A stretch of 64,000 nucleotides of DNA from an uncultured delta proteobacterium (GTDB taxonomy: Bacteria; Desulfobacterota; Desulfomonilia; Desulfomonilales; Desulfomonilaceae): NCBI GenBank assembly GCA_963789265.1, contig CAWBKB010000001.1, positions 320,001 through 384,000 of the forward strand, given 5' to 3'. Each line of letters begins with the position of its first letter. Within the stretch, counting starts at the first letter, position 1. The notes beneath the pieces were generated by a model. It saw only the letters and a list, made by a program, of their open reading frames with translations, searched no databases and was not told the origin of the DNA. Below are positions 1 to 64,000 of the stretch, piece by piece. The position numbers and the translations under genes were made by a program.

Positions 1-1
1 T

Positions 2-1683
<1,682 letters not shown>

Positions 1684-1871
1684 TGCGGAGCTTCAAGAGC
1701 CGCATCAACACCCGTTCCAAATGATGTGTTTTGCGAACTCGCTCTGGGCATCAGGCGTCCAGGCCCTACTCCACAGAAAAGCAATCATGTTGTTATATTA
1801 TTCCAGGAGGTTACATTTGGTGCGAGAACCCAGGCTTTTTATGTCAGCTTCAGGTTCGCAACCGTCTTCCG
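1684..1871 (-). promoter_or_regulatory. CRISPR leader
   Basis: Non-coding gap between the cas2 stop and the first repeat; carries GCGAAC/GTTCGC motifs typical of I-C leaders. Confidence 0.8.
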
Positions 1872-2162
1872 CTACACAAAAAGAGGTCCCTCTGGATCGT
1901 ACGGTTGTTTCGCGCCTACATGATCCACCCGGCGCTTCCAGTTTTTCCCTAAATAATAGAATCGGAGGCTGTCCAGGTTTGGATCGATTTTCCTTTCCAA
2001 TCGGTCCTTGAGGATAACCCACTCCGCCGGGTCAACCAGACATTCGAACACGGATTTCTGAACTCGTTGACACATGTTTTCGCAAATCCTTGCCACGTGG
2101 CGAAGTCTTTTCCGACCTTCCGGAGTCCCTACATTCACATCGTAGGTCACAAGCACAAGCAT
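1872..2162 (-). CDS. cas2: CRISPR-associated endonuclease Cas2
   Basis: MLVLVTYDV...RVQKSVFEC...DSLRFYYLG; 96 aa from ATG 2162. Confidence 0.97.
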   Translation of the reverse strand: MLVLVTYDVNVGTPEGRKRLRHVARICENMCQRVQKSVFECLVDPAEWVILKDRLERKIDPNLDSLRFYYLGKNWKRRVDHVGAKQPYDPEGPLFV

Positions 2163-2169
2163 GACGATT

Positions 2170-3201
2170 CTACCTCCAAAAAAATGGGGGATACCCATCC
2201 AAGTCTCCCCTCACATATCGAGCGAACAAAAGCGCCTGTGTGTGCACAAGCAGTCCTGTACGAACTTTCTCTCCCAGGAAAGGGTGTGTGATTTCCTCCT
2301 TCTTGCGATCCTGATAAGCTGTCAGGACTTTCTTCCTCGTTTCGTCATCCATGAGCACGGCCCCGCTTTCAGTGTGCTTTAAGCCTTTGCCTCGGATTTG
2401 CTGCCGATTCACTAAAGATAAGGCTAGCCGATCTACAAGCACCGGCCGAAACTCCTCCATGAGATCCAACGCCAGACTCGGTCGGCCAGGCCGGTCTTCG
2501 TGCAAAAAACCGACACAGGGATCCAAACCAACCGCCTCCAGAGACGAAACTACGTCATGAGTCAAGACAGAATACAGAAACGAGAGCAGAGCATTTATAT
2601 TGTCCAGCGGGGGACGCCTATTGCGCCCGGTAAATGTAAAATCCTCCTTTTGTGCGATGATTAGATGATCAAAAACCTGGAAATAGTGCCTGGCCGCTTC
2701 TCCCTCCAGTGCTCGGATTGTTTCCAGCGGCGGCCCGTCTTGCAGCGCCTCCACGATTGCGGCCAACTTTGCAGCAGCCTCTCCGACGCACGCTTGATCG
2801 ATTTTGTCCGAATGGTCTCGGACCGCGCGGAGAAGAACATGTCTGCTATTGAGGACCTTTGCAATGACAATCGAACGTGCCACAGCCACACACGTCTGCG
2901 GGTCGTCGGCTTTACGATAGTGCTCTTTTCTTAACAACACATTGCCGTGAACAGGGCCCTGAACTCTTGCCCAGAAGCGCCCGGTCATGCTCATGAATGA
3001 TATGTTTACCTGATGGGCGCAGCACAGATCCATCAGAGGTTGGCTGCATGTCACTCGCCCAAAACACACAATCCCGTCCAGAGTATGGATTGGCACTCTA
3101 AGCCTTGTCTCGTCTCCCATCTGCACTTTTACCGTGTCACCGTCTCGGGAAAGGTAAGATCCTTCAGTCATGACGTACAATGTGTTAAGCACACGCTTCA
3201 T
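2170..3201 (-). CDS. cas1: Type I-C Cas1
   Basis: MKRVLNTLYV...EGEAA..YF, RNRRPPLDNINALLSFLY, GFLHEDRPGRPSLALDLMEEFR, C-terminal YPPFFWR; 343 aa. Confidence 0.97.
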   Translation of the reverse strand: MKRVLNTLYVMTEGSYLSRDGDTVKVQMGDETRLRVPIHTLDGIVCFGRVTCSQPLMDLCCAHQVNISFMSMTGRFWARVQGPVHGNVLLRKEHYRKADDPQTCVAVARSIVIAKVLNSRHVLLRAVRDHSDKIDQACVGEAAAKLAAIVEALQDGPPLETIRALEGEAARHYFQVFDHLIIAQKEDFTFTGRNRRPPLDNINALLSFLYSVLTHDVVSSLEAVGLDPCVGFLHEDRPGRPSLALDLMEEFRPVLVDRLALSLVNRQQIRGKGLKHTESGAVLMDDETRKKVLTAYQDRKKEEITHPFLGEKVRTGLLVHTQALLFARYVRGDLDGYPPFFWR

Positions 3202-3203
3202 GG

Positions 3204-3941
3204 TTAAATCTCCATCGCTTCCCGGATCATCCGTCGAATATAGGCGTGAACCTTGGACCGATGGCTCGTGATTTTGGGCATACATGAGTCAAGGAGCGAG
3301 CACTTTTTGCATTTGTTCTCGTACTTGGCCTGAGGCGTTATACCCGATCGCATTATCTCGTGGAGCCGCAAGGCAGTGGTGACCGTTTCAGATCTGAGAG
3401 CCGCGTCGAACTCCACTTCCAGTCTCCTTGCAGTTTCTCCAAAGAAGATTGCCCCGCGCTCCACCCTGACTTCGAGCATCTCCTCCAAGCACATTGCCTG
3501 AGCGCAGACCTGCACCTCGAAGCTCCTATTCGAGCGCAGTCGGCCGCGCTTATACTCCACGGGATAAGGACGCCACTGTCCTGTGGCGCCAGGCAGACTG
3601 ACGCTCCTAGGTTGATCATCGACTGACGTCTCTGCCGCAGACACTCCCACTCGGTGGAATTCCACTACGTCGGCTTTACCTGACAGGCCGAGTTGAAGCG
3701 AGCGAATCAAAAGCCCGCGGGCTATGCGAAGATCCCCGCGTACCTCCGTTTTTGTAAGGCTGTGGACTCGCTCATGTCCCACCGTGCCTTCGGCAGTGAA
3801 CACATTGTCGCCCCACAAACCCTCAAGATGCACCAGTGCCGCACGACGTTCGCAGAAACTCAAATGCTGTAACCCGGATAGGGGCAGGATAGCTTCTTCG
3901 CTGAACCTGAAACTCGCTCCAACATTATACGATTGTACCAC
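3204..3941 (-). CDS. cas4: Cas4 exonuclease
   Basis: LQHLSFCER, GKADVVE, PVEYKRG, QVCAQAMCLEEM, CKKCSLLDSC Fe-S cysteines; start uncertain. Confidence 0.95.
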   Translation of the reverse strand: MVQSYNVGASFRFSEEAILPLSGLQHLSFCERRAALVHLEGLWGDNVFTAEGTVGHERVHSLTKTEVRGDLRIARGLLIRSLQLGLSGKADVVEFHRVGVSAAETSVDDQPRSVSLPGATGQWRPYPVEYKRGRLRSNRSFEVQVCAQAMCLEEMLEVRVERGAIFFGETARRLEVEFDAALRSETVTTALRLHEIMRSGITPQAKYENKCKKCSLLDSCMPKITSHRSKVHAYIRRMIREAMEI

Positions 3942-6127
3942 AGTCCTCGTGCCTCAACTTCTCCAGGTACTCCTGCCATGTAGCCGAGAAAATCGTCATA
4001 CAGTAGCTTCCAGCAGTACAGATCACGGAACCCCGCAACCTTCGTCAACGCGTATTCGACTTCCCTGTAACGCCAGATTTGAACGCTCAATTGCTGAAAA
4101 ATGCTGGTGTCCACTTGCTCATGCTCTCTAAGTTTTTCTAGCAAATCTTGGTCTACAACGGCTGTAACCGTATCGGAATCAATGACGGTGAAGTTCTCGG
4201 AGACAACGGGGAATTGCAGATTTCGTTCCGCCTTCGAAATTACATCAGAAATATCTCTCAGTTCCTGTTGCCGCACTTCCCGTCGCATAGCTTCAGTCGA
4301 TGCTTCGGCACACACTCTTCCTTCGTCAAACAGTTCCCCCAGAATCCTGGCGGGGACATCAAAGCCAGGATGCCTTTTGAGAAACCCGCCATGCTTCAAC
4401 TCGAAATCCCAGACGGTAGAATCGGGGTATTCTCCCTCTCGGCTAACGCGACCTCCCACTTGAATTAAGCTGTTGAGGCTGCATCGCTCCCGTAAGGCGT
4501 TGCGAAAAGACAAATTAACACCCGCTTCCACGCAAGAGGTGGCCACTAGCGTCCAATCATCATCTGCGAGAGCGTACAGACGTCTCTTGACTCGATCAAG
4601 AGTGATTTTTCGGTCCCGAGGGCAGAGCGATGTTGACAAATGTTCCACCTTGTTTCGACCACAGCGTCGGTCGATGTCTTTGGCCAGCACTGCGGCGGAT
4701 TGGACCGTATTGACAATCAAAAGCCGAGGGCCAGCTATCTCTGGCAACCATCGAAGCAGGCTCTCCTCACTCAATAAATCAGCCCTGGATTGGTATGTTA
4801 CGCGTCGCTTTTCATACTTTGAGAGTTTGGCTTTGATCTCTGCAGGAACGAGTTCGGGCAGGTCGACAGGCCTTTCCGAGAACTCCTGAAGTTGCCAGAA
4901 CCTATTCAGAGAACCAGAACCGAGCACGAAATGGCAACCCCAATCCGATTCCAACTCGCGTAGCCACTCCCATGCCTGCGGCCACAAATGTGTTGGAAGA
5001 GCCGCGTGGGCTTCATCGATGAAGACCGCTGAACCAGGCAGTTGATGGAGTTTGCGGAGACTGCCAGGACGATTTGCCGCTAAAGTTTCGAAAAACTGGA
5101 CAGCAGTGGTGACCACGATGGGGGCTTTCCATAGAAACGAGAGATGCCTCGATTCAAGATCTTCGAATTCTGCTTTGTGATGATGCGCTGCAACAACATC
5201 TGCTTGCAGCTCATTAGGTCTTACTAAGGCACGGCGGTATACCTTTACCGACTGATCAATAATGTTGGTGAAGGGCAATACCACGAAGATCCGACGAAGC
5301 CCTTTCGCTTGGGCAGCATGAAGAAGGTGAGCCATCACAGCGGTAGTCTTGCCAGTCCCTACGGCGCTGTCACAAGCATAAAACCCGGGACGAGGATCAG
5401 CATTGCTGCAGGCCTGATAAACTTCGCGGCGAAGAACGTTGCGCTCATGTTCCTCTTCTCCCAGGCCACTGACATACTCATTCAATAGCGTCAGGCGATA
5501 ATCAGGGTTTAGCGGTGGACCACAGCGCGAGACGATCTTGCCCTCGTGCCTCGCACTATCGTAATGGTCCGCATCGACCAGACATGACAGGGCCACACGA
5601 TAGGCGAGCGAAGGGAGGGGCGAGGGCCTGCTAGGGGACATGTAGTCTTCTTGATGAATCAGCATACCAACGGCTTTGTCGTGTGTCCCCAGATAATTAT
5701 GGAGGCGCTGGTCTGTAATAGATTTGATGTTCAAGTCTCTGAACACTTTGCCCGGCCCATTCAGACGCTGATCCTGAAAATCGGGCAATCCTTTATGATG
5801 GGAGTAAACGGCACAAGCGGCGAGCAGGTTGTTAATGCTTGGCTCAAAAAGGCGTGCAACGCCCGCGTCCACATGATTGATGGGCAGTCTTTTTGCCCGG
5901 AATGCCGACGCCAGTACCTTTTGATTCGCAGGCTCCAACTTCCCTAAATCATGAAATTGCGCCGCAAGACGGATAGCCTCTACAAACCGATCTGCATCGC
6001 CGTGCCAGTATTTCACTGCCTCAAGTGCATTTGTACAAGCGAGTTCTGTTACTCCACAGACATGGTCAGCGTAAGATTGAGGTGGAATGCCCCGCTGGGG
6101 GCGCGAACTGTGCGCAAGTGGTTCCAT
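3860..6127 (-). CDS. cas3: Cas3 HD nuclease-helicase
   Basis: HD motifs (YADHV, FHDLGK, SHHKGL, LVDADH), GTGKT, DEAH, QVGGRVSR; the long overlap with cas4 suggests a 1-nt indel near 3970 with the true stop near 3926. Confidence 0.95.
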   Translation of the reverse strand: MEPLAHSSRPQRGIPPQSYADHVCGVTELACTNALEAVKYWHGDADRFVEAIRLAAQFHDLGKLEPANQKVLASAFRAKRLPINHVDAGVARLFEPSINNLLAACAVYSHHKGLPDFQDQRLNGPGKVFRDLNIKSITDQRLHNYLGTHDKAVGMLIHQEDYMSPSRPSPLPSLAYRVALSCLVDADHYDSARHEGKIVSRCGPPLNPDYRLTLLNEYVSGLGEEEHERNVLRREVYQACSNADPRPGFYACDSAVGTGKTTAVMAHLLHAAQAKGLRRIFVVLPFTNIIDQSVKVYRRALVRPNELQADVVAAHHHKAEFEDLESRHLSFLWKAPIVVTTAVQFFETLAANRPGSLRKLHQLPGSAVFIDEAHAALPTHLWPQAWEWLRELESDWGCHFVLGSGSLNRFWQLQEFSERPVDLPELVPAEIKAKLSKYEKRRVTYQSRADLLSEESLLRWLPEIAGPRLLIVNTVQSAAVLAKDIDRRCGRNKVEHLSTSLCPRDRKITLDRVKRRLYALADDDWTLVATSCVEAGVNLSFRNALRERCSLNSLIQVGGRVSREGEYPDSTVWDFELKHGGFLKRHPGFDVPARILGELFDEGRVCAEASTEAMRREVRQQELRDISDVISKAERNLQFPVVSENFTVIDSDTVTAVVDQDLLEKLREHEQVDTSIFQQLSVQIWRYREVEYALTKVAGFRDLYCWKLLYDDFLGYMAGVPGEVEARGLWYNRIMLERVSGSAKKLSCPYPGYSI

Positions 6128-7000
6128 TTAGACCTCGCTCATGAGATCCCGCAAACAAGCTATCTTGCTCTTAAGATTGTCCGGTAAGGCAGCGGGAACT
6201 TTATATTCCTCCCACGTATTGGAAGGCCTTTCAGGATCGCCACTCTTCTTCGGTGTGAGGGCGGCAATCAGCTCAAAATCGGAACAAGACCCCAAAGGGG
6301 ATTTATGCTCAATGTACCATGCATGTCGGATACCGACAAATGGTCGAACATAAGACGCAGTATGAGCATAGGCGTACGGAATGATTCGCAGCAACAATTC
6401 GATGTCTTGTTTTGAACATCCCGTCTTTTTGGCTGCAGTGGGATTGATGAAAAAAGGCATGCAATAAACGCCATGCCGGACGATGCGGTAGGCGAGCGGA
6501 GCCATACCACGATCTTTTCCTTCCTGGACACCAGCTTTACTGGTGTTGGTCATTCGTTCAACCAGGATTGGTGCCACTGAAACTCCCAATCCAAATTGGA
6601 CCACTCCGGTCTTAATAGAAGTCGAAGCGCCCTGTTCCAGGAAAGTGTTACCAAAAATGCGGCCGTCCCAATACTTGGCGGCGAACGTGCCAGTCTTGAT
6701 TTCCTGCTCAATTTCCTTACGTTCTCTGCCGCGACTTTCCAAAATGTGATGCTGTTCCGCCGACAGAGGAGGAGAGAAACTGCCGGAAATTTGCTGCCAG
6801 ACTGGACCGTCTTTGTCTGCCACTAAATCGCGAGCCTTGCGCTTAAAGGATACAGGGGAGATCTCGCCGTTCTCATCGCTGCGCTGACGCGGATCACTCT
6901 CCTGGTTTGGATTGCCATTTGGATTTGAATTGATTACTTCAATGACCAACAGGCCTGTGGCCCGAACGATGGTCTCATCATTGTTGTCATGAACGGACAT
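6128..7000 (-). CDS. cas7: Cas7 backbone subunit (Csd2-like)
   Basis: NSNPNGNP...DPR, SPVSFKRKARD, YWDGRIFG, TGVVQFG. Confidence 0.9.
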   Translation of the reverse strand: MSVHDNNDETIVRATGLLVIEVINSNPNGNPNQESDPRQRSDENGEISPVSFKRKARDLVADKDGPVWQQISGSFSPPLSAEQHHILESRGRERKEIEQEIKTGTFAAKYWDGRIFGNTFLEQGASTSIKTGVVQFGLGVSVAPILVERMTNTSKAGVQEGKDRGMAPLAYRIVRHGVYCMPFFINPTAAKKTGCSKQDIELLLRIIPYAYAHTASYVRPFVGIRHAWYIEHKSPLGSCSDFELIAALTPKKSGDPERPSNTWEEYKVPAALPDNLKSKIACLRDLMSEV

Positions 7001-7409
7001 TTAAAACCTCCTTTTCTGGATTCTGGGCAGAACTGGTGTCGTCTTCTGACGCTTTGTCTTCGGATCGAGCGATATACCCCAACAGCATCTGGGCCTTATC
7101 TAAGTCATTTGTGCGATCTGACAAATCAAGCTTGGCGAGTTTGTTACAAACACTCCCCATCTCTTTGAGCGACCACTTGGCTAAACGAGAGTCATCGCCC
7201 TGAATCTTGTTTGCCCATGCCTGATAGATCATCAATCGCTCGCGTAGCCTGGCCAGCCCTCTCACGGGATTGTCGATCGCAGAAGGCATGAGTGCATTGC
7301 CGATCAGTTGTGGCGGGATGTCACCACTGCGCACATGGACGCAATACTCCTTGTGGAGCAGGTCAGCGAGCGCCAGAAGGCGCCCCACCAGAAACGGCGC
7401 GGTGTGCAT
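6987..7409 (-). CDS. cas11: Putative Cas11 small subunit translated from an internal start in cas8
   Basis: AAAGGAG-tatac-ATG in frame within cas8, giving a 140-aa product MHTAPFLVGRLLALAD... Confidence 0.7.
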   Translation of the reverse strand: MHTAPFLVGRLLALADLLHKEYCVHVRSGDIPPQLIGNALMPSAIDNPVRGLARLRERLMIYQAWANKIQGDDSRLAKWSLKEMGSVCNKLAKLDLSDRTNDLDKAQMLLGYIARSEDKASEDDTSSAQNPEKEVLNVRS

Positions 7410-9133
7410 GTATACTCCTTTCGAGAGATTCTGTTTGTGTAGAAGTAACCCCAAGATGCTTGGCATAAGACTCGCTTGTTTTGAATCGAGTTTGGTCGTG
7501 CCGTCGCGACGATGGTCGGCATGGCCAAGAGCCAGGAATAGAGGCTTTGCGTTTGTTACCGCCAGAGATAGCCCCCGGCTAACTATTCCGCGCAAGGAAG
7601 CGTCGGTTTCCAATAGAAGTCCAACGCCTTCACCAATTCCAAGGCCATGAACATTGTTCATCCTTGTGCCCCCCTGAAGCCATGCCACGTTGAGACACCT
7701 GACTACCTCTGCAGGGAATGGAGTGATGGGCTCTATTCGGATTGGGTTGTCGTTCGACCCGATATTCAAACTGATGGGGGGTATGTTTTTGCATCCACTT
7801 CGCCATTTCCGTGCTCCTAGAATAAGCGCTTTCGCATCGTATTTTTTGCTAACCAGCACTTTGGTTCTGGCTTTGTCGGCCTTGGCGAGCACGAAGATCC
7901 TAATTTCCAGAGCGGATTGCTCCGCTACTTTCAGTTCAAGGGCTGATGTCACTCGTGCGGCAGCAGACTCAAATTTTGATCCATCCGGGTCAAGAGCCTC
8001 ATCATTTCTGTCAAAAACTCCAGCTAATTCAGGAGGGTCTTCTCCCAGAGATGACGGATAGGCAAAAAGTAGTCCTGGCACAGGAACATTCTTCCCGTCT
8101 CTTTTTGTAAATCCACAAGCCCCTGAGGCATTTGCCCAAGTCTTCCCCTCGCGCTCTGGCTCGCCAAGCCATTCCAAGGATTTCTTCATTGCCTCCTGCG
8201 CCCTACGCCCCGCAGAGAAGCTCTTGGAGCCTATCTCACCGTATCTTTTCTGGCACAGTGATTCCTTGTTCATGGCTCTTAGTATTGTATCGCCAATCAC
8301 GGGAAGCCTTACTGAAGGATATTTCTCTTTCAGATCTTCATTCGCTAGTGGCCAACCAAATGCATCCTTTCCAGACGGAAGCTGCTCCGTTCTGCGGCTC
8401 CTGAACGCTCCATAAGTGTTTCGTTGATCCATGAAAAGATTATTGAGTGATTTGCCGGATACGGAAAAGACGAGCGGTCGGCTAGCTCAAGGACAACCGG
8501 GACTTTTTGGACTTCTTTGATAGTTTTTGCTGGTACAACAAGAATATCCATCCAAGCGTCCCCCACTCCCGGGCGGTTTGGTAACTCGTTAATGATAAGG
8601 TGCTTGAGCGACTCTTGAAGTACGTCGACGTTCACCGAGGCCGAGCGCCGCACCAGTTCCCCGAATGCTGCAAGATCCGGGGGAAGCCGATCCACAGCCT
8701 GACCCAATTGCTCGGTCAAACCGGCAGATACCAGGCATCTGCTGATGCGAACCTTCTCATCATGTTCCCAAGCGGATGCGCATTCGTGCCAGAGCAGATG
8801 TACATGAGAAAGCAAAGCTGTGTTGTCAATCGGCTGGCGCTTAGCAAGCAATTTGAGGTTGTTCAAAATTTCGTTGGCCTTTTCGCTTTGGGCGTACAGC
8901 AAAGGGTTGATGTTAAATGCTGGAAATGAGAAGTTGTTTGAAGCGCCGTACTTCATGAAGGAGGGCATCCGTTCGGCCACAATTGGTTCAATGTCACAGG
9001 CAGTACCGTCGACCCCAATCAACACAAGGAAGCCCCTCATTTTTTTGCATTTCTTGTAATGGCGATGCCGAGAGGCTCTACTGACCCCCGCTGATTCCAT
9101 ACTCACGTTTAGTTCGAACGACTCATTTAGCAT
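6987..9133 (-). CDS. cas8c: Cas8 large subunit, frameshifted near 8390 (ORFs 8345-9133 and 6987-8432)
   Basis: Lies between cas5 and cas7; two overlapping ORFs join to about 715 aa; C-terminal FLVGRLLALAD helical domain. Confidence 0.8.
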
Positions 9134-9767
9134 AGCGGAGGGTCCCCCTCTCGATTTTCACGTCCTGATCGTAGATCGGATTGTATTTGCACCGTTTGCC
9201 GGCTGGAAAACACGTCCGAAGCATGCTTGGAACGACAAGATTAATGTCAGTACAGACTAGGGTCTTCTCTCGAAAGTGTCCAACGTAGTCCGGGGTAAAT
9301 TCTTTCCATCCCATGAACGGGGTGGAGAAAAATTGCCCATGGTTCAGGCGGCGTTTAAAAACCTCTTCGTAAGCATGCGCACCATTGGTTGTTCCAACAT
9401 TCTGTTTTCCCGGCCGGCCATGATTGGCATATCCGTTTGGTTCGGACCTAACGTCCGCGTACAAGCGATAACAGACATTTATGAGGACGCTAGCGACGAG
9501 CTGAAAGCTGCCACCAGTTTTCATTATTTTGCTTTTTCTTAGCGGTCCCCCATAATTGGTTGTGTAGCTGTGGTATACGATGGGACGGCAAATCTCCACC
9601 TTGATGGGCACAACCTCTGCCCATTGGCTCCAAAGGATGCACTCGAACATTCCTTTGACCGCGCCCGACGTCGGAGCTGGATAGCTTACAGGGACATCCC
9701 CGGTGTCCGGCCGGGTCCACATGGCTGTGGGCCCTGAGACTTCCAATGCCACCGAGTAGTTTTTCAT
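9123..9767 (-). CDS. cas5: Cas5 (I-C-like)
   Basis: LEVSGPTAMWTRPD, SYPAPTSGAVKGMFECI, PFMGWKEF. Confidence 0.9.
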   Translation of the reverse strand: MKNYSVALEVSGPTAMWTRPDTGDVPVSYPAPTSGAVKGMFECILWSQWAEVVPIKVEICRPIVYHSYTTNYGGPLRKSKIMKTGGSFQLVASVLINVCYRLYADVRSEPNGYANHGRPGKQNVGTTNGAHAYEEVFKRRLNHGQFFSTPFMGWKEFTPDYVGHFREKTLVCTDINLVVPSMLRTCFPAGKRCKYNPIYDQDVKIERGTLRYAK

Positions 9768-9879
9768 ATCAAACCTCCTCTCTTGGCAACAGGCTGCCGG
9801 CTTTAAGTATTTTGATCCCGTTATGAGCCGCCATTCTGGTGATCCCTCTGATTGTACTAGAAACGTTTGTCAAATACGG

Positions 9880-10908
9880 TCAAAGACGCGAAAGTTTTTT
9901 GGTAAAAACTTCGCGAACTGGTACGGACTCTTCGTATTTTGCTTCTGCCTTGCGCAACTCATCCCTTAATCGAGTTCGAAACGAGTCCGGCGCCAGCACC
10001 TCAGCCGTGGAGCCAAACCCGAGAATCCAGGACATGATTTCATAGTTGATCGGGACTTCTAGTGTGATCTCAAGCTCGCCGTTGCTAATCTCTCTGGTTT
10101 CCTGCGTCGGGTGCCATATTCGCTCACGCACTATATGGGAAACTTCCGGGGCGAACCGCACTTTGATCTTTTGAGGCTCTCCCCTCATCACGTGAAACGC
10201 GGTTTGAAGATACTCTTCTAACTTGAAATCCTTGGGGAAATGGAAAGTTTCGGTCAGGACCGAGAAGCCCTTGATTCGGTCCATGGCAAAGGTTCGGATC
10301 GTGTGCCTGACATGACAAAAGCCGATGAGGTAAAAGCCGCCGTTCATCACCCAAACTTGATAGGGATCGATCTTCCTTTTGGTCTCCCGGCCGGTTGAGA
10401 CAGCACCGTACAGGATTTCGACTCTTCTTTTCCCGGCCGTGGCCTCGCTGAGTGCCTTGATGGCTTCTTTCATCCCGGGCAGTCTTTTGGCCGGTCCGAG
10501 ACAGATTTTGAGCTTCCCGGAAATGTTCTCCACATATTGGAGGACCTCCGGCGCAAGAGCGGATTTAACCTTTTGGAAAAGAGACTCAATGCTTTCGTGA
10601 AAGATTGTCCCCTGAAAAATGCTGAGCAGGTCCCGGCTGATATGAAGAGCCATCAACTCCGTGGTGGTCAAAGGAAGAGGGAAATTTTGCTTGAAGGTGT
10701 TAAGGAGCTTCCAATAAGAAGTTTTGCCCACCCGCTCCGTGTAGATGGGAAAACCGGCTTCCTGTATGGCTTCGAAATCCCGGTACACGGTTCTCAGAGG
10801 GATTTCGAGTTCCTTGGCCAACTGGCCTCCGGTTATCCCTCGCTTGCGAGATTCGATTATCCGGAGAATCTTCCACTGCCGCGCAAGTTGGGTCCCCCTC
10901 ATGTCCAT
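9880..10908 (-). CDS. HTH-WYL transcriptional regulator
   Basis: N-terminal HTH (LAKELEIPLRTVYRD), WYL core (RKIDPY..FYLIGFCH..IRTFAMDRI), WCX tail (WILGFG..EVLAP). Confidence 0.93.
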   Translation of the reverse strand: MDMRGTQLARQWKILRIIESRKRGITGGQLAKELEIPLRTVYRDFEAIQEAGFPIYTERVGKTSYWKLLNTFKQNFPLPLTTTELMALHISRDLLSIFQGTIFHESIESLFQKVKSALAPEVLQYVENISGKLKICLGPAKRLPGMKEAIKALSEATAGKRRVEILYGAVSTGRETKRKIDPYQVWVMNGGFYLIGFCHVRHTIRTFAMDRIKGFSVLTETFHFPKDFKLEEYLQTAFHVMRGEPQKIKVRFAPEVSHIVRERIWHPTQETREISNGELEITLEVPINYEIMSWILGFGSTAEVLAPDSFRTRLRDELRKAEAKYEESVPVREVFTKKLSRL

Positions 10909-11001
10909 ACCTCTGTTCAGCTATCGAAAGATGCGCTATGGAAGCGGCTGAATCATATCACACTTCTATAAATGATCGCAATCTTTAAATATTGCTACGC
11001 G
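10884..11001. repeat. Copy 1 of an approx. 117-bp direct repeat (WYL start codons plus upstream region)
   Basis: First 35 nt identical to 11730-11764; the rest aligns with mismatches up to 11846. Confidence 0.9.
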
Positions 11002-11032
11002 ATGGTCGGATTGGAAAAAGATGCGGCTTCGG

Positions 11033-11386
11033 TCATTTCTTCTTCCCGCCTTCATGCGGCATCAGGGCCTTCAACTGCTGCAAAAGAGCCGGCAGATCGT
11101 TCCGAATCGTCTTCCAGACGCGGCCCCAGTCCACGCTGTCGTATCCGTGCACAAGCCGATGGCGCATTCCGATGATGCTTACCCACGGAATATCAGCGTG
11201 GGTGTTTTGAAATATGCGGTCCACGCGGTTTGCAGCTTCTCCCAAAATGACGATCTGGCTGAAGATCGCCCACTGAACAGGTTCATTATTGATGAACTGC
11301 GCTTCGTTCAATCCGGAGGAGAGTCTTTGAGCCCTTTCGACGGCCTGAATCATATCGAAGATGGCAGCGTACGGATCATGCGGCAT
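11033..11386 (-). CDS. HEPN (DUF86/HepT-like) RNase toxin
   Basis: ILGEAA, IPW..IIGMRHRLVHGY (Rx4HxY motif). Confidence 0.92.
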   Translation of the reverse strand: MPHDPYAAIFDMIQAVERAQRLSSGLNEAQFINNEPVQWAIFSQIVILGEAANRVDRIFQNTHADIPWVSIIGMRHRLVHGYDSVDWGRVWKTIRNDLPALLQQLKALMPHEGGKKK

Positions 11387-11690
11387 AGACTACCTCCGCG
11401 GAATTGAGGATGGCGTCCCGCCGTATCGGATTGGCACTACGCTCAAGGTTTTTCCGGTCCACAAGGTCAACCTTTCGCCCAAAGAGCAGTGAAAACTCCT
11501 CCTGGGCCCGCGCAAGGTCCATAAGCGACCATTGCTCATCGGCATCGAACTCGGCCAAGAGGTCAATGTCGCTATCGGGGCCAAGCCGGCCGGTGCGAGC
11601 CGAGCCGAAAAGTTCCAGGCGGTGGATCTTCCACTTCCGGCATATCCTCTGCAATGCTTTGTCCGGGACTTCCAAGTCAGCAATTCTCAT
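11376..11690 (-). CDS. Minimal nucleotidyltransferase (MntA-like) antitoxin
   Basis: LFGSAR...SDIDLL, GRKVDLV; overlaps the HEPN gene. Confidence 0.92.
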   Translation of the reverse strand: MRIADLEVPDKALQRICRKWKIHRLELFGSARTGRLGPDSDIDLLAEFDADEQWSLMDLARAQEEFSLLFGRKVDLVDRKNLERSANPIRRDAILNSAEVVYAA

Positions 11691-11729
11691 TTCTTCATGC
11701 CTTCTTTCCTTTTGTCTTCGTCCCGGGCA

Positions 11730-11846
11730 CAAGTTGGGTCCCCCTCATGTCCATACCTCTGTTCGGAAATCAAAAGATGCACTATGGAAGCCCTTGAATC
11801 TTATCACATTTTGTAACTTATCGAAACTTTTAAGTACTGTTGAGCG
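11730..11846. repeat. Copy 2 of the WYL-start/promoter direct repeat
   Basis: Matches 10884-11001. Confidence 0.9.
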
Positions 11847-11887
11847 TAACCATTCACTCTCGCGGGGGAAGAACCACGGGGCTTGTT

Positions 11888-11974
11888 TGTCATTGCGAGC
11901 GCAGCGAAGCAATCTCGTTGGATTTACTGGATTAAAAGAGAGATTGCTTCGTCACTTCGCTCCTCGCAATGACA
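11888..11974. repeat. REP-like palindromic element (TGTCATTGCGAG...CTCGCAATGACA)
   Basis: Inverted ends with an inner GAAGCAATCTC/GAGATTGCTTC stem; second copy at 16361-16443. Confidence 0.85.
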
Positions 11975-12102
11975 GCTTGCCGCACTTAAGTGAATGGAAA
12001 CTGTTGAGCTTTTGTTGGATGGGGGAAATCCGCGGACAAAAAAGCATAATGGAGTGTCATTGCCAGGTCGCGAGGATTCATTGAGGCATGGAATAAAAGA
12101 TT

Positions 12103-12160
12103 TGGCGGCGACGGGCATCCTGCCCATCCCTCGGCGACAGGCTGGAAGCCTGTCCCACCA
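12103..12160. repeat. REP-like short palindromes
   Basis: GGGCATCCTGCCC and GACAGGCTGGAAGCCTGTC hairpins. Confidence 0.55.
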
Positions 12161-12296
12161 ATCAAAATTAGTAACTGGCGGTGAGGTTCATCTGGCCTGG
12201 ACTCTGCTGCCCGTCAATTCCACCTCAGCTTCCAGACAAAGCAAAAACCCGGGACCGGCCCGGGTTCATTGCAAATCTCATATCTGTCAGGAGAAA

Positions 12297-13958
12297 TCAG
12301 CACTGGGAGGCGTGACGGTATTCGCCAAACACTTCTCGAAGCACATTACAGATCTCACCCAGAGTGACTCTCTTCTTCACCGCGGCCAGGATTGGCGGCA
12401 TAAGATTATCGGTTCCCTGAGCGGCTTTCTTCAGCTCAAGCAGGGCAGCGTCCACTGCCGAGGAATCTCTTTCCGAACGCAGCTTTTGCAGGCGGCCGAT
12501 CTGAGTTTCTCGCACCGTGGGATCTACTCTCAACAAGCCGCTCGGCAGCGTTTCTTCTGTTTGGAAACGATTTACCCCGACGATCACCTGGTCTCCGGAC
12601 TCCACTGCCTTCTGGAAGCGATAAGCGGAATCCTGGATCTCACCCTCTATAAAACCGCATTCCACCGCTCTGACGGCCCCTCCCATTTCATCAATTCTCC
12701 TAATATAGTCTACCGCCTGCTGCTCTATCTGATCGGTAAGGGCCTCCACATAGTATGAGCCGGCCAATGGATCCACCGTTTCCGCGGCTCCTGTCTCATA
12801 GCCTATGATCTGTTGCGTGCGCAGTGCGATCTGCACCGATTCCTGACTGGGAAGTGCGAGGGCCTCATCCCTGGAGTTGGTATGCAGAGACTGGGTGCCT
12901 CCAAGCACCGCGGAGAGCGCCTGAAAAGCAACCCGAACCACGTTATTTTCAAGCTGCTGCGCAGTGAGGGTGCATCCGGCCGTCTGTGTATGGAACCTCA
13001 GCATCATGGCCCGTGGATTCGTTGCGTGAAAGCGCTCTTTCATGATTCTGGCCCACAATCGGCGGGCAGCTCTGAATTTGGCAACCTCTTCCAGAAAGTC
13101 CTGGTGTGCATTGAAGAAGAAGCTCAATCTTTCCCCGAATGAGTCCACGTCCAGGCCCGCGTCAATCGCCGCCTGCACGTAGGCTATTCCGTTGGCGAGA
13201 GTGAAAGCGATCTCCTGCACCGCGGTCGAACCGGCTTCGCGTATATGATATCCACTGATGCTTATGGTGTTCCACTGAGGCACATGTTCGTTGCAGAAAG
13301 CGAAGATGTCCGTGATGATCCGCATGGAAGGGAGCGGCGGGAAAATATAAGTGCCCCGAGCGGGATATTCCTTCAGAATGTCATTTTGAATGGTTCCTCG
13401 AACCTTGGAAACGTCCGCGCCCTGTTCTTCTGCGGCCGTGATATACATGGCCAGCAGAATTGCAGCAGGCGAATTGATGGTCATTGATGTGCTCACCGAC
13501 GATAGGTCAATGCCGGCGAAAAGAAGCTTCAGATCCTGTACGCTGTCGATGGCCACGCCGACTTTCCCCACCTCGCCGGCGCAAATCTCCGCATCAGAGT
13601 CATAGCCAATCTGGGTCGGCAAATCAAAGGCCACAGATAGACCCGTCTGCCCCTGCTCGATAAGGTATTTGAACCGTTTGTTGGTCTCTGCTGCGCTGCC
13701 AAACCCGGCGTACTGGCGCATAGTCCAAAAACGGCCGCGATACATGGTTGGCTGGACGCCGCGGGTGAAAGGATACCGGCCGGGTATTCCGAGATCTTTT
13801 TCAGGGTCGAAGTCGCCCAGATCCCAAGGCCAGTAAACCCGCCTCACGGGAAGTTCGGAGACCGTGGTGAATTGTGCTTTGCGCTCAGGTCTCTTTTCGA
13901 TCTTTTTCTCGATTTCCCCATCCCAGGTCAGCACCTTTTCTTTGAAGTTGTCCGGCAC
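12297..13958 (-). CDS. Methylmalonyl-CoA mutase family, substrate-binding subunit
   Basis: [54 protein letters not shown]; no B12-binding domain. Confidence 0.96.
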
Positions 13959-14087
13959 TGCTCACCTCCGACGAACCTGCGGCACAATATCAAATTCGCC
14001 TAACACGAGTGACACGTTGATGCTAGGGGGACAGTCCCACCCAGGCGGGATTGCCAGTTGTCAGGCCCGCATGCGTTGGGATCAACT

Positions 14088-14141
14088 GTAGAGGCAGACC
14101 TATGTGTCTGCCCTGGGCGGACACAAGGGTCCGCCCCTACA
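14088..14141. repeat. REP-like doublet
   Basis: GGCAGACCTATGTGTCTGCC and GGGCGGACACAAGGGTCCGCCC hairpins within GTAG...CTAC ends. Confidence 0.65.
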
Positions 14142-14332
14142 GGATCGGAGTCCGGGGTGACCCCGCGAAACGTGGGACTGCCCCACCATATCCTGTCTGG
14201 GATTGTCACCTGTTTGGCTGCGCATTGGTATAGGGTCCACTCTGCTGCCGAAATCGGTTACAAATTAGCGCACACCTCATTCCTTGCTGCAAGGTGTTCC
14301 GGGCCCGAGAAGGTCCACTTCGATCCCGCGGC

Positions 14333-14545
14333 TCATTCTATGACAACCAGTAGATCGCCTACTTGATAGGATTCGCCGACCTGGGCCTTAATTTCCTTGA
14401 CTGTCCCGCTGCTAACCGCGACCACGGGCAGTTCCATCTTCATGGCTTCGATCACAACGAGTTCCTCGTCTTCTTCGACTTGCTGACCCACATCGGCCTT
14501 GACAGCGATCACCTTACCGTTCATGGGCATGGTCACATCTGCCAT
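14333..14545 (-). CDS. Biotin carboxyl carrier protein
   Basis: IEAMKME biotinylation motif; 70 aa. Confidence 0.93.
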   Translation of the reverse strand: MADVTMPMNGKVIAVKADVGQQVEEDEELVVIEAMKMELPVVAVSSGTVKEIKAQVGESYQVGDLLVVIE

Positions 14546-14863
14546 CTTCCACAACCTCCTCAGGATTGGTATACATTCTTTACAGAACAAAACCGGTCAC
14601 ATTCGACAGACCGGCAGCCTTCCATATAGCCGGTCGTGCCGGCTGCCATCCGACGGCCGTCAATTCGAAGCTACAGGAGAAGGGTCAACCGGAAAGCTGT
14701 CCGGGATCTAAGTGAGTACGTGCGACTAAGCTGCTACTTCCCGTCATTCGGCGACGTTACCCGCTCGCAACCGGGACCAAACCACCTGACTGATAGCATT
14801 CCGGACGTGGACTACGATTAGGTACCCTGACGAATATCAAGGTTCAGCCGTATTGCAGGAATT

Positions 14864-15274
14864 TCAATGAGGGCTCTGCGGGGGCTGAACTAATTCCATG
14901 AGTATTCCGTGGGTAGCCTTGGGATGCATGAAGGCTATTGTCATACCGTGGGCGCCGGAGCGCGGCGTCTCGTCGATAAGTTTTATTCCTTTTTCCTTAA
15001 GCTCGGCAACCGCCTGGTATATGTCATCGACCTCGAAGGCTATATGATGGATGCCTTCTCCGTTCTTGTCCAAGAATTTCTTGATCGCGGATGATCCCGA
15101 GACATCCTGGAGAAGCTCGACGGAGCTGTCTCCGACGGGGACAAACCCGATTTTCATCCCCTGGTAATCTTCTGTATGAGTCACCTCAAGGGGGAGTCCT
15201 CGGGTAAAGAACTCCAACGCGGCTTCGAGGTCATTTACCGCTATTCCGAGATGCGCGATTCGCTTGATCCTCAT
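14864..15274 (-). CDS. mce: Methylmalonyl-CoA epimerase
   Basis: IAHLGIAV, VELL, GEGIHHIAFEV, AFMHPKATHGILMELVQ. Confidence 0.92.
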   Translation of the reverse strand: MRIKRIAHLGIAVNDLEAALEFFTRGLPLEVTHTEDYQGMKIGFVPVGDSSVELLQDVSGSSAIKKFLDKNGEGIHHIAFEVDDIYQAVAELKEKGIKLIDETPRSGAHGMTIAFMHPKATHGILMELVQPPQSPH

Positions 15275-15303
15275 CAAAGACCTCAACTCGTGCAGGCCGA
15301 ACT

Positions 15304-15585
15304 TCAGGAATCCGTCGACGGACTTGTAACGGCAGGTTTGGCCTCCGACGAAGGCTCCTTCTTCTCCACTGTTTTCTCCGCGGGTTTTCTATAAGAGCAG
15401 CTATCTTTACGGCCGTAGTCCGTCACGTACCATCCGGTTCCCTTGAGGACAAATGTGGACTGAGATATCAAACGGCAAGTCTTGCCGCCGCAGGCACTGC
15501 ATTTGTCAACGGGTGGATCTGAAAACTTTTGCCATTCTTCAAATTCTCTGCCGCAGTTTTGGCACCGATATTCATAAATCGGCAT
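15304..15585 (-). CDS. FmdB-family zinc-ribbon protein
   Basis: MPIYEYRCQNC...CSACG...FVLKGTGWYVTDY. Confidence 0.92.
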   Translation of the reverse strand: MPIYEYRCQNCGREFEEWQKFSDPPVDKCSACGGKTCRLISQSTFVLKGTGWYVTDYGRKDSCSYRKPAEKTVEKKEPSSEAKPAVTSPSTDS

Positions 15586-15617
15586 TTGCGCCACCTCCAT
15601 GACCAGGGTGTTATGGT

Positions 15618-16145
15618 TTAGTCGTTGATGCACGGTGCAACCGGTTTTCGTATAGACCCAGGATGTAATCGGTGTTCGTGACCCCGGCGAGAATCTCCTG
15701 GGTAATCCCTTGCACGCGTGTTTTCTTCTTTGTCGCGATCTTCGACCGAAGCGAAGAAATCGACCCGACATTTGCGAAAACGAATAATGTGAATCAATTC
15801 ATGGGTCAGTATGAATAGACCTAACGTCCAGAGGTCATGCATAGTTGACCTCAAAAGGGCCAAAAGGATGTTCGGATCCTGAAGCACCACCCCGTACGTT
15901 TCTCTCCGACCTGGGTGGGCGGTCTTGGACCGTTCGACCCGCGCCCGGTAGCGTATCACCTGAGCGAAAACATCTTTCTCGTAAAGAGGCGGGCCCGCCT
16001 GTTTGTGCGTGAATATGGTATACGGATTCTCTTTCCACTCATCCGGAGCAAGATCAAAATAGGCCTGGGTCAGCCTCTCGGCCAGTGCGGCCGCCCTGCT
16101 GATCGTGCCGAGATCTGCTGCAGTGAAGAGCCCCGTTGAGAGCAT
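15618..16145 (-). CDS. Hypothetical protein with an HExxH motif
   Basis: ILTHELIHIIRF; probable frameshift near 15720. Confidence 0.65.
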   Translation of the reverse strand: MLSTGLFTAADLGTISRAAALAERLTQAYFDLAPDEWKENPYTIFTHKQAGPPLYEKDVFAQVIRYRARVERSKTAHPGRRETYGVVLQDPNILLALLRSTMHDLWTLGLFILTHELIHIIRFRKCRVDFFASVEDRDKEENTRARDYPGDSRRGHEHRLHPGSIRKPVAPCIND

Positions 16146-16360
16146 GAGTGCCCATTCTACTTGTTTTTATGACGTTGTCTTGCGCGAAGCTTCTTGTGCT
16201 TGTGCTTCCGCATTTTTTTCCGTCGCTTCTTGATTATGCTCCCCATCAACACCTCTCTGGCATTCGTGAAGAAAATATATTTATCACGGCCGCAAGCTGG
16301 TGTCAAATACTATAAAAACGCAACCGTAGCCATTCACTTATGCGGGGGATCTTTTGCACC

Positions 16361-16443
16361 TTGTCATTGCGAGGAGTGAAACGACGAAGCAATCTAAGCG
16401 GCGTTCAAAAGAAAAGATTGCTTCGCTTCGCTCGCAATGACAA
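16361..16443. repeat. REP-like palindromic element, second copy
   Basis: TTGTCATTGCGAG...CTCGCAATGACAA, same family as 11888-11974. Confidence 0.85.
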
Positions 16444-16675
16444 TCGCTTCCACGCGCGTAAGTGAATGCATTCACGCAACCGGAATATCCGCGCGCCGCG
16501 TCCGGTCTTGGTACTTATGTAACTCGCGTTCGGACGGTGTCAAGTGGCTGTAACCGCAATCGCTCAAATAGCGGGCATTCGAATGCGGTTCTCGCCGGAG
16601 TCACATCTGCCGGCGCAGGGAACGATGGCCCGATCAAGGAATCGTCACTGAACGACCGGAATATAAGTTATTTTC

Positions 16676-16704
16676 TTGACACCCCCGGTAAAGTTAAATA
16701 TAAA
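16676..16704 (+). promoter_or_regulatory. Sigma70-type promoter of the Rrf2 gene
   Basis: TTGACA-17 nt-TATAAA, 50 nt before the ATG. Confidence 0.7.
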
Positions 16705-16753
16705 TTATCTATGAGATTCTTCAGGGACGAAACGTCTTTTTCGGGGTAAGCAA

Positions 16754-17221
16754 ATGCGGATTACCACTACCAGCAGATATGGAGTTCGGGCACTTTTTGA
16801 TGTGGCCTACCACGGCGGCGGTCAGCCCACTCAGATAAAAGACATCTCCCGCCGCCAAAAAATATCTCAGAGATATCTCGAACAAATATTCAATAAGCTG
16901 CTTAAGGCGGGTCTGCTCAAAAGCAGACGCGGCCCCCGGGGGGGCTATATGCTCGCGCGCGATCCTTCCGAGATTACCGTCGGAAATATTATCAGTGCCG
17001 CACAAGGTCCCATCGTCCCGGTCCGATGCCTGGAAGAGGAAGAGCAGAATAACAAAGTATGCGATCTGATCGATTCCTGCATTACACGGCACGTGTGGAA
17101 AGAGACACAAAAACTGCTGGTGGATTACTACGAGTCGGTCTCAATTGCGGATCTTTGCAGCCTCGCACGCAGCCGGGGTGTCTCCCGGGATCTCGACCAT
17201 AAATACATGTATTTCATTTAG
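16754..17221 (+). CDS. Rrf2-family (IscR-like) regulator
   Basis: SRYGVRAL, YLEQIFNKL, SRRGPRGGY, C-x8-C-x5-C-x3-H. Confidence 0.93.
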   Translation: MRITTTSRYGVRALFDVAYHGGGQPTQIKDISRRQKISQRYLEQIFNKLLKAGLLKSRRGPRGGYMLARDPSEITVGNIISAAQGPIVPVRCLEEEEQNNKVCDLIDSCITRHVWKETQKLLVDYYESVSIADLCSLARSRGVSRDLDHKYMYFI

Positions 17222-17536
17222 TAGTCCGGACGCGAAATTCCGGGGGTGTCCCGATTTAGTGTACCGGCCGTCATTCCGGGGAACGCCGGAATGCAGTTGC
17301 GCGGCTCCGCGGGAGGAACCCCGGATCGAAGTCTCTGCTGAGATCCTTATGGATTCCTTGCGAGTTTCGTAGTAAATTGAGGCCGGGCACTAGGGCAGCT
17401 TTCCCGCGTTTCCTCATTACGATTCGGCAAAGAGGCCCGGCAAACCCAATTCGATGCCGATTAGCCTTCGTGTAAGTCTATGCGAAGTCACTATTGGTGA
17501 ATTCTTCTGTCTCCAGACGTTACTATTGGTTAACAC

Positions 17537-18916
17537 ATGAAAATTCTACGAACAATCTGCTCCGTCCTCTTGCTTACAGCCTTGTTTTCCGTCGCCGGCG
17601 GCTTATCCCAGGGGAGAGAGCGGCCTTTGAAGGACCGACTCTCAGAGGGTTATGGGGGTAATTTCGGGCACGCGGAACGTTGGAACCATGCGGAATATTC
17701 ACCGGTGTCACCGCACGGTATGAGTGCCTCCCCTGCCAAAAAGGGCTTGGGGACCGCTCAAATCTCCGAAAAGTTCACCCAGCGCGGTGAGGCGGGTTCG
17801 AAGGATATTACAGGTTCCGGTCGGCCTTCAGTCGAAAAAGGTAAGCAAAGCCGAACTGAGAGGGTATGGCGAAGCCAGGAACTGGGGATGCTGGCAATTG
17901 GAGTGGGTGTCGGAGATGTGGTTGGGGACGGGACCAATCAAATTGTGATCATCGATCCAAGTACCGTATACCTGTATCGTTTTACTCCGGAAAAGCTGGA
18001 ACCTCTTGCCCAATACTCCGCAGGCCCCATGGAATTGAAATGCGTAGACGTGGCAAAGTTAAGGAAACAGGGTCCGGCCAGGATCTATGTGACGGCACAA
18101 AACCGGGGGGCCGTCGACTCTATGGTCCTGGAATACCGAAACCGAAAGTTGACCCCCGTTGTTCAGGATTTTCCATACTACCTGCGAGTGATTCAGTACC
18201 CCACGCAAGGACCGATTCTGCTGGGTCAAAGAAAGGGGCTTTCAAGACTTTATGATGGACCGGTCTATCGTCTGACCGACAAGGGGGACGATCTGGAGAT
18301 CCAAGGCCGTTTTGGTGTGCCTCTGAAGATCCCGGTGTTCGGATTCACCGTCGGCGATTTCATTGGAAAACACAAGCCGTTAATCGCTGTTTACGACAGG
18401 GATGACCATCTCCGCCTTTACGAGGCTTCCGGAAAAAGACTGTTTCTCTCAAAGGATTATTACGGAGGATCGGATATCATTATAAGAACGGGCGGTCCGG
18501 AACAGCCCAAGGATCAACAGCCGTTAATCGAACCTGAGCGGACGTATTTTAGAACAAGGATTATGACCGTTGACCTCGGCTGGGGCTCGCCTCACGAAAT
18601 ACTGGTCACAGCTCACAGCTCCAAAACTATGCGACTTTTGGGTCGCACCAGGATGTTCGAAGAGGGGCAAGTTGTGGCGTTGGTATGGAATGGCGATGCG
18701 GTCGAGGAAAAATGGACGACGCCTAAAGTCCAAGGGATGATCACGGACTTTACCATTGGCACGCTTCCCGGATTAAGCGGCAAGAGACTAATCACCCTGG
18801 AACGCGAGAAGACCGACTGGCTGGCATTTCTAAGGTCAAGGAGTCGGGTCAGGGCATACGATCTTCACTACCTCATGAACGAGGGGCAGGCTCGCAGATC
18901 TGAGGAGAACAAGTGA
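17537..18916 (+). CDS. Secreted FG-GAP/VCBS-like repeat protein
   Basis: Signal peptide; VGDVVGDGTNQIV and VGDFIG repeats. Confidence 0.7.
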   Translation: MKILRTICSVLLLTALFSVAGGLSQGRERPLKDRLSEGYGGNFGHAERWNHAEYSPVSPHGMSASPAKKGLGTAQISEKFTQRGEAGSKDITGSGRPSVEKGKQSRTERVWRSQELGMLAIGVGVGDVVGDGTNQIVIIDPSTVYLYRFTPEKLEPLAQYSAGPMELKCVDVAKLRKQGPARIYVTAQNRGAVDSMVLEYRNRKLTPVVQDFPYYLRVIQYPTQGPILLGQRKGLSRLYDGPVYRLTDKGDDLEIQGRFGVPLKIPVFGFTVGDFIGKHKPLIAVYDRDDHLRLYEASGKRLFLSKDYYGGSDIIIRTGGPEQPKDQQPLIEPERTYFRTRIMTVDLGWGSPHEILVTAHSSKTMRLLGRTRMFEEGQVVALVWNGDAVEEKWTTPKVQGMITDFTIGTLPGLSGKRLITLEREKTDWLAFLRSRSRVRAYDLHYLMNEGQARRSEENK

Positions 18917-18942
18917 TCCCGCGGAAAAGGGGACATTCCTCT

Positions 18943-20649
18943 CTAGAAATCCACCAGGAATGATCCCTGGAAGCTTTGGATGGGACTCTTGCCCAATGGG
19001 CCGGTGACACCCCCCGGAAGAGCCGCCTGGTAGGCCCAGTCAAACCAGTCACCAGGCTGCCAGTACGCATACTTGAAACGCATGGTCATGCCCTCAAGGA
19101 GTTTCCAGTCCACTCCAGTGTTGGTTTCCCAGCCGAGAAACCGGCTGCTCGCAAACGGATCGGTCCCACCCCTAAGAGCTCTAAACGGAGCGCCTGCCGC
19201 CACCACCCCATTCAGTTTGAACCCGGGGTGAGTTCCGCTATCGACAAATTGGCCCGCAAGGTAGCCGTCTCTCTCCAAGCGCTCAGCCCAGAGATAACTT
19301 CCCCATACATTTAAGTTGGAGGCCACTGCATAATCCAACCGAGCTCCCAGAGCCCATGCGTCGGCCATCAATCCTGTGCCGTCGGCCCCAAATAACCAGC
19401 TAAACTGATTGTTGCCACCGGCGTAGGTGTGGAACATCAAGGTGTTGTAAGGATCTGTTGCCTGATAATTGATCGCGTATGGCTGAGACTTGGTCGTATG
19501 TGTGCCCGCCGGCGTAGTCAGTGGGTTGGCCAAGTTCTCACCAGGGGCCCACGCCCATACGAAGGTAATCTTTGCAGGACCATACAAGAAGCCGGCTTCG
19601 GCAAACGCATGCTGATACTCCGAATAGCTTGGCGAGGGAATAGCAGCAGGGAGGGGAGGGCCACCATTCAAGGTCTTGTAAGTGTCTATATTTACCCATG
19701 AATACTCTGCGTTCGCAAAGAACCTGCCATTGTTGTACTTCAGATAGACCAGCCAAAAATTCAACGAAGTATCAGTTGCAACCACTTCTCCAACTGCTGG
19801 GGCCCCCGTAGGAACAGCAGGAAAAGCCATGTCTCCCCTGCCCAGATGATGATAACGTCCGATCCAACCACCACCGGTCGACAGGTCGGCGGTGTCATAC
19901 CGGAAAAAGAAGCACTGGAACAAACTGTTCTTTCGTCCACCGTCAGGCGATTCGTTGTAGCCGTCCGATGCCGCGCCCTGGCTAAGAAAGATTCCATGAA
20001 TGAAGCTAAAGGGACCATAAGGAACTATGGTCATAAACGCTTCTGTTCTCGTATTGATTGAAAGGGTAGCTCCAGTGCCGAACGGAAAGTCCTTCAGGCC
20101 AAAGGAGAGTATGGCAATTGGGGTTTGGGCAGTAACCCTGAACTGTTCCCAGCTCCCGACTGCAGCGGTATCGTAAGCGTTGTCGCTCACGCCTTGCATG
20201 GAGTACCGTTCAAGGGGAGGCATTCCCACGCCGCCCGTATCCTGAGCGTACTTGTTGCGATAGCCACCAATGGTGTATGCTCCTTGCACTCTGATCGCCG
20301 GGTTTATACGGATCTCCGGATACAGAGTGAGTCTATCGTCGTTATAATGTGCGTCAGATCCCCATCTCGCAAAACCACCGCGGGTAATTGCTACCGTGGC
20401 GCTCAGGTTCGACGGCGGATCGACGAATGCGCCCGTGCTCCAGATGTTGGGTCCGGCAAACCCGATGAAAGTGCCTGCTCCCTGGTCTTGAGCAGGAGCG
20501 AAACCGAAGAGGTCAGAATTTCCCATGCGAGCGAAGTACTTGAAGCGGTATACGAACTCGCCTGCCATCGAGAATTCCCAGGCAAAGACAGGCGCCACGA
20601 CAGCTAACACCAGCAGCCCTGCCAATAAAGGTATCAGAATTCTTCTCAT
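18943..20649 (-). CDS. Outer-membrane beta-barrel (porin-like) protein
   Basis: Signal peptide AFA-WEF, RLDYAVASNLNVWG, YWQPGDWF, C-terminal F; paralogue of 57795-59480. Confidence 0.75.
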   Translation of the reverse strand: MRRILIPLLAGLLVLAVVAPVFAWEFSMAGEFVYRFKYFARMGNSDLFGFAPAQDQGAGTFIGFAGPNIWSTGAFVDPPSNLSATVAITRGGFARWGSDAHYNDDRLTLYPEIRINPAIRVQGAYTIGGYRNKYAQDTGGVGMPPLERYSMQGVSDNAYDTAAVGSWEQFRVTAQTPIAILSFGLKDFPFGTGATLSINTRTEAFMTIVPYGPFSFIHGIFLSQGAASDGYNESPDGGRKNSLFQCFFFRYDTADLSTGGGWIGRYHHLGRGDMAFPAVPTGAPAVGEVVATDTSLNFWLVYLKYNNGRFFANAEYSWVNIDTYKTLNGGPPLPAAIPSPSYSEYQHAFAEAGFLYGPAKITFVWAWAPGENLANPLTTPAGTHTTKSQPYAINYQATDPYNTLMFHTYAGGNNQFSWLFGADGTGLMADAWALGARLDYAVASNLNVWGSYLWAERLERDGYLAGQFVDSGTHPGFKLNGVVAAGAPFRALRGGTDPFASSRFLGWETNTGVDWKLLEGMTMRFKYAYWQPGDWFDWAYQAALPGGVTGPLGKSPIQSFQGSFLVDF

Positions 20650-20974
20650 CTCCGCCTCCTAATCCAAAACGAACCGAAAAGCCTTTCGGCAAAGCAAGAT
20701 TTGCCAACAAGCCAATCGCGATATGCATGTTCGTAAGGACGTAAACGTGATTAGCGCCTTTGCTCGCGGCACCTTAAGCGGAAATTATGCGGCGCTATTG
20801 CTATTTCAAGCCTCTTGGTGCCAGTGGAGGGGAGAGATAGTTCCTCCCAGAAGACTCGACAGAGGCAAAACAGTCGTGACGTGGATGTAAGAGTCTTATT
20901 TTTTAGGACTGCTGAGAATAACCCATCGTACGCTTTCCAGTCAATTCGATTCCTTCCGGTTTCACCTCACCTGA

Positions 20975-21180
20975 AAAAGGGGAGATTCCTCTTTTGTGTT
21001 GTTCCGGCAAGCTATTGTAAACACGTGAGTTTATACCAAGAACCGCACGAGCTTCTGTCGGTGAGGTCTGCTACCACGTATTGAGCCGCGGCAATGCGGG
21101 CCGAGAGGTCTTTCATCAGGAATTCGCGTTTTGGCCTCGAGGACAGCCAAGAACGGACTCGAAAAAGTAGCATGTCCCCT
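20975..21180. repeat. Copy 1 of an approx. 200-bp direct repeat
   Basis: Shares AGAACCGCACGAGCTTCTGTCGGTGAGGTCTGC, GCCGAGAGGTCTTTCATCAGGAATTC and GACTCGAAAAAGTAGCATGTCC with 22939-23142. Confidence 0.9.
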
Positions 21181-21507
21181 TTGTTCCTTTGTCCCAAGTG
21201 GCACCAACAATATATCAGTATTGTGTCCCCGGAATTCAGCTTTCCCTTTGGGCCGATACTACCAAGCCGTGTTCGGCTGAGGGCCAACGAGGACTTTTTG
21301 GTTGACCGTGGGGCGTGCGGTCAGGTACGGTCAGAAACAGGAAAATACAGACTTGTTCATCAACGCGACGACTGCTTTGTGGTCCTCTTGCCTCGTGGAG
21401 GACCATCCGGGGTCTGTTCGGAGTCGAGGGGAGCGTAGGACGACCGGATTCCCGGGTGAACACCCCAGGATTGGCAAGACCGCCGCATAATTCCAGAGGA
21501 GACGTTC

Positions 21508-22266
21508 ATGCACGTAATGGCCGTTAATGGCGCACCCCGCAAGGAAAAGAGCAGCACTTATCATATCCTGAGCCCGCTGCTGGAGGGTATGGGCGCCGCA
21601 GGAGCCAACACTGAATTGGTGCATCTGGGCCATTTGCAGATCAAATCCTGTCTGGGCTGCTTCTTGTGCTGGGCTAAGACCCCCGGGAAATGCGTGCAGC
21701 AAGATGATATGGCCGTGGTCTTGGAAAGGTTTGTGCAAGCCGACTTACTGGTCTTCGGAACCCCACTTTACCACTATAACGTGTCCGGCCTGATGAAGAA
21801 CTTCATTGACCGAACCCTGCCTTCCTTCGAGCCATGGCTGGTGGAAGATCCCGGCCATCCGGGTAAGAGCGGCCACCCGGACCGCTACCCTAAGGATCGG
21901 GCCATGTTGCTGGTCTCCCCCTGCGGCTTTCCGGAATTCGATCATTTTGCGCCGCTGGTGCAATATTTCCAGTTTTTCGCCCGGAAGCTGGGCTGGGGCT
22001 ATCTTGGGGAAATCCTGCGGCCCACGGGTGACAGCTTGAGCGATGAACAATATCAGGAGACGTTCGCCTGGTATTACAACTTGGTGCACCAGGCTGGGGA
22101 GCAGATCGTCCGCCAGGGACGGATTACGCCGGAAGTGCAGACTGAATTACGTCAAGACCTTTTTCCAGGGGGGCCGGAGACCTTCAGGAACGAAGCCAAC
22201 CACTATTGGAGCGAAACCATGGCTAGGTTCGGGGTGACCGGCAAGGCGCCGGGCCAAGTCGGATGA
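21508..22266 (+). CDS. Flavodoxin-fold iron-sulfur flavoprotein / FMN reductase family
   Basis: NGAPR, CLGCFLCW....C...DDM, GTPLY, MKNFIDR. Confidence 0.88.
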   Translation: MHVMAVNGAPRKEKSSTYHILSPLLEGMGAAGANTELVHLGHLQIKSCLGCFLCWAKTPGKCVQQDDMAVVLERFVQADLLVFGTPLYHYNVSGLMKNFIDRTLPSFEPWLVEDPGHPGKSGHPDRYPKDRAMLLVSPCGFPEFDHFAPLVQYFQFFARKLGWGYLGEILRPTGDSLSDEQYQETFAWYYNLVHQAGEQIVRQGRITPEVQTELRQDLFPGGPETFRNEANHYWSETMARFGVTGKAPGQVG

Positions 22267-22347
22267 CCCGGCAGTATTGGCATGGGGTTTTGATGATCTT
22301 ACCCGTCACACAAGAGACTTAAACTTCGGTTCAGGTTTTCATCGAAA

Positions 22348-22929
22348 ATGAAAGAGATTCTAAGCATTCTGCTGGGCTTCCTGCCCTGGATTGTTTTTGG
22401 GGCTATTTCCGGGCCATCCCTATTCCGATTGAAGGCCGCCATCATCGCCGCCCTGGCCCTGGTGCTGGTCATGGGCTACAAACAGTTGGCCAAGGGGTTC
22501 ATCCTGACCTGGGGCTCGCTGCTCTTCTTCGGCTTCAACCTGGTCGCGGTGGTGCTATTTGAAAACCTGTGGGTGATCAAAAACCTGGATATCCTGACCA
22601 ACGGGACCCTGGCGGCCATCGCCTGTCTGTCTATTCTCCTGGGCAAACCCTTTGTCCTGCAATATGCTGGGGAGACAGTTCCTCTGGAGCGCAGGGCATC
22701 CCCGGTGTTTTACAGTAATTGTTGGACCCTCTCGCTGATTTGGATGGTGATATTTGTCATCTCCACAGGCATGAGCGTGGCGAAAACCTCCGGCTGGTGG
22801 GAAGGCGGGATGAGCTATCAGACAGTATCCCTGGGCTTGATCGGGTTGGGACTATGGCTCAACCATTGGTATCCCCAATATGTGCGCCGCAGGACGAAGA
22901 TAGGAGATGACCCGGCCCAGCCGGGATGA
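22348..22929 (+). CDS. Hypothetical integral membrane protein
   Basis: About 6 hydrophobic segments; GKPFVLQYA. Confidence 0.75.
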   Translation: MKEILSILLGFLPWIVFGAISGPSLFRLKAAIIAALALVLVMGYKQLAKGFILTWGSLLFFGFNLVAVVLFENLWVIKNLDILTNGTLAAIACLSILLGKPFVLQYAGETVPLERRASPVFYSNCWTLSLIWMVIFVISTGMSVAKTSGWWEGGMSYQTVSLGLIGLGLWLNHWYPQYVRRRTKIGDDPAQPG

Positions 22930-22938
22930 TTTCGGAAG

Positions 22939-23142
22939 AAAAGGGGCCATTCCTCTTTTCTGTGGTTTCGACAAGCTATTGTAGTAACACGAGTTCATGC
23001 CGAGAACCGCACGAGCTTCTGTCGGTGAGGTCTGCAACCATGTGTTGAATCCCGGCAACACTCGCCGAGAGGTCTTTCATCAGGAATTCACGCTTGGGCC
23101 TCGCGGACGGCCAAGAACTGACTCGAAAAAGTAGCATGTCCA
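22939..23142. repeat. Copy 2 of the approx. 200-bp direct repeat
   Basis: Matches 20975-21180. Confidence 0.9.
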
Positions 23143-23171
23143 CTTTTTGTGTCCAGGTGAAAGCGGACGGC

Positions 23172-23224
23172 TCAAATAAGGCATCAGAGATTCGCGTGCA
23201 TGTCAAATTTCAAGACCTGACCCC
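23172..23224. repeat. Approx. 52-bp repeat ending CAAGACCTGACCCC
   Basis: Near-identical copy at 25044-25095; inverted GGGGTCAGGTCTTG near 24693. Confidence 0.8.
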
Positions 23225-23339
23225 TTGCTTGCTTATTTATTTGGCGAAGATCTATCGCCGCCGACAGGCTACTCGCTCTCCGTCCAAGAGACAGACCACC
23301 TTGCTACCTTTGGCCAACCACTGTTTCTTCAAAACTTCT

Positions 23340-24273
23340 TCACGCAGCCCGATGTTCTTCCACGAACCTCCTAATGTTCCTGTGGAGGAAGTTCCGCATC
23401 AGGTCCGCGATCTTGTCGCCGTCCTCTTCAAGCGCGAAGTGTCCTGTGTCGAGAAGGTGAAACTCCAGGTTCTTCAGGTCTCTCTTGTAGGGTTCAGCGC
23501 CGGTTGCAGGGAAGATGGGATCGTTCTTTCCCCAGACAATGAGCGTCGGCGGCTGGTGCTCACGGAAATAGGCCTGCCACTTCGGGTACAGCGGTGGGTT
23601 GCTGCCGTAGCTATGAAAAAGAGCGAGCTGGATCTCAGCATTTCCCTGCCGGTCGAGCAGTGGCTGGTCAATGTTCCAGGTATCAGGACTGATTGTCTCC
23701 TTGTCCCGAACCCCCTCGGTGTATTGCCATACGGTGGCTTCCCGGGTGAGGAAGCGGCGCAGGGGCTTATCGCGCTCTGCCGTCTTTTCCTTCCAGTAAG
23801 CCTTGAGCGGTGTCCAGAAATCGTTGTCAATGCCCTCGTCGTAGGCGTTGCCGTTCTGCACCACCAAGGCCTGGACGAGGTCGGGGTGCTTGGTAGCCAG
23901 ACGGTAGCCGACAGGCGCGCCATAATCCTGAACGTACAGTGTGGTACTTCTTCAGTCCAACCGCATCGGTGAACTTGTCGATCACATCGGCCAGATTATC
24001 GAAGGTGTACTCGAACTCGTCCACGGTCGGCATCGAGCTATTGCCAAAGCCGGGGTAGTCCGGTGCAACCAAGTGGAACTCATCGGCCAGCGCCGGGATC
24101 AGGTTGCGGAACATCTGCGAACTGGTCGGGAAGCCGTGTAGCAGGAGCACGGCGGGGGCGTCCTTCGGTCCTGCCTCGCGGTAGAAAATATCCAGACCGT
24201 CTATCTTCGCAGTCCGGTAGGCCACCCTTGCTGAAGTTAACGCTCCTGCGGAAGTTTCATTCTCTGTTTTCAT
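23340..24273 (-). CDS. Alpha/beta hydrolase (epoxide hydrolase/dehalogenase-like), frameshifted near 23940
   Basis: [37 protein letters not shown] across two overlapping ORFs. Confidence 0.85.
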
Positions 24274-25153
24274 GATTGTTCTCCTTAGTGCTGTTTCTTA
24301 TTTGCTCCGATGCTTGATCGCCCTTGCCTCGCGGAACGTGAGCCGAGCAGTGGTCCGCTGTGTAGAAATCGTGGGGCGAGATCGAGACCTTGAAGATGCG
24401 CTCCGTGTTCCGCACTCTTCTCCGACGCTGCTGTTGGCCACTTCCTACGCGAAGGCCGGTCAATTCAAACATCATGCTGCGGGTCTATGAATATCAGAGC
24501 TTTCCCAATGCCTTTTGACGGAGACGGCTTCTTGCCAGGCTTTTGTTCAGAAAATTTTGATGGTTAAACCAGTACAAATTCCAGCATTCCGCGCACAAAT
24601 TCCGATTTTGCCAAGAACCCGGCCGGACTCCGTTAAACAAAAATTGTACATTGGCCCGGCGTCAGTCAACACGACAACTAAAGCAAAGAATTGGGGTCAG
24701 GTCTTGTTTCTTGCCTTTTGCCGTTGCCGTTGGTAGAGCCTGCTCCCTGTAGAGCAGTGGAGTCAAACGTGCGCAGTGATCTCATGGTGTGAAAAGCCGT
24801 ACTGCAGATGGGCTTTGTCGACTGCCCTGTCTCGTTTCGATGCGGACCGAACTCACGGCAAGAGTCCATCGAGAGACGGGAAATTCCGGGGACACCATGC
24901 TTTTTTCCCGTACCGCATATGGCGATAGAATTTTCTACTTGGCCGCTGATGACGTTTGATGTTGGTGTCAGGCATTGAAATGCCATTATAGGTCGCACAG
25001 AAATTTCAATATACTTCGTCATATTCAGGTAATAACAGTCTGTTCAAATAAGCCATCAGAGATTCGTCTGGATGTCAAATTTCAAGACCTGCCCCGTTTT
25101 TTCATCTAGCGGTGTGTTCTTTTATTGCCCTTTGTGCAGGGCCAGTATTCTAT

Positions 25154-25765
25154 TCACCCTGTGGTAAGGTAAAATATGACAAGTGTCACCGGTGGTGCAG
25201 TGAGCAGCAGGGCATAAAGTCCATATGTATTACAAATATTTCTAAGACCTATCCGTCGGGCCGAGCACCAATCAATCTGAAAATCCGCTCGATTCTTAGC
25301 CTTGAAAAGTTCAAAGTCGATGACATCGTGATTTTCCTGATATCGCCGCAAAATGCTAGCATATCGTTTTGATATCTTTTGGATTTGCTCAGGAGTATGG
25401 CCATTTTCCTCATTGTAGGGCGCTAGCTGGAGAAGATCGTTGTAAACATTGGTGATCTCGTTGGCGCAGTTATAGAGCCTTTCAGCCCTAAGTTGATAAT
25501 TCTTGGAAGCCTCAAGCAATGACAGCACCAATATGAACAATGACGCCAACAGCGTGGTAAATGCCAGAATATTTAGATATTTTACATTGAACACGAGAAA
25601 ATATGGTGCTAACCGCAAGCCAATTACATATATGCTCAGAATCGCGATCGATAAGATAGACCAGAGACTTTTTGTCTTGCAGCGCCTGTAGGTATTATAT
25701 CTAGCTCCTTTAGTGACCCACATTTTTTTGGCAAGCTCTTGTCCAAACGGAGTTTTTTCTGCCAC
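25154..25765 (-). CDS. SLATT-domain membrane effector
   Basis: MWVTKGARYN..RR, two TM helices, SLLE...YQLRAERLYNCANEI, Y..IL..YQENH..IDF, C-terminal TM. Confidence 0.85.
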   Translation of the reverse strand: MAEKTPFGQELAKKMWVTKGARYNTYRRCKTKSLWSILSIAILSIYVIGLRLAPYFLVFNVKYLNILAFTTLLASLFILVLSLLEASKNYQLRAERLYNCANEITNVYNDLLQLAPYNEENGHTPEQIQKISKRYASILRRYQENHDVIDFELFKAKNRADFQIDWCSARRIGLRNICNTYGLYALLLTAPPVTLVIFYLTTG

Positions 25766-25925
25766 GAGGCGCCTCCGGGTGTTCGCTTTGTCGAGCGTAG
25801 GGGCCGCCTCTGAAATAAAAAAACTCTCCGAAGTGCTATGCCTCGGAGATCCTGGGCCTCACAGGGCTCGGATTACAAATACCCCCGCCGTGCTGACAGG
25901 AGCCTCCCTTGCGGGGAGGCAACCC
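25766..25925 (-). ncRNA. Candidate structured ncRNA of the RT-SLATT system
   Basis: Four predicted stem-loops in 160 nt with a single-stranded AGUUUUUUUAUUUCA segment between two of them. Confidence 0.5.
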
Positions 25926-26447
25926 CTACGAAATCAATCCTACATCAAGATCAAGATCTGACAAGTGTTTTTTCTTCACGCCGATAAATAAGATTTCGAT
26001 TTGCTCGCGTGAATAGCGTTTTTCAGGATTCAACAATCCCCTATCAGCTAAGTATTTGATTTTGGCAGGGACTGTCTCATATAATTCATAATTTTGTATG
26101 TAGCCACCAAAGGTGTCATACTTTATCTTGTAAAATGCAGTTGACAATTTCTTTAGCTGCCCAGGCGTGCGGTAGTCGAAATCAGATAGCCTGCGAAAAA
26201 AACCTCTAATGATTCCGTCCAATTTATGGAGTAACTGCATGTCATTGATCTCTGCGAAGTAAAATAACCAACCATATCGTTTCTGCTCACTAATCGCTCC
26301 AGTTATTTTTTCGTTGAGATCTTCTATGAAGACCCGTTCTTGGGTTTCCTTGGTCATCCATCCGCATTTCTTCAATTGGTCCCCCGAATTATGAAGGTAC
26401 CAGGTGAACCTGGCAGCTATCGAAGTGAGGAATCTCTCTATATTTTG

Positions 26448-28057
26448 GGGTGCCGCGATTTCTTGTCATGAGTGGCTCAAGTAAAAACGAGTAGATAGCA
26501 CGGAGAAAGGAGTGGTTTCCGGTCCTCTTATGGGGTACATGACGTTTGGCGAACGATGTATCCGCTGGGGAGGACCGGATATGGAACAAGGAATACCGAA
26601 CATAATCTCGCTGGTCAATGAGATTCTCGCCTTTGTGCGAGAGTCAGCGCAAGGAATGGAAATCGGGGAAGTAGAAAGGCAGCTTCTTCCCATGGTGATG
26701 GCGGTCGGGAAAGCGGCTCTTGAAGAATTTGTGTCTGAAAAGGGGACCGGATATGCCGGCAAGGAGATCATCGAACCCCAGGGCCATCGATTGCCATATG
26801 TTCGTGACAGGGGATGTGCATATCGGTCCATCTTTGGAACGATATCCATCCGGAGAGCCTACTATCACGCAACCGGCTCACCGGGAGTCTTTCCTTTGGA
26901 TGGAGAGATCAACTTGCCTGAGAGAGGCTATTCATACCTGGTTCAGGAGTTCTCTTCCCGGCTTGCGGTTTCGATGAGCTACGAGGATGCGGAGGAGATT
27001 TTTCGTTCCTTCTTTCCCGTAAGGATGCCAATTCGTTCACTGGAGAGCATTGTGGGAGACGTCTGCGACGAGGTGGATCGATACTACGCAGAGAAGGCCC
27101 CGCCGGATCTTTGTCCGGATGCTGTGGTAACGGTCGCTACCGTAGACAAGAAGGGGGTGGTTATTCGTAAGCCCCAGGAAGGCGGGGCCGGTCCCGAGAG
27201 GGTCTCCGTTGATCCCGACAAGCCCGGAAAGAAGAAGATGGCAACCGTGATCTCCACCTACGTCACTCCACGTTACGTCCGCACGGAGGACGACATTGTC
27301 CGTGAGGTATCGGACGAGGGTAGTTTCGATTCCAGGCCCAAACCCCAGGACAAGCTTACGTGGGGCAGCCTCACCGATGGTTCGGAAAAGACGGTGGCCC
27401 GCCTGAAGAAGGCTGTCGAACAGCGATTGCCGAAAGGTAACGAGCTGGTCTGTATCCTGGACGGAGAGCGTTCTCTCTGGGCACTGGTATGCGCATATTT
27501 TCCTGCAGCCTTTTTCGTGCTGGACATCTTTCACGTCCTGGAACACTTGGGGAAAGCCGCTCTTTGCTTTTATGACGAGGGCAGCCCGCAAGCCAGAGAA
27601 TTCGTGACGGAGAGATTGAGAATGCTCCTGGGCGGCAGGGCCGGCAGGCTTATCGGCGGGCTCAAGCAGATGCTAACCAAGCAGGAACTCTCCGGCGCCA
27701 AGAAACATTGCATCGAACAAGTCATCGGGTATCTCCAACGAAACCGCAAGCACATGCGGTACGAAATCTGCTTGGCAAAAGGCTATCCCATCGGCAGCGG
27801 GGTCATTGAAGGAGCATGTCGCAACCTCATCAACGACAGATTGGAACTCACGGGGATGAGTTGGACGATCCATGGAGCGGAAAGCATGATCCACCTGAGG
27901 GCCGTTCACATCAACAACGACTGGGATCTCTTTTGGAATTATAGACGAAGATCGGAGAGGCGACGCCTCTACGGCATCGAAGATACAAACTCTCCCGAGA
28001 TCCGGGATCAAGAACTACCGCGTGCCGCATAACTCCTGACAGAAAGTAGCGGCACCC
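26448..28057 (+). mobile_element. ISKra4-family-like insertion sequence, 1610 bp
   Basis: Imperfect TIRs GGGTGCCGCGATTTCTTGTCA / GGGTGCCGCTACTTTCTGTCA; 9-bp TSD TATATTTTG at 26439-26447 and 28058-28066. Confidence 0.92.
26581..28032 (+). CDS. DDE transposase (ISKra4-like)
   Basis: TVDKKGV, ILDGE..LW, LDIFHVLEHL, GYPIGSGVIEGACR. Confidence 0.9.
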   Translation: MEQGIPNIISLVNEILAFVRESAQGMEIGEVERQLLPMVMAVGKAALEEFVSEKGTGYAGKEIIEPQGHRLPYVRDRGCAYRSIFGTISIRRAYYHATGSPGVFPLDGEINLPERGYSYLVQEFSSRLAVSMSYEDAEEIFRSFFPVRMPIRSLESIVGDVCDEVDRYYAEKAPPDLCPDAVVTVATVDKKGVVIRKPQEGGAGPERVSVDPDKPGKKKMATVISTYVTPRYVRTEDDIVREVSDEGSFDSRPKPQDKLTWGSLTDGSEKTVARLKKAVEQRLPKGNELVCILDGERSLWALVCAYFPAAFFVLDIFHVLEHLGKAALCFYDEGSPQAREFVTERLRMLLGGRAGRLIGGLKQMLTKQELSGAKKHCIEQVIGYLQRNRKHMRYEICLAKGYPIGSGVIEGACRNLINDRLELTGMSWTIHGAESMIHLRAVHINNDWDLFWNYRRRSERRRLYGIEDTNSPEIRDQELPRAA

Positions 28058-29154
28058 TATATTTTGTTCTCTTATGGTTACTTTGGGTAACTCTAAGTGA
28101 TAGCCCAAATAATCGTACGGGCAGTTGGAAATATTGCACTCCGTTTTTCTTTTACTGAGGTTCAAGTCCAATTCGGTCAGGTCACGGGTTATTTCTGTTT
28201 CAAGTTCGTCTGCATTTTCTTCCTGGACAAAGAACAAAATATCGTCCACGTACCTAAAATATTTGAGCCCGTACCGCTGAAATTTCTGGTCCAATTGATG
28301 GAGATAGATATTTGCTAGAATGTTTGATATCGCAAGACCCTGAGGTATTCCTTTGTCGGTCTTATACTGTCCGCGGTCAGATCTGCTGTTGAGTGGAACT
28401 GTTGGTGTGCTGACGGCTAGTTTCAGCAACGTAAGTATTTTCGGCGATTTAACCTTGGCACGAATAATCGACATAAGGACCAAGCGATTTATGCTATCAT
28501 AAAATGACTTGATGTCACCTTTGAAGTAACATAGAGTTTGCTGTCCATTCGATTTATCGAACTCTTTTATTTCTCTTATGTAATCATTTGGCAACCTTCT
28601 GTTCACAGAGAGCGGAAACACTTGATGCATGAATTCCTTCAATAAATACAAGACTATGCGATCGCGCATGGTAGCGACTGAAATCACTCTAGGAAGTTTG
28701 CCCCTGCCTTTGCTCAGTAACTTCTCAACGTATGGCGTAAATCTATATGTTCCTTTATTACATTTCCGATAAATAACTTGGAAGTGTTCTTTTTTATCTC
28801 GATTGAAGGTTTTAATACCAATTCGATCCAAACCTCTGGTCGGTTTTTTCGAGACAAAATTATCGTAAGCTGATTCAATGCTCTTTATAGAAAATAATCT
28901 CTTGAAACGTTCTGCAGGATAGGGCATCGCTGGCATATCACCGTTTCACAAAACTACCGCATCTTTTCTCTATCACAGCAACTGTTTCATTACAATTGAA
29001 ATCTGATACGTGGCACTACGGGAGGAAGTTTGGGGACGCTCTTAAAAAATTAACAAACTTTCTGCCGTAATCTGTAGTGATTCCCATGGGCAATCTTCTT
29101 TATTCTACGCGCGGCGTAGCCAACACTTGGAACTGTCATTCCAGGTGGGGGGCA

Positions 29155-29344
29155 GGGGTCAAGTCTACTCTTGGCTCATCTGCGCGCTGGCATCCAGTGC
29201 CGTAGGGGCGCCGAAGGGGTCAAGTGTGCTCTTGACTCACGTTGCGCGTGTTACTCGATGTCATGGTGCGCCTAAATGAGCCAAGAGCAGACCCGACCCT
29301 CTTTGGTTACAGCCGAACCATGAGTCAAGAGCAGACCTGACCCC
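29155..29344. repeat. Four REP-like units, two direct then two inverted
   Basis: GGGGTCAAGT..CTCTTG.CTCA at 29155 and 29216; ATGAG.CAAGAGCAGACC.GACCC at 29276 and 29320. Confidence 0.8.
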
Positions 29345-29545
29345 TTTGCCTCTTTCAGGCGCTGACGGAGGCTGTGCGCGACTCGGCCGTACCCTCAGGA
29401 AACACCCTCGTTCCTTGCTACGGAGAAGTTTTTCCTTGACGGAGGGCCTTTCAATGGGTGACCTCTTTCGAAGGTTCCAATTTCTTGAGGTATTTCTAAA
29501 GAAAGCGATTCGTTTCGGACAGCGAACCACTATAGGAGGCCTGTA

Positions 29546-30493
29546 ATGTCCTACAGTCAAACAGTATACGATCTTCTCGAAAATTTTGTTCCAATAGGAA
29601 CATTCTCGTATGCAGCGTTGGTGAGCCGAGAACCCCATTATGAGCATTTTGCTGAAAACGTCCGGGCAGCCGCCATTGCCTCAACATTGGGGCTTAAGAG
29701 CTTAGATTACGCAAAGCGCCGGTACGATTGTAAGGACCAGGGGGTAGAGACGGAAGTACTCCCAATTAACGCATATATCGACGCGTATCACTTTACGAAT
29801 TCATATGTGAGGAATTGCATTGCCTCTCTAAAGACTGATGAAAAGCCGGAGCCTTCTGCTGGAGAGTTTTGTGCGGCAGTTGTTCTCACAAGACTACCCT
29901 CCAGTTTTTTTTGCGCTCATTTAATGTACGAATTGGGGCACCGGTATGAGGGGCATGCAATATCGAGGCTTATTCTCGAACAACTTGCTTGGGCCTATGC
30001 GGCCTTCAAAGCTCAAGATGTAGAGATTGTAAAAAAAATCCGTACAACGAAAACATTGTCAACACTCACGTCATTTGCCCCCCAAGCGGGTGAGTTATAT
30101 GGTTTCTTAAGTAAGAAGACCCATATTGATTATTCGATTCATCCGGAGTTCTTAAGAATCTATGATGGTACAAATGCTATTATTCGAAGCCACGGCGACT
30201 ACATTTTGCCTGAATACGGTTCGGTAATCCTTCTGCTGGGCGATCTATTTGGTTTAGTATGGGAGGCATCTCAGTTTCAATATATAGTTTCACCGCAGGC
30301 GGTTGAATCGAGGCGAGGCACTTGTTTTCCCAAACCAGATCGAGCGTACCTTTTAAGCATGCAGGAATACCTGAGTAATATCGACCAAGCCGTACAGGAG
30401 GCTTATCATGCTCTAAATGAAGAATCGGGCGAAATTTCTGCGGCTCTGAGAATCTTTAGAGAATGGTCTACTCAGAGAGTAACTAACGGCTGA
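29546..30493 (+). CDS. Hypothetical protein, possibly DUF5677/HEPN-like
   Basis: 315-aa ORF with GGAGG RBS; SRLILEQ and LYGFLSKKTH motifs. Confidence 0.6.
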   Translation: MSYSQTVYDLLENFVPIGTFSYAALVSREPHYEHFAENVRAAAIASTLGLKSLDYAKRRYDCKDQGVETEVLPINAYIDAYHFTNSYVRNCIASLKTDEKPEPSAGEFCAAVVLTRLPSSFFCAHLMYELGHRYEGHAISRLILEQLAWAYAAFKAQDVEIVKKIRTTKTLSTLTSFAPQAGELYGFLSKKTHIDYSIHPEFLRIYDGTNAIIRSHGDYILPEYGSVILLLGDLFGLVWEASQFQYIVSPQAVESRRGTCFPKPDRAYLLSMQEYLSNIDQAVQEAYHALNEESGEISAALRIFREWSTQRVTNG

Positions 30494-30560
30494 ACAACTC
30501 CTTGCGCGGAAGGGGGGACGCTCTCAAACCACACTGCACGTCCCTCAATTTTATGTTTCT

Positions 30561-31913
30561 CTATTTTTCCAAAAGCGTCTCCACTCCTGTCCAATCGGAC
30601 GGGACGCCGTTCACCATGTAGTTGGCGCAGCGCTTAAGATATATTCGGGCAGCCAGATCTCCCGGATTCTTCTCCAGCACCTGGTTGAAATGAACACTGG
30701 CTTCGGAAAATTTCTTGCCATAGTAGAGCTGAATACCGCTTTCAAATGCAGGTTTCGTTTGCTCTTTCAAGCCGGCTCCGCTTTCAGGATCTCCCTCAAA
30801 TACTTCATAAACGGTAACAGAATCCTCTCTTCCCATTACACGCACTTTGTCCATGAAACGATGCCTGTATCGGTCCGGTTCTTTCATGGCAGAAAGAGTC
30901 TCGTCACTCAGGCTGACGTAGGAGCCGTACATCTTGTTCAAACCCTCGATGCGTGCGGCAAGGTTCACCGCATCCGCCACAACGGCTCCTTGCATACGAT
31001 CTTCACTACCGATGACGCCCAGCATGAGATCGGCACGGTGGAGTCCTATTCCAATTCCGATGGGCCCAAACCCGGCTCTCTCGCGTTCCTTGTTGTACTC
31101 GGCCACAGCCTCCTGCATTCGGACGGCTGCTCTCACAGCATCATCCGGTGTTCCAGGGAACAGGGCCATCACGCCGTCTCCATAGTACTGATCTATGAAC
31201 CCATTGCAGCCCTTAATCACCGGGCCGACTCGTCTCAGATAGGCATTGATGAAACTGAAAGCCTCCTCCGGGGTCATCTTTTCCAGCAGGGTGGTCCATC
31301 CCCGAATATCCGCAAACATGACGGTCATTTTCCGGCTCACCTGATCACCCAAACTGATTTCGAGAATACTATTCTTCTGCAGTAAATCGATGAACTCCCT
31401 CGGCACAAAACGCTCATAGACGTCGTTCAACGACGCCAACTCTGCAGTTCGTTCTTTCACCCTTTCTTCCAGGAGTTCAGTGTACATCCGGAGCTCGTTG
31501 TTTTTCTCTGCAAGATTCTGTTTCAAAAGACTCATGGTTAGATGAGTATTGACCCTCACATGAACTTCTTCAGGTTGAAAAGGCTTCGAGATGTAGTCCA
31601 CAGCCCCTGTCGCGAACCCCTTTACCTTATTGGCTGTATCGTCAAGAGCGGAAAGAAAAATGACCGGGATATCTCGAGTCGCCGGATCGGATTTAAGCCG
31701 ACTGCACACTTCAAATCCGTCCATTCCCGGCATCATAATGTCAAGGAGAATGAGATCCGGCCTCGGTTCTGCAACAGCCATTTTGAGCGCCTTCTCTCCA
31801 TTAATGGCCGCCACGATAGCGTATTGATCCTTCAGCGTCCCCATGAGGATTTGAATGTTTTCCGGGGTGTCATCCACAATGAGAACTTTGGGTTTTTTCT
31901 CACTATCTCCCAT
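30561..31913 (-). CDS. Response regulator with a class III adenylate/guanylate cyclase domain
   Basis: REC (DLILLDIMMPGMDG), VMFADIRG, DQYYGDGVMALF, DAVNLAARIE. Confidence 0.92.
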   Translation of the reverse strand: MGDSEKKPKVLIVDDTPENIQILMGTLKDQYAIVAAINGEKALKMAVAEPRPDLILLDIMMPGMDGFEVCSRLKSDPATRDIPVIFLSALDDTANKVKGFATGAVDYISKPFQPEEVHVRVNTHLTMSLLKQNLAEKNNELRMYTELLEERVKERTAELASLNDVYERFVPREFIDLLQKNSILEISLGDQVSRKMTVMFADIRGWTTLLEKMTPEEAFSFINAYLRRVGPVIKGCNGFIDQYYGDGVMALFPGTPDDAVRAAVRMQEAVAEYNKERERAGFGPIGIGIGLHRADLMLGVIGSEDRMQGAVVADAVNLAARIEGLNKMYGSYVSLSDETLSAMKEPDRYRHRFMDKVRVMGREDSVTVYEVFEGDPESGAGLKEQTKPAFESGIQLYYGKKFSEASVHFNQVLEKNPGDLAARIYLKRCANYMVNGVPSDWTGVETLLEK

Positions 31914-32118
31914 TTTTCTTCCCTCTATGGAGTATTGGTTAGCTCGGCTTTAGCCCCAAAAGAGCGGCTGAAAATAGACCGGCAGCCACACGTCTCTATT
32001 AAGGTGACCGGCAAGATGCCGGTCCTACTATACCAACCGGCAAGATGCCGGTGGCTGCTGTAAAATTCGGAGTGAGGTCAAAATCGTGGCACGAATGGGA
32101 TTTGCTTATGTCGAAATG

Positions 32119-32213
32119 CCCTCACCCCACCCCCCTCCCAGAGGGAGAGGGAGCATGACCAGAGCGGTTTTGCGCTTCCCTCGCCCTCAGGGAGAGGGAC
32201 CGAGGGTGAGGGG
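32119..32213. repeat. CCCTCACCC-type palindromic repeat
   Basis: CCCTCACCCC...GGGAGAGGG...GGGAGAGGG...GGGTGAGGG. Confidence 0.6.
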
Positions 32214-32431
32214 ATTCGTGCTCCGATTTCTGCTCGTTCCACGAATTCTGCAACAGTTTCGCCGGTCCTACCAGCAGTCTCTGGAATGATGATTGCTTGG
32301 TCATCGCATTCCAGCTACCATGTTCGTGCTACCGCAAACCGTACATGAAAGTTCTTGCCGGAGGGTCCGGGAACCGGCTTCTTTCAAGAAGCGGGTTCCC
32401 GGAATTCTTCCTTCTTCCGCTCCTCCCCATA

Positions 32432-33611
32432 TCACGGAATTCTTATCTCCAGGACAGAGAAATCATCCTCAAGCGTTTCTGAGCCTGCGATTTGCCGTAC
32501 GTGCGCCCACAGATCGTCCATGGTCGATTTGCCCCGGTCACCCGAATCCTCCAAGTAGGCCTTCAGGTCGTCGAACTCCCAACAGGCGCCGTTTTCATTC
32601 ATGATCTCATATACGCCATCGCTAAAAACATAGAGCCTAGCCGCAGGTTTGATCTGTACCCGGTCATATTCGAAATCTATGCCGTCCAGAACCACCTATA
32701 ATCATGTTCGGCGTTCTCAGTTCCATAATCTCTGAGGCGTTCCCGGCTGTGTCCTGAATCAACAGGGCCGGCGGGTGCCCTCCGCTGGCATAGGTCAAAA
32801 GGCGAGAAGAGCCATTGTACACGCCGTACCATATTGTAAAGTACATGCCCTGGTGGTTATCCATGGGAAAAACGGCATTAAGGCCAGCCAGAACTTGATC
32901 CGGTTTCCGAAAATCGACATTCTGCAAGTTCTTGGAACGGAGGACATTGAGCACAGACACTGAATGTAGTGCTGCTCCCACTCCATGTCCGCATACGTCA
33001 ATCAGGTAAATCGCGAACGAATCGTCATCGAGCCAGTGGTACCCTAAGGAGTCTCCTCCAAGGCTGGTGCATGGCACAAAACGCCAGTCGGCCTGCAAAG
33101 GTCCCTCCGTGATCGGTTGCGGTAGTATGAACTTGACGTATTCGGCAGCCTCGGCAAGTTCGCTATTGAGCATCCCGAGCACAGTCTCGAGCTTTGACCG
33201 CTGAATTGCCTCAACGTCACGCAGTATCTTTAGCTCCAGGTGGGCCTTAACCCTCGCTTTTACGACAGGAATGCTAAACGGCTTTGTAATATAGTCCACT
33301 GCGCCCAGCTCAAATCCCAGGGTTTCGTCTTCCACCTCGGTTTTGGCGGTTACGAAGATGATCGGGATGTGTTGTACTTGCTCGTCAGCTTTGAGTCTAC
33401 GGCACACTTCGTATCCATCCATCCCCGGCATCATGATATCCAGGAGAATGAGATCGGGCTTCGGTTCTGCCATAGCCATTTTGAGGGCCTTCTCTCCATT
33501 GATTGCCGCCACAATTGTATACTGATCCTTTAACGTCTCCATCAGCACCTGGATGTTTTCCGGCGTGTCATCCACGATCAGGACTTTGGGTTTTCGCCCG
33601 CCTTCCACCAT
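32432..33611 (-). CDS. Response regulator with a SpoIIE/PP2C phosphatase domain, frameshifted near 32695
   Basis: REC, LGGDS, IDVCGHGVGAA, ASGGHPP, then FSDGVYE and EDDFS in the next frame. Confidence 0.88.
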
Positions 33612-33628
33612 TATCTCCCTTTCCGTAG

Positions 33629-36600
33629 CTATATTTCCAGCTTCTCCGCAATGGTCTCCAAGCTTTTCAAAGCACTGTCCGTATCAAAGCTTTCGACTTG
33701 CTTTTCCAGCCGTTTGAATTCTTCATGAACCGATGAATTCGCCAGGCGGCCATTCAAAGCTTCAAGCCGGTCCATGGCTTGGGTCAGATCGCTTTCCAGA
33801 AGCTGAGCTATTTCCCGGAGCAGAGTTTTTACTACTTCCTTATCGACATGCACCTCAGCTCCGGACTCTCTGGGCATTTGCCGGGCGGTCAGTCTCTCCT
33901 CGACTACTCTTATTCCATCCATCACAACTCTTAACTGAGAACCGAACTGTGTCATGAAAAGATCCAGGTTTTGTTTGCCTTCCCCGATCGCTTTCTCCAA
34001 GTCGGCCGCGGCCTGGTAGAGGTTGTCCCCACCGAGGTTTCCGGAGACTCCTTTTACCGTATGAGCAAGCCGGGCTGCCGTTTCCACATCGCCTGATTGG
34101 AGAGCAGCTTTGATATGCTCGACCGCGTTTTCCTGGCCGTCCTTGAACTTGCACAGGAGCTTGGTATAGAGCTGCTTGTTTCCGCCTACTCGTCCGAGAC
34201 CGGAGGCTATGGAAATCCCGGGTAACTCAGAAGGGAGGACTTCCTCTACCTTCTTACCCTCACTCAACGACTCATACTCGCGCTCCGGCATCTCTCGATC
34301 ACCCGGCTTGATCCATTTTACCAGTGCAGATATAAGCTGATCCGGATCAATGGGCTTTGTTACATGATCATTCATGCCGGCTTCAATACTTTTCTCGCGG
34401 TCACCCGCCATAGCATGGGCAGTCATGGCGATGATCGGCAAATCTTTGAACCTCTCATCCCTGCGAATCTCCTGAGTCGCCTCAAATCCTCCCATTACCG
34501 GCATTTGTATATCCATAAGCACCACGTCAAAATTAGCTGCCCTCACCATCTCCACGGCCTGTTTCCCGTTGTCGGCAATTCGCACAACCAATCCCGCCTG
34601 CTGCAAAATTTCCTCAGCAACCTGTTGGTTGATTTCATTATCTTCGGCCAGCAACACCATTGCCCCTCGAATATTTCGCAGCCTTTCCTCATGACTGTGA
34701 CTAACCCGAGCAATGGCCTCACTCTCGGGAGCTTCCTTTCCAAAAGCGACCATGATTGCGTCAAAAAGCACAGATTGGCCCACTGGCTTAAGAAGAAAGC
34801 CGTCCACTCCCACTTTTTCGGATTTCTGCATGACCTCTTCACGACCGTAGGCAGTTGCGATGATAATTTTGGGCGTCTCAGTCAGGCTCGGGTGCTTCTT
34901 GATCAACGCGGATGCTTTGATCCCGTCCATACCGGGCATTTTCCAGTCCATTACTACCAACTGATAGGGACGGGCTCCGGCTTCCTTTTCCAACTCCGCT
35001 ATGCCTTCCTCGGCAGAAGCTGCCGGGGTCACTTCAAAACTCATGGTTTCCAGCAGAGACTGCAGAATCTCCCTGGATGACGCATTGTCGTCCACCACCA
35101 GGACCCTCATGCCCCGCAAGTCCACTGACGGTTCCAGGTGCCTTCTTGAGAACCATCCTCGCCAAACCGAATTTTGCCGTGAATATAAACTCGCTCCCCT
35201 TTCCAGGCTTCGCTCTCAACCCAGATCTCCCCTCCCATCATATTGACTAACCGCTTGGAGATGGTAAGCCCGAGACCGGTCCCTCCATATTTTCTGGTGG
35301 TGGACATGTCTGCCTGGCTAAAGGCTCGAAACAGTTTCCCCTTCTGCTCTTCAGTCAGGCCGACACCGGTATCTCGAACGCAGAACTGAAGCGTGACCGA
35401 CGTCTCATCTTTCTCCGCCACCTTGGCGGCAATCACAATCTCACCTTCCTGTGTAAATTTCACAGCATTGTTGCTCAGGTTTATCAGGACCTGCCCCAGC
35501 CGCAGCGGATCGCCCACCAGGGCCAGGGGCACATCTTTTGATGTATCCATCAAGAACTCCAAGTCCTTCTCATGCACCTTCACTCCCACCACCGTGGATA
35601 CATTGTCGAGCACTTCGTCCAGGCTGAAATCCACGGACTCCATCTGCAACTTCCCCGCCTCGATCTTGGAAAAATCCAGGATGTCATTGATGATCCCCAG
35701 AAGCGAGTGGGCGGAGCGCTGGATCTTTCTCACGTAGTCCGCTTGTTTGGGTGTCAGCTTTGTCTGAAGAGCCAGATGGGCCATGCCAATCACCGCATTC
35801 ATCGGCGTCCTGATCTCGTGGCTCATGTTGGCGAGGAAATCGGACTTGGCTTTCGTGGCATCCTCAGCTATCTCCTTGGCCCGGCGGATCTGCTCCTCGG
35901 CCTGTTTGCGAGCAGTGATATCTGTGACGAGAGCGAAAGAGCCCGTTTTCTCGTCTTTTTCGTCAAGAAAAGGGGTGGCATTGAACAGACAGGGCACGTT
36001 CACCCCGTCAGACCTTTGCAGCGAAATCTCGTATGCCCCTACCTTTCCTTCCTTTCTTTCTTCGAGTTGGGCAACAAAAATCAGGCGGTTCTCCTCGTCA
36101 ACAAAGTCAAAAATCCTGCGGCCGACGATCTCTTCCTGCCGCCTGCCAAGGATCGTGGACAGCGCGGGGTTGGCGGTCAGGATGACGGTGTCGTTGTCGA
36201 CCAGCAAGAACCCCTCGTTTGCCGTTTCCAAAATCCGGCGCGTTCTGCTTTCACTCTCAGCAAGCGCCTCCACGGCTCGGCGACGTTCGGTGACGTCTCT
36301 AAAGGTAATCACAGCGCCTACAACACCGCCATCCTTATGGATAGGGTTGCTGGAATAGGCTGCGGGAAAGCTCGTACCATCTTTTCGCCACAGGACTTCA
36401 TTATCGACATGGCTTACGGTTCCACCTGAAATGGACTTGTGCATAGGACAATTTTCTTGCGGATATGGAGAACTATCCTCATGAGAATAGTGAATGAGGC
36501 CGTGGAGCCCCTTGCCCTCAAATTCATCCGGTGAGTACCCGAGCACCCGACAAGCAGCGGGATTGACAAAAGTGATCCTGCCGTCCAGGTCCACACCGAT

Positions 36601-37666
36601 GATCCCTTCGCCTGCAGATTCAAGGAGCAGCCTGGTACGCTCTTCCGATTCGCGCAGCTCTTCCGTGCGATCTTTGACCAACTGCTCCAGATGATCCCTG
36701 TATCGTGCGATCTCGCTCCGAGCCATTTCAGCATCCTCGGCCAGGCTCAAAGCAGCGGCCTGGCTGCGACGCAGTTCCTCGGCCCTCCTTTTTATATCCT
36801 CGGTGGCCCGTGAAGCGCGAATTCGATCTAACGAGAGGGAGCCCACGATCTTGGCGAAACCCGACAAAAAGCCAAGAATGCTCGGTAGCTTTGCCTCGTC
36901 CATCATTGGCACTTCCTTGATGGATGCCACATAATCCTCTTCATCGTAACCGAGGTCTCGAGCCTGGCGACGGAAGAAGTCGAGATCGGGTTCCTGTAAG
37001 TGGAACTGGCCGATAAGAATATTGGCCACATGCTTCCCGTCTATGATCAGCGGAGAAGCAGCGTCCGTCAGGCCATTCTTGCATGTATAAATCGTGAAAT
37101 CCTGACCTTCCTTCGAGTCTGGAACCCAGTATTGCGTCGCTTTCGGCACAGCGTTGAGAGGAAATTTCGCCAGCACGATGGAATTGGGTGCAAGCCCGCC
37201 GAAAATTTGCGAATGCCAGCAGGTTGCCGTTGAGGTCCGATATGGCCGAGGCAACTCCGACCGCATCGCAGAAGTGGGCAAGAAGTGTCTGCAAATCCTC
37301 AACATTCAATAAGTCCGCTGCCTCCAAATCTTCAGGTTCCCCTCCTGAGACGGCGTCTCGATCCTTCATGGCCGGGACCGCCTCGTCCAAGGCCGCATCC
37401 TTTTCAATCTGTTCCAGGGATCCGTAAGGCTCGGGCTTGCCGGCAGCCTGGGCCAAGTCGTTAGCTTCTTTTTTCAGATCGAGAATCCGCTGTTCCCTGG
37501 CCATGACCAGGCGATTGAGTCGTTCGAATTCCAGGATTCTTTCCTGCAATTCAGATTGGGCAATGCCGTCCCCTTTCTGCGCCTTGTCGCCGGATTCTTT
37601 CGCTTCAACGGCCGACGGCTCTGTTACAAGAAAGCGATCCTGTTCAGTCATGGTGTACTCCGACAA
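33629..37666 (-). CDS. Hybrid sensor histidine kinase (PocR-like, 2 PAS, HisKA, HATPase, 2 REC, Hpt) split by frameshifts
   Basis: ANMSHEIRTPMNA, NAVKFT, GGTGLGL, DWKMP, DIQMP, AHTVKG; frame changes near 37120 and 35140-35210. Confidence 0.88.
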
Positions 37667-37730
37667 TTGTTCGACGATTCTGATGATCTAATGCAAGATA
37701 ATTGGAAATCGCCAAAGTGAGTGTTGCCTC

Positions 37731-37967
37731 ATGAAATCTTATCACGGTTGCGACGGATTACAACGTCAAGCGCTATTGATGGGAGAAGTTCCACGCAGAA
37801 GCGTTGGAGAGATCACCGGCTATCATGAGCGCATGGCGCGAAATGTCATCTCCGATCTCTTGAAAAAGGGATATCTTAAATCTAAAGGCAAACAAAGCCC
37901 TCTGGTGCTCTCCTTCCCGATTGATGCCATAGAGCGTTGGTTTCCAAGGCTCTATACAGCGACTTGA
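37731..37967 (+). pseudogene. C-terminal fragment resembling a Fic-family protein tail
   Basis: GEVPR...ERMARNVISDLL..G.L.S...FP....RWFPRLY; no Fic core upstream. Confidence 0.5.
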
Positions 37968-38188
37968 TTTACGTTCTGCTAGGAATCAATTATCTTAAAT
38001 TCCGGGTACACCATACTCAATTCCCTTTGGGAGTTTCTTTTGGTCCGGGTTTCCGCCTATGAATTCGGGCACACACCATACTTATTTTTTTCGCGTGTGG
38101 CGATAAGATCCTCTACTTGGCAGTGGCAACGTGCGACCGGAAACGTTCTCATTGACCGGAGGCGGTCTGGTGAGTTACGCTCAACAAA

Positions 38189-40711
38189 TTGAAAAAGCGG
38201 GTTTCTTTGGCAAAGGTACGACGTTTTTGTCTCTGCCGGGTCTTGTGGGAGGAGATACAGGAGCCTTTTCGAGGTCAAAGGAACCATCTCTCACCCCTCA
38301 CTGGCACCAAGACGCTTGAAATGGCAAAAGCCTCGCATAATCCCAGTCTAAGCAGGTCAAGTATGCAAAAACATGGTGACCCTTCTTCACCCAGTTCTTA
38401 TAGACCCGACAATGCTACACTATCTCGAGGCGGTTCCACTCCCTCTGGTTCCACTTTCTGGATTTCGTATCTTTTGTGTCTGATCTTTAGTTCACTACTC
38501 TTCACCGGATTGTTCGAGTGGCACATCTATATCGAATTGTTGCACCATGAGGCTATAAGTCTGACTTTCCCTGAACAGGGCGCTCTCTTTTGGCTTTTGA
38601 TCGCGAAATCCATGGTATTGGCCCTTCCGGTCCTAATAGTTGTGGCTGGATTGTTATGGTTGGGATGGAAACGGGCTGCGTCATGGTTTTTCACCGTTAC
38701 CTGGATACTGATTTTCTTTTGGATGATTACGGATCTGCTTTCATTTCGCTTCTCCGGGAGCCATATTGCCGACTATGTTCCCAATATTAAGGACATTCTG
38801 AGTGCTCCCCAGGAACAACAGTGGCAGTGGATGGGTAAAGGCGTTTTGCTTCAAGCTGCTACCGTGTTAGGGGCTGTTTGTCTGATAGCGGGGGGAATGC
38901 TGTTTGTCGTAAAGCGATTTGCGGTTCGGTTCATCAAACGATTCTCGCCTTTGAGAAGTTTCTTAGCCGTCATGGCGCTATACCTATTCATAATTGTCGG
39001 CTTTGTTCCTGCTCTAGCAGCTTTTGCCGGCGATGATTTGCTTCGCATTATTTACGGCCTTTTACCCATGGACACACTCGTGCTGGAGAACAGCGTTGTC
39101 AATGTCAGAGAATTTGAAGGGGCTTCGAACAGTGCCTACGCCGGGACTTCGTCTGAGAAGTCCCAGCTTGGATTGGATGGTCGAAGAAAGAGCGTACGTG
39201 CGCTCACTCTTCAGAACAGAACCAGGGTGACACTGGACTTGACAGGATGGCGACTCCAAGATTCTCTGGGGAGACACTATGATTTGACAGGAATATTGAA
39301 ACCCGGCCAAGGTACACGAGTGTCTCTGTCCGCCCACGAGATCTCCGGTCGCGATTTTCTCGTTATTGACGGTGCCGGCTGGCTACGGTTTCGCGGCAGG
39401 CTAATAGAAGGTGGTTTATTCCCCAAGTTGATCTTGAGCGGACAAAGGTCCGCGGATTGCTTGCCAAATGTAAATGTGGACATTGAGGAAGCGCTATTGG
39501 ACAAGACATGCATTGATGATGCTTTTGATCCGAAGCCCGCGGACTTCTCAGCAGTGCTGTCCAAGAGGCAGCTTCCTAACGTGATCCTTATTACGGTCGA
39601 GAGTTTTCATTTCTCCGCCATTGGACCAGAAATGATGCAAAAGCTTGACCGTATAGCGGACAGAGGTCTGCGCCTCAGCAGGCATTACTCCTCTTCTAAC
39701 ATTTCACAATTGGGCATCTACTCTCTGCTCCACGGCAGAAGCGGGATCACGTACCGCAGCACGCTGCAAAGGAAAACGCCTGCGCAATTATGCTTGTCTC
39801 TCAAACAGTCTGGGTACAGACGTTCGTTCGTCACTAGTGGCGAAATGCGTTCATGGAGACGCATGGACGAAATTTTCAACTCTGTCAATTTTGACAATGT
39901 GGTGAAGCTACCTAACTCTTACGGCAAGAATTGGCTTACAAGCTCGGATGACTGGCCCTCCGACGATCGATGGAAGCTTGGAGAGACATTGCGAATCGTT
40001 TCTCAAAACACTCGGGAACCCAACTTCGTGTTCACATTTTTGATGTCCACGCACTATTCCTACGCGTGTCCTCCCGAGTTCCAAAGGTATACTCCTAATG
40101 ACCTGCCCTCATTCGTGATGTGGTCTCAAAAGGACCTGGGAATACTTCGGAATCGTTACAAGAACACCGCCCTCTTCCTCGAAGATGAGCTGCTCAAATT
40201 TATTAAGAAGTTGGACCTCAAGAAAAACATTGTAATAATAACCGGAGATCACGGCGAGTCTCTTGGGGAAGAGGGGAGCACTGTACACGGTAATCGTAAA
40301 TCCGATGTGCAGTTACGAACACCCCTCGTGATGCTAGGCGGCGACATCCGTCCTCGCAAAGTGCAGTACGCTACAACTCATACGGACTTGCTGCCGACCC
40401 TACTCCATGTTTTGGAAAGGAAGCATGTTCCCGTCGCCCACACGCACGGCCGTGACTTAATCGAAAATGGGCTTAACGAAGATCAGGTCACCGTGACGCC
40501 TTATAAGCATGCGCACAAGGCGGATTGGCTGTTGGTCATAAGTGGCCGGAAGCGCAGTCTTTTCCGCGCTCTCCCAGACGCACCGAAGGGGCCCACAGTC
40601 GGCTTCTTCGTTCATCTGGACGAATCAGGCCGCTCTATGCCCGATTTCTCGTGTGGCAAACGTTCAACAGGGCTGGTCGTACCACTGAAAGAATTGAGAT
40701 CACAGTGGTAA
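38189..40711 (+). CDS. Membrane-anchored sulfatase-like (YejM/LtaS-type) protein
   Basis: N-terminal TMs, PNVILITVES, FLMSTHYSY, ITGDHGE, THTDLLPT; start uncertain. Confidence 0.8.
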   Translation: MKKRVSLAKVRRFCLCRVLWEEIQEPFRGQRNHLSPLTGTKTLEMAKASHNPSLSRSSMQKHGDPSSPSSYRPDNATLSRGGSTPSGSTFWISYLLCLIFSSLLFTGLFEWHIYIELLHHEAISLTFPEQGALFWLLIAKSMVLALPVLIVVAGLLWLGWKRAASWFFTVTWILIFFWMITDLLSFRFSGSHIADYVPNIKDILSAPQEQQWQWMGKGVLLQAATVLGAVCLIAGGMLFVVKRFAVRFIKRFSPLRSFLAVMALYLFIIVGFVPALAAFAGDDLLRIIYGLLPMDTLVLENSVVNVREFEGASNSAYAGTSSEKSQLGLDGRRKSVRALTLQNRTRVTLDLTGWRLQDSLGRHYDLTGILKPGQGTRVSLSAHEISGRDFLVIDGAGWLRFRGRLIEGGLFPKLILSGQRSADCLPNVNVDIEEALLDKTCIDDAFDPKPADFSAVLSKRQLPNVILITVESFHFSAIGPEMMQKLDRIADRGLRLSRHYSSSNISQLGIYSLLHGRSGITYRSTLQRKTPAQLCLSLKQSGYRRSFVTSGEMRSWRRMDEIFNSVNFDNVVKLPNSYGKNWLTSSDDWPSDDRWKLGETLRIVSQNTREPNFVFTFLMSTHYSYACPPEFQRYTPNDLPSFVMWSQKDLGILRNRYKNTALFLEDELLKFIKKLDLKKNIVIITGDHGESLGEEGSTVHGNRKSDVQLRTPLVMLGGDIRPRKVQYATTHTDLLPTLLHVLERKHVPVAHTHGRDLIENGLNEDQVTVTPYKHAHKADWLLVISGRKRSLFRALPDAPKGPTVGFFVHLDESGRSMPDFSCGKRSTGLVVPLKELRSQW

Positions 40712-40720
40712 TGGTGCCTA

Positions 40721-41515
40721 GAGCCGGTTGCAAAACCTCATAAGCATTTTTTCAACGTTACCATGACACATGCGAGTTGGAAGAAAGCAACGAACATACT
40801 GATATGATTCTCATATCTTACAACAATCCGCCGATAGTTCGTGATCTAGCTGAAGGTGCGCTCGACTGTAATTCGTCTCCTGTAGCGATCCCAGAGTCTG
40901 TCATCTTGTCGATTCACATTTCTATGATTCCTGCGATGCGGAACAAGGAGAGTGATCTCAGCCGGCGAGGCAGAGTCGGTATAGCTTCCGAGAGGAACAC
41001 CCTTGCCATCGACCAGTACCAAGCACTTCGATCCCTTTCCCCGCTTGGTCTTCCCGACTCCCGCGCCCCTTTTTTTGCTGGAAAGAAGCTCGCATCCACA
41101 AACACTTCATCCCAGTCCAGGATGCCGTTGTGGTCCAACTCTGAGAGAAAGGCACGCCACATGTCCTTGAGAACATCAGCTTCATACCACTCTCTCAGAC
41201 GCCGCCAACAGGTGGAAGGGTGCGGATACTTCTTTGGAAGATCTTTCCACCGGGCTCCCGTCCTGAGTATCCAGAGTATCCCTTCGAAGACCAACCGATC
41301 ATCCGCCGGGGGCCGCCCTCCCTTGGGATTCTTGGGGCGTTTGGGGATTAACGGCTCGATCTTCCTCCATTGCTCATCTGTCAGATACACCACTCGATCT
41401 TTCACCGGATTTACCTCCGGTGAGTCATATATACAACAAATATCGGGAGAACAACTACTTAATTCATTCGCGATATCGCGCGCTTAACACTGAACCAAGG
41501 TTTTGCAACCGGCTC
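40721..41515 (-). mobile_element. Decayed IS5-family (IS427-like) element
   Basis: Perfect 18-bp TIR GAGCCGGTTGCAAAACCT flanked by TA (CTAG); orfA LTDEQW..WILRTGARWKDLP; A7G slippery site; orfB shortened with an in-frame stop. Confidence 0.9.
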
Positions 41516-41731
41516 TAGTAAAAAAAAGAACTGTTTCCCGAAGTACACACTTGCCCTCCATAGGAAAATCAGTTTACAATAATGTAATATTGGAAAGTAC
41601 GGTTGGGGGTGTTTCTTAAGGGTTACAATTAGCCGTCATCTCACGTTTTATATATGTTAAGAAATCCCTTGGATGTCCCCCATGTCCAGTCCTAAAGCGC
41701 CTTTTATAGACTGGACCTTGCTGGTTATTGT

Positions 41732-41747
41732 TGGCACATAATTTGCT
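41732..41747 (+). promoter_or_regulatory. Sigma54 (-24/-12) promoter
   Basis: TGGCAC-ATAAT-TTGCT consensus about 53 nt upstream of ATG 41800. Confidence 0.8.
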
Positions 41748-41799
41748 CTGAACCCGATGAATTAATTTGCCGCCCTGTCCAGGGGCAAGTCAGGGTCCC

Positions 41800-43737
41800 A
41801 TGAAAATACTAGTCAGACTCAATTCGCTGGAAGAATATCCTCAGAAAGTCCCCTGCCGAGACGCATGCCCGGTCCATACCGAAGCGGGAAACTATGCACA
41901 ATCCATAGTTCTGGGCAAAGACGAAGAGGGTTACCGTTGGGCCAGAAAGCCGAATCCCCTTGCCTCGGTATGCGCTAGGGTGTGCGCGGCTCCATGTGAA
42001 GACAAGTGCAGAAGAGGCGTGATTGACAGCCCTGTGACCATACGGGCGCTCAAGAGATTCGTGTGCGAGAAGCACGAACAGACCCTTCCGCAGGAATGCC
42101 GGCCTCCTGGACCAGATGAAATTATTGCCCCCCTCGAAGATAAAGTAGCGGTCATTGGCGGGGGACCAGCCGGAATGGCCTGCGCGGATACCCTGCTGAA
42201 TTGGGGATATCGTGTAACTCTGTTCGAATCTACTGAAATGCTCGGTGGTGCGCTCTGGCAATATATCCCTGAATACAGGCTTCCCAGGTCCATAGTGGGG
42301 CTTGAGGTTTGCGGTTTATTGGAGAAGGGTTTGGATCTTAAGCTTGAGACGGCGCTGAATGAAAAGCTCACTTTGTCTTCTCTGCGTAATGAAGGCTACA
42401 ATGCCTTTTTCCTTGCCTGCGGTGCAACACGGGCCCTAGACCTCGCAATCGAAGGCCGCGACGCAGATGGGGTCTTCAGAGCCATTGACTACCTCTTGAA
42501 TGTGAACAGGGGCTATCGACTGGATCTGGGTGAAAAGGTGATAGTGATCGGCGGCGGTAATGTCGCAATAGACGTAGCTCGAACTGCCTTGAGACCCGTC
42601 GAGATAGAATCGGCCAAAATCGTTCCGCCCTTGGAAGAAGGAGTCGCTGCTCTCTCGATGCACAGCGCTACGGAACGTTTTCGTGATACCGGCATTTTCC
42701 CCGCCTCTGAAGAAGGTCTTGCCGGCCTGGATGCTGCAAGATCTGCTCTCAGGGGAGGTGCTACGTCCGTGACTATGGCTAGCCTGGAGTCGTTTGAACA
42801 ACTCCCCGCGGCCCGCAGCCAGCAGGGGAGAGAAGAACTTGACGAAGCGCTAGAGGAGGGTCTCAAACTCAAGACGTCAGTCGGACCGAAAAGAATTCTG
42901 GTGAAAGATGGAAGAGTTGCCGGTGTGGAGTTCTTGGAGGTGGACCAACTCTTCGACGAGACAGGCAGGTTTGCTCCCACGTTTAAGGCGGGTACGGAAT
43001 CGACGTTAGAGGCTGATTCGGTGATACTCGCCATAGGGCAGGCGCCGGACCTCCCGTTTATTAAGGAAGAGGACAACATTGCCACCACCCTACGGGGAAC
43101 CATAAAGGTAGATCCTGAAACGTTAGAGACATCGGCTCCAGGCGTTTTTGCAGGTGGAGACGTGGCGTTCGGCCCACGAATCATTATCGAGGCCGTCGCC
43201 AATGGTAAGCGTGCGGCATATTCGATCGACCGGTATCTTAGAGGCGTTTCTCTCAGGCAACAATGCAACATTTCCGTGCAGGAGCTGAAGCCCGAGATCT
43301 TCAGGCGGGAACCTCATTATGACATCATATCCAGGCAGGTCCCGCCTTTGGAGTCCACTGAACGTCGTGTAGGCGCAACCGAGGTCGAGAAGGTCTACGA
43401 TGAACAGACTGCCCGCCGACAGGCCTTGCGATGCCTCGATTGTTATATCCACACAATCTACGATTCTGATCTTTGCATCCTCTGTGGAGCATGCGCAAAC
43501 ACGTGCCCGACTCGCTGCCTGACGTTTGTCAGCGCGACCTACCTGGAGAGCGAACACGAACCGACAGGCGTATTCTTGTCCGGGCAAGGCACGACGGGGA
43601 AAACAGCCTTAATCAAAGACGACGATTTGTGTATCAGGTGCGGTCTGTGCGCCAAAGTTTGTCCCACCAGTGCCATGACCATGGAACGTTTTCAGGTTGA
43701 AGAACAAACTCTTGAGGTACGGGAGGTACAATCTTGA
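41800..43737 (+). CDS. FAD/NAD(P)-dependent Fe-S oxidoreductase (GltD/NfnB/DsrL-like) with C-terminal 2x[4Fe-4S]
   Basis: CRDACP, CARVCAAPCEDKC, GGGPAG, GGGNVA, CILCGACANTCP, CIRCGLCAKVCP. Confidence 0.9.
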   Translation: MKILVRLNSLEEYPQKVPCRDACPVHTEAGNYAQSIVLGKDEEGYRWARKPNPLASVCARVCAAPCEDKCRRGVIDSPVTIRALKRFVCEKHEQTLPQECRPPGPDEIIAPLEDKVAVIGGGPAGMACADTLLNWGYRVTLFESTEMLGGALWQYIPEYRLPRSIVGLEVCGLLEKGLDLKLETALNEKLTLSSLRNEGYNAFFLACGATRALDLAIEGRDADGVFRAIDYLLNVNRGYRLDLGEKVIVIGGGNVAIDVARTALRPVEIESAKIVPPLEEGVAALSMHSATERFRDTGIFPASEEGLAGLDAARSALRGGATSVTMASLESFEQLPAARSQQGREELDEALEEGLKLKTSVGPKRILVKDGRVAGVEFLEVDQLFDETGRFAPTFKAGTESTLEADSVILAIGQAPDLPFIKEEDNIATTLRGTIKVDPETLETSAPGVFAGGDVAFGPRIIIEAVANGKRAAYSIDRYLRGVSLRQQCNISVQELKPEIFRREPHYDIISRQVPPLESTERRVGATEVEKVYDEQTARRQALRCLDCYIHTIYDSDLCILCGACANTCPTRCLTFVSATYLESEHEPTGVFLSGQGTTGKTALIKDDDLCIRCGLCAKVCPTSAMTMERFQVEEQTLEVREVQS

Positions 43738-44282
43738 GCATCACCCAAAGCTATGATGGTAGCAGGAGATCTTTCTTGGGCAAATTGGCACTCATCATTG
43801 GAGGAGTGGCAACGGGGGGAAGCGTCTATGCCGCAGTCCGATCACTGGTCCCGAATGTATTGTACGAGCCTCCTAAGACCGTAAAAGTGGGACTGCCGGA
43901 GTTCATACCAGACGGGGTAACCTTTTTCAAAGAAGCGAGAGCCTTCGTTTTCAAGAAAAGTGTGGAAGGAAAGACGAGCTTTTCCTGTATATCCGCGGTT
44001 TGCACGCACTTAGGATGCCTGGTCCAGCACGTGGCCAAAGAAGAAACAGTCTCGACTCCACAGGAGAAGATCCAAGTCGGTTTCTCCTGCCCATGCCATG
44101 GCAGCCGGTTCACCATCGACGGAAAGGTCGTGGGCGGACCGGCCCCCAAGAATCTGCCGTGGCTGGCGTTGGCCGTCTCCCCGGACGATGGGCAGCTTGT
44201 GGTAAACACAGCGGCTCACGTCGAAACGGGCAAGAGTTTGCTGGTTTTGGCCGTGACCGGCCGGGACGTGAGGAAGGTGTAG
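43734..44282 (+). CDS. Rieske 2Fe-2S protein
   Basis: Tat motif SRRSFL, CTHLGC, CPCHGS, GPAP. Confidence 0.95.
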   Translation: MSITQSYDGSRRSFLGKLALIIGGVATGGSVYAAVRSLVPNVLYEPPKTVKVGLPEFIPDGVTFFKEARAFVFKKSVEGKTSFSCISAVCTHLGCLVQHVAKEETVSTPQEKIQVGFSCPCHGSRFTIDGKVVGGPAPKNLPWLALAVSPDDGQLVVNTAAHVETGKSLLVLAVTGRDVRKV

Positions 44283-44284
44283 TC

Positions 44285-45595
44285 ATGGAAGAATTCTTGA
44301 AAGCACGTCGCTTTTTCTGGTCGTATTCCCCTCAGTCTCCACGGGAAGCGTCTGATTCGGTTGTATTGAATTTCCTTTTGCATGTGTTTCCCGCATACGT
44401 GACAAAGAGTGCTGTCAGCCTTACTTCCACCTTTTGGTTGGGCACGATCACCTGGGTTCTCTTCGTGATTCTCACGATCACGGGGGTGATTTTAATGTTT
44501 CTCTATGTGCCGTCGGTGGAACGTGCATACCCGAGCATGAAGGATTTGGAATTCGTGGTGAGCTACGGGCCCATTATCAGATGCGCCCATAGGATGGCAG
44601 CGCACGGCATGGTAGCTTTCGCATTTCTGCATCTGGTCAGGGTTTGGTATACCAAGTCATACAAAAGCTCACGCACCCTTGGCGGGATAAGAGAGGCCAA
44701 TTGGCTCATCGGCATTGTCCTGTTCGTGTTGACGCTGGCTCTTTCTTATAGCGGCTATCTGCTTCCCTGGGATCAACTCGCTTACTGGGCGGTGGTTATC
44801 GGCGCGAATGTGGCCAAGAATTCTCCTGTAATCGGAGACAAGCTGCGGGAGGTGCTCATAGGTGGTACTGAGATCGGTCAAAACACGCTGATACGCTTTT
44901 ACATTCTCCACTGTGTGGGGTTGCCTATCGTCCTCGGCATAGTTGGAGCATACCATATGTGGCGTATAAGGCGTGATGGTGGACTGGCTGTCACAGAAAG
45001 ACTAATGCTACAAAACGCGGGCGCAGAGGTTAGACCAAGCCCAACCAAAACGTACACCCTACTTGGAATAAAAGAGGGGTCCACGCTTTCGGTTAGGAGC
45101 AGTCTACTGCCAGATTCACTCATGACGAGGGCCAACCCCGAATTGATTCTGAGACTCCTTATAGCTGTGGTGCTTACTCACATTATCATCCTCGCCTTGG
45201 CTCTATACGTTCGGGCACCGTTGGAAGTGGCCGCTAATGCATGGTACCCACCTAACCCGGCAAAGGCACCTTGGTATTTCCTCTGGCTACAGGAACTCAT
45301 TGCAGACACTACGGTTAGAATGGGAAGTTACGTGGTAAATGGAGGGTTCGTGGGGGGCATCCTCATCCCGACGATCGTGCTCGGAGTTTTGGCCGTATGG
45401 CCTTTTCTGGATCGTAGCCCTGATCAAGCCATCGGCACGTGGTTTCACCGGTCGCGTTGGATTCAAAATGTCGTATTCACCATCGGCGCCTTCATCATCA
45501 TTGCACTCATCATAGTGGGGGCGTTTCTCAGGGGTCCTTTCTGGAAATTCTACTGGTTCGGTCAACCGTGGCCCACGGTACCGCCTCTATATTAG
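44285..45595 (+). CDS. Cytochrome b of a Rieske/cytochrome b complex
   Basis: HRMAAHGM..FLH, GYLLPWDQ, RFYILH...YH, NPAKAPWYF at the PEWY position. Confidence 0.93.
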   Translation: MEEFLKARRFFWSYSPQSPREASDSVVLNFLLHVFPAYVTKSAVSLTSTFWLGTITWVLFVILTITGVILMFLYVPSVERAYPSMKDLEFVVSYGPIIRCAHRMAAHGMVAFAFLHLVRVWYTKSYKSSRTLGGIREANWLIGIVLFVLTLALSYSGYLLPWDQLAYWAVVIGANVAKNSPVIGDKLREVLIGGTEIGQNTLIRFYILHCVGLPIVLGIVGAYHMWRIRRDGGLAVTERLMLQNAGAEVRPSPTKTYTLLGIKEGSTLSVRSSLLPDSLMTRANPELILRLLIAVVLTHIIILALALYVRAPLEVAANAWYPPNPAKAPWYFLWLQELIADTTVRMGSYVVNGGFVGGILIPTIVLGVLAVWPFLDRSPDQAIGTWFHRSRWIQNVVFTIGAFIIIALIIVGAFLRGPFWKFYWFGQPWPTVPPLY

Positions 45596-45622
45596 AGAAC
45601 CGAAATTCTTCAACAAGGAGGA

Positions 45623-46833
45623 TTGAAAGAATTGCCCTTAGAAACGTCTCGCGGCCCTCGAGTGATTCTTCTGGCGCTGGTGATCATCCTGGCGGTATGC
45701 GTTGCCCTCGTTATTCGTACGGACTATACGCAGCCGTGGCGCGCTCATCAGAAAAAATTCAAGAGCATCATAGAAAGCAAGTTCGGTGCTGACAAAGCGG
45801 CTCAGATTCAGGTTGGAATCCAGCAGATCTGGATACCCGATCTGAGGGTCACCGACCGGTGCGTAACATGCCACATGGGCGAATCATGGAAAGGACTGGA
45901 GGACCAGGTACATCCCGTATGCCAGCCATTCCCGGCCTAAGCTGATTTCGAAACATCCGTTTGACAAATTTGGCTGCACTTTTTGCCACGGAGGCCAGGG
46001 TTATGCCACCGAACAAGCTGAAGCTCACGGTTGGGTAGAGGACTGGCAAGATCCTCGTACGGATCTAAAACTGGCAGAGAGTTACCTACTCAAAGACACA
46101 AGTGGTTTTCTCCAACTGCGCTGCAATTATTGCCATCGCTATGAGCACGGCGTTAAAGGGATGGAATTCATCGACCACGCTAAGGAATTGGTGCGCGTCA
46201 AAGGATGTCGCGCCTGTCACACGATCAGCGGCTTCGGAGGGAACATCGGACCGGATCTGACCTACGAAGGAGACAAACCCAGGGATCAGTACCGACTTCA
46301 CTTCCGGTGCTGTGGAGTATCCGAGTGTCTTCAACTGGCACATCGCACACTTTAAGAACCCGAAATCAGTTGTTCCCACGTCTATCATGCCTGAGTTTCA
46401 ATTTTCCACTGTTGATCTACAGTCCCTTACCCTGTTGGTTCTGAGTTGGAGAAAGATGATACTCTCCGTTGCGTACATGCCTCACCTTAAAGTCGTCCCG
46501 GTGCGACCTCCGGAAGAAATAGAGAAAGAAAAGATGATGCTTACAGGACCTGGTGCCTTCTTTGTGAAGAAAGGGTGCTTTGTCTGTCATACCATCTCGA
46601 CGTTGAAAGTAGAATCCCCGACCAACATAGGACCCGATCTGGCGCTGGCTGAAAAGAACGTCCCGAAGAAACATAACAATCTGACCGTACCTCAGTTCCT
46701 GCACCATCCGCAGGGCACTATGGCGGTGATCTTCGGAACTCCCAAGTATCATTTGTCTGAGGAAGAGAAGAAGGCTGTAGCCGGACTTCTACAGGAGGCC
46801 TATGACAAGTTGCCTCAGGACAAGAAACAATAA
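45623..46833 (+). CDS. Membrane-anchored pentahaem cytochrome c (two frameshifts)
   Basis: CVTCH, CTFCH, CNYCH, CRACH, CFVCH across three frames. Confidence 0.8.
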
Positions 46834-47188
46834 CGGCAAGGGAGCCTAGCTCCTGCTCCGCAAGGAACGTCATCAGAAATAAACCAGTCTAGTTCGGCGA
46901 GGGTAAGAGTCACACTCATCCGGCGGAAACGGTGGACAGGCGTGACGAGCGACAAGGAAGAGACACCGACTTCTCTTTGCTTGCGCCATGACACCATCAC
47001 CGGCGATGGATGAATTCGGAGGGGGTCGAAAGGAGGGGCCAAGAAGCATAAGCCAACCGCGCTAGCAAACGCGGAGAAAAAGGGGAACAGGCTCTCGTAG
47101 GGACCGGAAAAGTACCTTGTATTATCGCCTGCTGCCGGATACAGAGCCGTGAACAAAGTGGGAATGAAAGTATGGAGGTTGAGCAGAG

Positions 47189-49091
47189 ATGAAAAAATTC
47201 AAGCTTTTGTTGGCCGTCGGGGTTGCGATTTTTGCTGTGGCAGCCATTATCACCGCTCACAGTGATGCGCAAAGGCGTCGAGCGCCGGCAGGAGGGGCCG
47301 CGGGGGTCCCCGCAAAATCGGAAGTTACGGAAAATGCTCTCAAAACCTACGTTCCTCCTGGGGACTTGGATGAGTGCTATGCATTTCTTTCAGGCGGACA
47401 CAGCGGCAACATTTACGTTTATGGAATACCTTCCATGAGGCACATACGGACGATTCCTGTTTTCTCTCGCTATTCCGCGACGGGATGGGGATACGACAAG
47501 AAGAGCAAAGCGATGATGGGAGGACTCACCTGGGGTGATTGCCACCATCCCGGCCTTTCCGAAACCAAAGGAATGTATGACGGGCGCTGGCTCTTTATCA
47601 ACGACGTCGCCGGTGGACGCATCGCCAGAATCGATCTTAGAGACTTCCAATGCAAACAGATATTGGGTCCTCTTCCTAATCTGGCGGGCAACCATGCGTC
47701 GTCATTCGTCACATGGAACACGGAATACATCATTGGAGCAACACGGTTTTCTATCCCAATTCCCAAGGGAACTGTGGCCGATGTCAAGGATTACAAAGAA
47801 AAGTACCACGGGGTTATAAGCGCGACCAAGGTGGACCCCAAAGACGGCACCATGAGCGTGGCCTGGCAGATTGTCATGCCACCTTGGGATTACGATCTGT
47901 CCCGTGCGGGTAAACTTGTATCCGGGGACTGGTTTTTTCTGACCTGCTACAACAGCGAGGCTGAGTTCATCGAAGGCAAGCCTCTTGAGATTACTGCGTC
48001 GGCAAGAGACAAGGATTATATCATCGCAGTCAACTGGAAGGGAGTCGAAAAAGAGGTTGAGAAGGGCAACGTAACCCAAATCGATGGCGTGAAGGTCTTC
48101 GATCCGGTCAAAACACCAGGATATGTCTTTGGGATTCCATGTAAAAAGTCGCCCCACGGAGTGGATGTTACCCCCGATGGAAAACACATCGTGGGTAGCG
48201 GAAAACTTGCGCCGGTAGTTTCAATCTTCAGTTTCGAAAAACTGCTCAAGGCCATCCAGGATAAAAACTTTTCCGGCACTGACATGGGAATTCAGGTTGT
48301 CAAGGCTGAGGCCGTTGAGGAAGCAGAAGTCCCTGTTGGACTGGGTCCTCTGCATACAATCTTCGACGACAAAGGGTTCGCGTACACTTCTTTGTTCGTT
48401 GAGAGTGCAGTCGCCAAATGGCAGTGGCAAGGCGGCCAACAGTGGAAAATGGTGGATAAGATACCTGTACAGGTACAATATCGGTCATATCGCCTCTCCT
48501 GAAGGGGATACTGTGAAGCCTCTCGGCAAATGGGTGCTCGCTCTCAACAAACTGTCTAAAGGGACTCACCTCCGTGTGGGGCCGCATCAGCCTGAATCCT
48601 TGCAACTCATAGATATTACCGGCCCCAAAATGAGGCTTATTTATACGGCGTTCCCGGAACCCGAGCCCCATTACGCACAGATTATCAAAGCGGACAAGCT
48701 GAAGAATGTTATCGAAGTGTACAAAAAAGAGGAAAACAAGGATCCTAACGCAACATGGGATCCAAAGAATGCTCGCATTAAGCGCGATGGCAACACAGTG
48801 AAGGTATGGATGACGGCCATCAGATCCTCAATCATGCCGAATGTCATCCGATGTAACGAAGGTGACAAACTCGAAATATACTTGACGAACATTGAAGAGA
48901 TGACCAACGAGCTTCACGGATTCGGGGTCTGCGGGTACAACGTCTCAGGTGTGCCCGCACCCGGGGAAACAGTGAATATTGAATTCGTGGCTGACAAGCC
49001 CGGAGTATGGCCCTATTACTGCACCAACTTCTGCTCCGCTCTCCATCAAGAGATGCAGGGTTACTTGATCGTGAATCCGAAGCAGAAGTAG
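47189..49091 (+). CDS. nosZ: Sec-dependent (clade II) nitrous oxide reductase, +1 frameshift at about 48472
   Basis: Sec signal; CuZ histidines DCHHP, GNHA, SPHG, GPLHT, IGHI, EPHY; CuA LHGF and YCTNFCSALHQEM. Confidence 0.95.
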
Positions 49092-49109
49092 CCTCGCGGG
49101 GAGAGAACT

Positions 49110-49733
49110 ATGAAAGCGACGGTGGTTGTGAGGTCCTTGCTTTTGATAGGCGCTTCTGTGTTGATCGTGATCAGTTTTAAGTATCCCATGTGGTACATGT
49201 TCCTGGATTCCAACAATTTTCCCAAGGGTCTTGGCATGGCGATATGGGCCACCCATCCAGGGGATACGCCGGACGTGAAAGAACTGGATGGAGGCCTGAA
49301 TGAGGTCAACATACTCAATCATTACATAGGAATGAGGCATATTTCCAGTGCCATGCCCGTCTTTAAAGTGCTGCCGATCGTTCTGGCGAGCATGGCCGTG
49401 CTGTGCCTTGTTGCAGCCTTTGTAAGAAAGCGATGGCTGACGCTCCTAAGTGTAATCTGGTTTGCGCTGGTTTCCGCGGGCGGCATAGTGACTTTGATCT
49501 ATACCGTGTACTCCTTCGGACATGATTTGGATCCTCATGCCCCCATCAAGGTCGCTCCGTTTATGCCGGGCATCTATGGAGAACACCATCTGGCCCAGTT
49601 CACCACGTACTCAGACTTTTATTGGGGAACGTATTTGCTCATCGGAGCGTTTCTCCTCGTCGTGGTGGCATGGGTTCTAGATCTCATCTCATCTCATCGG
49701 CGTGCGGAGCCGCAGCCGAGGGGTGGTGACTGA
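49110..49733 (+). CDS. nosB: NosB-like membrane protein
   Basis: PMW, FPKGL, EVNILNHYIGM, FGHDLDP.API...PFMP; directly after clade II nosZ. Confidence 0.85.
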   Translation: MKATVVVRSLLLIGASVLIVISFKYPMWYMFLDSNNFPKGLGMAIWATHPGDTPDVKELDGGLNEVNILNHYIGMRHISSAMPVFKVLPIVLASMAVLCLVAAFVRKRWLTLLSVIWFALVSAGGIVTLIYTVYSFGHDLDPHAPIKVAPFMPGIYGEHHLAQFTTYSDFYWGTYLLIGAFLLVVVAWVLDLISSHRRAEPQPRGGD

Positions 49734-49745
49734 AAGGAGTGAGCC

Positions 49746-50135
49746 GTGAAAGAGACTAAAGCCACACGGTGGATCGTGGGCTTGGTTGTTGCGCTGATGG
49801 CTTGCCTTACTGCCCAGATGACTTTTGGGCAGCAAGATTATCAGAAGGCAGCACTGGCAGCGTATGCCAACTGTGAAGCTACAAGGAAGTTAGTGGATGA
49901 CAGCCTCAAAAAGCTGGACCCAAAACTTGGCTCCGCCACCGCTAGCGAGGGTTTTAAACGTGAGGTGGCGGACGCTAAGGAGTGGTTCAAGAAAGCCGAT
50001 GATTTGCTCGCCCAGTCCAAGAAGAAGATGGACGATAAGAAATTTGACAAGGACCTGGTAGAGAATCTGAATCAAGCCTGGCGATGGTACGTGGAAGCAG
50101 GAACGGCGGCCGTACGGGCTGGCATGATGGATTAA
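49746..50135 (+). CDS. Secreted alpha-helical hypothetical protein
   Basis: AAGGAG RBS, signal peptide, Lys/Asp-rich. Confidence 0.7.
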   Translation: MKETKATRWIVGLVVALMACLTAQMTFGQQDYQKAALAAYANCEATRKLVDDSLKKLDPKLGSATASEGFKREVADAKEWFKKADDLLAQSKKKMDDKKFDKDLVENLNQAWRWYVEAGTAAVRAGMMD

Positions 50136-50214
50136 ATTTCGGTTTAGATGATGCCTTACTTGGTCTGTCCCCCGGACGCCCTGGCCGGGGAACAGATTCC
50201 ACAGGAATGGTCGT

Positions 50215-51675
50215 ATGCTTAGACGACTCACACGACTCGTCCAACCCAATAAATGGCCCAAGACTGTCCTAATCATGGCCCTCTTGGGCCTAACCCTTTT
50301 GCTGTTGGCCTCTAAGACACAAGCCAAGGTGATCACTGTTGGCAAAGTCAACGACGCTTCCACTCTTGGGTCTCCGAAGCTGGCGCTGAAAAAGGCTAGA
50401 CCGGGAGACGTTATTGAGGTTTATAGCGGGACCTATAACGGGAATTGGGTCGTCAAAACGGAGAATATAGTTCTACGAGGCATTGGCCGGCCGGTTATCC
50501 AGGGCGGAAAAACGGGAACCGTCGTTACAGTAGGCGCGAATTCCGTGGTCATCAAGGGATTTGTCATTCGAGGCGGGGGGCGCGAGTCTCTGACCGACGA
50601 TGCGGGCCTGAAAGTAATGAAAGCCAAGGAATGCGTGATAACTGGGAGCCGCTTTGAAGACAACCTTCACGGGATTTATCTCATCGGATCTGATAAATGC
50701 TCGGTCACGAATAACGTGATCCGTGGGCGGTCTTACGATTATCAGGAATATAGGGGAAATGGCATCCACCTTCATGATTCCCCATTCGCCAAAGTAGAAC
50801 ACAACGACATTGCGGACACACGCGACGGTGTATATGTCTCCTTTTCCGGTCACTGCACAATTGATTACAACAAGATTCACAGGCTTCGTTATGGCTTGCA
50901 TTATATGTATTCACACAACAATTCGTTTTCATACAACACTCTCATTGACAACGTGGCCGGTGCTGCGGTCATGTACGCGAGAAATATCAAATTCAACGGA
51001 AACGTCGTGGCCCATAATCGTGGAGCCCGGGCTTATGGAATCCTGTGGCAGGATGTGAGACATTCCGAGTGCTTTGACAATCTCATATTTGATAACACTA
51101 TCGGCCTGTATATGGACCATGCCGGCTTTTCCAAGGTTTACAATAACGCGATTGCTTCAAATGATGTAGCCATTATTATTCTGGAGAATTCAGAGAACAA
51201 TAACATATACGGCAACAATTTCTTAAACAATCTCTCTCTGTTAAGACTTCGGGGAAGAGCGCAAATCGGGCACAACAATTTGTTTTACAAAAATGGCCGC
51301 GGAAATTATTGGAGCGACTATAGAGGCTATGATCTTGACGGGGATGGGATAGGCGACATCCCCTACAAGTTGCAAGGAATCTGGGACTACCTCGAGACCG
51401 AATATCCTGAGTACCGACTTTTCTTCTTTAGCCCATTGACGACAGCTTTGGATATGGCAGAAAAAGCTTTTCCCATAATTGAGACCCCTATAACTGCTGA
51501 GGACAAATTCCCGTTGATGAAGCCGGTCAAGATTCAGGGACCACCTAAGGAAACGCTTGCCAAGACTGGCATGCATCGGCCCGAAATCGGAGAACGATCA
51601 GGTGTGGCATTGGCCTGTCTGTCCCTGATCTGCGGTGCGGTTGCATTTATCCGGAAAGGAATTATGACCCGATGA
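50215..51675 (+). CDS. nosD: Nitrous oxide reductase maturation protein
   Basis: Beta-helix repeats, RGNGIHL, RDGVY, LRYGLHYMYS, GNYWSDY.GYDLDGDGIGD. Confidence 0.95.
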   Translation: MLRRLTRLVQPNKWPKTVLIMALLGLTLLLLASKTQAKVITVGKVNDASTLGSPKLALKKARPGDVIEVYSGTYNGNWVVKTENIVLRGIGRPVIQGGKTGTVVTVGANSVVIKGFVIRGGGRESLTDDAGLKVMKAKECVITGSRFEDNLHGIYLIGSDKCSVTNNVIRGRSYDYQEYRGNGIHLHDSPFAKVEHNDIADTRDGVYVSFSGHCTIDYNKIHRLRYGLHYMYSHNNSFSYNTLIDNVAGAAVMYARNIKFNGNVVAHNRGARAYGILWQDVRHSECFDNLIFDNTIGLYMDHAGFSKVYNNAIASNDVAIIILENSENNNIYGNNFLNNLSLLRLRGRAQIGHNNLFYKNGRGNYWSDYRGYDLDGDGIGDIPYKLQGIWDYLETEYPEYRLFFFSPLTTALDMAEKAFPIIETPITAEDKFPLMKPVKIQGPPKETLAKTGMHRPEIGERSGVALACLSLICGAVAFIRKGIMTR

Positions 51676-52583
51676 TAAGCGTCACCGGCATACATAAGAA
51701 GTTTGGCGCAATACAAGCTGTGGACGGCATGGATTTCGAATGTTCACCCGGAGAGATGATGGCTTTGATTGGACCTAACGGCTCAGGGAAATCCACGGCG
51801 CTCAGAATCATAGCGGGGCTGATGCAACCGGACGAAGGGGAGGTCCGGATTCGCGGCGAACTGATGACTATATCTGCGGTTGAACTTCGAAAGAAGATCT
51901 CCTACCTGCCTCAAAGAGTCGCGTTCCCCGAGCAGGTGACTGCCAAGGAACTGCTCACTTTTTTTGCGAGAATCAGGAAAGTTCAGGAGTCAAGGGTTTC
52001 AGAGCTGATCTCCGCTTTCGGATTTCACGATTTTGAAAGAAAGAAAGTCAGTGAGCTTTCGGGTGGAATGTTGCAGCGACTGGCAATAGCCGTAGTGTTC
52101 TTACCCGAGGCGGATCTATATATACTGGACGAGGCAACCAATAATCTTGATGCCGAAGGCTTGACTCGTTTTCACGAAGAAACGCTTTCAGTATTGAGAA
52201 AAGGCGCTGCTTTAGTCATGTCGACGCACATTATTAAAGAAGTTGAAAACCTGGCCCACAAAATCGCGATAGTCGCGCACGGCCGTGTTGTGTTGACAAG
52301 GAGAGTTGAGCAGTTCGTTAAAGACGTGGGCCAATCTCGCAAGATGTGGGTAACCTTGGAAAATCTCTCGAAAGACCACAAAGAGATCGCTCTTAAGGTG
52401 GGTGCTGAAAAGGTGCTTCTAAATTGCGATACCATGACTATTGCGTGCAAGGCGGACTTGCGAATCCCCATATTGAATGCCTTGTTCCAGGCAGGGGCAA
52501 TCGTCAGGGAATTTGGTTTGCAGGAGCCATCTCTAGAGAAAATTTACTATCAATGCCTCAGCGTGGAGGAGTCTGAACAGTAA
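51672..52583 (+). CDS. nosF: ABC ATPase
   Basis: GPNGSGKS, LSGGM, ILDE; in the nos operon. Confidence 0.9.
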   Translation: MISVTGIHKKFGAIQAVDGMDFECSPGEMMALIGPNGSGKSTALRIIAGLMQPDEGEVRIRGELMTISAVELRKKISYLPQRVAFPEQVTAKELLTFFARIRKVQESRVSELISAFGFHDFERKKVSELSGGMLQRLAIAVVFLPEADLYILDEATNNLDAEGLTRFHEETLSVLRKGAALVMSTHIIKEVENLAHKIAIVAHGRVVLTRRVEQFVKDVGQSRKMWVTLENLSKDHKEIALKVGAEKVLLNCDTMTIACKADLRIPILNALFQAGAIVREFGLQEPSLEKIYYQCLSVEESEQ

Positions 52584-52588
52584 GAATA

Positions 52589-53362
52589 ATGGTTTCAAAA
52601 AAAGCTCAAAACGTGATTCTTTCTGGGATGCTGCTGGCCCTGGTAGCCTGTGGCCGTAGCGGCGAGCCTGTCCCCGTGCCCATATACAAAGGGGAAGACG
52701 TCTGCGACACCTGTCACATGCTCATTAGCGACGTCCGATTTGCTGCGGAATGTGTGATGAAGAAGGGGCGCGTCAAGAAATTTGACGATATGATTTGCAT
52801 GGTTCGTTACTTTGATTCAGCCAAGACCTCAGAAGGTGCCACGAGAGATAAGGTTAGGGCTTACTTCGTAAAAGACTATGATACCACGGACTGGCTCGAA
52901 GCCCCCAAAGCTCATTTTGTCACGGCTGATATCACGACACCAATGGGCTCGGGCACCATTGCCTTTAAAGAAGAAGAAAGGGCCACTATTATTGCCCACG
53001 CGAATAAGGGCAAGTTACTAACCTTTGATGATCTGTGGAACGTGTTTAAGCAAGCGACCGTCAAGCGAGAAATAACAATCAAGAACGGCGTCATGACCCC
53101 TGAAGTCCTTTCGGTGAAGTACGGGGACCTTGTACAAATAAGAATAGACGTTGAAGACAACAAAGAATACAAGCTCGCAATCAAAGGCTATGAGGCTGAT
53201 GGGTTGTTTCCTGCCGCGTTACAAGGCCACCCTGCTTCCTTGAAATTGAAAGCCGATCGACCCGGTGACGACTTTTCTTTCATCGACACACAAACTAACG
53301 CGGAATTAGGGCGCTTCCGAGTAGAAGGAGCGCACTTCCCGGAAGAAATGAAAAAGAGGTGA
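52589..53362 (+). CDS. nosL: NosL copper chaperone lipoprotein with a C-terminal extension
   Basis: Lipobox LVAC, CDTCHM, KFDDMICM, TPMGSG. Confidence 0.88.
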   Translation: MVSKKAQNVILSGMLLALVACGRSGEPVPVPIYKGEDVCDTCHMLISDVRFAAECVMKKGRVKKFDDMICMVRYFDSAKTSEGATRDKVRAYFVKDYDTTDWLEAPKAHFVTADITTPMGSGTIAFKEEERATIIAHANKGKLLTFDDLWNVFKQATVKREITIKNGVMTPEVLSVKYGDLVQIRIDVEDNKEYKLAIKGYEADGLFPAALQGHPASLKLKADRPGDDFSFIDTQTNAELGRFRVEGAHFPEEMKKR

Positions 53363-53369
53363 GTATCCA

Positions 53370-54224
53370 GTGCAGGCCGGTTCGATTACTGAAATAGCAA
53401 AGGTTGAACTGAAAATCCAACTGAGAAGCAAATGGATGCTGGGTTTTGGCATTCTCTTCGCCCTGATGATCACGGGCGTGTCTTACTATGGGCTTACCTT
53501 TCTTGGTTATGAGGCGGAATTTCAGGATTTCTATCGTACGACCGTGACCATGCTCCACCTGGTTTTCATCATCATTCCGGTAGTGGCGCTGGTGACCGCT
53601 GGTCAGAGTATTTCCAGCGATCCGGGGTACTTTGAGTTTCTCGCCTCTCAACCGGTCGGTCGTGCGGACATTCTTCTGGGAAAAGTGACGGGTCTGTTCC
53701 TGGCTCTGACCATAATGACCGTTCTGGGCTTCGGATTGGGCGGAATGGTTATTGCTTTGAAAAGCAATTCTCAAGGCATTTGGAAATTCTTTATTTTCAT
53801 TGGTACTTCTATCACGCTCGGGTTCATCTTTATCTCCCTGTCTACCCTGCTTTCGGTGCTGTCGAATCGCAAGCCCATGGCGATGATAACTGCTCTGATC
53901 GTGTGGCTGTTTTTCCTGTTCATTTATGATTTTATCGTTCTTGCCGCGTCCTATTACATGGAAGAAGCCTATCTCAGAACCATTTTGTATTTTTCCTTAT
54001 TGGGTAATCCTATTGACATGGCCAGAGTGATAGTCTTGTTAACCGTAGGTGGTGAGGCGGCCCTGGGTCCCGCCGGTGCGGGTTTGCTCAGAAACCTTCG
54101 GGGGAGCAGCTACGTCCGCGATGGCAGCCGTAGGTCTCTTGGCTATCTGGGCGATAATTCCCCTGATCGGTGCGGTTCTCGTTTTCAAGAAACAGGACAT
54201 TGCGTGATATGGCTGTTTTCGTAG
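53370..54224 (+). CDS. nosY: ABC permease
   Basis: Multiple TMs, SQPVGRADILLGK, LGNPIDMAR; probable frameshift near 54105. Confidence 0.88.
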   Translation: MQAGSITEIAKVELKIQLRSKWMLGFGILFALMITGVSYYGLTFLGYEAEFQDFYRTTVTMLHLVFIIIPVVALVTAGQSISSDPGYFEFLASQPVGRADILLGKVTGLFLALTIMTVLGFGLGGMVIALKSNSQGIWKFFIFIGTSITLGFIFISLSTLLSVLSNRKPMAMITALIVWLFFLFIYDFIVLAASYYMEEAYLRTILYFSLLGNPIDMARVIVLLTVGGEAALGPAGAGLLRNLRGSSYVRDGSRRSLGYLGDNSPDRCGSRFQETGHCVIWLFS

Positions 54225-54254
54225 ATGATCTGATCGGACAGGTCGGTCGCAATT

Positions 54255-54535
54255 CAACTCTCCCGACGTCGGGAGAGATCCCTGCATCGACCGCCCTTGG
54301 CGTCAGAATGTGTCCATCGAAAGCAAAAGTTGGGAAGAGATCGGAGGATGCACAGACTGGCATGTGAAAGGACGGAGGGGAACAGGCCATTGGTGTCAGA
54401 TGGGAAGGGCGACGGTGCTGAATGCGTTTTTCGCGGGAATCTCGGCAAGACGGCTCTGGGATCGCATGGCTGTTTCTCAGGACAATTTCTTGGGCAGGGC
54501 GGACTAAGATCCAGCTCTCCCGATGTCGGGAGAGT
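54255..54535. repeat. Palindromic repeat CTCTCCCGA(C/T)GTCGGGAGAG, two copies
   Basis: Copies near 54258 and 54514; related TCTCCCGATGCGTCGGGAGA near 57131. Confidence 0.65.
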
Positions 54536-55009
54536 TCGCCGAGGATCGCAGCGTGTTTTCACCGTGTCGGCCCTAACTTCGGATTCATTTTCAAAACAGT
54601 GATGACTTCGGGTTCTTGGCCGAGATGGGGTGATTTCGAGGACGGCGAAGTTTTCTAGTGACTCCCCGGGGCAGCCTATAATTCGGGCTTATTGGAGGTA
54701 TGAAGGTGTCCCCACTTTGTCCCCACTTTTTGAAAACTAGCGGGTCGGAGCGGGTTCTACGGGGATCGAAAGGGCTTGAAAAGACTAAGGTTCGTGGGCA
54801 AGAAGTTGATAAGATTCGCCAATCTCATGGTTCGCAGCACGTGACGGGAAAAGGCCGAAATCGTGCTAAATCTGGACACGGGGATGGTCACAAAATGGTC
54901 ACTTTTTTTGTGACCAGAAGGGATTGGAAGGGATCGTGAGGGACTAAAAGGCATTGAAATCGTTCAGGCTCAGGTGTAGGTTCCCGTATCTATTTGGTGT
55001 GCCAATGAA

Positions 55010-55054
55010 TTCGGGATGCAGGGGTCGCTGATTCAAATCCAGTCGTCCCAACCA
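55010..55054 (+). other. Degenerate 3' half of tRNA-Pro(CGG), probable att-site remnant
   Basis: TTCGGGATGCAGGGGTCGCTGATTCAAATCCAGTCGTCCCAACCA: anticodon loop, T-arm and CCA present, no D-arm or 5' half. Confidence 0.7.
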
Positions 55055-55060
55055 TGAATT

Positions 55061-55112
55061 TCATGAAAGATCAGGGTGTTATGTTGGAGCACTGCACCCT
55101 GATTTTTCATTT
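55061..55112 (+). terminator. Hairpin after the tRNA remnant
   Basis: ATGAAAGATCAGGGTG...CACCCTGATTTTTCAT followed by TTT. Confidence 0.55.
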
Positions 55113-55485
55113 TACAGGGCCTTAAGGGACTTTTTGGGCGTCTTTTTCAGTGCGCTCCTGTTCAGTATCCTCGATTAGATCCAACTCCGTCCATCCACAG
55201 TCGAAGCTCATGTTGTCCACTGCTCTAAGTGTACATTTTCGCTTTGCCGCAAGCCGAACGGTAAGCTTTTCTCAAGAAGGAGGAGATAGGCTTCTTTCAT
55301 CAACGTCTTGACAGTTTGGCCCTGGTCGGGTCTCGTGATAGATCATACGAGAGTCGTTTCGCACCATGAAAATTACCCAGGGGCCTGGTGGCAGCCCTAG
55401 AACCTTCAAGATGACGACGTCACATAATTACCATGAAGAATCAGCGGTATTACCGGGCAAGGCTTTTTTGAAGGAGGAAAGACGA

Positions 55486-57025
55486 ATGCGTGCACGAAAT
55501 CAACTACTGATACGCTTAGCTTTGATTGCTCTCATCACGGTCGCCTCCAGTACCTAGCAGCGGCCAGGGTCTAACGGGTGCCCCCACTGAACCACAGCAC
55601 AAATACTCCACCCCAATGCCGCCCGGCATCGCGTCGCCAAACAAGGTAGAGACTCGCCTCGGGACCCTGAATTTCTTCGACGGATTTCCGGACAAGCCGA
55701 CTGTCGAGAAGCTCTTCGACAACCTGGACTTTCAGCGGGCCGTACAGTCCTACTTGCTGGCGATCCCGGCTGTGAGCCAAGCGGCGAACCGTAACGCGAT
55801 TCGCACCTTGGGCCCCAACAACACCGTTGTACCGATCTTCGAGCAGCTCACGGACTCACGGTCGATATTCCTCACGCTAAACAACAACACGGTTTACAGT
55901 TGGGCGTGGATTGATCTCAGCAAAGGCCCGGTGGTCTTGGAAGTGCCCCCTCAAGTGCTTGGCGAGATCAACGATATGTGGTGCCGCTGGGTCATCGATA
56001 TCGGCATCACAGGACCGGATGAGGGTAAAGGTGGCAAATATCTATTGCTACCACCAGGCTACAAGGGCGAGGTGCCGAGCGGCTACATCCTTGTGCGCTC
56101 TCCGACGGTCAACCTCTGGACTCCGTGGCGCAGCTTCCTCGTCAACGGCGATCCGAAGCCGGGCGTAGACCTTGTGAAGAAGTTTACGCGGATATACCCA
56201 CTATCCCAAGCTACCAATCCGCCGCGTTTGAAGTTCGTGGACCTCTCCGCAAAACCTTTCAACACCGTCGCCCCCGCAGACTACAGTTTTTGGGAGCTGC
56301 TCAATCAGGTGGTGCAGGAAGAGCCGACCGATTCGCTGGACCAGGTCAGGCTAGGCTTTTATGCTTCGATTGGCATACAGAAGGGCAAGGACTTCGCGCC
56401 GGACGAACGCATGAAGAAGATACTCACTGAGGCAGCGGCGGTGGGCGATGCCACAACCCGTGCCATCTGCTTCCACGCCCGCCAGAAGGAGGCTTACTAC
56501 TATTCGGACAGCGCCTGGCAGCCTCTGCTTATTGGTGGCTACAAATTCCAAACCCAGCCTGGGGTCCTCAACCTTGACGCTTATTCGTTCTACTACTTTT
56601 TTGGGATCGGCGTCACACCTGCCATGGAAGAAAAGATGGTCGGTCGCGGCTCGCAATACGCTTGGACCTGCTCCGACGCAAACCGGAATCCTCTTGATGG
56701 AGGGAGGAACTACAAGCTGCACTTGCCGCCCAATGTCCCTGTCAAAGAATTCTGGTCAGTGATCGTGTACAGCGACCAGACGCGCTCAATGCTCCAGACT
56801 GACCAGCGGTTTCCGAGCGTAAGCAGCCAAACCAAGGGACTCTTGGTAAATTCTGACGGGTCGGTAGATGTCTATTTCGGGCCAAAGGCCCCACCCCGCA
56901 AACAGAACAACTGGGTGCAGACTATCCCCGGCACGCGCTGGAACACGATCCTGCGCCTTTACGGGCCGCTAGAGCCGTGGTTCGATAAGGCATGGCGGCC
57001 GGGAGAGATCCTACTCCAGCCGTGA
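55486..57025 (+). CDS. DUF1254/DUF1214 secreted protein, frameshift in the signal region
   Basis: AAGGAGG RBS, VETRLGTL.F.DGFP, GPDEGKGGKYL, FWSVIVY, LRLYGP. Confidence 0.85.
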
Positions 57026-57653
57026 CCCGTAAACATCTTTCGTAGGTGGTGCTTCCGAGCGCTGCTGTGTCAATTTTGTTGCATTTGATCGTCTTAAAAT
57101 TTTCGCGGTCAAATGCCCTGTCAGACTTGTTCTCCCGATGCGTCGGGAGACATAGATTTAGTCCGGAATTTTAACTGGGAGTGACTTAGCGGAGCGGTAC
57201 CAGTAACTGATAAACTGTTTGGGACGAGAATCTGCGAAATTTTGATTGACGATGGGGTGAGGTACGGACAAAGCCGGCAAAATCAGGCCCTGTGAACCAA
57301 ATAACGATGGTTTTGCTTGCGTCAGGTCGTTCGGAAATCCAATCGGTGACCTTTCGGGGGTCAGCGGAAGAGCTACCTCCCCGTCACACAAAGCCTCCGG
57401 ACGCTCAAGATGGCTGGGAGGCTGTTGCGTAATCCCGCGTCCGCGGGACGGAACGTGTCCGGGGCACCGGGCTTGCATGGGCGGTACCCACATGCTGCGT
57501 TGCAGCAGGATCGGCCATCAAGAGATCCCCCATGCGGCGCTCCTCGGCAAATAGAGATTAGGAGGAGCCATCGAAATCGATGTGTAGATCCAAATGGCCT
57601 ATTAGTGAATGAGCCAAGCATAGACCTGCCCCCCGCGCACATTTCACTTTGTC

Positions 57654-57778
57654 CACTTGGCACAACACCTCAGTTCGAGATGACCGCGTCGAACTTCGAG
57701 TTTTGGACGGTTCAGGGTGGAGCAGCGTATGAATTTAAAAAGGGCTATTCGATTCTTGGGGGATTCATGTGGTCTCAG
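57654..57778 (+). repeat. 125-bp isolated copy of an internal segment of the gene at 59991-61010
   Basis: Matches 60436-60560 with 7 mismatches. Confidence 0.92.
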
Positions 57779-57794
57779 GAGGTAAATGAGCGAA

Positions 57795-59480
57795 TCAAAA
57801 ACTGAAACTCATTGAGCACCGGCTTGCAAAAATATGGTCAATGGTCCGCCCTGGATTAGTGCCCCAGAAGTTTCCGGGTACCGGTACGTTCCAGCCGGGT
57901 ACAGCTCTGTCTATGCAGGCATATCTAAACCATTTTCCAGGTTGCCAGTACCCGACGAGAAATTCGAGATCCAATCCTTCCAGCCACGTCCATTCCAGGC
58001 CCGCATTTATCTCCCAGCCGAGCGCGGTATCCGGAATATTCGGCGAACCGGTCGCGCCGTTTATTGCAAACTGGATGTTTCCGTCGTTTGCTGTGGGTAC
58101 AAACTGCGGCGGCATCGCGGGGTCATTGGGGGCTATGCAGGCCCAGCCGTAACCGTTGGCAGTCCTCTCCGCCCAAAGAAAGGTCCCGAACACATTCAGG
58201 TTTGCTGCCACAGCATAATCCAGTCTCGTCCCGAGCACCCAAGCATCCCGCAAATAGCCGTCCAGAGAGAGGTTATAACCATTGAAACCTCCTCCATAAC
58301 TGTAGCTCAGGATGTAACTGTACGGCCGGAACACATCAACATTACCTAGTAGAGTGTCAAAGCTGGGATGCCACACAAATGCAGCGGATTGTCTGCCTAT
58401 CAAGGCCGAGTTCCTCCGATCGGGTCCAGGCGTCCACGCATAGAGGAATGATAACTTTGCCGGTCCACTCACCACCCCTGTCTCGGCCATGTAACGCCAT
58501 TGCTCGGTGTCTCGCGGGTTGGGGAGGTGAGCGAAAGCATCGGCCCTGGACAACCGATCGTTCCAATAGAGCCACGCAGCCTCTGCATTCAAAAAGAACC
58601 TACCGTTGAAGTACTTTTCGAAAATTGTCCCGTGAAAATATCCCGAATCCTGCCCCAAATCAGGGGCTGCCACCAGGGACGGTGCTGCCGCGCCCAGTAA
58701 TTGCGCCTCCGGGCCAATGTGATATCCCCCGTACGATGCGAGAATACCCGCCTGAAACGGACCGTCGATATATGCCACGTATGACACTATGTCATTGGTG
58801 ATCACACCGCTCTTGTCCGCGTGATTGAAGTAAGGCGCTGCAATAGGATCGTACGGATCGATGGTTATGGTCTCTCCCGGGCTTGTAGGCGTGTGCGAAC
58901 AGAACCCGACACCTATGTCAAACGGGCCGTAAGGAGCGTTCAAAATCATGGACTCAGTCGTAAGAGCATCAGAGCCGTCATACTGAAAGCCCGTTCCGAA
59001 TTTCCATCGTCGCTTCCCTACTCCGAAGGTGCCCCAAGGCAATGAAGCAGTAGCCCAGAACATCGTCAACTTCGCTTTGCTGAAAGCGTTATCAGTGCCA
59101 AGAGCATCTTGGGTAAAGTAATGGCTTATCTGGGGAACGCTCCATTTTTCAAGGCGGAATCTTGCTTGAAGCTTTATAGCCGAATTGATATTTACCACAG
59201 GCTCGAATACTCCATCGATGTACGATATGCCGTGGTCCTGCCCGGTGACGATGTCTTGGGTAAGTCTTGGACCGTTCCACCAGTAGTTGAGATTGGCTGT
59301 TGTCGTACCTACTCCCCTGTCAATATTGTACCGTCCGAAAAGGCCGTTGGAACCTGACTGACTGTAAAACTCGTTGGTCCACGTCAACGAGCCGGTCATC
59401 TGAAATTCCCATCCCGGAGCGGGAACAGCACCAAGGCGCACAACCGCTACCGCTGCCAACACGTGCCCGATTCTAGTCAC
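57795..59480 (-). CDS. Outer-membrane beta-barrel protein, paralogue of 18943-20649
   Basis: WEFQMTG, NGRFFLNAE, RLDYAVAANLNVFG, YWQPGKWF, C-terminal F. Confidence 0.75.
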   Translation of the reverse strand: MTRIGHVLAAVAVVRLGAVPAPGWEFQMTGSLTWTNEFYSQSGSNGLFGRYNIDRGVGTTTANLNYWWNGPRLTQDIVTGQDHGISYIDGVFEPVVNINSAIKLQARFRLEKWSVPQISHYFTQDALGTDNAFSKAKLTMFWATASLPWGTFGVGKRRWKFGTGFQYDGSDALTTESMILNAPYGPFDIGVGFCSHTPTSPGETITIDPYDPIAAPYFNHADKSGVITNDIVSYVAYIDGPFQAGILASYGGYHIGPEAQLLGAAAPSLVAAPDLGQDSGYFHGTIFEKYFNGRFFLNAEAAWLYWNDRLSRADAFAHLPNPRDTEQWRYMAETGVVSGPAKLSFLYAWTPGPDRRNSALIGRQSAAFVWHPSFDTLLGNVDVFRPYSYILSYSYGGGFNGYNLSLDGYLRDAWVLGTRLDYAVAANLNVFGTFLWAERTANGYGWACIAPNDPAMPPQFVPTANDGNIQFAINGATGSPNIPDTALGWEINAGLEWTWLEGLDLEFLVGYWQPGKWFRYACIDRAVPGWNVPVPGNFWGTNPGRTIDHIFASRCSMSFSF

Positions 59481-59990
59481 TTATCAACCTGCCTAATCAA
59501 ATGCACTTAGTCAAATTTCACTCCATAACGGAACCAGCAGAGATCTCCAGACAAATTGCCGACCCCAAGCTCCGCGACCGCGAGAGCCCACAACGTTGGA
59601 AACTACTTTTTTGTCGTTGGGAACCCTGGATTTTGCCCTTTCTAGACCCTACTTCACTGTTGTCCCAGCGGTCAATCACTTTTTCGTTTTGTTTTTTGAA
59701 ACAACATCCCAGTATTATGTTATTCCCCACCCAACGTGTACCCTGCCTTGCTGACGGTCACGTTCAGCAAAAAAAAACTTTCCCCTTTTGACGCATTCAT
59801 GTAAGATGCTGTCATTCGTAAGTTAATGATTTCATAAGAAAAGAAAACATGGCTCTCCGGGCCGACGATGTCCGCCGCCCAGGTTGATGTCCTCGCCACC
59901 TTTCGGGAGAGCCGGGCTTCCGCCTTGGAGGGCGGTTTTTGTCGCCTTCTTTTGTTCCGAGTGTTTTTGCATTACTGGGGGTATGGATTC

Positions 59991-61010
59991 ATGAAAAAGA
60001 TTTTATTGGTGGTGCTACTGCTGGGGATGCTTTTCCCGTCGGCCCTTTTGGGTCAAAGTATGTCCTCTTGCCTAATTCCTGCGAGTTCCCCGTCTTTACA
60101 ATCAACTTGCGAAGAATCCGGCGGGGGAAGCTTGTTTTCCAACCTTCCATTGCTCAAGACGCTGAAGGCTAAGAAAATCCTACTCAATCCGTCTGTGCAA
60201 ATCGGCTACCAGCACATTGGGGCAAATATGAGCATCCCTATCTCATCCGTTACCGGTACGGCCGCCGGACTGCTTCAGGTCGGCACGGTGGATGTGGCTC
60301 TGCAAAACTTTAATTTCTGGTCGGGAACCGTCGGTCTCAATGTCGTGGCCGCCCCATTCACGTTATTCGGATCCGCAACCGGTTACGCACCGCATATATT
60401 CCAGTTGTCAGGCCAAATCCCGATTACACTTGGTACACTGGGCGCAACGCCTCAGTTCGAGATGACTGCGTCCAACTTCGAGTTTTGGACGGTTCAGGGT
60501 GGAGCAGCGTATGAATTTAAAAAGGGCTATTCGATTCTCGGCGGATTCATGTGGTCTCAGATGGAAGCAGAGTTTGAGAATCCTCGAACTGCCTCCGGGC
60601 CATTACAGAACCAAACGATTCGTGGTGATGTGTTGCTGAAAATAGGGGTGCCTTTTCTCGGGATTCAGTATATGCAAGAGGGTTATTACCGAGCCGCCTT
60701 ACTTTACAGTCCTGTCGCCTGGTCTCAAGGCGCTCTTGACTTCAGGTCCTCCCAGCAAACATTGGCTGACCTGAGTTACTCCTTGAACCAGCCAGGGAAT
60801 TTTGTAGCAGTGACTGCCGAATATTATATTAAGTTCGCCCCTACGGTTAGTTTGAGCATGTGGTTTAACGGCAGCCTGGTCAACATAAGAGGCAGCTCAG
60901 ACCTCGAATTTACAACCGCTGGGCCGGCTACCTTTCGGACAAGGGACGTGACCATAACGAACACGCAATATCTGCTTGGAGGCGGAATTACTTTCGGACT
61001 GATATTTTGA
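59991..61010 (+). CDS. Putative outer-membrane beta-barrel protein
   Basis: Signal peptide MKKILLVVLL, alternating beta-strand pattern, ends GGGITFGLIF. Confidence 0.7.
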   Translation: MKKILLVVLLLGMLFPSALLGQSMSSCLIPASSPSLQSTCEESGGGSLFSNLPLLKTLKAKKILLNPSVQIGYQHIGANMSIPISSVTGTAAGLLQVGTVDVALQNFNFWSGTVGLNVVAAPFTLFGSATGYAPHIFQLSGQIPITLGTLGATPQFEMTASNFEFWTVQGGAAYEFKKGYSILGGFMWSQMEAEFENPRTASGPLQNQTIRGDVLLKIGVPFLGIQYMQEGYYRAALLYSPVAWSQGALDFRSSQQTLADLSYSLNQPGNFVAVTAEYYIKFAPTVSLSMWFNGSLVNIRGSSDLEFTTAGPATFRTRDVTITNTQYLLGGGITFGLIF

Positions 61011-61045
61011 TCAGCTAAAGAGGCGTCTGTTGTATTGTAGATAGT

Positions 61046-61074
61046 TTGACAGAATGTACATTTCACATTAAGAT
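61046..61074 (+). promoter_or_regulatory. Sigma70-type promoter
   Basis: TTGACA-17 nt-TAAGAT. Confidence 0.6.
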
Positions 61075-61209
61075 TAACAAGACAATTGAATAGAGTTATT
61101 GGCAGTTGCAACTGACAAAACATTGATACCTTCCAGCCGGAAATTGAATTCCGGCCTGTGTTAAAGATTAAGTGTGGTTCTTGAAATCCGGTGATGCAAT
61201 GGGGGAGTA

Positions 61210-63616
61210 ATGGGAAAATCCTGCACGATCATAGTAATTGGGGCCACGTTTCTCCTTGTAGCGGGTGTGTGGACACTTAAGCAGGGTGCCATAGCCACAG
61301 CAGGAGAGATCTCCCGCACCACGTCTTCATCGCAAGGTTATACCGGCTCGTCCAGTTGCCGGAAATGCCACGAGAAGTTTTATCAGTTGTGGGCGCCTTC
61401 GCACCATGGGTTGGCCTTGCAGCCCTATACTGCCGAATTGGCCCGCAACAAGCTCTCCCCCCAGGCGGAAGACATAGTCATCGGAGACTTTAGCTATCAT
61501 GCGGACATCACGGGCCGAGACCGGTTGGGTTGTTGAACGCGGGCCTGAAGGTGAAAAGAAGTACAGGATCGAGCACGCGATGGGCGGCAAAAATGTCTAC
61601 TATTTTCTCACCGCTCTGGATCGCGGACGCCTTCAGACTCTGCCCGTAGCTTACGACGTGAACAAGAAAGAATGGTTCGACATGGCTGCCAGCGGAGTGC
61701 GCCACTTCCCTGGGCACACCGATGAACCCATAAACTGGAAGGACTGGCAGTACACTTTCAACACGGCCTGTTACGCATGCCATGTAAGCCAAGTTTCAAC
61801 AAACTATGACCTCAAGACGGATACGTACCATACAGTCTGGAAAGAGCCCGGAATAAACTGCGAGACCTGCCACGGACCTGCCCGCGAGCACATTCGCGTC
61901 TGTGAAGCCGCGCCAAAGGGGACCGTTCCAAAGGATCTGAAAATCACACGAGGCGGCAGAGATTTCACCCACAAACAGAACAACGCGACATGTTCAAGCT
62001 GTCATGCCAAGGCGGTCGTGCTGACCACCACGTTCAAACCGGGGGACAAATTCTTCGACCATTTTGGTTTGGTAACGCTCGAAAACCAGGACTATTACCC
62101 TGATGGCCGTGATCTGGGAGAGAACTATACGTATACCTCGTGGCTCATGAGCCCATGTGTGAAGTCCGGTAAGCTCGATTGCCTGAACTGCCACACATCC
62201 AGTGGCCGGTACAAGTTCAAGGCAGACGATAAGGCTAACCAGGCGTGCATGCCTTGCCATAAGGACAAGGTCAGCAATCCGACTGAGCACACGCGCCACA
62301 AAGTCGACAGCCGGGGAAGCAAGTGCATCGCTTGCCACATGCCCACAACGGAGTTTGCTCGCATGCGAAGGACCGACCATTCCATGCTTCCACCGGCTCC
62401 GGCGGCCACGACAGCTTTTGAATCACCTAACGCTTGTAATCTCTGCCACAAGGACAAGACTCCCCAGTGGGCCGACGAATGGGTTCGCAAATGGCGCAAG
62501 CGAGATTATCAGGCGGCAGTGCTTCAACGAGCAGGGCTGATCGCCGCGGCACGCAGAGGTGACTGGAGCAAGCTCCCGGAGATGCTCGACTACGTGACGA
62601 GCAAAGATCGTGACGAGATCTTTGCGAAGTCGCTCATTCGCCTTTTCCCGGCTTCCGCAGACCCGCGGGTGGTGCCGGTGCTGCTCAAGGCGATCAAGGA
62701 CTCCTCACCGCTCGTACGTGCTGCAACCGTTCAAGCTCTGCAAAACGTTCCTACGAAAGAATCTGTGCAGGCTCGGGTAGAGGCGGCCGGAGATGAGTAT
62801 CGCCTTGTTCGCGTCCGTGCGGCAGCGTCGCTTGCCGGTTATAGGAACCTCCCGGTGCCGTATGCGGACAACAAAAAAGTCGAAGCTGCAAACAAGGAGT
62901 ACCTGGCTTCGATCCTATCAAGGCCGGATCAGTGGGATTCCCATTACAATCTGGGCAACTACTATCTAGATCGCGGCAATTTTAAGCAAGCAGTTGCCTC
63001 GTATGGGACAGCGCTCAAGATGGAGCCCCGCGGCGTTCTGGCCATGGTCAACGAAGCAATGGCGTATGTCCGTATGGGAGAAAACCAAAAGGCTGTTGAG
63101 GCTTTGCAAGATGCACTGAAGGTAGCTCCCGACAACGCTGCCGCGAATTTTAACATGGGCCTGCTCAAGGCCGAGGAGAATGATCTCGTCACGGCAGAGA
63201 AGCACCTTCGAGCAGCTTTCAAGTCCGATCCTCAGATGGCTCAAGCAGCGTACAACCTCGGCGTAATTCTCTCGAAGGATCGTCTCGACGAAGCAGTAGA
63301 CTTCTGCCGAAAAGCTGCGGAACTCCGGCCGGATCAGCCCAAGTACGCCTTTACTCTGGCTTTCTATCAGCAACAGCAGGGAGACCTTCCTGGCGCTGCC
63401 CGCGTACTGGAGGGCCTCATCACTAAATATCCGGCCTATGCCGATGCGTATGTGCTCCTCGGTGGAATCTATGAAAGGCAGGGGAAAAAGGCCGACGCCC
63501 AGGAAGTGTACAACAAGGCGCTGGCGGCCGACGGCATACCGGACCAGTACAAGGTTCGCATGAAAATGGGCCTGGAAGCCCTGAGGAGGGCCTCTACAGA
63601 CGCGCGAGGGAAGTGA
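61210..63616 (+). CDS. Multihaem cytochrome c (8 CxxCH) with HEAT and TPR repeats, frameshift near 61515
   Basis: CRKCH, CYACH, CETCH, CSSCH, CLNCH, CMPCH, CIACH, CNLCH; YNLG-type TPRs. Confidence 0.85.
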
Positions 63617-63763
63617 TTTGTTCCACAACTTCATTTGAGTAAATTCGACAGGAAGGAGGTGAGGAAAAAGGTACAAGAACATTAATGGTCGAATGTTGAA
63701 GATCGTAGGAAATTGATATCCAGACCTTGCTCTTGAGCAAAGTTACGAAAGGACGAGAAAATA

Positions 63764-64000
63764 ATGCGAAGACAACGAATTACAGTAATGGCCTTTGCCG
63801 CAATTTGTCTTGTTCTGGCTTTCATGGCGGCCGAAACGTTTGCGGCAGACAAGAAGCCGAACATCATCATGCTCATGACCGACGATACCGGCTGGAATGA
63901 TTTTGGTTGCTATTCGGGTGGGGGCGCGGCCCTCGGCCATCCGACACCAAACGTAGATCGCATGGCCAAGGAAGGTGCTGTTTTTACCTGCTGGTACGGC
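63764..64000 (+). CDS. Arylsulfatase, N-terminal part (runs off the window)
   Basis: Signal peptide, KPNIIMLMTDDTGWND, PTPNVDRMAKEG. Confidence 0.88.
   Translation, partial: MRRQRITVMAFAAICLVLAFMAAETFAADKKPNIIMLMTDDTGWNDFGCYSGGGAALGHPTPNVDRMAKEGAVFTCWYG

Follow-up and report, generated by a model that had tools for sequence, protein, structure and literature searches.

Which system is encoded where an insertion sequence (IS) lies within a reverse transcriptase (RT) gene beside a gene for a SLATT protein, and could this copy still act? The question is raised by a locus of an uncultured delta proteobacterium of the Desulfomonilaceae (GenBank assembly GCA_963789265.1, contig CAWBKB010000001.1), contained in a stretch of 64,000 nucleotides which was analysed as a whole and is called the window here. 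A sequence-only reading had regarded the locus as a hidden antiphage-like system of RT, non-coding RNA (ncRNA) and SLATT, labelled DRT10/DRT9-like, that becomes visible when the IS is removed.

The DRT10 system requires three parts including an ncRNA (Tang et al., 2025, PMC12632851), and its RT and RNA were described as a 2:1 complex with two RNA loops, A and B, and with a C-terminal Ser or Tyr as primer (Ramirez et al., 2026, 10.64898/2026.06.29.735271). Three subtypes are distinguished within UG17, among them an RT-SLATT form whose genes stand about 200 bp apart; in UG17-B, for which Methylotenera mobilis JLW8 is a named example, the ncRNA lies upstream of SLATT (Sanchez-Nieto et al., 2026, 10.64898/2026.04.29.721553). 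DRT9 (UG28) is reported to be a Class 2 UG RT that has an ncRNA, is primed by protein and uses a U tract as its template (Tang et al., 2025, Nature, as cited in PMC12632851).

Results

The interrupted reverse transcriptase gene

The features of the locus are compiled in Table 1. The transposase of the IS passed the NCBIfam model NF033572 of the ISKra4 family (249.3 bits, cut-off 205), and the organism's own genome holds seven full-length copies of the element at about 100% identity, a 9-bp duplication flanking all six that have both ends in sequence; their targets were varied, AT-rich as well as other. Transposase, inverted repeats, 9-bp duplication and several identical copies are shared with ISKra4-family elements in general, and nothing unusual was seen. 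Since the element is multi-copy and near-identical in this genome, its insertion into the RT gene appears to be recent.

Table 1: Features of the DRT10-like locus, in positions of the window.
Feature	Position	Strand	Evidence or remark
SLATT_5 effector gene, 203 aa, GTG start, intact	25154..25765	-	Pfam, PADLOC, NCBIfam
Putative DRT10-type ncRNA, 135 nt	25796..25930	-	fold, covariance models, covariation
ncRNA basal stem P1	25930-25916 paired with 25810-25796	-	consensus structure
ncRNA hairpins P2 and P3	25915-25906 and 25903-25881	-	consensus structure
ncRNA single-stranded loop A (AUUUGUA)	25880-25874	-	consensus structure
ncRNA hairpins P4 and P5	25873-25849 and 25848-25826	-	consensus structure
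ncRNA loop B (AGUUUUUUUAUUUCA), predicted template loop	25825-25811	-	consensus structure
RT gene 3' part, thumb and C-terminal domain, Ser463, stop TAG 25926-25928	25926..26447	-	RT_UG17, collinearity with homologues
Promoter-like site TTGTCA, 16 nt, TAGGAT	25937..25964	-	consensus match only, 9/12
9-bp target-site duplication TATATTTTG, left copy	26439..26447		sequence read
Insertion sequence, ISKra4 family, 1610 bp	26448..28057	+	inverted ends, genomic copies, target duplications
IS terminal inverted repeats	26448-26473 / 28032-28057		26 nt, 81% complementary
Transposase gene, 506 aa	26512..28032	+	Pfam UPF0236 8.4e-07; NCBIfam NF033572
9-bp target-site duplication TATATTTTG, right copy	28058..28066		sequence read
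RT gene 5' part, codons 1-293, fingers and palm with YVDD	28058..28936	-	ORF, Pfam RVT_1, PADLOC RT_UG17

In the present DNA the RT frame is not intact, being interrupted by the IS after codon 293. The 5' part, which has the target-site duplication as its last three codons, continues into the IS as far as position 27911 and thereby forms an ORF of 341 aa; an ORF of 149 aa with a TTG start (25926-26375) is the in-frame remnant of the 3' part. Deletion in silico of the IS and one copy of the duplication yielded a single open frame of 463 aa, for which alignment with 12 intact homologues (461-472 aa) showed no gap at the junction. The insertion point is at codons 291-293, between palm and thumb. 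The YVDD motif lies at residue 229 of the rejoined RT, in a column invariant in 37 homologues, the C-terminal stretch KITGAISE..RYGWLFYF..IND was found, and the protein ends in Ser463, the 12 aligned homologues ending in Ser (11) or Tyr (1). The nearest RT is 57% identical.

These results bear out what the sequence-only reading had stated of the gene: the position of the IS through inverted ends, duplication, ISKra4 transposase and seven copies, the fusion of two ORFs into a 463-aa RT through read-through and collinearity with homologues, and the YVDD, the C-terminal stretch and the lack of retron motifs and of an intron domain through motif scan and Pfam.

Class of the reverse transcriptase

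Despite the IS, the PADLOC profile scan still matched the separate RT fragments strongly. RT_UG17 was the best family for the N part (4.1e-94, 313.8 bits, profile positions 4-282 of 429) and the sole family matched by the C part (6.5e-31, 105.6 bits, positions 300-428 of 429); the second-best DRT model was Drt3a with 103 bits, and with the N fragment RT_UG28 did not rank within the top 25 PADLOC families. Pfam returned RVT_1 only (2.6e-22, residues 82-281 of the 5' part) and no GIIM maturase domain. NAxxH and VTG are motifs of retron RTs, and neither is present in the rejoined RT. NCBIfam retron models reached at most 45.4 bits with cut-offs of at least 235, and the group II intron model TIGR04416 scored 135.4 bits, below its cut-off of 300. 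A PDB sequence search with the RT profile retrieved group II-like, other DRT and retron RT cores only (best chain 112.3 bits) and no DRT10 chain. Judged by its profile scores, the RT would belong to UG17 (DRT10).

The SLATT gene and the context of the module

The 203-aa neighbour, taken for a SLATT protein from the start, matched SLATT_5 in Pfam (1.7e-46, positions 6-190 of 192) and in NCBIfam (140.1 bits, cut-off 60) as well as the RT-associated SLATT profile of PADLOC, RTasSLATT (2e-37); its hydropathy profile displays two strong hydrophobic segments at about residues 32-61 and 61-88. Between the RT stop codon and the SLATT start at 25765 lies a gap of 160 nt.

The GC content is 0.38-0.46 across the module versus 0.52-0.57 in the flanks, and the genomes of 60 relatives contained no UG17-level match, the best score being 170.8 bits (multi-copy genes) versus 312.5 here. 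The module thus has the appearance of a low-GC islet gained by horizontal transfer. For an ORF of 315 aa (29546-30493), searches of Pfam, PADLOC, NCBIfam and PHROGs returned nothing, and the 79 related loci contained no relative; it was hence left out of the module.

The RNA element between the two genes

Folded over its full 160 nt the gap was no better than its shuffles (z -1.19), so the structured gap that had been noticed in the sequence did not stand as a whole; what stood was the 135-nt element at 25930-25796, with a minimum free energy (MFE) of -67.5 kcal/mol, z -5.23 and 0 of 200 shuffles as good. Its ends were set from homologues, since whole-gap folding lacked signal. The 5' end overlaps the RT stop codon, and the MFE fold equals the consensus structure of the window and two related loci, L030 and L034. 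As a plain MAFFT alignment of 14-15 gaps was too poor for structure, a three-sequence seed and model-based alignment were employed. Covariance model R1, built from three sequences, matched the element directly 3' of the RT in further loci; within the 64 kb of the window, R1 (129.7 bits) and model R2 (109.9 bits) each hit this site only. With E <= 0.01, R2 matched 36 of the 79 related loci plus the window, the match starting in 35 loci from 4 nt ahead of the RT frame's end to about 60 nt beyond it.

For 15 sequences in an alignment fitted to the model, 92.6% of cells were paired versus 36-47% with the partner slid, and for the same model-fitted sequences compensatory changes were present in 37 of 41 pairs, a value reached by 0 of 500 shuffles. 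An uninterrupted basal stem of at least 9 bp was counted in 42 of 54 gaps versus 176 of 540 mononucleotide shuffles, a background so high that this count adds little. A scan of 24900-29600 against Rfam (E <= 1) gave a chance-level psbNH alone (18.8 bits, gathering score 45); Rfam contains no family for this RNA, and the RNA evidence comes from the models built in this analysis, by which the 135-nt element is predicted to be a DRT10-type ncRNA.

The -10 box of the promoter-like site ends 7 nt ahead of the ncRNA 5' end, in a region with 11 such sites versus 5.9 expected from shuffles. Loop B, after P5, reads AGU7AU3CA and permits UUU-A-UUU along with many other A-B-A' registers; the template loop of six close relatives reads unambiguously as UUUA-AC-UUUA or UUUA-C-UUUA. 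P5 together with the U7 after it fits a simple intrinsic-terminator pattern as well.

Related loci and gene order

A SLATT gene adjoins the RT in 64 of the 79 related loci, and the order RT-gap-SLATT occurs in 54, the gap measuring 132-350 nt in 53 of these and 508 nt in the one that has a partial RT call; the closest relatives, L030 and L034, have gaps of 159 and 165 nt. In a quick tree of the RTs, with SH-aLRT support only and seven partial RTs excluded, the window fell into a clade of five rows with 100% support in which both gene orders are mixed, L030 being RT-SLATT and L031, L032 and L033 being SLATT-RT. With the RNA included, the order is RT-ncRNA-SLATT in the window, L030 and L034 and SLATT-RT-ncRNA in L031, L032, L033, L079 and L086. 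The latter order is not among the three UG17 architectures described by Sanchez-Nieto et al. (2026), as far as the available text of that preprint goes.

Discussion

The locus is best understood as a three-part DRT10 (UG17) module in the order RT-ncRNA-SLATT, the UG17-B architecture, with an RT gene split by an ISKra4-family IS, a reading to which a probability of about 90% is given. Judged by gene order alone, the subtype would be UG17-B, with which the locus has in common an RT upstream of SLATT_5 on the same strand, a gap in the order of 200 bp with a structured ncRNA, the UG17 profile match and a promoter-like site ahead of the second unit. It differs in the split RT, in a gap at the short end of the range, in the distance to its nearest RT, and in a tree clade that also includes loci with SLATT on the other side.

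With the E. coli systems Eco1 and Eco3 (Tang et al., 2025; Ramirez et al., 2026), RT, SLATT and an ncRNA (theirs of about 137-143 nt) are shared, as are a basal stem formed by the two ends of the RNA, four further hairpins, two single-stranded loops, the second of which directly follows a stable hairpin, and YVDD; a terminal Ser stands here where theirs carries the priming Ser or Tyr. Their order, however, is ncRNA-SLATT-RT with overlapping genes, whereas at this locus the ncRNA comes after the RT, beginning within its stop codon, and loop B is U-rich with ambiguous A-B-A' registers. A U7 tract in loop B is likewise a point of resemblance to DRT9, but the RT is UG17, the partner is SLATT_5 and close relatives carry mixed-sequence templates instead of poly-U. 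Identity with DRT9/UG28 was rejected on the profile match to UG17 and the place of RT_UG28 outside the best 25 families.

From the initial label, the DRT10 half was thus retained and the DRT9 half dropped. The proposal had depended on an RT that does not go with retrons, group II introns or Abi RTs, on a SLATT match of the 203-aa protein, and on homologues that keep the linkage; UG17 being the best profile for both fragments, the SLATT_5 matches and a SLATT neighbour of the RT in 64 of 79 loci agree with it on all three counts. Profiles, SLATT_5 and the RNA model uphold the RT-ncRNA-SLATT system as DRT10, but its order is no hidden novelty: the architecture is already known as UG17-B/DRT10 from preprints of 2025-2026, to which the locus adds one broken copy.

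Two other views of the parts were weighed. That the RT is of another class (DRT9/UG28, retron or group II intron) and SLATT adjacent by coincidence could draw on the generic RT core, which matches group II intron RTs in NCBIfam and PDB, and on the U7 tract reminiscent of the DRT9 poly-U template; yet it is hardly credible, given the RT_UG17 scores of both fragments with no other family matched by the C fragment, the place of RT_UG28, the sub-threshold TIGR04416 and far lower retron scores, the missing GIIM domain and retron motifs, and a SLATT adjacency recurring across the related loci. Very improbable, too, is a gap that serves as mere spacer with an RT terminator. The shuffle-like fold of the whole gap, the terminator pattern of P5 and U7 and the empty Rfam result would suit such a spacer, but with correct ends the fold departs strongly from shuffles, its five-helix structure is conserved with compensatory changes, 36 of 79 loci carry the element 3' of their RT, five of them with SLATT on the other side, and relatives retain P5 without a following U run.

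By analogy with the described systems, in an intact copy of this DRT10 module a pair of RT molecules would associate with the 135-nt ncRNA, and one of them would prime DNA synthesis on its own C-terminal serine, copying the short loop B template repeatedly. When phage infect, tandem-repeat DNA would accumulate, whereupon SLATT, a membrane protein, would halt the cell. In the present DNA only the RT is disrupted, ncRNA and SLATT gene being intact: its 5' fragment retains fingers and palm and runs into IS sequence, while thumb, C-terminal domain and priming serine reside on a separate fragment. As these are not joined in one frame, the copy is most likely inactive; with a split RT no repeat DNA would be made, and the module is most likely switched off.

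Why the insertion persists, and whether it is complete in its effect, can be viewed differently. It may have been retained because it silences a self-toxic module, constitutive repeat-DNA synthesis being intolerable without a suitable ssDNA exonuclease. In E. coli, SbcB reportedly becomes dispensable once a UG17 RT carries an insertion (Mestre et al., 2022, PMC9226505), and SbcB is also reported to suppress DRT10 toxicity (Sanchez-Nieto et al., 2026). A search of the organism's own genome (95.6% complete, not closed) for PF08411, the C-terminal domain of ExoI, gave no match, the E. coli control being positive; that the RT alone was hit would fit as well. This explanation is nevertheless rather unlikely, as seven IS copies at varied targets make chance insertion into a low-GC islet sufficient, and the exonuclease search covered only PF08411 in an unclosed genome. 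Improbable is a module that still works, either through an IS-free subpopulation (an on/off polymorphism) or through two RT fragments acting together. Its intact ncRNA and SLATT gene, and near-identical IS copies pointing to recent activity of the element, speak in favour, but no contig crossed the empty site in four runs of fragmentary cover (three DNA runs covered the stretch partly, with a best share of 0.35, their short contigs spanned neither the IS junctions nor the empty site, and one run yielded nothing; among the runs listed, no RNA run contained the locus). Moreover, the break parts the palm from thumb, C-terminal domain and priming serine, and a C-terminal deletion of five residues alone abolishes defence, as reported by Ramirez et al. 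(2026).

It is a doubtful, though conceivable, extension that the clade of the window forms a DRT10 sub-lineage of its own: the ncRNA would be coupled to the 3' end of the RT gene, SLATT could occupy either side, and in the present copy a U7-A-U3 loop would direct an A-rich product. If so, a basal stem starting in the RT stop codon would mark that lineage, and the loop would be copied into near-homopolymeric dA or a short repeat of the (TAAA)n type, linking the products of DRT10 and DRT9. The SLATT-RT-ncRNA loci point to an undescribed permutation of gene order.

For biology at large the locus carries little weight, mechanism and structure of DRT10 having been described since 2025 and this copy being broken. 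The related loci gathered here supply a covariance model, ready for use, of the ncRNA that lies beside the RT, and scans for defence systems should read through IS insertions. For the family, the locus offers a clean natural example of an IS silencing a DRT10 RT while ncRNA and SLATT effector are spared, and an RT silenced in this way fits reports that such modules may burden their host.

Results

The reverse transcriptase (RT) gene is carried by two minus-strand reading frames, between which lies an element with a plus-strand transposase frame (table). The nine bases TATATTTTG flank this element immediately outside both ends in the sequence as read, and its protein is an ISKra4-family transposase (249.3 bits against an NCBIfam cut-off of 205). 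The own genome (6.06 Mb, nine contigs) holds seven full-length copies of about 100% identity, and a distinct 9-bp duplication surrounds each of the six with both ends present in the sequence; the element inside the RT gene is a genuine, active insertion sequence (IS). After the IS and one copy of the duplication had been deleted in a script, a single RT frame of 463 aa emerged, which aligned without gaps over the junction with 12 intact homologues of 461–472 aa and bore out the split proposed in the sequence-only reading.

Coordinates of the module, its surroundings and related genes (window positions unless a genome or locus handle precedes them)
Feature	Position	Strand	Source or remark
RT 5' part ORF, 341 aa	27911-28936	-	ORF listing
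RT 3' part ORF, 149 aa	25926-26375	-	ORF listing
SLATT ORF, 203 aa	25154-25765	-	ORF listing
Transposase ORF, 506 aa	26512-28032	+	ORF listing; inside inverted repeats
IS terminal inverted repeats, 26 nt	26448-26473 and 28032-28057		repeat search
ncRNA element, 135 nt	25930-25796	-	
ncRNA basal stem	25930-25916 with 25810-25796	-	15 pairs including two G-U
Metagenome contig matches	25692-26113		SLATT start, ncRNA, RT 3' end
Hydrolase gene, overlapping ORFs	23340-24273	-	23827-24273: Abhydrolase_1 positions 1-74; 23340-23867: positions 106-244
Repeat cluster	29143-29346		just upstream of RT
315-aa ORF	29546-30493	+	
Other own-genome (G000) RT genes, 446-460 aa	G000:C1:1767868-1768818; G000:C3:299062-300012; G000:C8:72392-73405		
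SLATT-RT-ncRNA loci	L031:2392-4517; L032:2393-4518; L033:143-2265; L079:1613-5602; L086:2297-4504		
Interrupted RT gene of L079	L079:2210-5461		478-aa ORF at 3244-4680, same strand

Classification of the RT and of the SLATT protein

The 5' fragment comprises a complete RVT_1 domain (Pfam), and RT_UG17, the profile of the DRT10 group, was its best PADLOC family (313.8 bits, profile positions 4–282 of 429); the C fragment matched the same profile (105.6 bits, positions 300–428 of 429) and no other in PADLOC. The second-ranked DRT model, Drt3a, reached 103 bits, and RT_UG28 was not among the best 25 PADLOC families; of the former label, DRT10/DRT9-like, the DRT9 (UG28) half is not supported by the profile scores. 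No NCBIfam model was passed by the RT; the group II RT/maturase model reached 135.4 of the 300 bits required, and retron models 45 bits at most. No maturase domain was found with Pfam, nor was an NAxxH or VTG motif in the read-through sequence, in agreement with the earlier claim that retron motifs and an intron domain are lacking. The read-through RT displays YVDD at residue 229 and terminates in Ser.

The 203-aa protein, already taken for SLATT, was recovered as SLATT_5 by Pfam (1.7e-46) and NCBIfam (140.1 bits) and matched the PADLOC model of RT-associated SLATT (2e-37); hydropathy revealed two strong hydrophobic segments.

Homologous loci

A database search with the RT 5' fragment retrieved 641 proteins at E ≤ 1e-20, the top full-length homologues being 461–469 aa long and 51–57% identical. 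One genome per species was scanned, which yielded 79 loci, and SLATT genes were located with HMMs built in script. SLATT adjoins the RT in 64 of these loci: RT, gap and SLATT follow on one strand in 54, as anticipated for intact homologues, and SLATT lies directly upstream of the RT in ten. The RT-SLATT gap spans 132–350 nt in 53 loci; the remaining one, where the RT call is partial, has a gap of 508 nt. In the two closest RT-SLATT relatives it measures 159 and 165 nt, compared with 160 nt in the window. SLATT was not found in 15 of the 79 loci, at least five of which end less than 400 nt past the RT. A quick maximum-likelihood tree of 73 rows (seven partial RTs omitted, SH-aLRT support only, without a completed careful search) placed the RT of the window in a five-row clade with 100% support, together with L030 (RT-SLATT) and L031, L032 and L033 (SLATT-RT).

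The ncRNA element

The entire 160-nt gap folded no better than shuffles (z -1.19), and the claim of a structured gap therefore holds only for the 135-nt element (-67.5 kcal/mol, z -5.23, equalled by 0 of 200 shuffles), the fold of which has the same five helices as the RNAalifold consensus of the window, L030 and L034. Homologous gaps, widely different in sequence by locus, show a long-range stem from the RT stop codon, or near it, to before SLATT, a count with a high chance background. A covariance model of the window, L030 and L034 sequences (R1) matched at a single place in the 64-kb window; in other loci it matched immediately downstream of the RT. The 15 best matches were aligned to the model, a fit which biases counts in its favour; in this alignment standard pairs filled 92.6% of cells, against 36–47% with the partner slid by one to three columns, and 37 of 41 pairs had changes on both sides, values of pairing and covariation reached by 0 of 500 shuffles. 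A second model built from the 15 (R2) matched 36 of the 79 loci and the window at E ≤ 0.01, always on the RT strand except for one reverse-strand echo, and the match started from 4 nt before to about 60 nt after the RT frame end in 35 loci.

The layout comprises the basal stem P1, the hairpins P2 and P3, loop A, the hairpins P4 and P5, loop B and the 3' strand of P1. Loop A is single-stranded and conserved (AUUUGUA). Loop B, likewise single-stranded and following P5, reads cleanly UUUA-AC-UUUA or UUUA-C-UUUA in six close relatives; in the window it is AGU7AU3CA, which fits UUU-A-UUU and other registers too. A sigma-70-like site, by pattern match only, ends 7 nt upstream of the ncRNA 5' end. 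One freshwater metagenome run contains short contigs about 97–99% identical to this region, with one change in the basal stem 3' strand (25805); they suggest that a closely similar version of the module exists elsewhere.

Variant gene orders

Five loci present the order SLATT-RT-ncRNA, with SLATT directly before the RT and an R1/R2-type ncRNA directly after it. In L031, L032, L033 and L079 the 200 nt preceding SLATT have no evident sequence in common, and the remaining five SLATT-RT loci (L096, L102, L103, L106, L107) gave no R2 match.

The UG17 RT of L079, a sister RT, is also interrupted, and since the interrupting frame combines an RVT_1 domain with the maturase domain (GIIM) of group II introns, this points to a group II intron, which might still be able to splice out. 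Separately, in a clade of five UG17-like RTs (L052, L059, L070, L074, L083) no SLATT was found within the loci; L083 has an R2 match right after the RT and L074 a weak R1 match there, and the clade may use another effector.

Surroundings

A UG17-level match was absent from the genomes of 60 relatives, in which the best score (170.8 bits) belonged to multi-copy genes, about 457 aa long and resembling intron RTs, and GC is 0.38–0.46 over the module against 0.52–0.57 alongside; for both reasons the module looks like a small acquired islet. The genes around the module serve metabolism and signalling rather than defence. Further RT genes of the own genome scored only 123–160 bits on the UG17 profile, two of them with identical scores and spans (160 bits, positions 6–315); these genes probably encode RTs of group II introns.

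The repeat cluster consists of nested direct and inverted units of about 23–41 nt, 78–92% alike, similar in style to REP or miniature elements. Searches of Pfam, PADLOC, NCBIfam and PHROGs gave no match for the 315-aa ORF, which lies in low-GC DNA beside the module, and none of the 79 UG17 loci holds a relative of it. An alpha/beta-hydrolase gene is seemingly split into two overlapping frames, which suggests a frameshift or sequencing error.

Discussion

The observation of an IS-split RT with ncRNA and SLATT is confirmed, and its interpretation as a DRT10-type system is supported, the DRT9 label and the novelty of the order excepted. In UG17-B, one of two UG17 gene architectures, the RT gene is followed by SLATT at a distance of about 200 bp, the promoters are separate, and the ncRNA lies upstream of SLATT (Sanchez-Nieto et al., 2026, 10.64898/2026.04.29.721553). 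The order in the window equals this architecture, by which alone the subtype was assigned, and hence had already been published, contrary to what was first implied. DRT10 ncRNAs are reported to possess an end-to-end basal stem, more stem-loops and two loops, the second of which, after a stable stem-loop, contains the template (PMC12632851; 10.64898/2026.06.29.735271); the element of the window has a like layout, with P1 formed from both ends, hairpins and loops A and B.

DRT10 was reported to require all three parts (Tang et al., 2025, PMC12632851), with two RTs per ncRNA and DNA synthesis primed on the extreme C-terminal Ser or Tyr (Ramirez et al., 2026, 10.64898/2026.06.29.735271); a short template A-B, with A' after it, is recopied into tandem repeats (PMC12632851; 10.64898/2026.06.29.735271). 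The host exonuclease SbcB keeps this repeat DNA low, its level goes up upon infection, and the effector is presumed to be SLATT (10.64898/2026.04.29.721553). By analogy, two RTs of an intact module would act on one ncRNA, synthesis would be primed on Ser and loop B recopied into tandem repeats, which would rise on infection with SLATT as presumed effector. Because loop B is U-rich here, an intact copy would make an A-rich product, with more than one repeat unit compatible with the sequence.

In the present DNA the module is presumably off, since the break lies 12 residues past the end of the RVT_1 match and puts thumb, C-terminal domain and putative priming Ser on a separate fragment, and in Eco3 even a 5-residue C-terminal deletion was reported to abolish defence (10.64898/2026.06.29.735271). 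That the insertion was selected because it silences the module appears unlikely, although two observations fit such selection: in E. coli, SbcB reportedly becomes dispensable once a UG17 RT carries an insertion (Mestre et al., 2022, PMC9226505), and the C-terminal domain of ExoI (SbcB), PF08411, was not found in the own genome (95.6% complete), a control search matching E. coli only. A chance hit by a seven-copy IS explains the interruption equally well.

The locus is thus a member of DRT10/UG17 with B-type order, probably inactivated by the IS; it is new in itself (57% identical) but broken, and of a kind already known; a locus like it may already be listed in the supplementary data of the preprints. 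The order SLATT-RT-ncRNA is absent among the UG17 architectures described in the accessible text of Sanchez-Nieto et al. (2026, 10.64898/2026.04.29.721553). Beyond the ordinary are only the ncRNA start within the RT stop codon, the five SLATT-RT-ncRNA relatives and the U-rich template loop found here.

Follow-up and report, generated by a model that had tools for sequence, protein, structure and literature searches.

Gene content of the locus

The window (the whole 64,000-nucleotide stretch of DNA analysed here) carries all genes of interest at this locus on its minus strand, namely those for a reverse transcriptase (RT), a template RNA and a SLATT effector, and an insertion sequence (IS) interrupts the RT gene. 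The main features are as follows:

28058..28936, minus strand: N-terminal 293 codons of a UG17 (DRT10) RT, including YVDD (PADLOC RT_UG17, E 4.1e-94)
28058..28066, minus strand: target-site duplication, copy 1, 9 bp (identical 9 bases at both IS ends)
26448..28057, plus strand: ISKra4-family IS of 1,610 bp that splits the RT gene (terminal inverted repeats, NCBIfam NF033572)
26512-28032, plus strand: IS transposase ORF (NCBIfam NF033572, 249 bits against a cut-off of 205)
26439..26447, minus strand: target-site duplication, copy 2, 9 bp (identical 9 bases at both IS ends)
25926..26438, minus strand: C-terminal part of the UG17 RT, open to the TAG stop at 25928-25926 (PADLOC RT_UG17, E 6.5e-31)
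25796..25930, minus strand: probable DRT10 noncoding template RNA of about 135 nt, with P1 to P5 and a template loop (covariance model R2, MFE fold)
25154..25765, minus strand: SLATT_5 two-transmembrane effector gene, 203 aa, GTG start, intact (Pfam PF18160, E 1.7e-46)

The N-terminal part of the RT covers positions 4-282 of the 429 in the RT_UG17 profile of PADLOC and is also recognised by Pfam RVT_1 (E 2.6e-22); its ORF starts at 28936 and runs into the IS past codon 293. The C-terminal part, represented by the ORF at 26375-25926, covers positions 300-428 of the same profile (PADLOC), and the RT frame resumes right after the IS as QNIERFLTSIAARF..., in agreement with the family consensus ...VERFIxSxAAKF.... 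The earlier note had placed the element between DRT9 and DRT10, but the RT assigns the locus to DRT10 itself (RT_UG17, E 4e-94). The SLATT protein spans positions 6-190 of the 192 in PF18160 and is matched as well by PADLOC RTasSLATT (E 2e-37) and by NCBIfam SLATT_5.

The IS is bounded by terminal inverted repeats of 26 nt (26448-26473 and 28032-28057). Among the genome matches listed, seven full-length copies of this ISKra4-family IS are 100% identical, the copy that splits the RT gene included, which suggests a recent burst of transposition and, therefore, that the RT was split by a recent insertion; the source of the event is a recently active ISKra4-family element. Since the RT is split, the DRT10 system of this strain is probably inactive now, and no cDNA is expected from it today. 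An IS-like fragment of 52 nt (83% identity) was also found at 23274-23325 of the window. A Pfam scan of ten neighbouring ORFs did not find a defence-island context. Near the defence locus, an ORF of 148 aa (23827-24273, minus strand) matches an alpha/beta-hydrolase profile over the first 74 of its 245 positions only, and is probably a gene fragment.

Fold of the template RNA

The RT and SLATT genes are separated by a spacer of 160 nt, and the predicted RNA begins inside the last codons of the RT and ends 30 nt before the SLATT start. Its parts, together with a putative promoter, are:

25937..25964, minus strand: sigma-70-like promoter candidate in the last RT codons, with -35 TTGTCA, 16 nt and -10 TAGGAT (consensus scan, 9/12 matches)
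25916..25930, minus strand: P1 basal stem, 5' strand, containing the RT stop UAG (pairs with 25810-25796 in the MFE fold; covariation)
25906..25915, minus strand: P2, short hairpin CCC GCAA GGG stacked on P1 (MFE fold; 98.7% of cells paired)
25881..25903, minus strand: P3, hairpin of 9 bp, 25903-25895 with 25889-25881 (MFE fold; 95.7% of cells paired, 8/8 pairs compensatory)
25871..25877, minus strand: linker motif UGUAAUC running into P4 (invariant or nearly invariant alignment columns)
25849..25873, minus strand: P4, outer helix AUCC/GGAU and inner helix GCC/GGC (MFE fold, covariation)
25826..25848, minus strand: P5, hairpin of 8-9 bp with a 7-nt loop (MFE fold; about 90% of cells paired)
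25811..25825, minus strand: predicted template loop AGUUUUUUUAUUUCA, AGU7AU3CA, 15 nt, single-stranded (MFE fold, published loop position)
25796..25810, minus strand: P1 basal stem, 3' strand (MFE fold, covariation)

P1 consists of 13-15 bp and closes a junction carrying the four hairpins P2 to P5, and its 3' strand, which lies beyond the U-run, is a perfect complement of the RNA 5' end over 15 bp. The RT stop codon lies within P1 in the sub-clade of the window, where UAGGGG pairs with CCCCUA, and the 5' strand of P1 overlaps the end of the RT ORF in 20 of the 51 family matches. The minimum free energy of positions 25930-25760 on the minus strand is -74.1 kcal/mol (z = -2.42), and two of 200 shuffles fold as well, so that on folding energy alone the RNA would appear only mildly unusual and the evidence weak. 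The sigma-70-like site would start transcription near 25930, and cyanobacterial relatives carry TGTTAYAAT 5-7 nt before P1; both signals are suggestive only.

Comparative evidence

The comparative evidence for the template RNA is strong across the homologous sequences compared. A protein search returned 641 relatives of the RT at E <= 1e-20, the full-length ones being at most 57% identical, and an alignment of 37 RT relatives was used to retrieve 79 genomic loci. In 56 of these loci the RT is followed by SLATT on the same strand, with a gap of 127-238 nt in 53 of the 56, and the same structural plan recurs in MFE folds of the relatives' RT-SLATT gaps. An independent MAFFT/RNAalifold analysis of 14 trimmed RNAs recovered only P1 (12 pairs, 11 of them with compensatory changes), because the inner hairpins were misaligned, and covariance models with a hand-drawn structure were therefore used. 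The first model, seeded with the window and the relatives L001 and L005, gave 27 matches at E <= 0.02, all at or just after an RT stop. Since the window sat in this first seed, a second model (R2) was built from six relatives with the window excluded; it matches the window at 25798-25930 on the minus strand with 90.2 bits (E 6.1e-19), and this is its sole match both in the window and in the 6.06-Mb genome.

A third model (R3), built from the 27 matches of the first, gave 52 matches at E <= 0.01 in 50 of 80 sources and extends the family to betaproteobacterial loci with the same gene order. Fifty-one of these matches lie on the RT strand, 46 of them with a start that falls, relative to the last base of the RT stop, anywhere from 11 nt upstream to 43 nt downstream, and the remaining five starting 54-163 nt downstream of it; the furthest of these is a second copy in L070, and one match in L051 is antisense. 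In alignments that were fitted to the model structure, a bias that favours that structure, 91.8% of cells are paired for the first model (26 distinct rows) against 66.0% in shuffles, and 88.6% for R3 (51 rows) against 60.9%, with none of 500 shuffles reaching the observed value in either case; slid controls of the pair counts gave 39-50% over both alignments and 40-50% for the first model. Compensatory changes were found in all 40 modelled pairs in both the 26- and the 51-row alignments, including all 13 modelled pairs of P1, in which 91.5-93.6% of cells are paired. The inner helix of P4 is about 87% paired and the outer one 65.9-78.7%.

These results also bear on the structure proposed in the earlier note, which had described four stems in plus-strand coordinates: GCCTCCC (25902-25908) with GGGAGGC (25914-25920), ATCC (25849-25852) with GGAT (25870-25873), TCTCCGA (25825-25831) with TCGGAGA (25843-25849), and GAGGCG (25766-25771) with CGCCTC (25805-25810). 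All four are present in the DNA exactly there, and as RNA structure two of them hold, while the other two compete with P1 and are not conserved. ATCC/GGAT is the outer helix of P4, which is supported although it is the weakest of the helices (78.7% of cells paired over 26 distinct rows, 65.9% over 51), and TCTCCGA/TCGGAGA is P5, supported with about 90% of cells paired. GCCTCCC/GGGAGGC, in the register proposed, is paired in 63.7% of cells against 66.4% in shuffles, with 486 of 500 shuffles equalling or exceeding the observed value; its GCCUC half is taken up by the long-range P1, leaving CCC/GGG alone to form P2. The stem GAGGCG/CGCCTC borrows the 3' strand of P1. P1, P3 and the IS insertion in the RT gene had been overlooked. 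The covariation that the earlier note had proposed to look for across homologous RT-SLATT loci is present, and its central proposal, that the RT-SLATT gap encodes the template RNA of the RT, is borne out by this covariation and by homology to the published DRT10 ncRNA. Its observations thus stand in part and its interpretation is partly supported, with the core right: a reader without tools had recognised a genuine template RNA and where its template loop lies.

Rfam 15 holds no matching family for positions 24500-30000 (searched at E <= 1); its sole match, psbNH (18.8 bits against a gathering score of 45), was rejected as chance. In a metagenome scan, all RT relatives obtained were distant (no more than 44% identity to the first sequence of the query alignment); seven of them have ncRNA matches, none representing the sub-clade of the window.

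Assignment to DRT10

The RNA lies next to a UG17-type RT and is followed by SLATT_5, it is matched by the covariance model, it measures 135 nt with P1 to P5 and covariation, and its template loop is flanked by P5 and the P1 3' strand. We therefore consider it very likely that the minus strand of the spacer specifies the template RNA of an anti-phage DRT10 (UG17) system with the gene order RT-ncRNA-SLATT of the UG17-B architecture, and that the template lies in the loop between P5 and P1. The element is already described, its RNA family, architecture and mechanism having been published in 2025-2026 and being in print since October 2025. According to that literature, UG17 is DRT10, a tripartite system of RT, ncRNA and SLATT (PMC12632851), and it has three subtypes, of which UG17-B consists of the RT, a gap of about 200 bp and SLATT (10.64898/2026.04.29.721553); an ncRNA was predicted in the UG17-B gap, with RNA-seq support in one species (10.64898/2026.04.29.721553). 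Published DRT10 ncRNAs measure about 137-143 nt and have a large basal stem that closes smaller stem-loops and is supported by covariation. Their template loop follows directly after SL5 and has an A-B-A' pattern, beside a large central stem with smaller stem-loops (PMC12632851).

In the available part of Table S2 of PMC12632851, one ncRNA is identical to the L051 match in the template loop and in the other stretches inspected. The published Eco2 model detected that relative with E 1.8e-8, and the segment given as its 'Predicted template loop', AGGAUUUUACUUUAUUAAG, coincides with the one assigned here as template loop (PMC12632851). This entry places the RNA of the window in the published ncRNA class, and the class corresponds to that detected by the Eco2 model of Tang et al.

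Variation among related loci

In five close relatives the order is SLATT-RT-ncRNA, with SLATT abutting the RT upstream and the ncRNA directly after the RT stop (L002 3870-4015; L003 3870-4016; L004 2120-2263; L051 5457-5600; L059 3856-4002). In L002 the distance from the preceding ORF to SLATT is only about 90 nt, not enough to accommodate an ncRNA. The DRT10 papers, in the parts used here, place the ncRNA 'upstream of SLATT' (PMC12632851, 10.64898/2026.04.29.721553). This clade shows the RNA travelling with the 3' end of the RT, the stop codon in the stem, and SLATT on either side.

The DRT10 RT of L051 (Desulfobacteraceae) is also interrupted, at about 2932-4990, by a group II intron on the same strand, whose ORF matches RVT_1 (E 9e-45) and GIIM (E 4e-16); the two RT halves of apparently the same locus appear as separate entries in Table S1 of PMC12632851. 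In Sphingobacterium, L070 carries two tandem ncRNA copies (3887-4009 and 4044-4164) with different template loops and has SLATT on the opposite strand, and in L016 the ncRNA (3947-4066) starts 78 nt after the RT stop and a SLATT gene was not detected. L001 (labelled as a Methanosarcinales MAG), which is the closest relative with a full RT-ncRNA-SLATT set, and L047 (labelled Woesearchaeota) are short contigs of archaeal-labelled MAGs and could be either genuine archaeal DRT10 systems or binning artefacts.

The template loop and its predicted product

The U7-A-U3 tract, which had been proposed to sit in template position, does lie within the template loop. Of the two stems that were thought to bracket it, the one on the P5 side holds, while the 3' closure is formed by P1 with the RNA 5' end and not by the stem around the ribosome-binding site. 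P5 would occupy the place of SL5, the template-boundary element of DRT10 (PMC12632851, section 8; 10.64898/2026.06.29.735271). According to the published account, synthesis by the DRT10 RT is primed on a serine of the enzyme itself, A-B is copied, and dissociation and re-pairing at A' then start the next, telomerase-like cycle (PMC12632851). In the published E. coli DRT10, an RT dimer binds one ncRNA, the template is copied to a boundary about 2 nt from SL5 and long tandem-repeat DNA is made, the SLATT protein also being needed for defence. The Eco3 DRT10 has a 2-nt linker between SL5 and the template and a 4-nt linker between A' and SL1, and its boundary is measured from SL5 (10.64898/2026.06.29.735271).

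The loop of the window is the most U-rich and the joint shortest among the 51 family members compared, in which loop length has a median of 19 nt and a range of 15-25 nt. Its U-run of seven is the longest of the 51 and occurs in the window only; the other 50 loops have runs of at most 5, and 48 of the 51 have at most 4. The six nearest relatives (L001, L002, L003, L004, L005 and L051) have loops of 18-19 nt, for example AGGUUUUAACUUUAUUAA, with templates of the form ...UUUUAAC|UUUA..., so that the loop of the window is shorter by 3-4 nt, and the R2 alignment has a gap of four positions inside it. In the available part of Table S2 of PMC12632851, none of the entries has a U7 in its predicted template loop, and Table S3 of the same paper includes UUU-UAC-UUU among the patterns for the relative in Table S2.

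An A-B-A' arrangement with A of at least 4 nt occurs in 21 of the 26 distinct loops, against 12.8 +/- 2.5 in shuffles, with none of 500 shuffles reaching 21, and the loop of the window contains U-run repeats only (for example A = UUU) and no non-trivial A-B-A'. A threshold of at least 3 nt was uninformative as a discriminator (26/26 loops against 23.8 in shuffles). Another candidate takes the AGAG of the P5 3' strand as A and the AGAG of the P1 3' strand as A', with a period of 16. It was rejected because both copies lie in paired strands and because B would measure 12 nt, by which length repeat addition is already weak in published work.

Guided by the relatives and the published geometry, the loop may be read as a linker GU, A = UUU and A' = UUU, followed by AUUUCA, in which case the 3-4 missing bases would correspond to the non-U 'B' part of the relatives' template. 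The product would then be poly-dA, or (TA7)n if realignment passes the A, and since the U-run is the longest in the family either product can reasonably be inferred by analogy. The (AAATAAAA)n repeat suggested in the earlier note is the same as (TA7)n and would fit the published realignment mechanism, poly-dA being at least as likely. We regard as improbable the more specific proposal that the loss of 3-4 non-U bases collapsed a DRT10 template into a near-homopolymeric U-run from which the RT would make poly-dA, as its sister DRT9 does. If this were true, a single small deletion could switch a telomerase-like repeat synthase to a homopolymer synthase, and the knock-out of the RT by the IS could be a rescue from the resulting toxicity. 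The loop of the window offers a natural test of whether DRT10 enzymes drift towards DRT9-like homopolymer synthesis.

Alternative readings of the spacer

The template of the window may be defective rather than specialised, and it is possible, though we doubt it, that the RNA is a decaying relic in which a deletion of 3-4 nt removed A-B-A' and made U7, so that it is still recognisable and cannot template repeats, the IS-split RT being part of the same loss. The shortened loop with its four-position R2 gap and without the A-B-A' of most family loops agrees with this reading, as do the interrupted RT and the lack of a U-run behind P1, where each of the six nearest relatives has one; moreover, UG17/DRT10 can be toxic and an insertion in the RT relieves the toxicity, according to PMC9226505 and 10.64898/2026.04.29.721553. 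It is less easily reconciled with a structure in which all five helices still pair in the MFE fold and with a locus in which both RT halves and SLATT are still open reading frames. The insertion, moreover, looks recent, given the seven IS copies at 100% identity among the matches listed, and published work indicates that removal of B is tolerated in DRT10 (PMC12632851) and that U-tract templates function with its RT (10.64898/2026.06.29.735271).

Two further readings concern the ends of the RNA. The earlier note had allowed that transcripts might end at the U-tract, and P5 with U7 could be mainly an ordinary intrinsic terminator that ends RT/ncRNA transcripts and limits read-through into SLATT. 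A pattern scan does flag positions 25849-25825 (a 7-nt loop closed by nine pairs, of which five are G-C, followed by the tail GTTTTTTTAT), where a G+C-rich hairpin is directly followed by the U-run, as in a Rho-independent terminator with a G+C-rich 9-bp hairpin and then U7. In addition, the U-run present directly 3' of P1 in the six nearest relatives is replaced in the window by CGCUCGACAAAGCG, and the 30 nt that separate P1 from the SLATT start are too few to hold a separate SLATT promoter behind the RNA. In those relatives the closing stem and the U-run behind it look like the RNA's own terminator; the window RNA, with its terminator-like P5-U7 and without that U-run, may end early or run into SLATT. 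We nevertheless find the terminator reading unlikely: unlike a Rho-independent terminator, the hairpin of the window belongs to a conserved multi-helix RNA with a conserved pairing partner downstream of the U-run, namely the P1 3' strand that complements the RNA 5' end and that termination at P5-U7 would remove from the RNA. P5 is a covarying helix, the loops that follow it in relatives are not U-rich (for example AGAUGGCAAUGUCAAAUUA and UGGAUCUGACUGAUUACU), and the scan gave eight such sites in 4.5 kb against 4.8 +/- 2.3 expected by chance.

The last reading, put forward in the earlier note, is that the fold limits translation of SLATT. The gene is preceded by one further feature:

25772..25776, minus strand: GGAGG Shine-Dalgarno sequence, 6 nt before the SLATT GTG at 25765 (sequence)

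A distal stem between GAGGCG (25810-25805) and CGCCUC (25771-25766) would sequester the surroundings of this GGAGG and throttle translation. The two arms are indeed complementary over 6 bp, with GGAGG just inside them, but GAGGCG belongs to the 3' strand of P1 and is committed to that 15-bp stem in the MFE fold, and GGAGG would be unpaired even with the distal stem formed. Comparative support is absent, neither of the tails of the nearest RT-ncRNA-SLATT relatives, L001 and L005, holding a CGCCUC-like complement, and we consider this mode of control very unlikely.

Comparison with known systems

The closest known systems are the 'Eco2DRT10-like' DRT10 (Tang et al., 2025, PMC12632851) and UG17-B (Sanchez-Nieto et al., 2026, 10.64898/2026.04.29.721553) and the locus described here resembles them in its UG17 RT and SLATT_5 partners, in the size of the RNA (about 135 nt), in its basal stem and four further stem-loops, in the place of the template loop, and in the site directly upstream of SLATT. 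It differs from them by a 15-nt U7-A-U3 loop without a non-trivial A-B-A' (family median 19 nt), by the absence of a U-run after the basal stem, and by the IS-interrupted RT.

With the ncRNA of DRT9 (UG28), the RNA of the window shares a U-run in the template loop and, by analogy, a likely dA-rich product. The ncRNAs of DRT9 and DRT10 are reported to resemble each other (PMC12632851), and the DRT9 poly-U template placed into the Eco3 DRT10 yields poly-dA (10.64898/2026.06.29.735271). However, the RT of the window scores as UG17, with UG28 absent among the 25 PADLOC families listed, and the poly-U of DRT9 is described as universally conserved (PMC12632851), whereas the U7 of the window is a one-off in a UUUUAAC-like clade. 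Finally, following an analogy drawn in PMC12632851, the system may be likened to telomerase RNA in having a short template beside a boundary helix and repeat addition by realignment, while the system of the window is bacterial, protein-primed and dedicated to defence, and chromosome ends are not involved.
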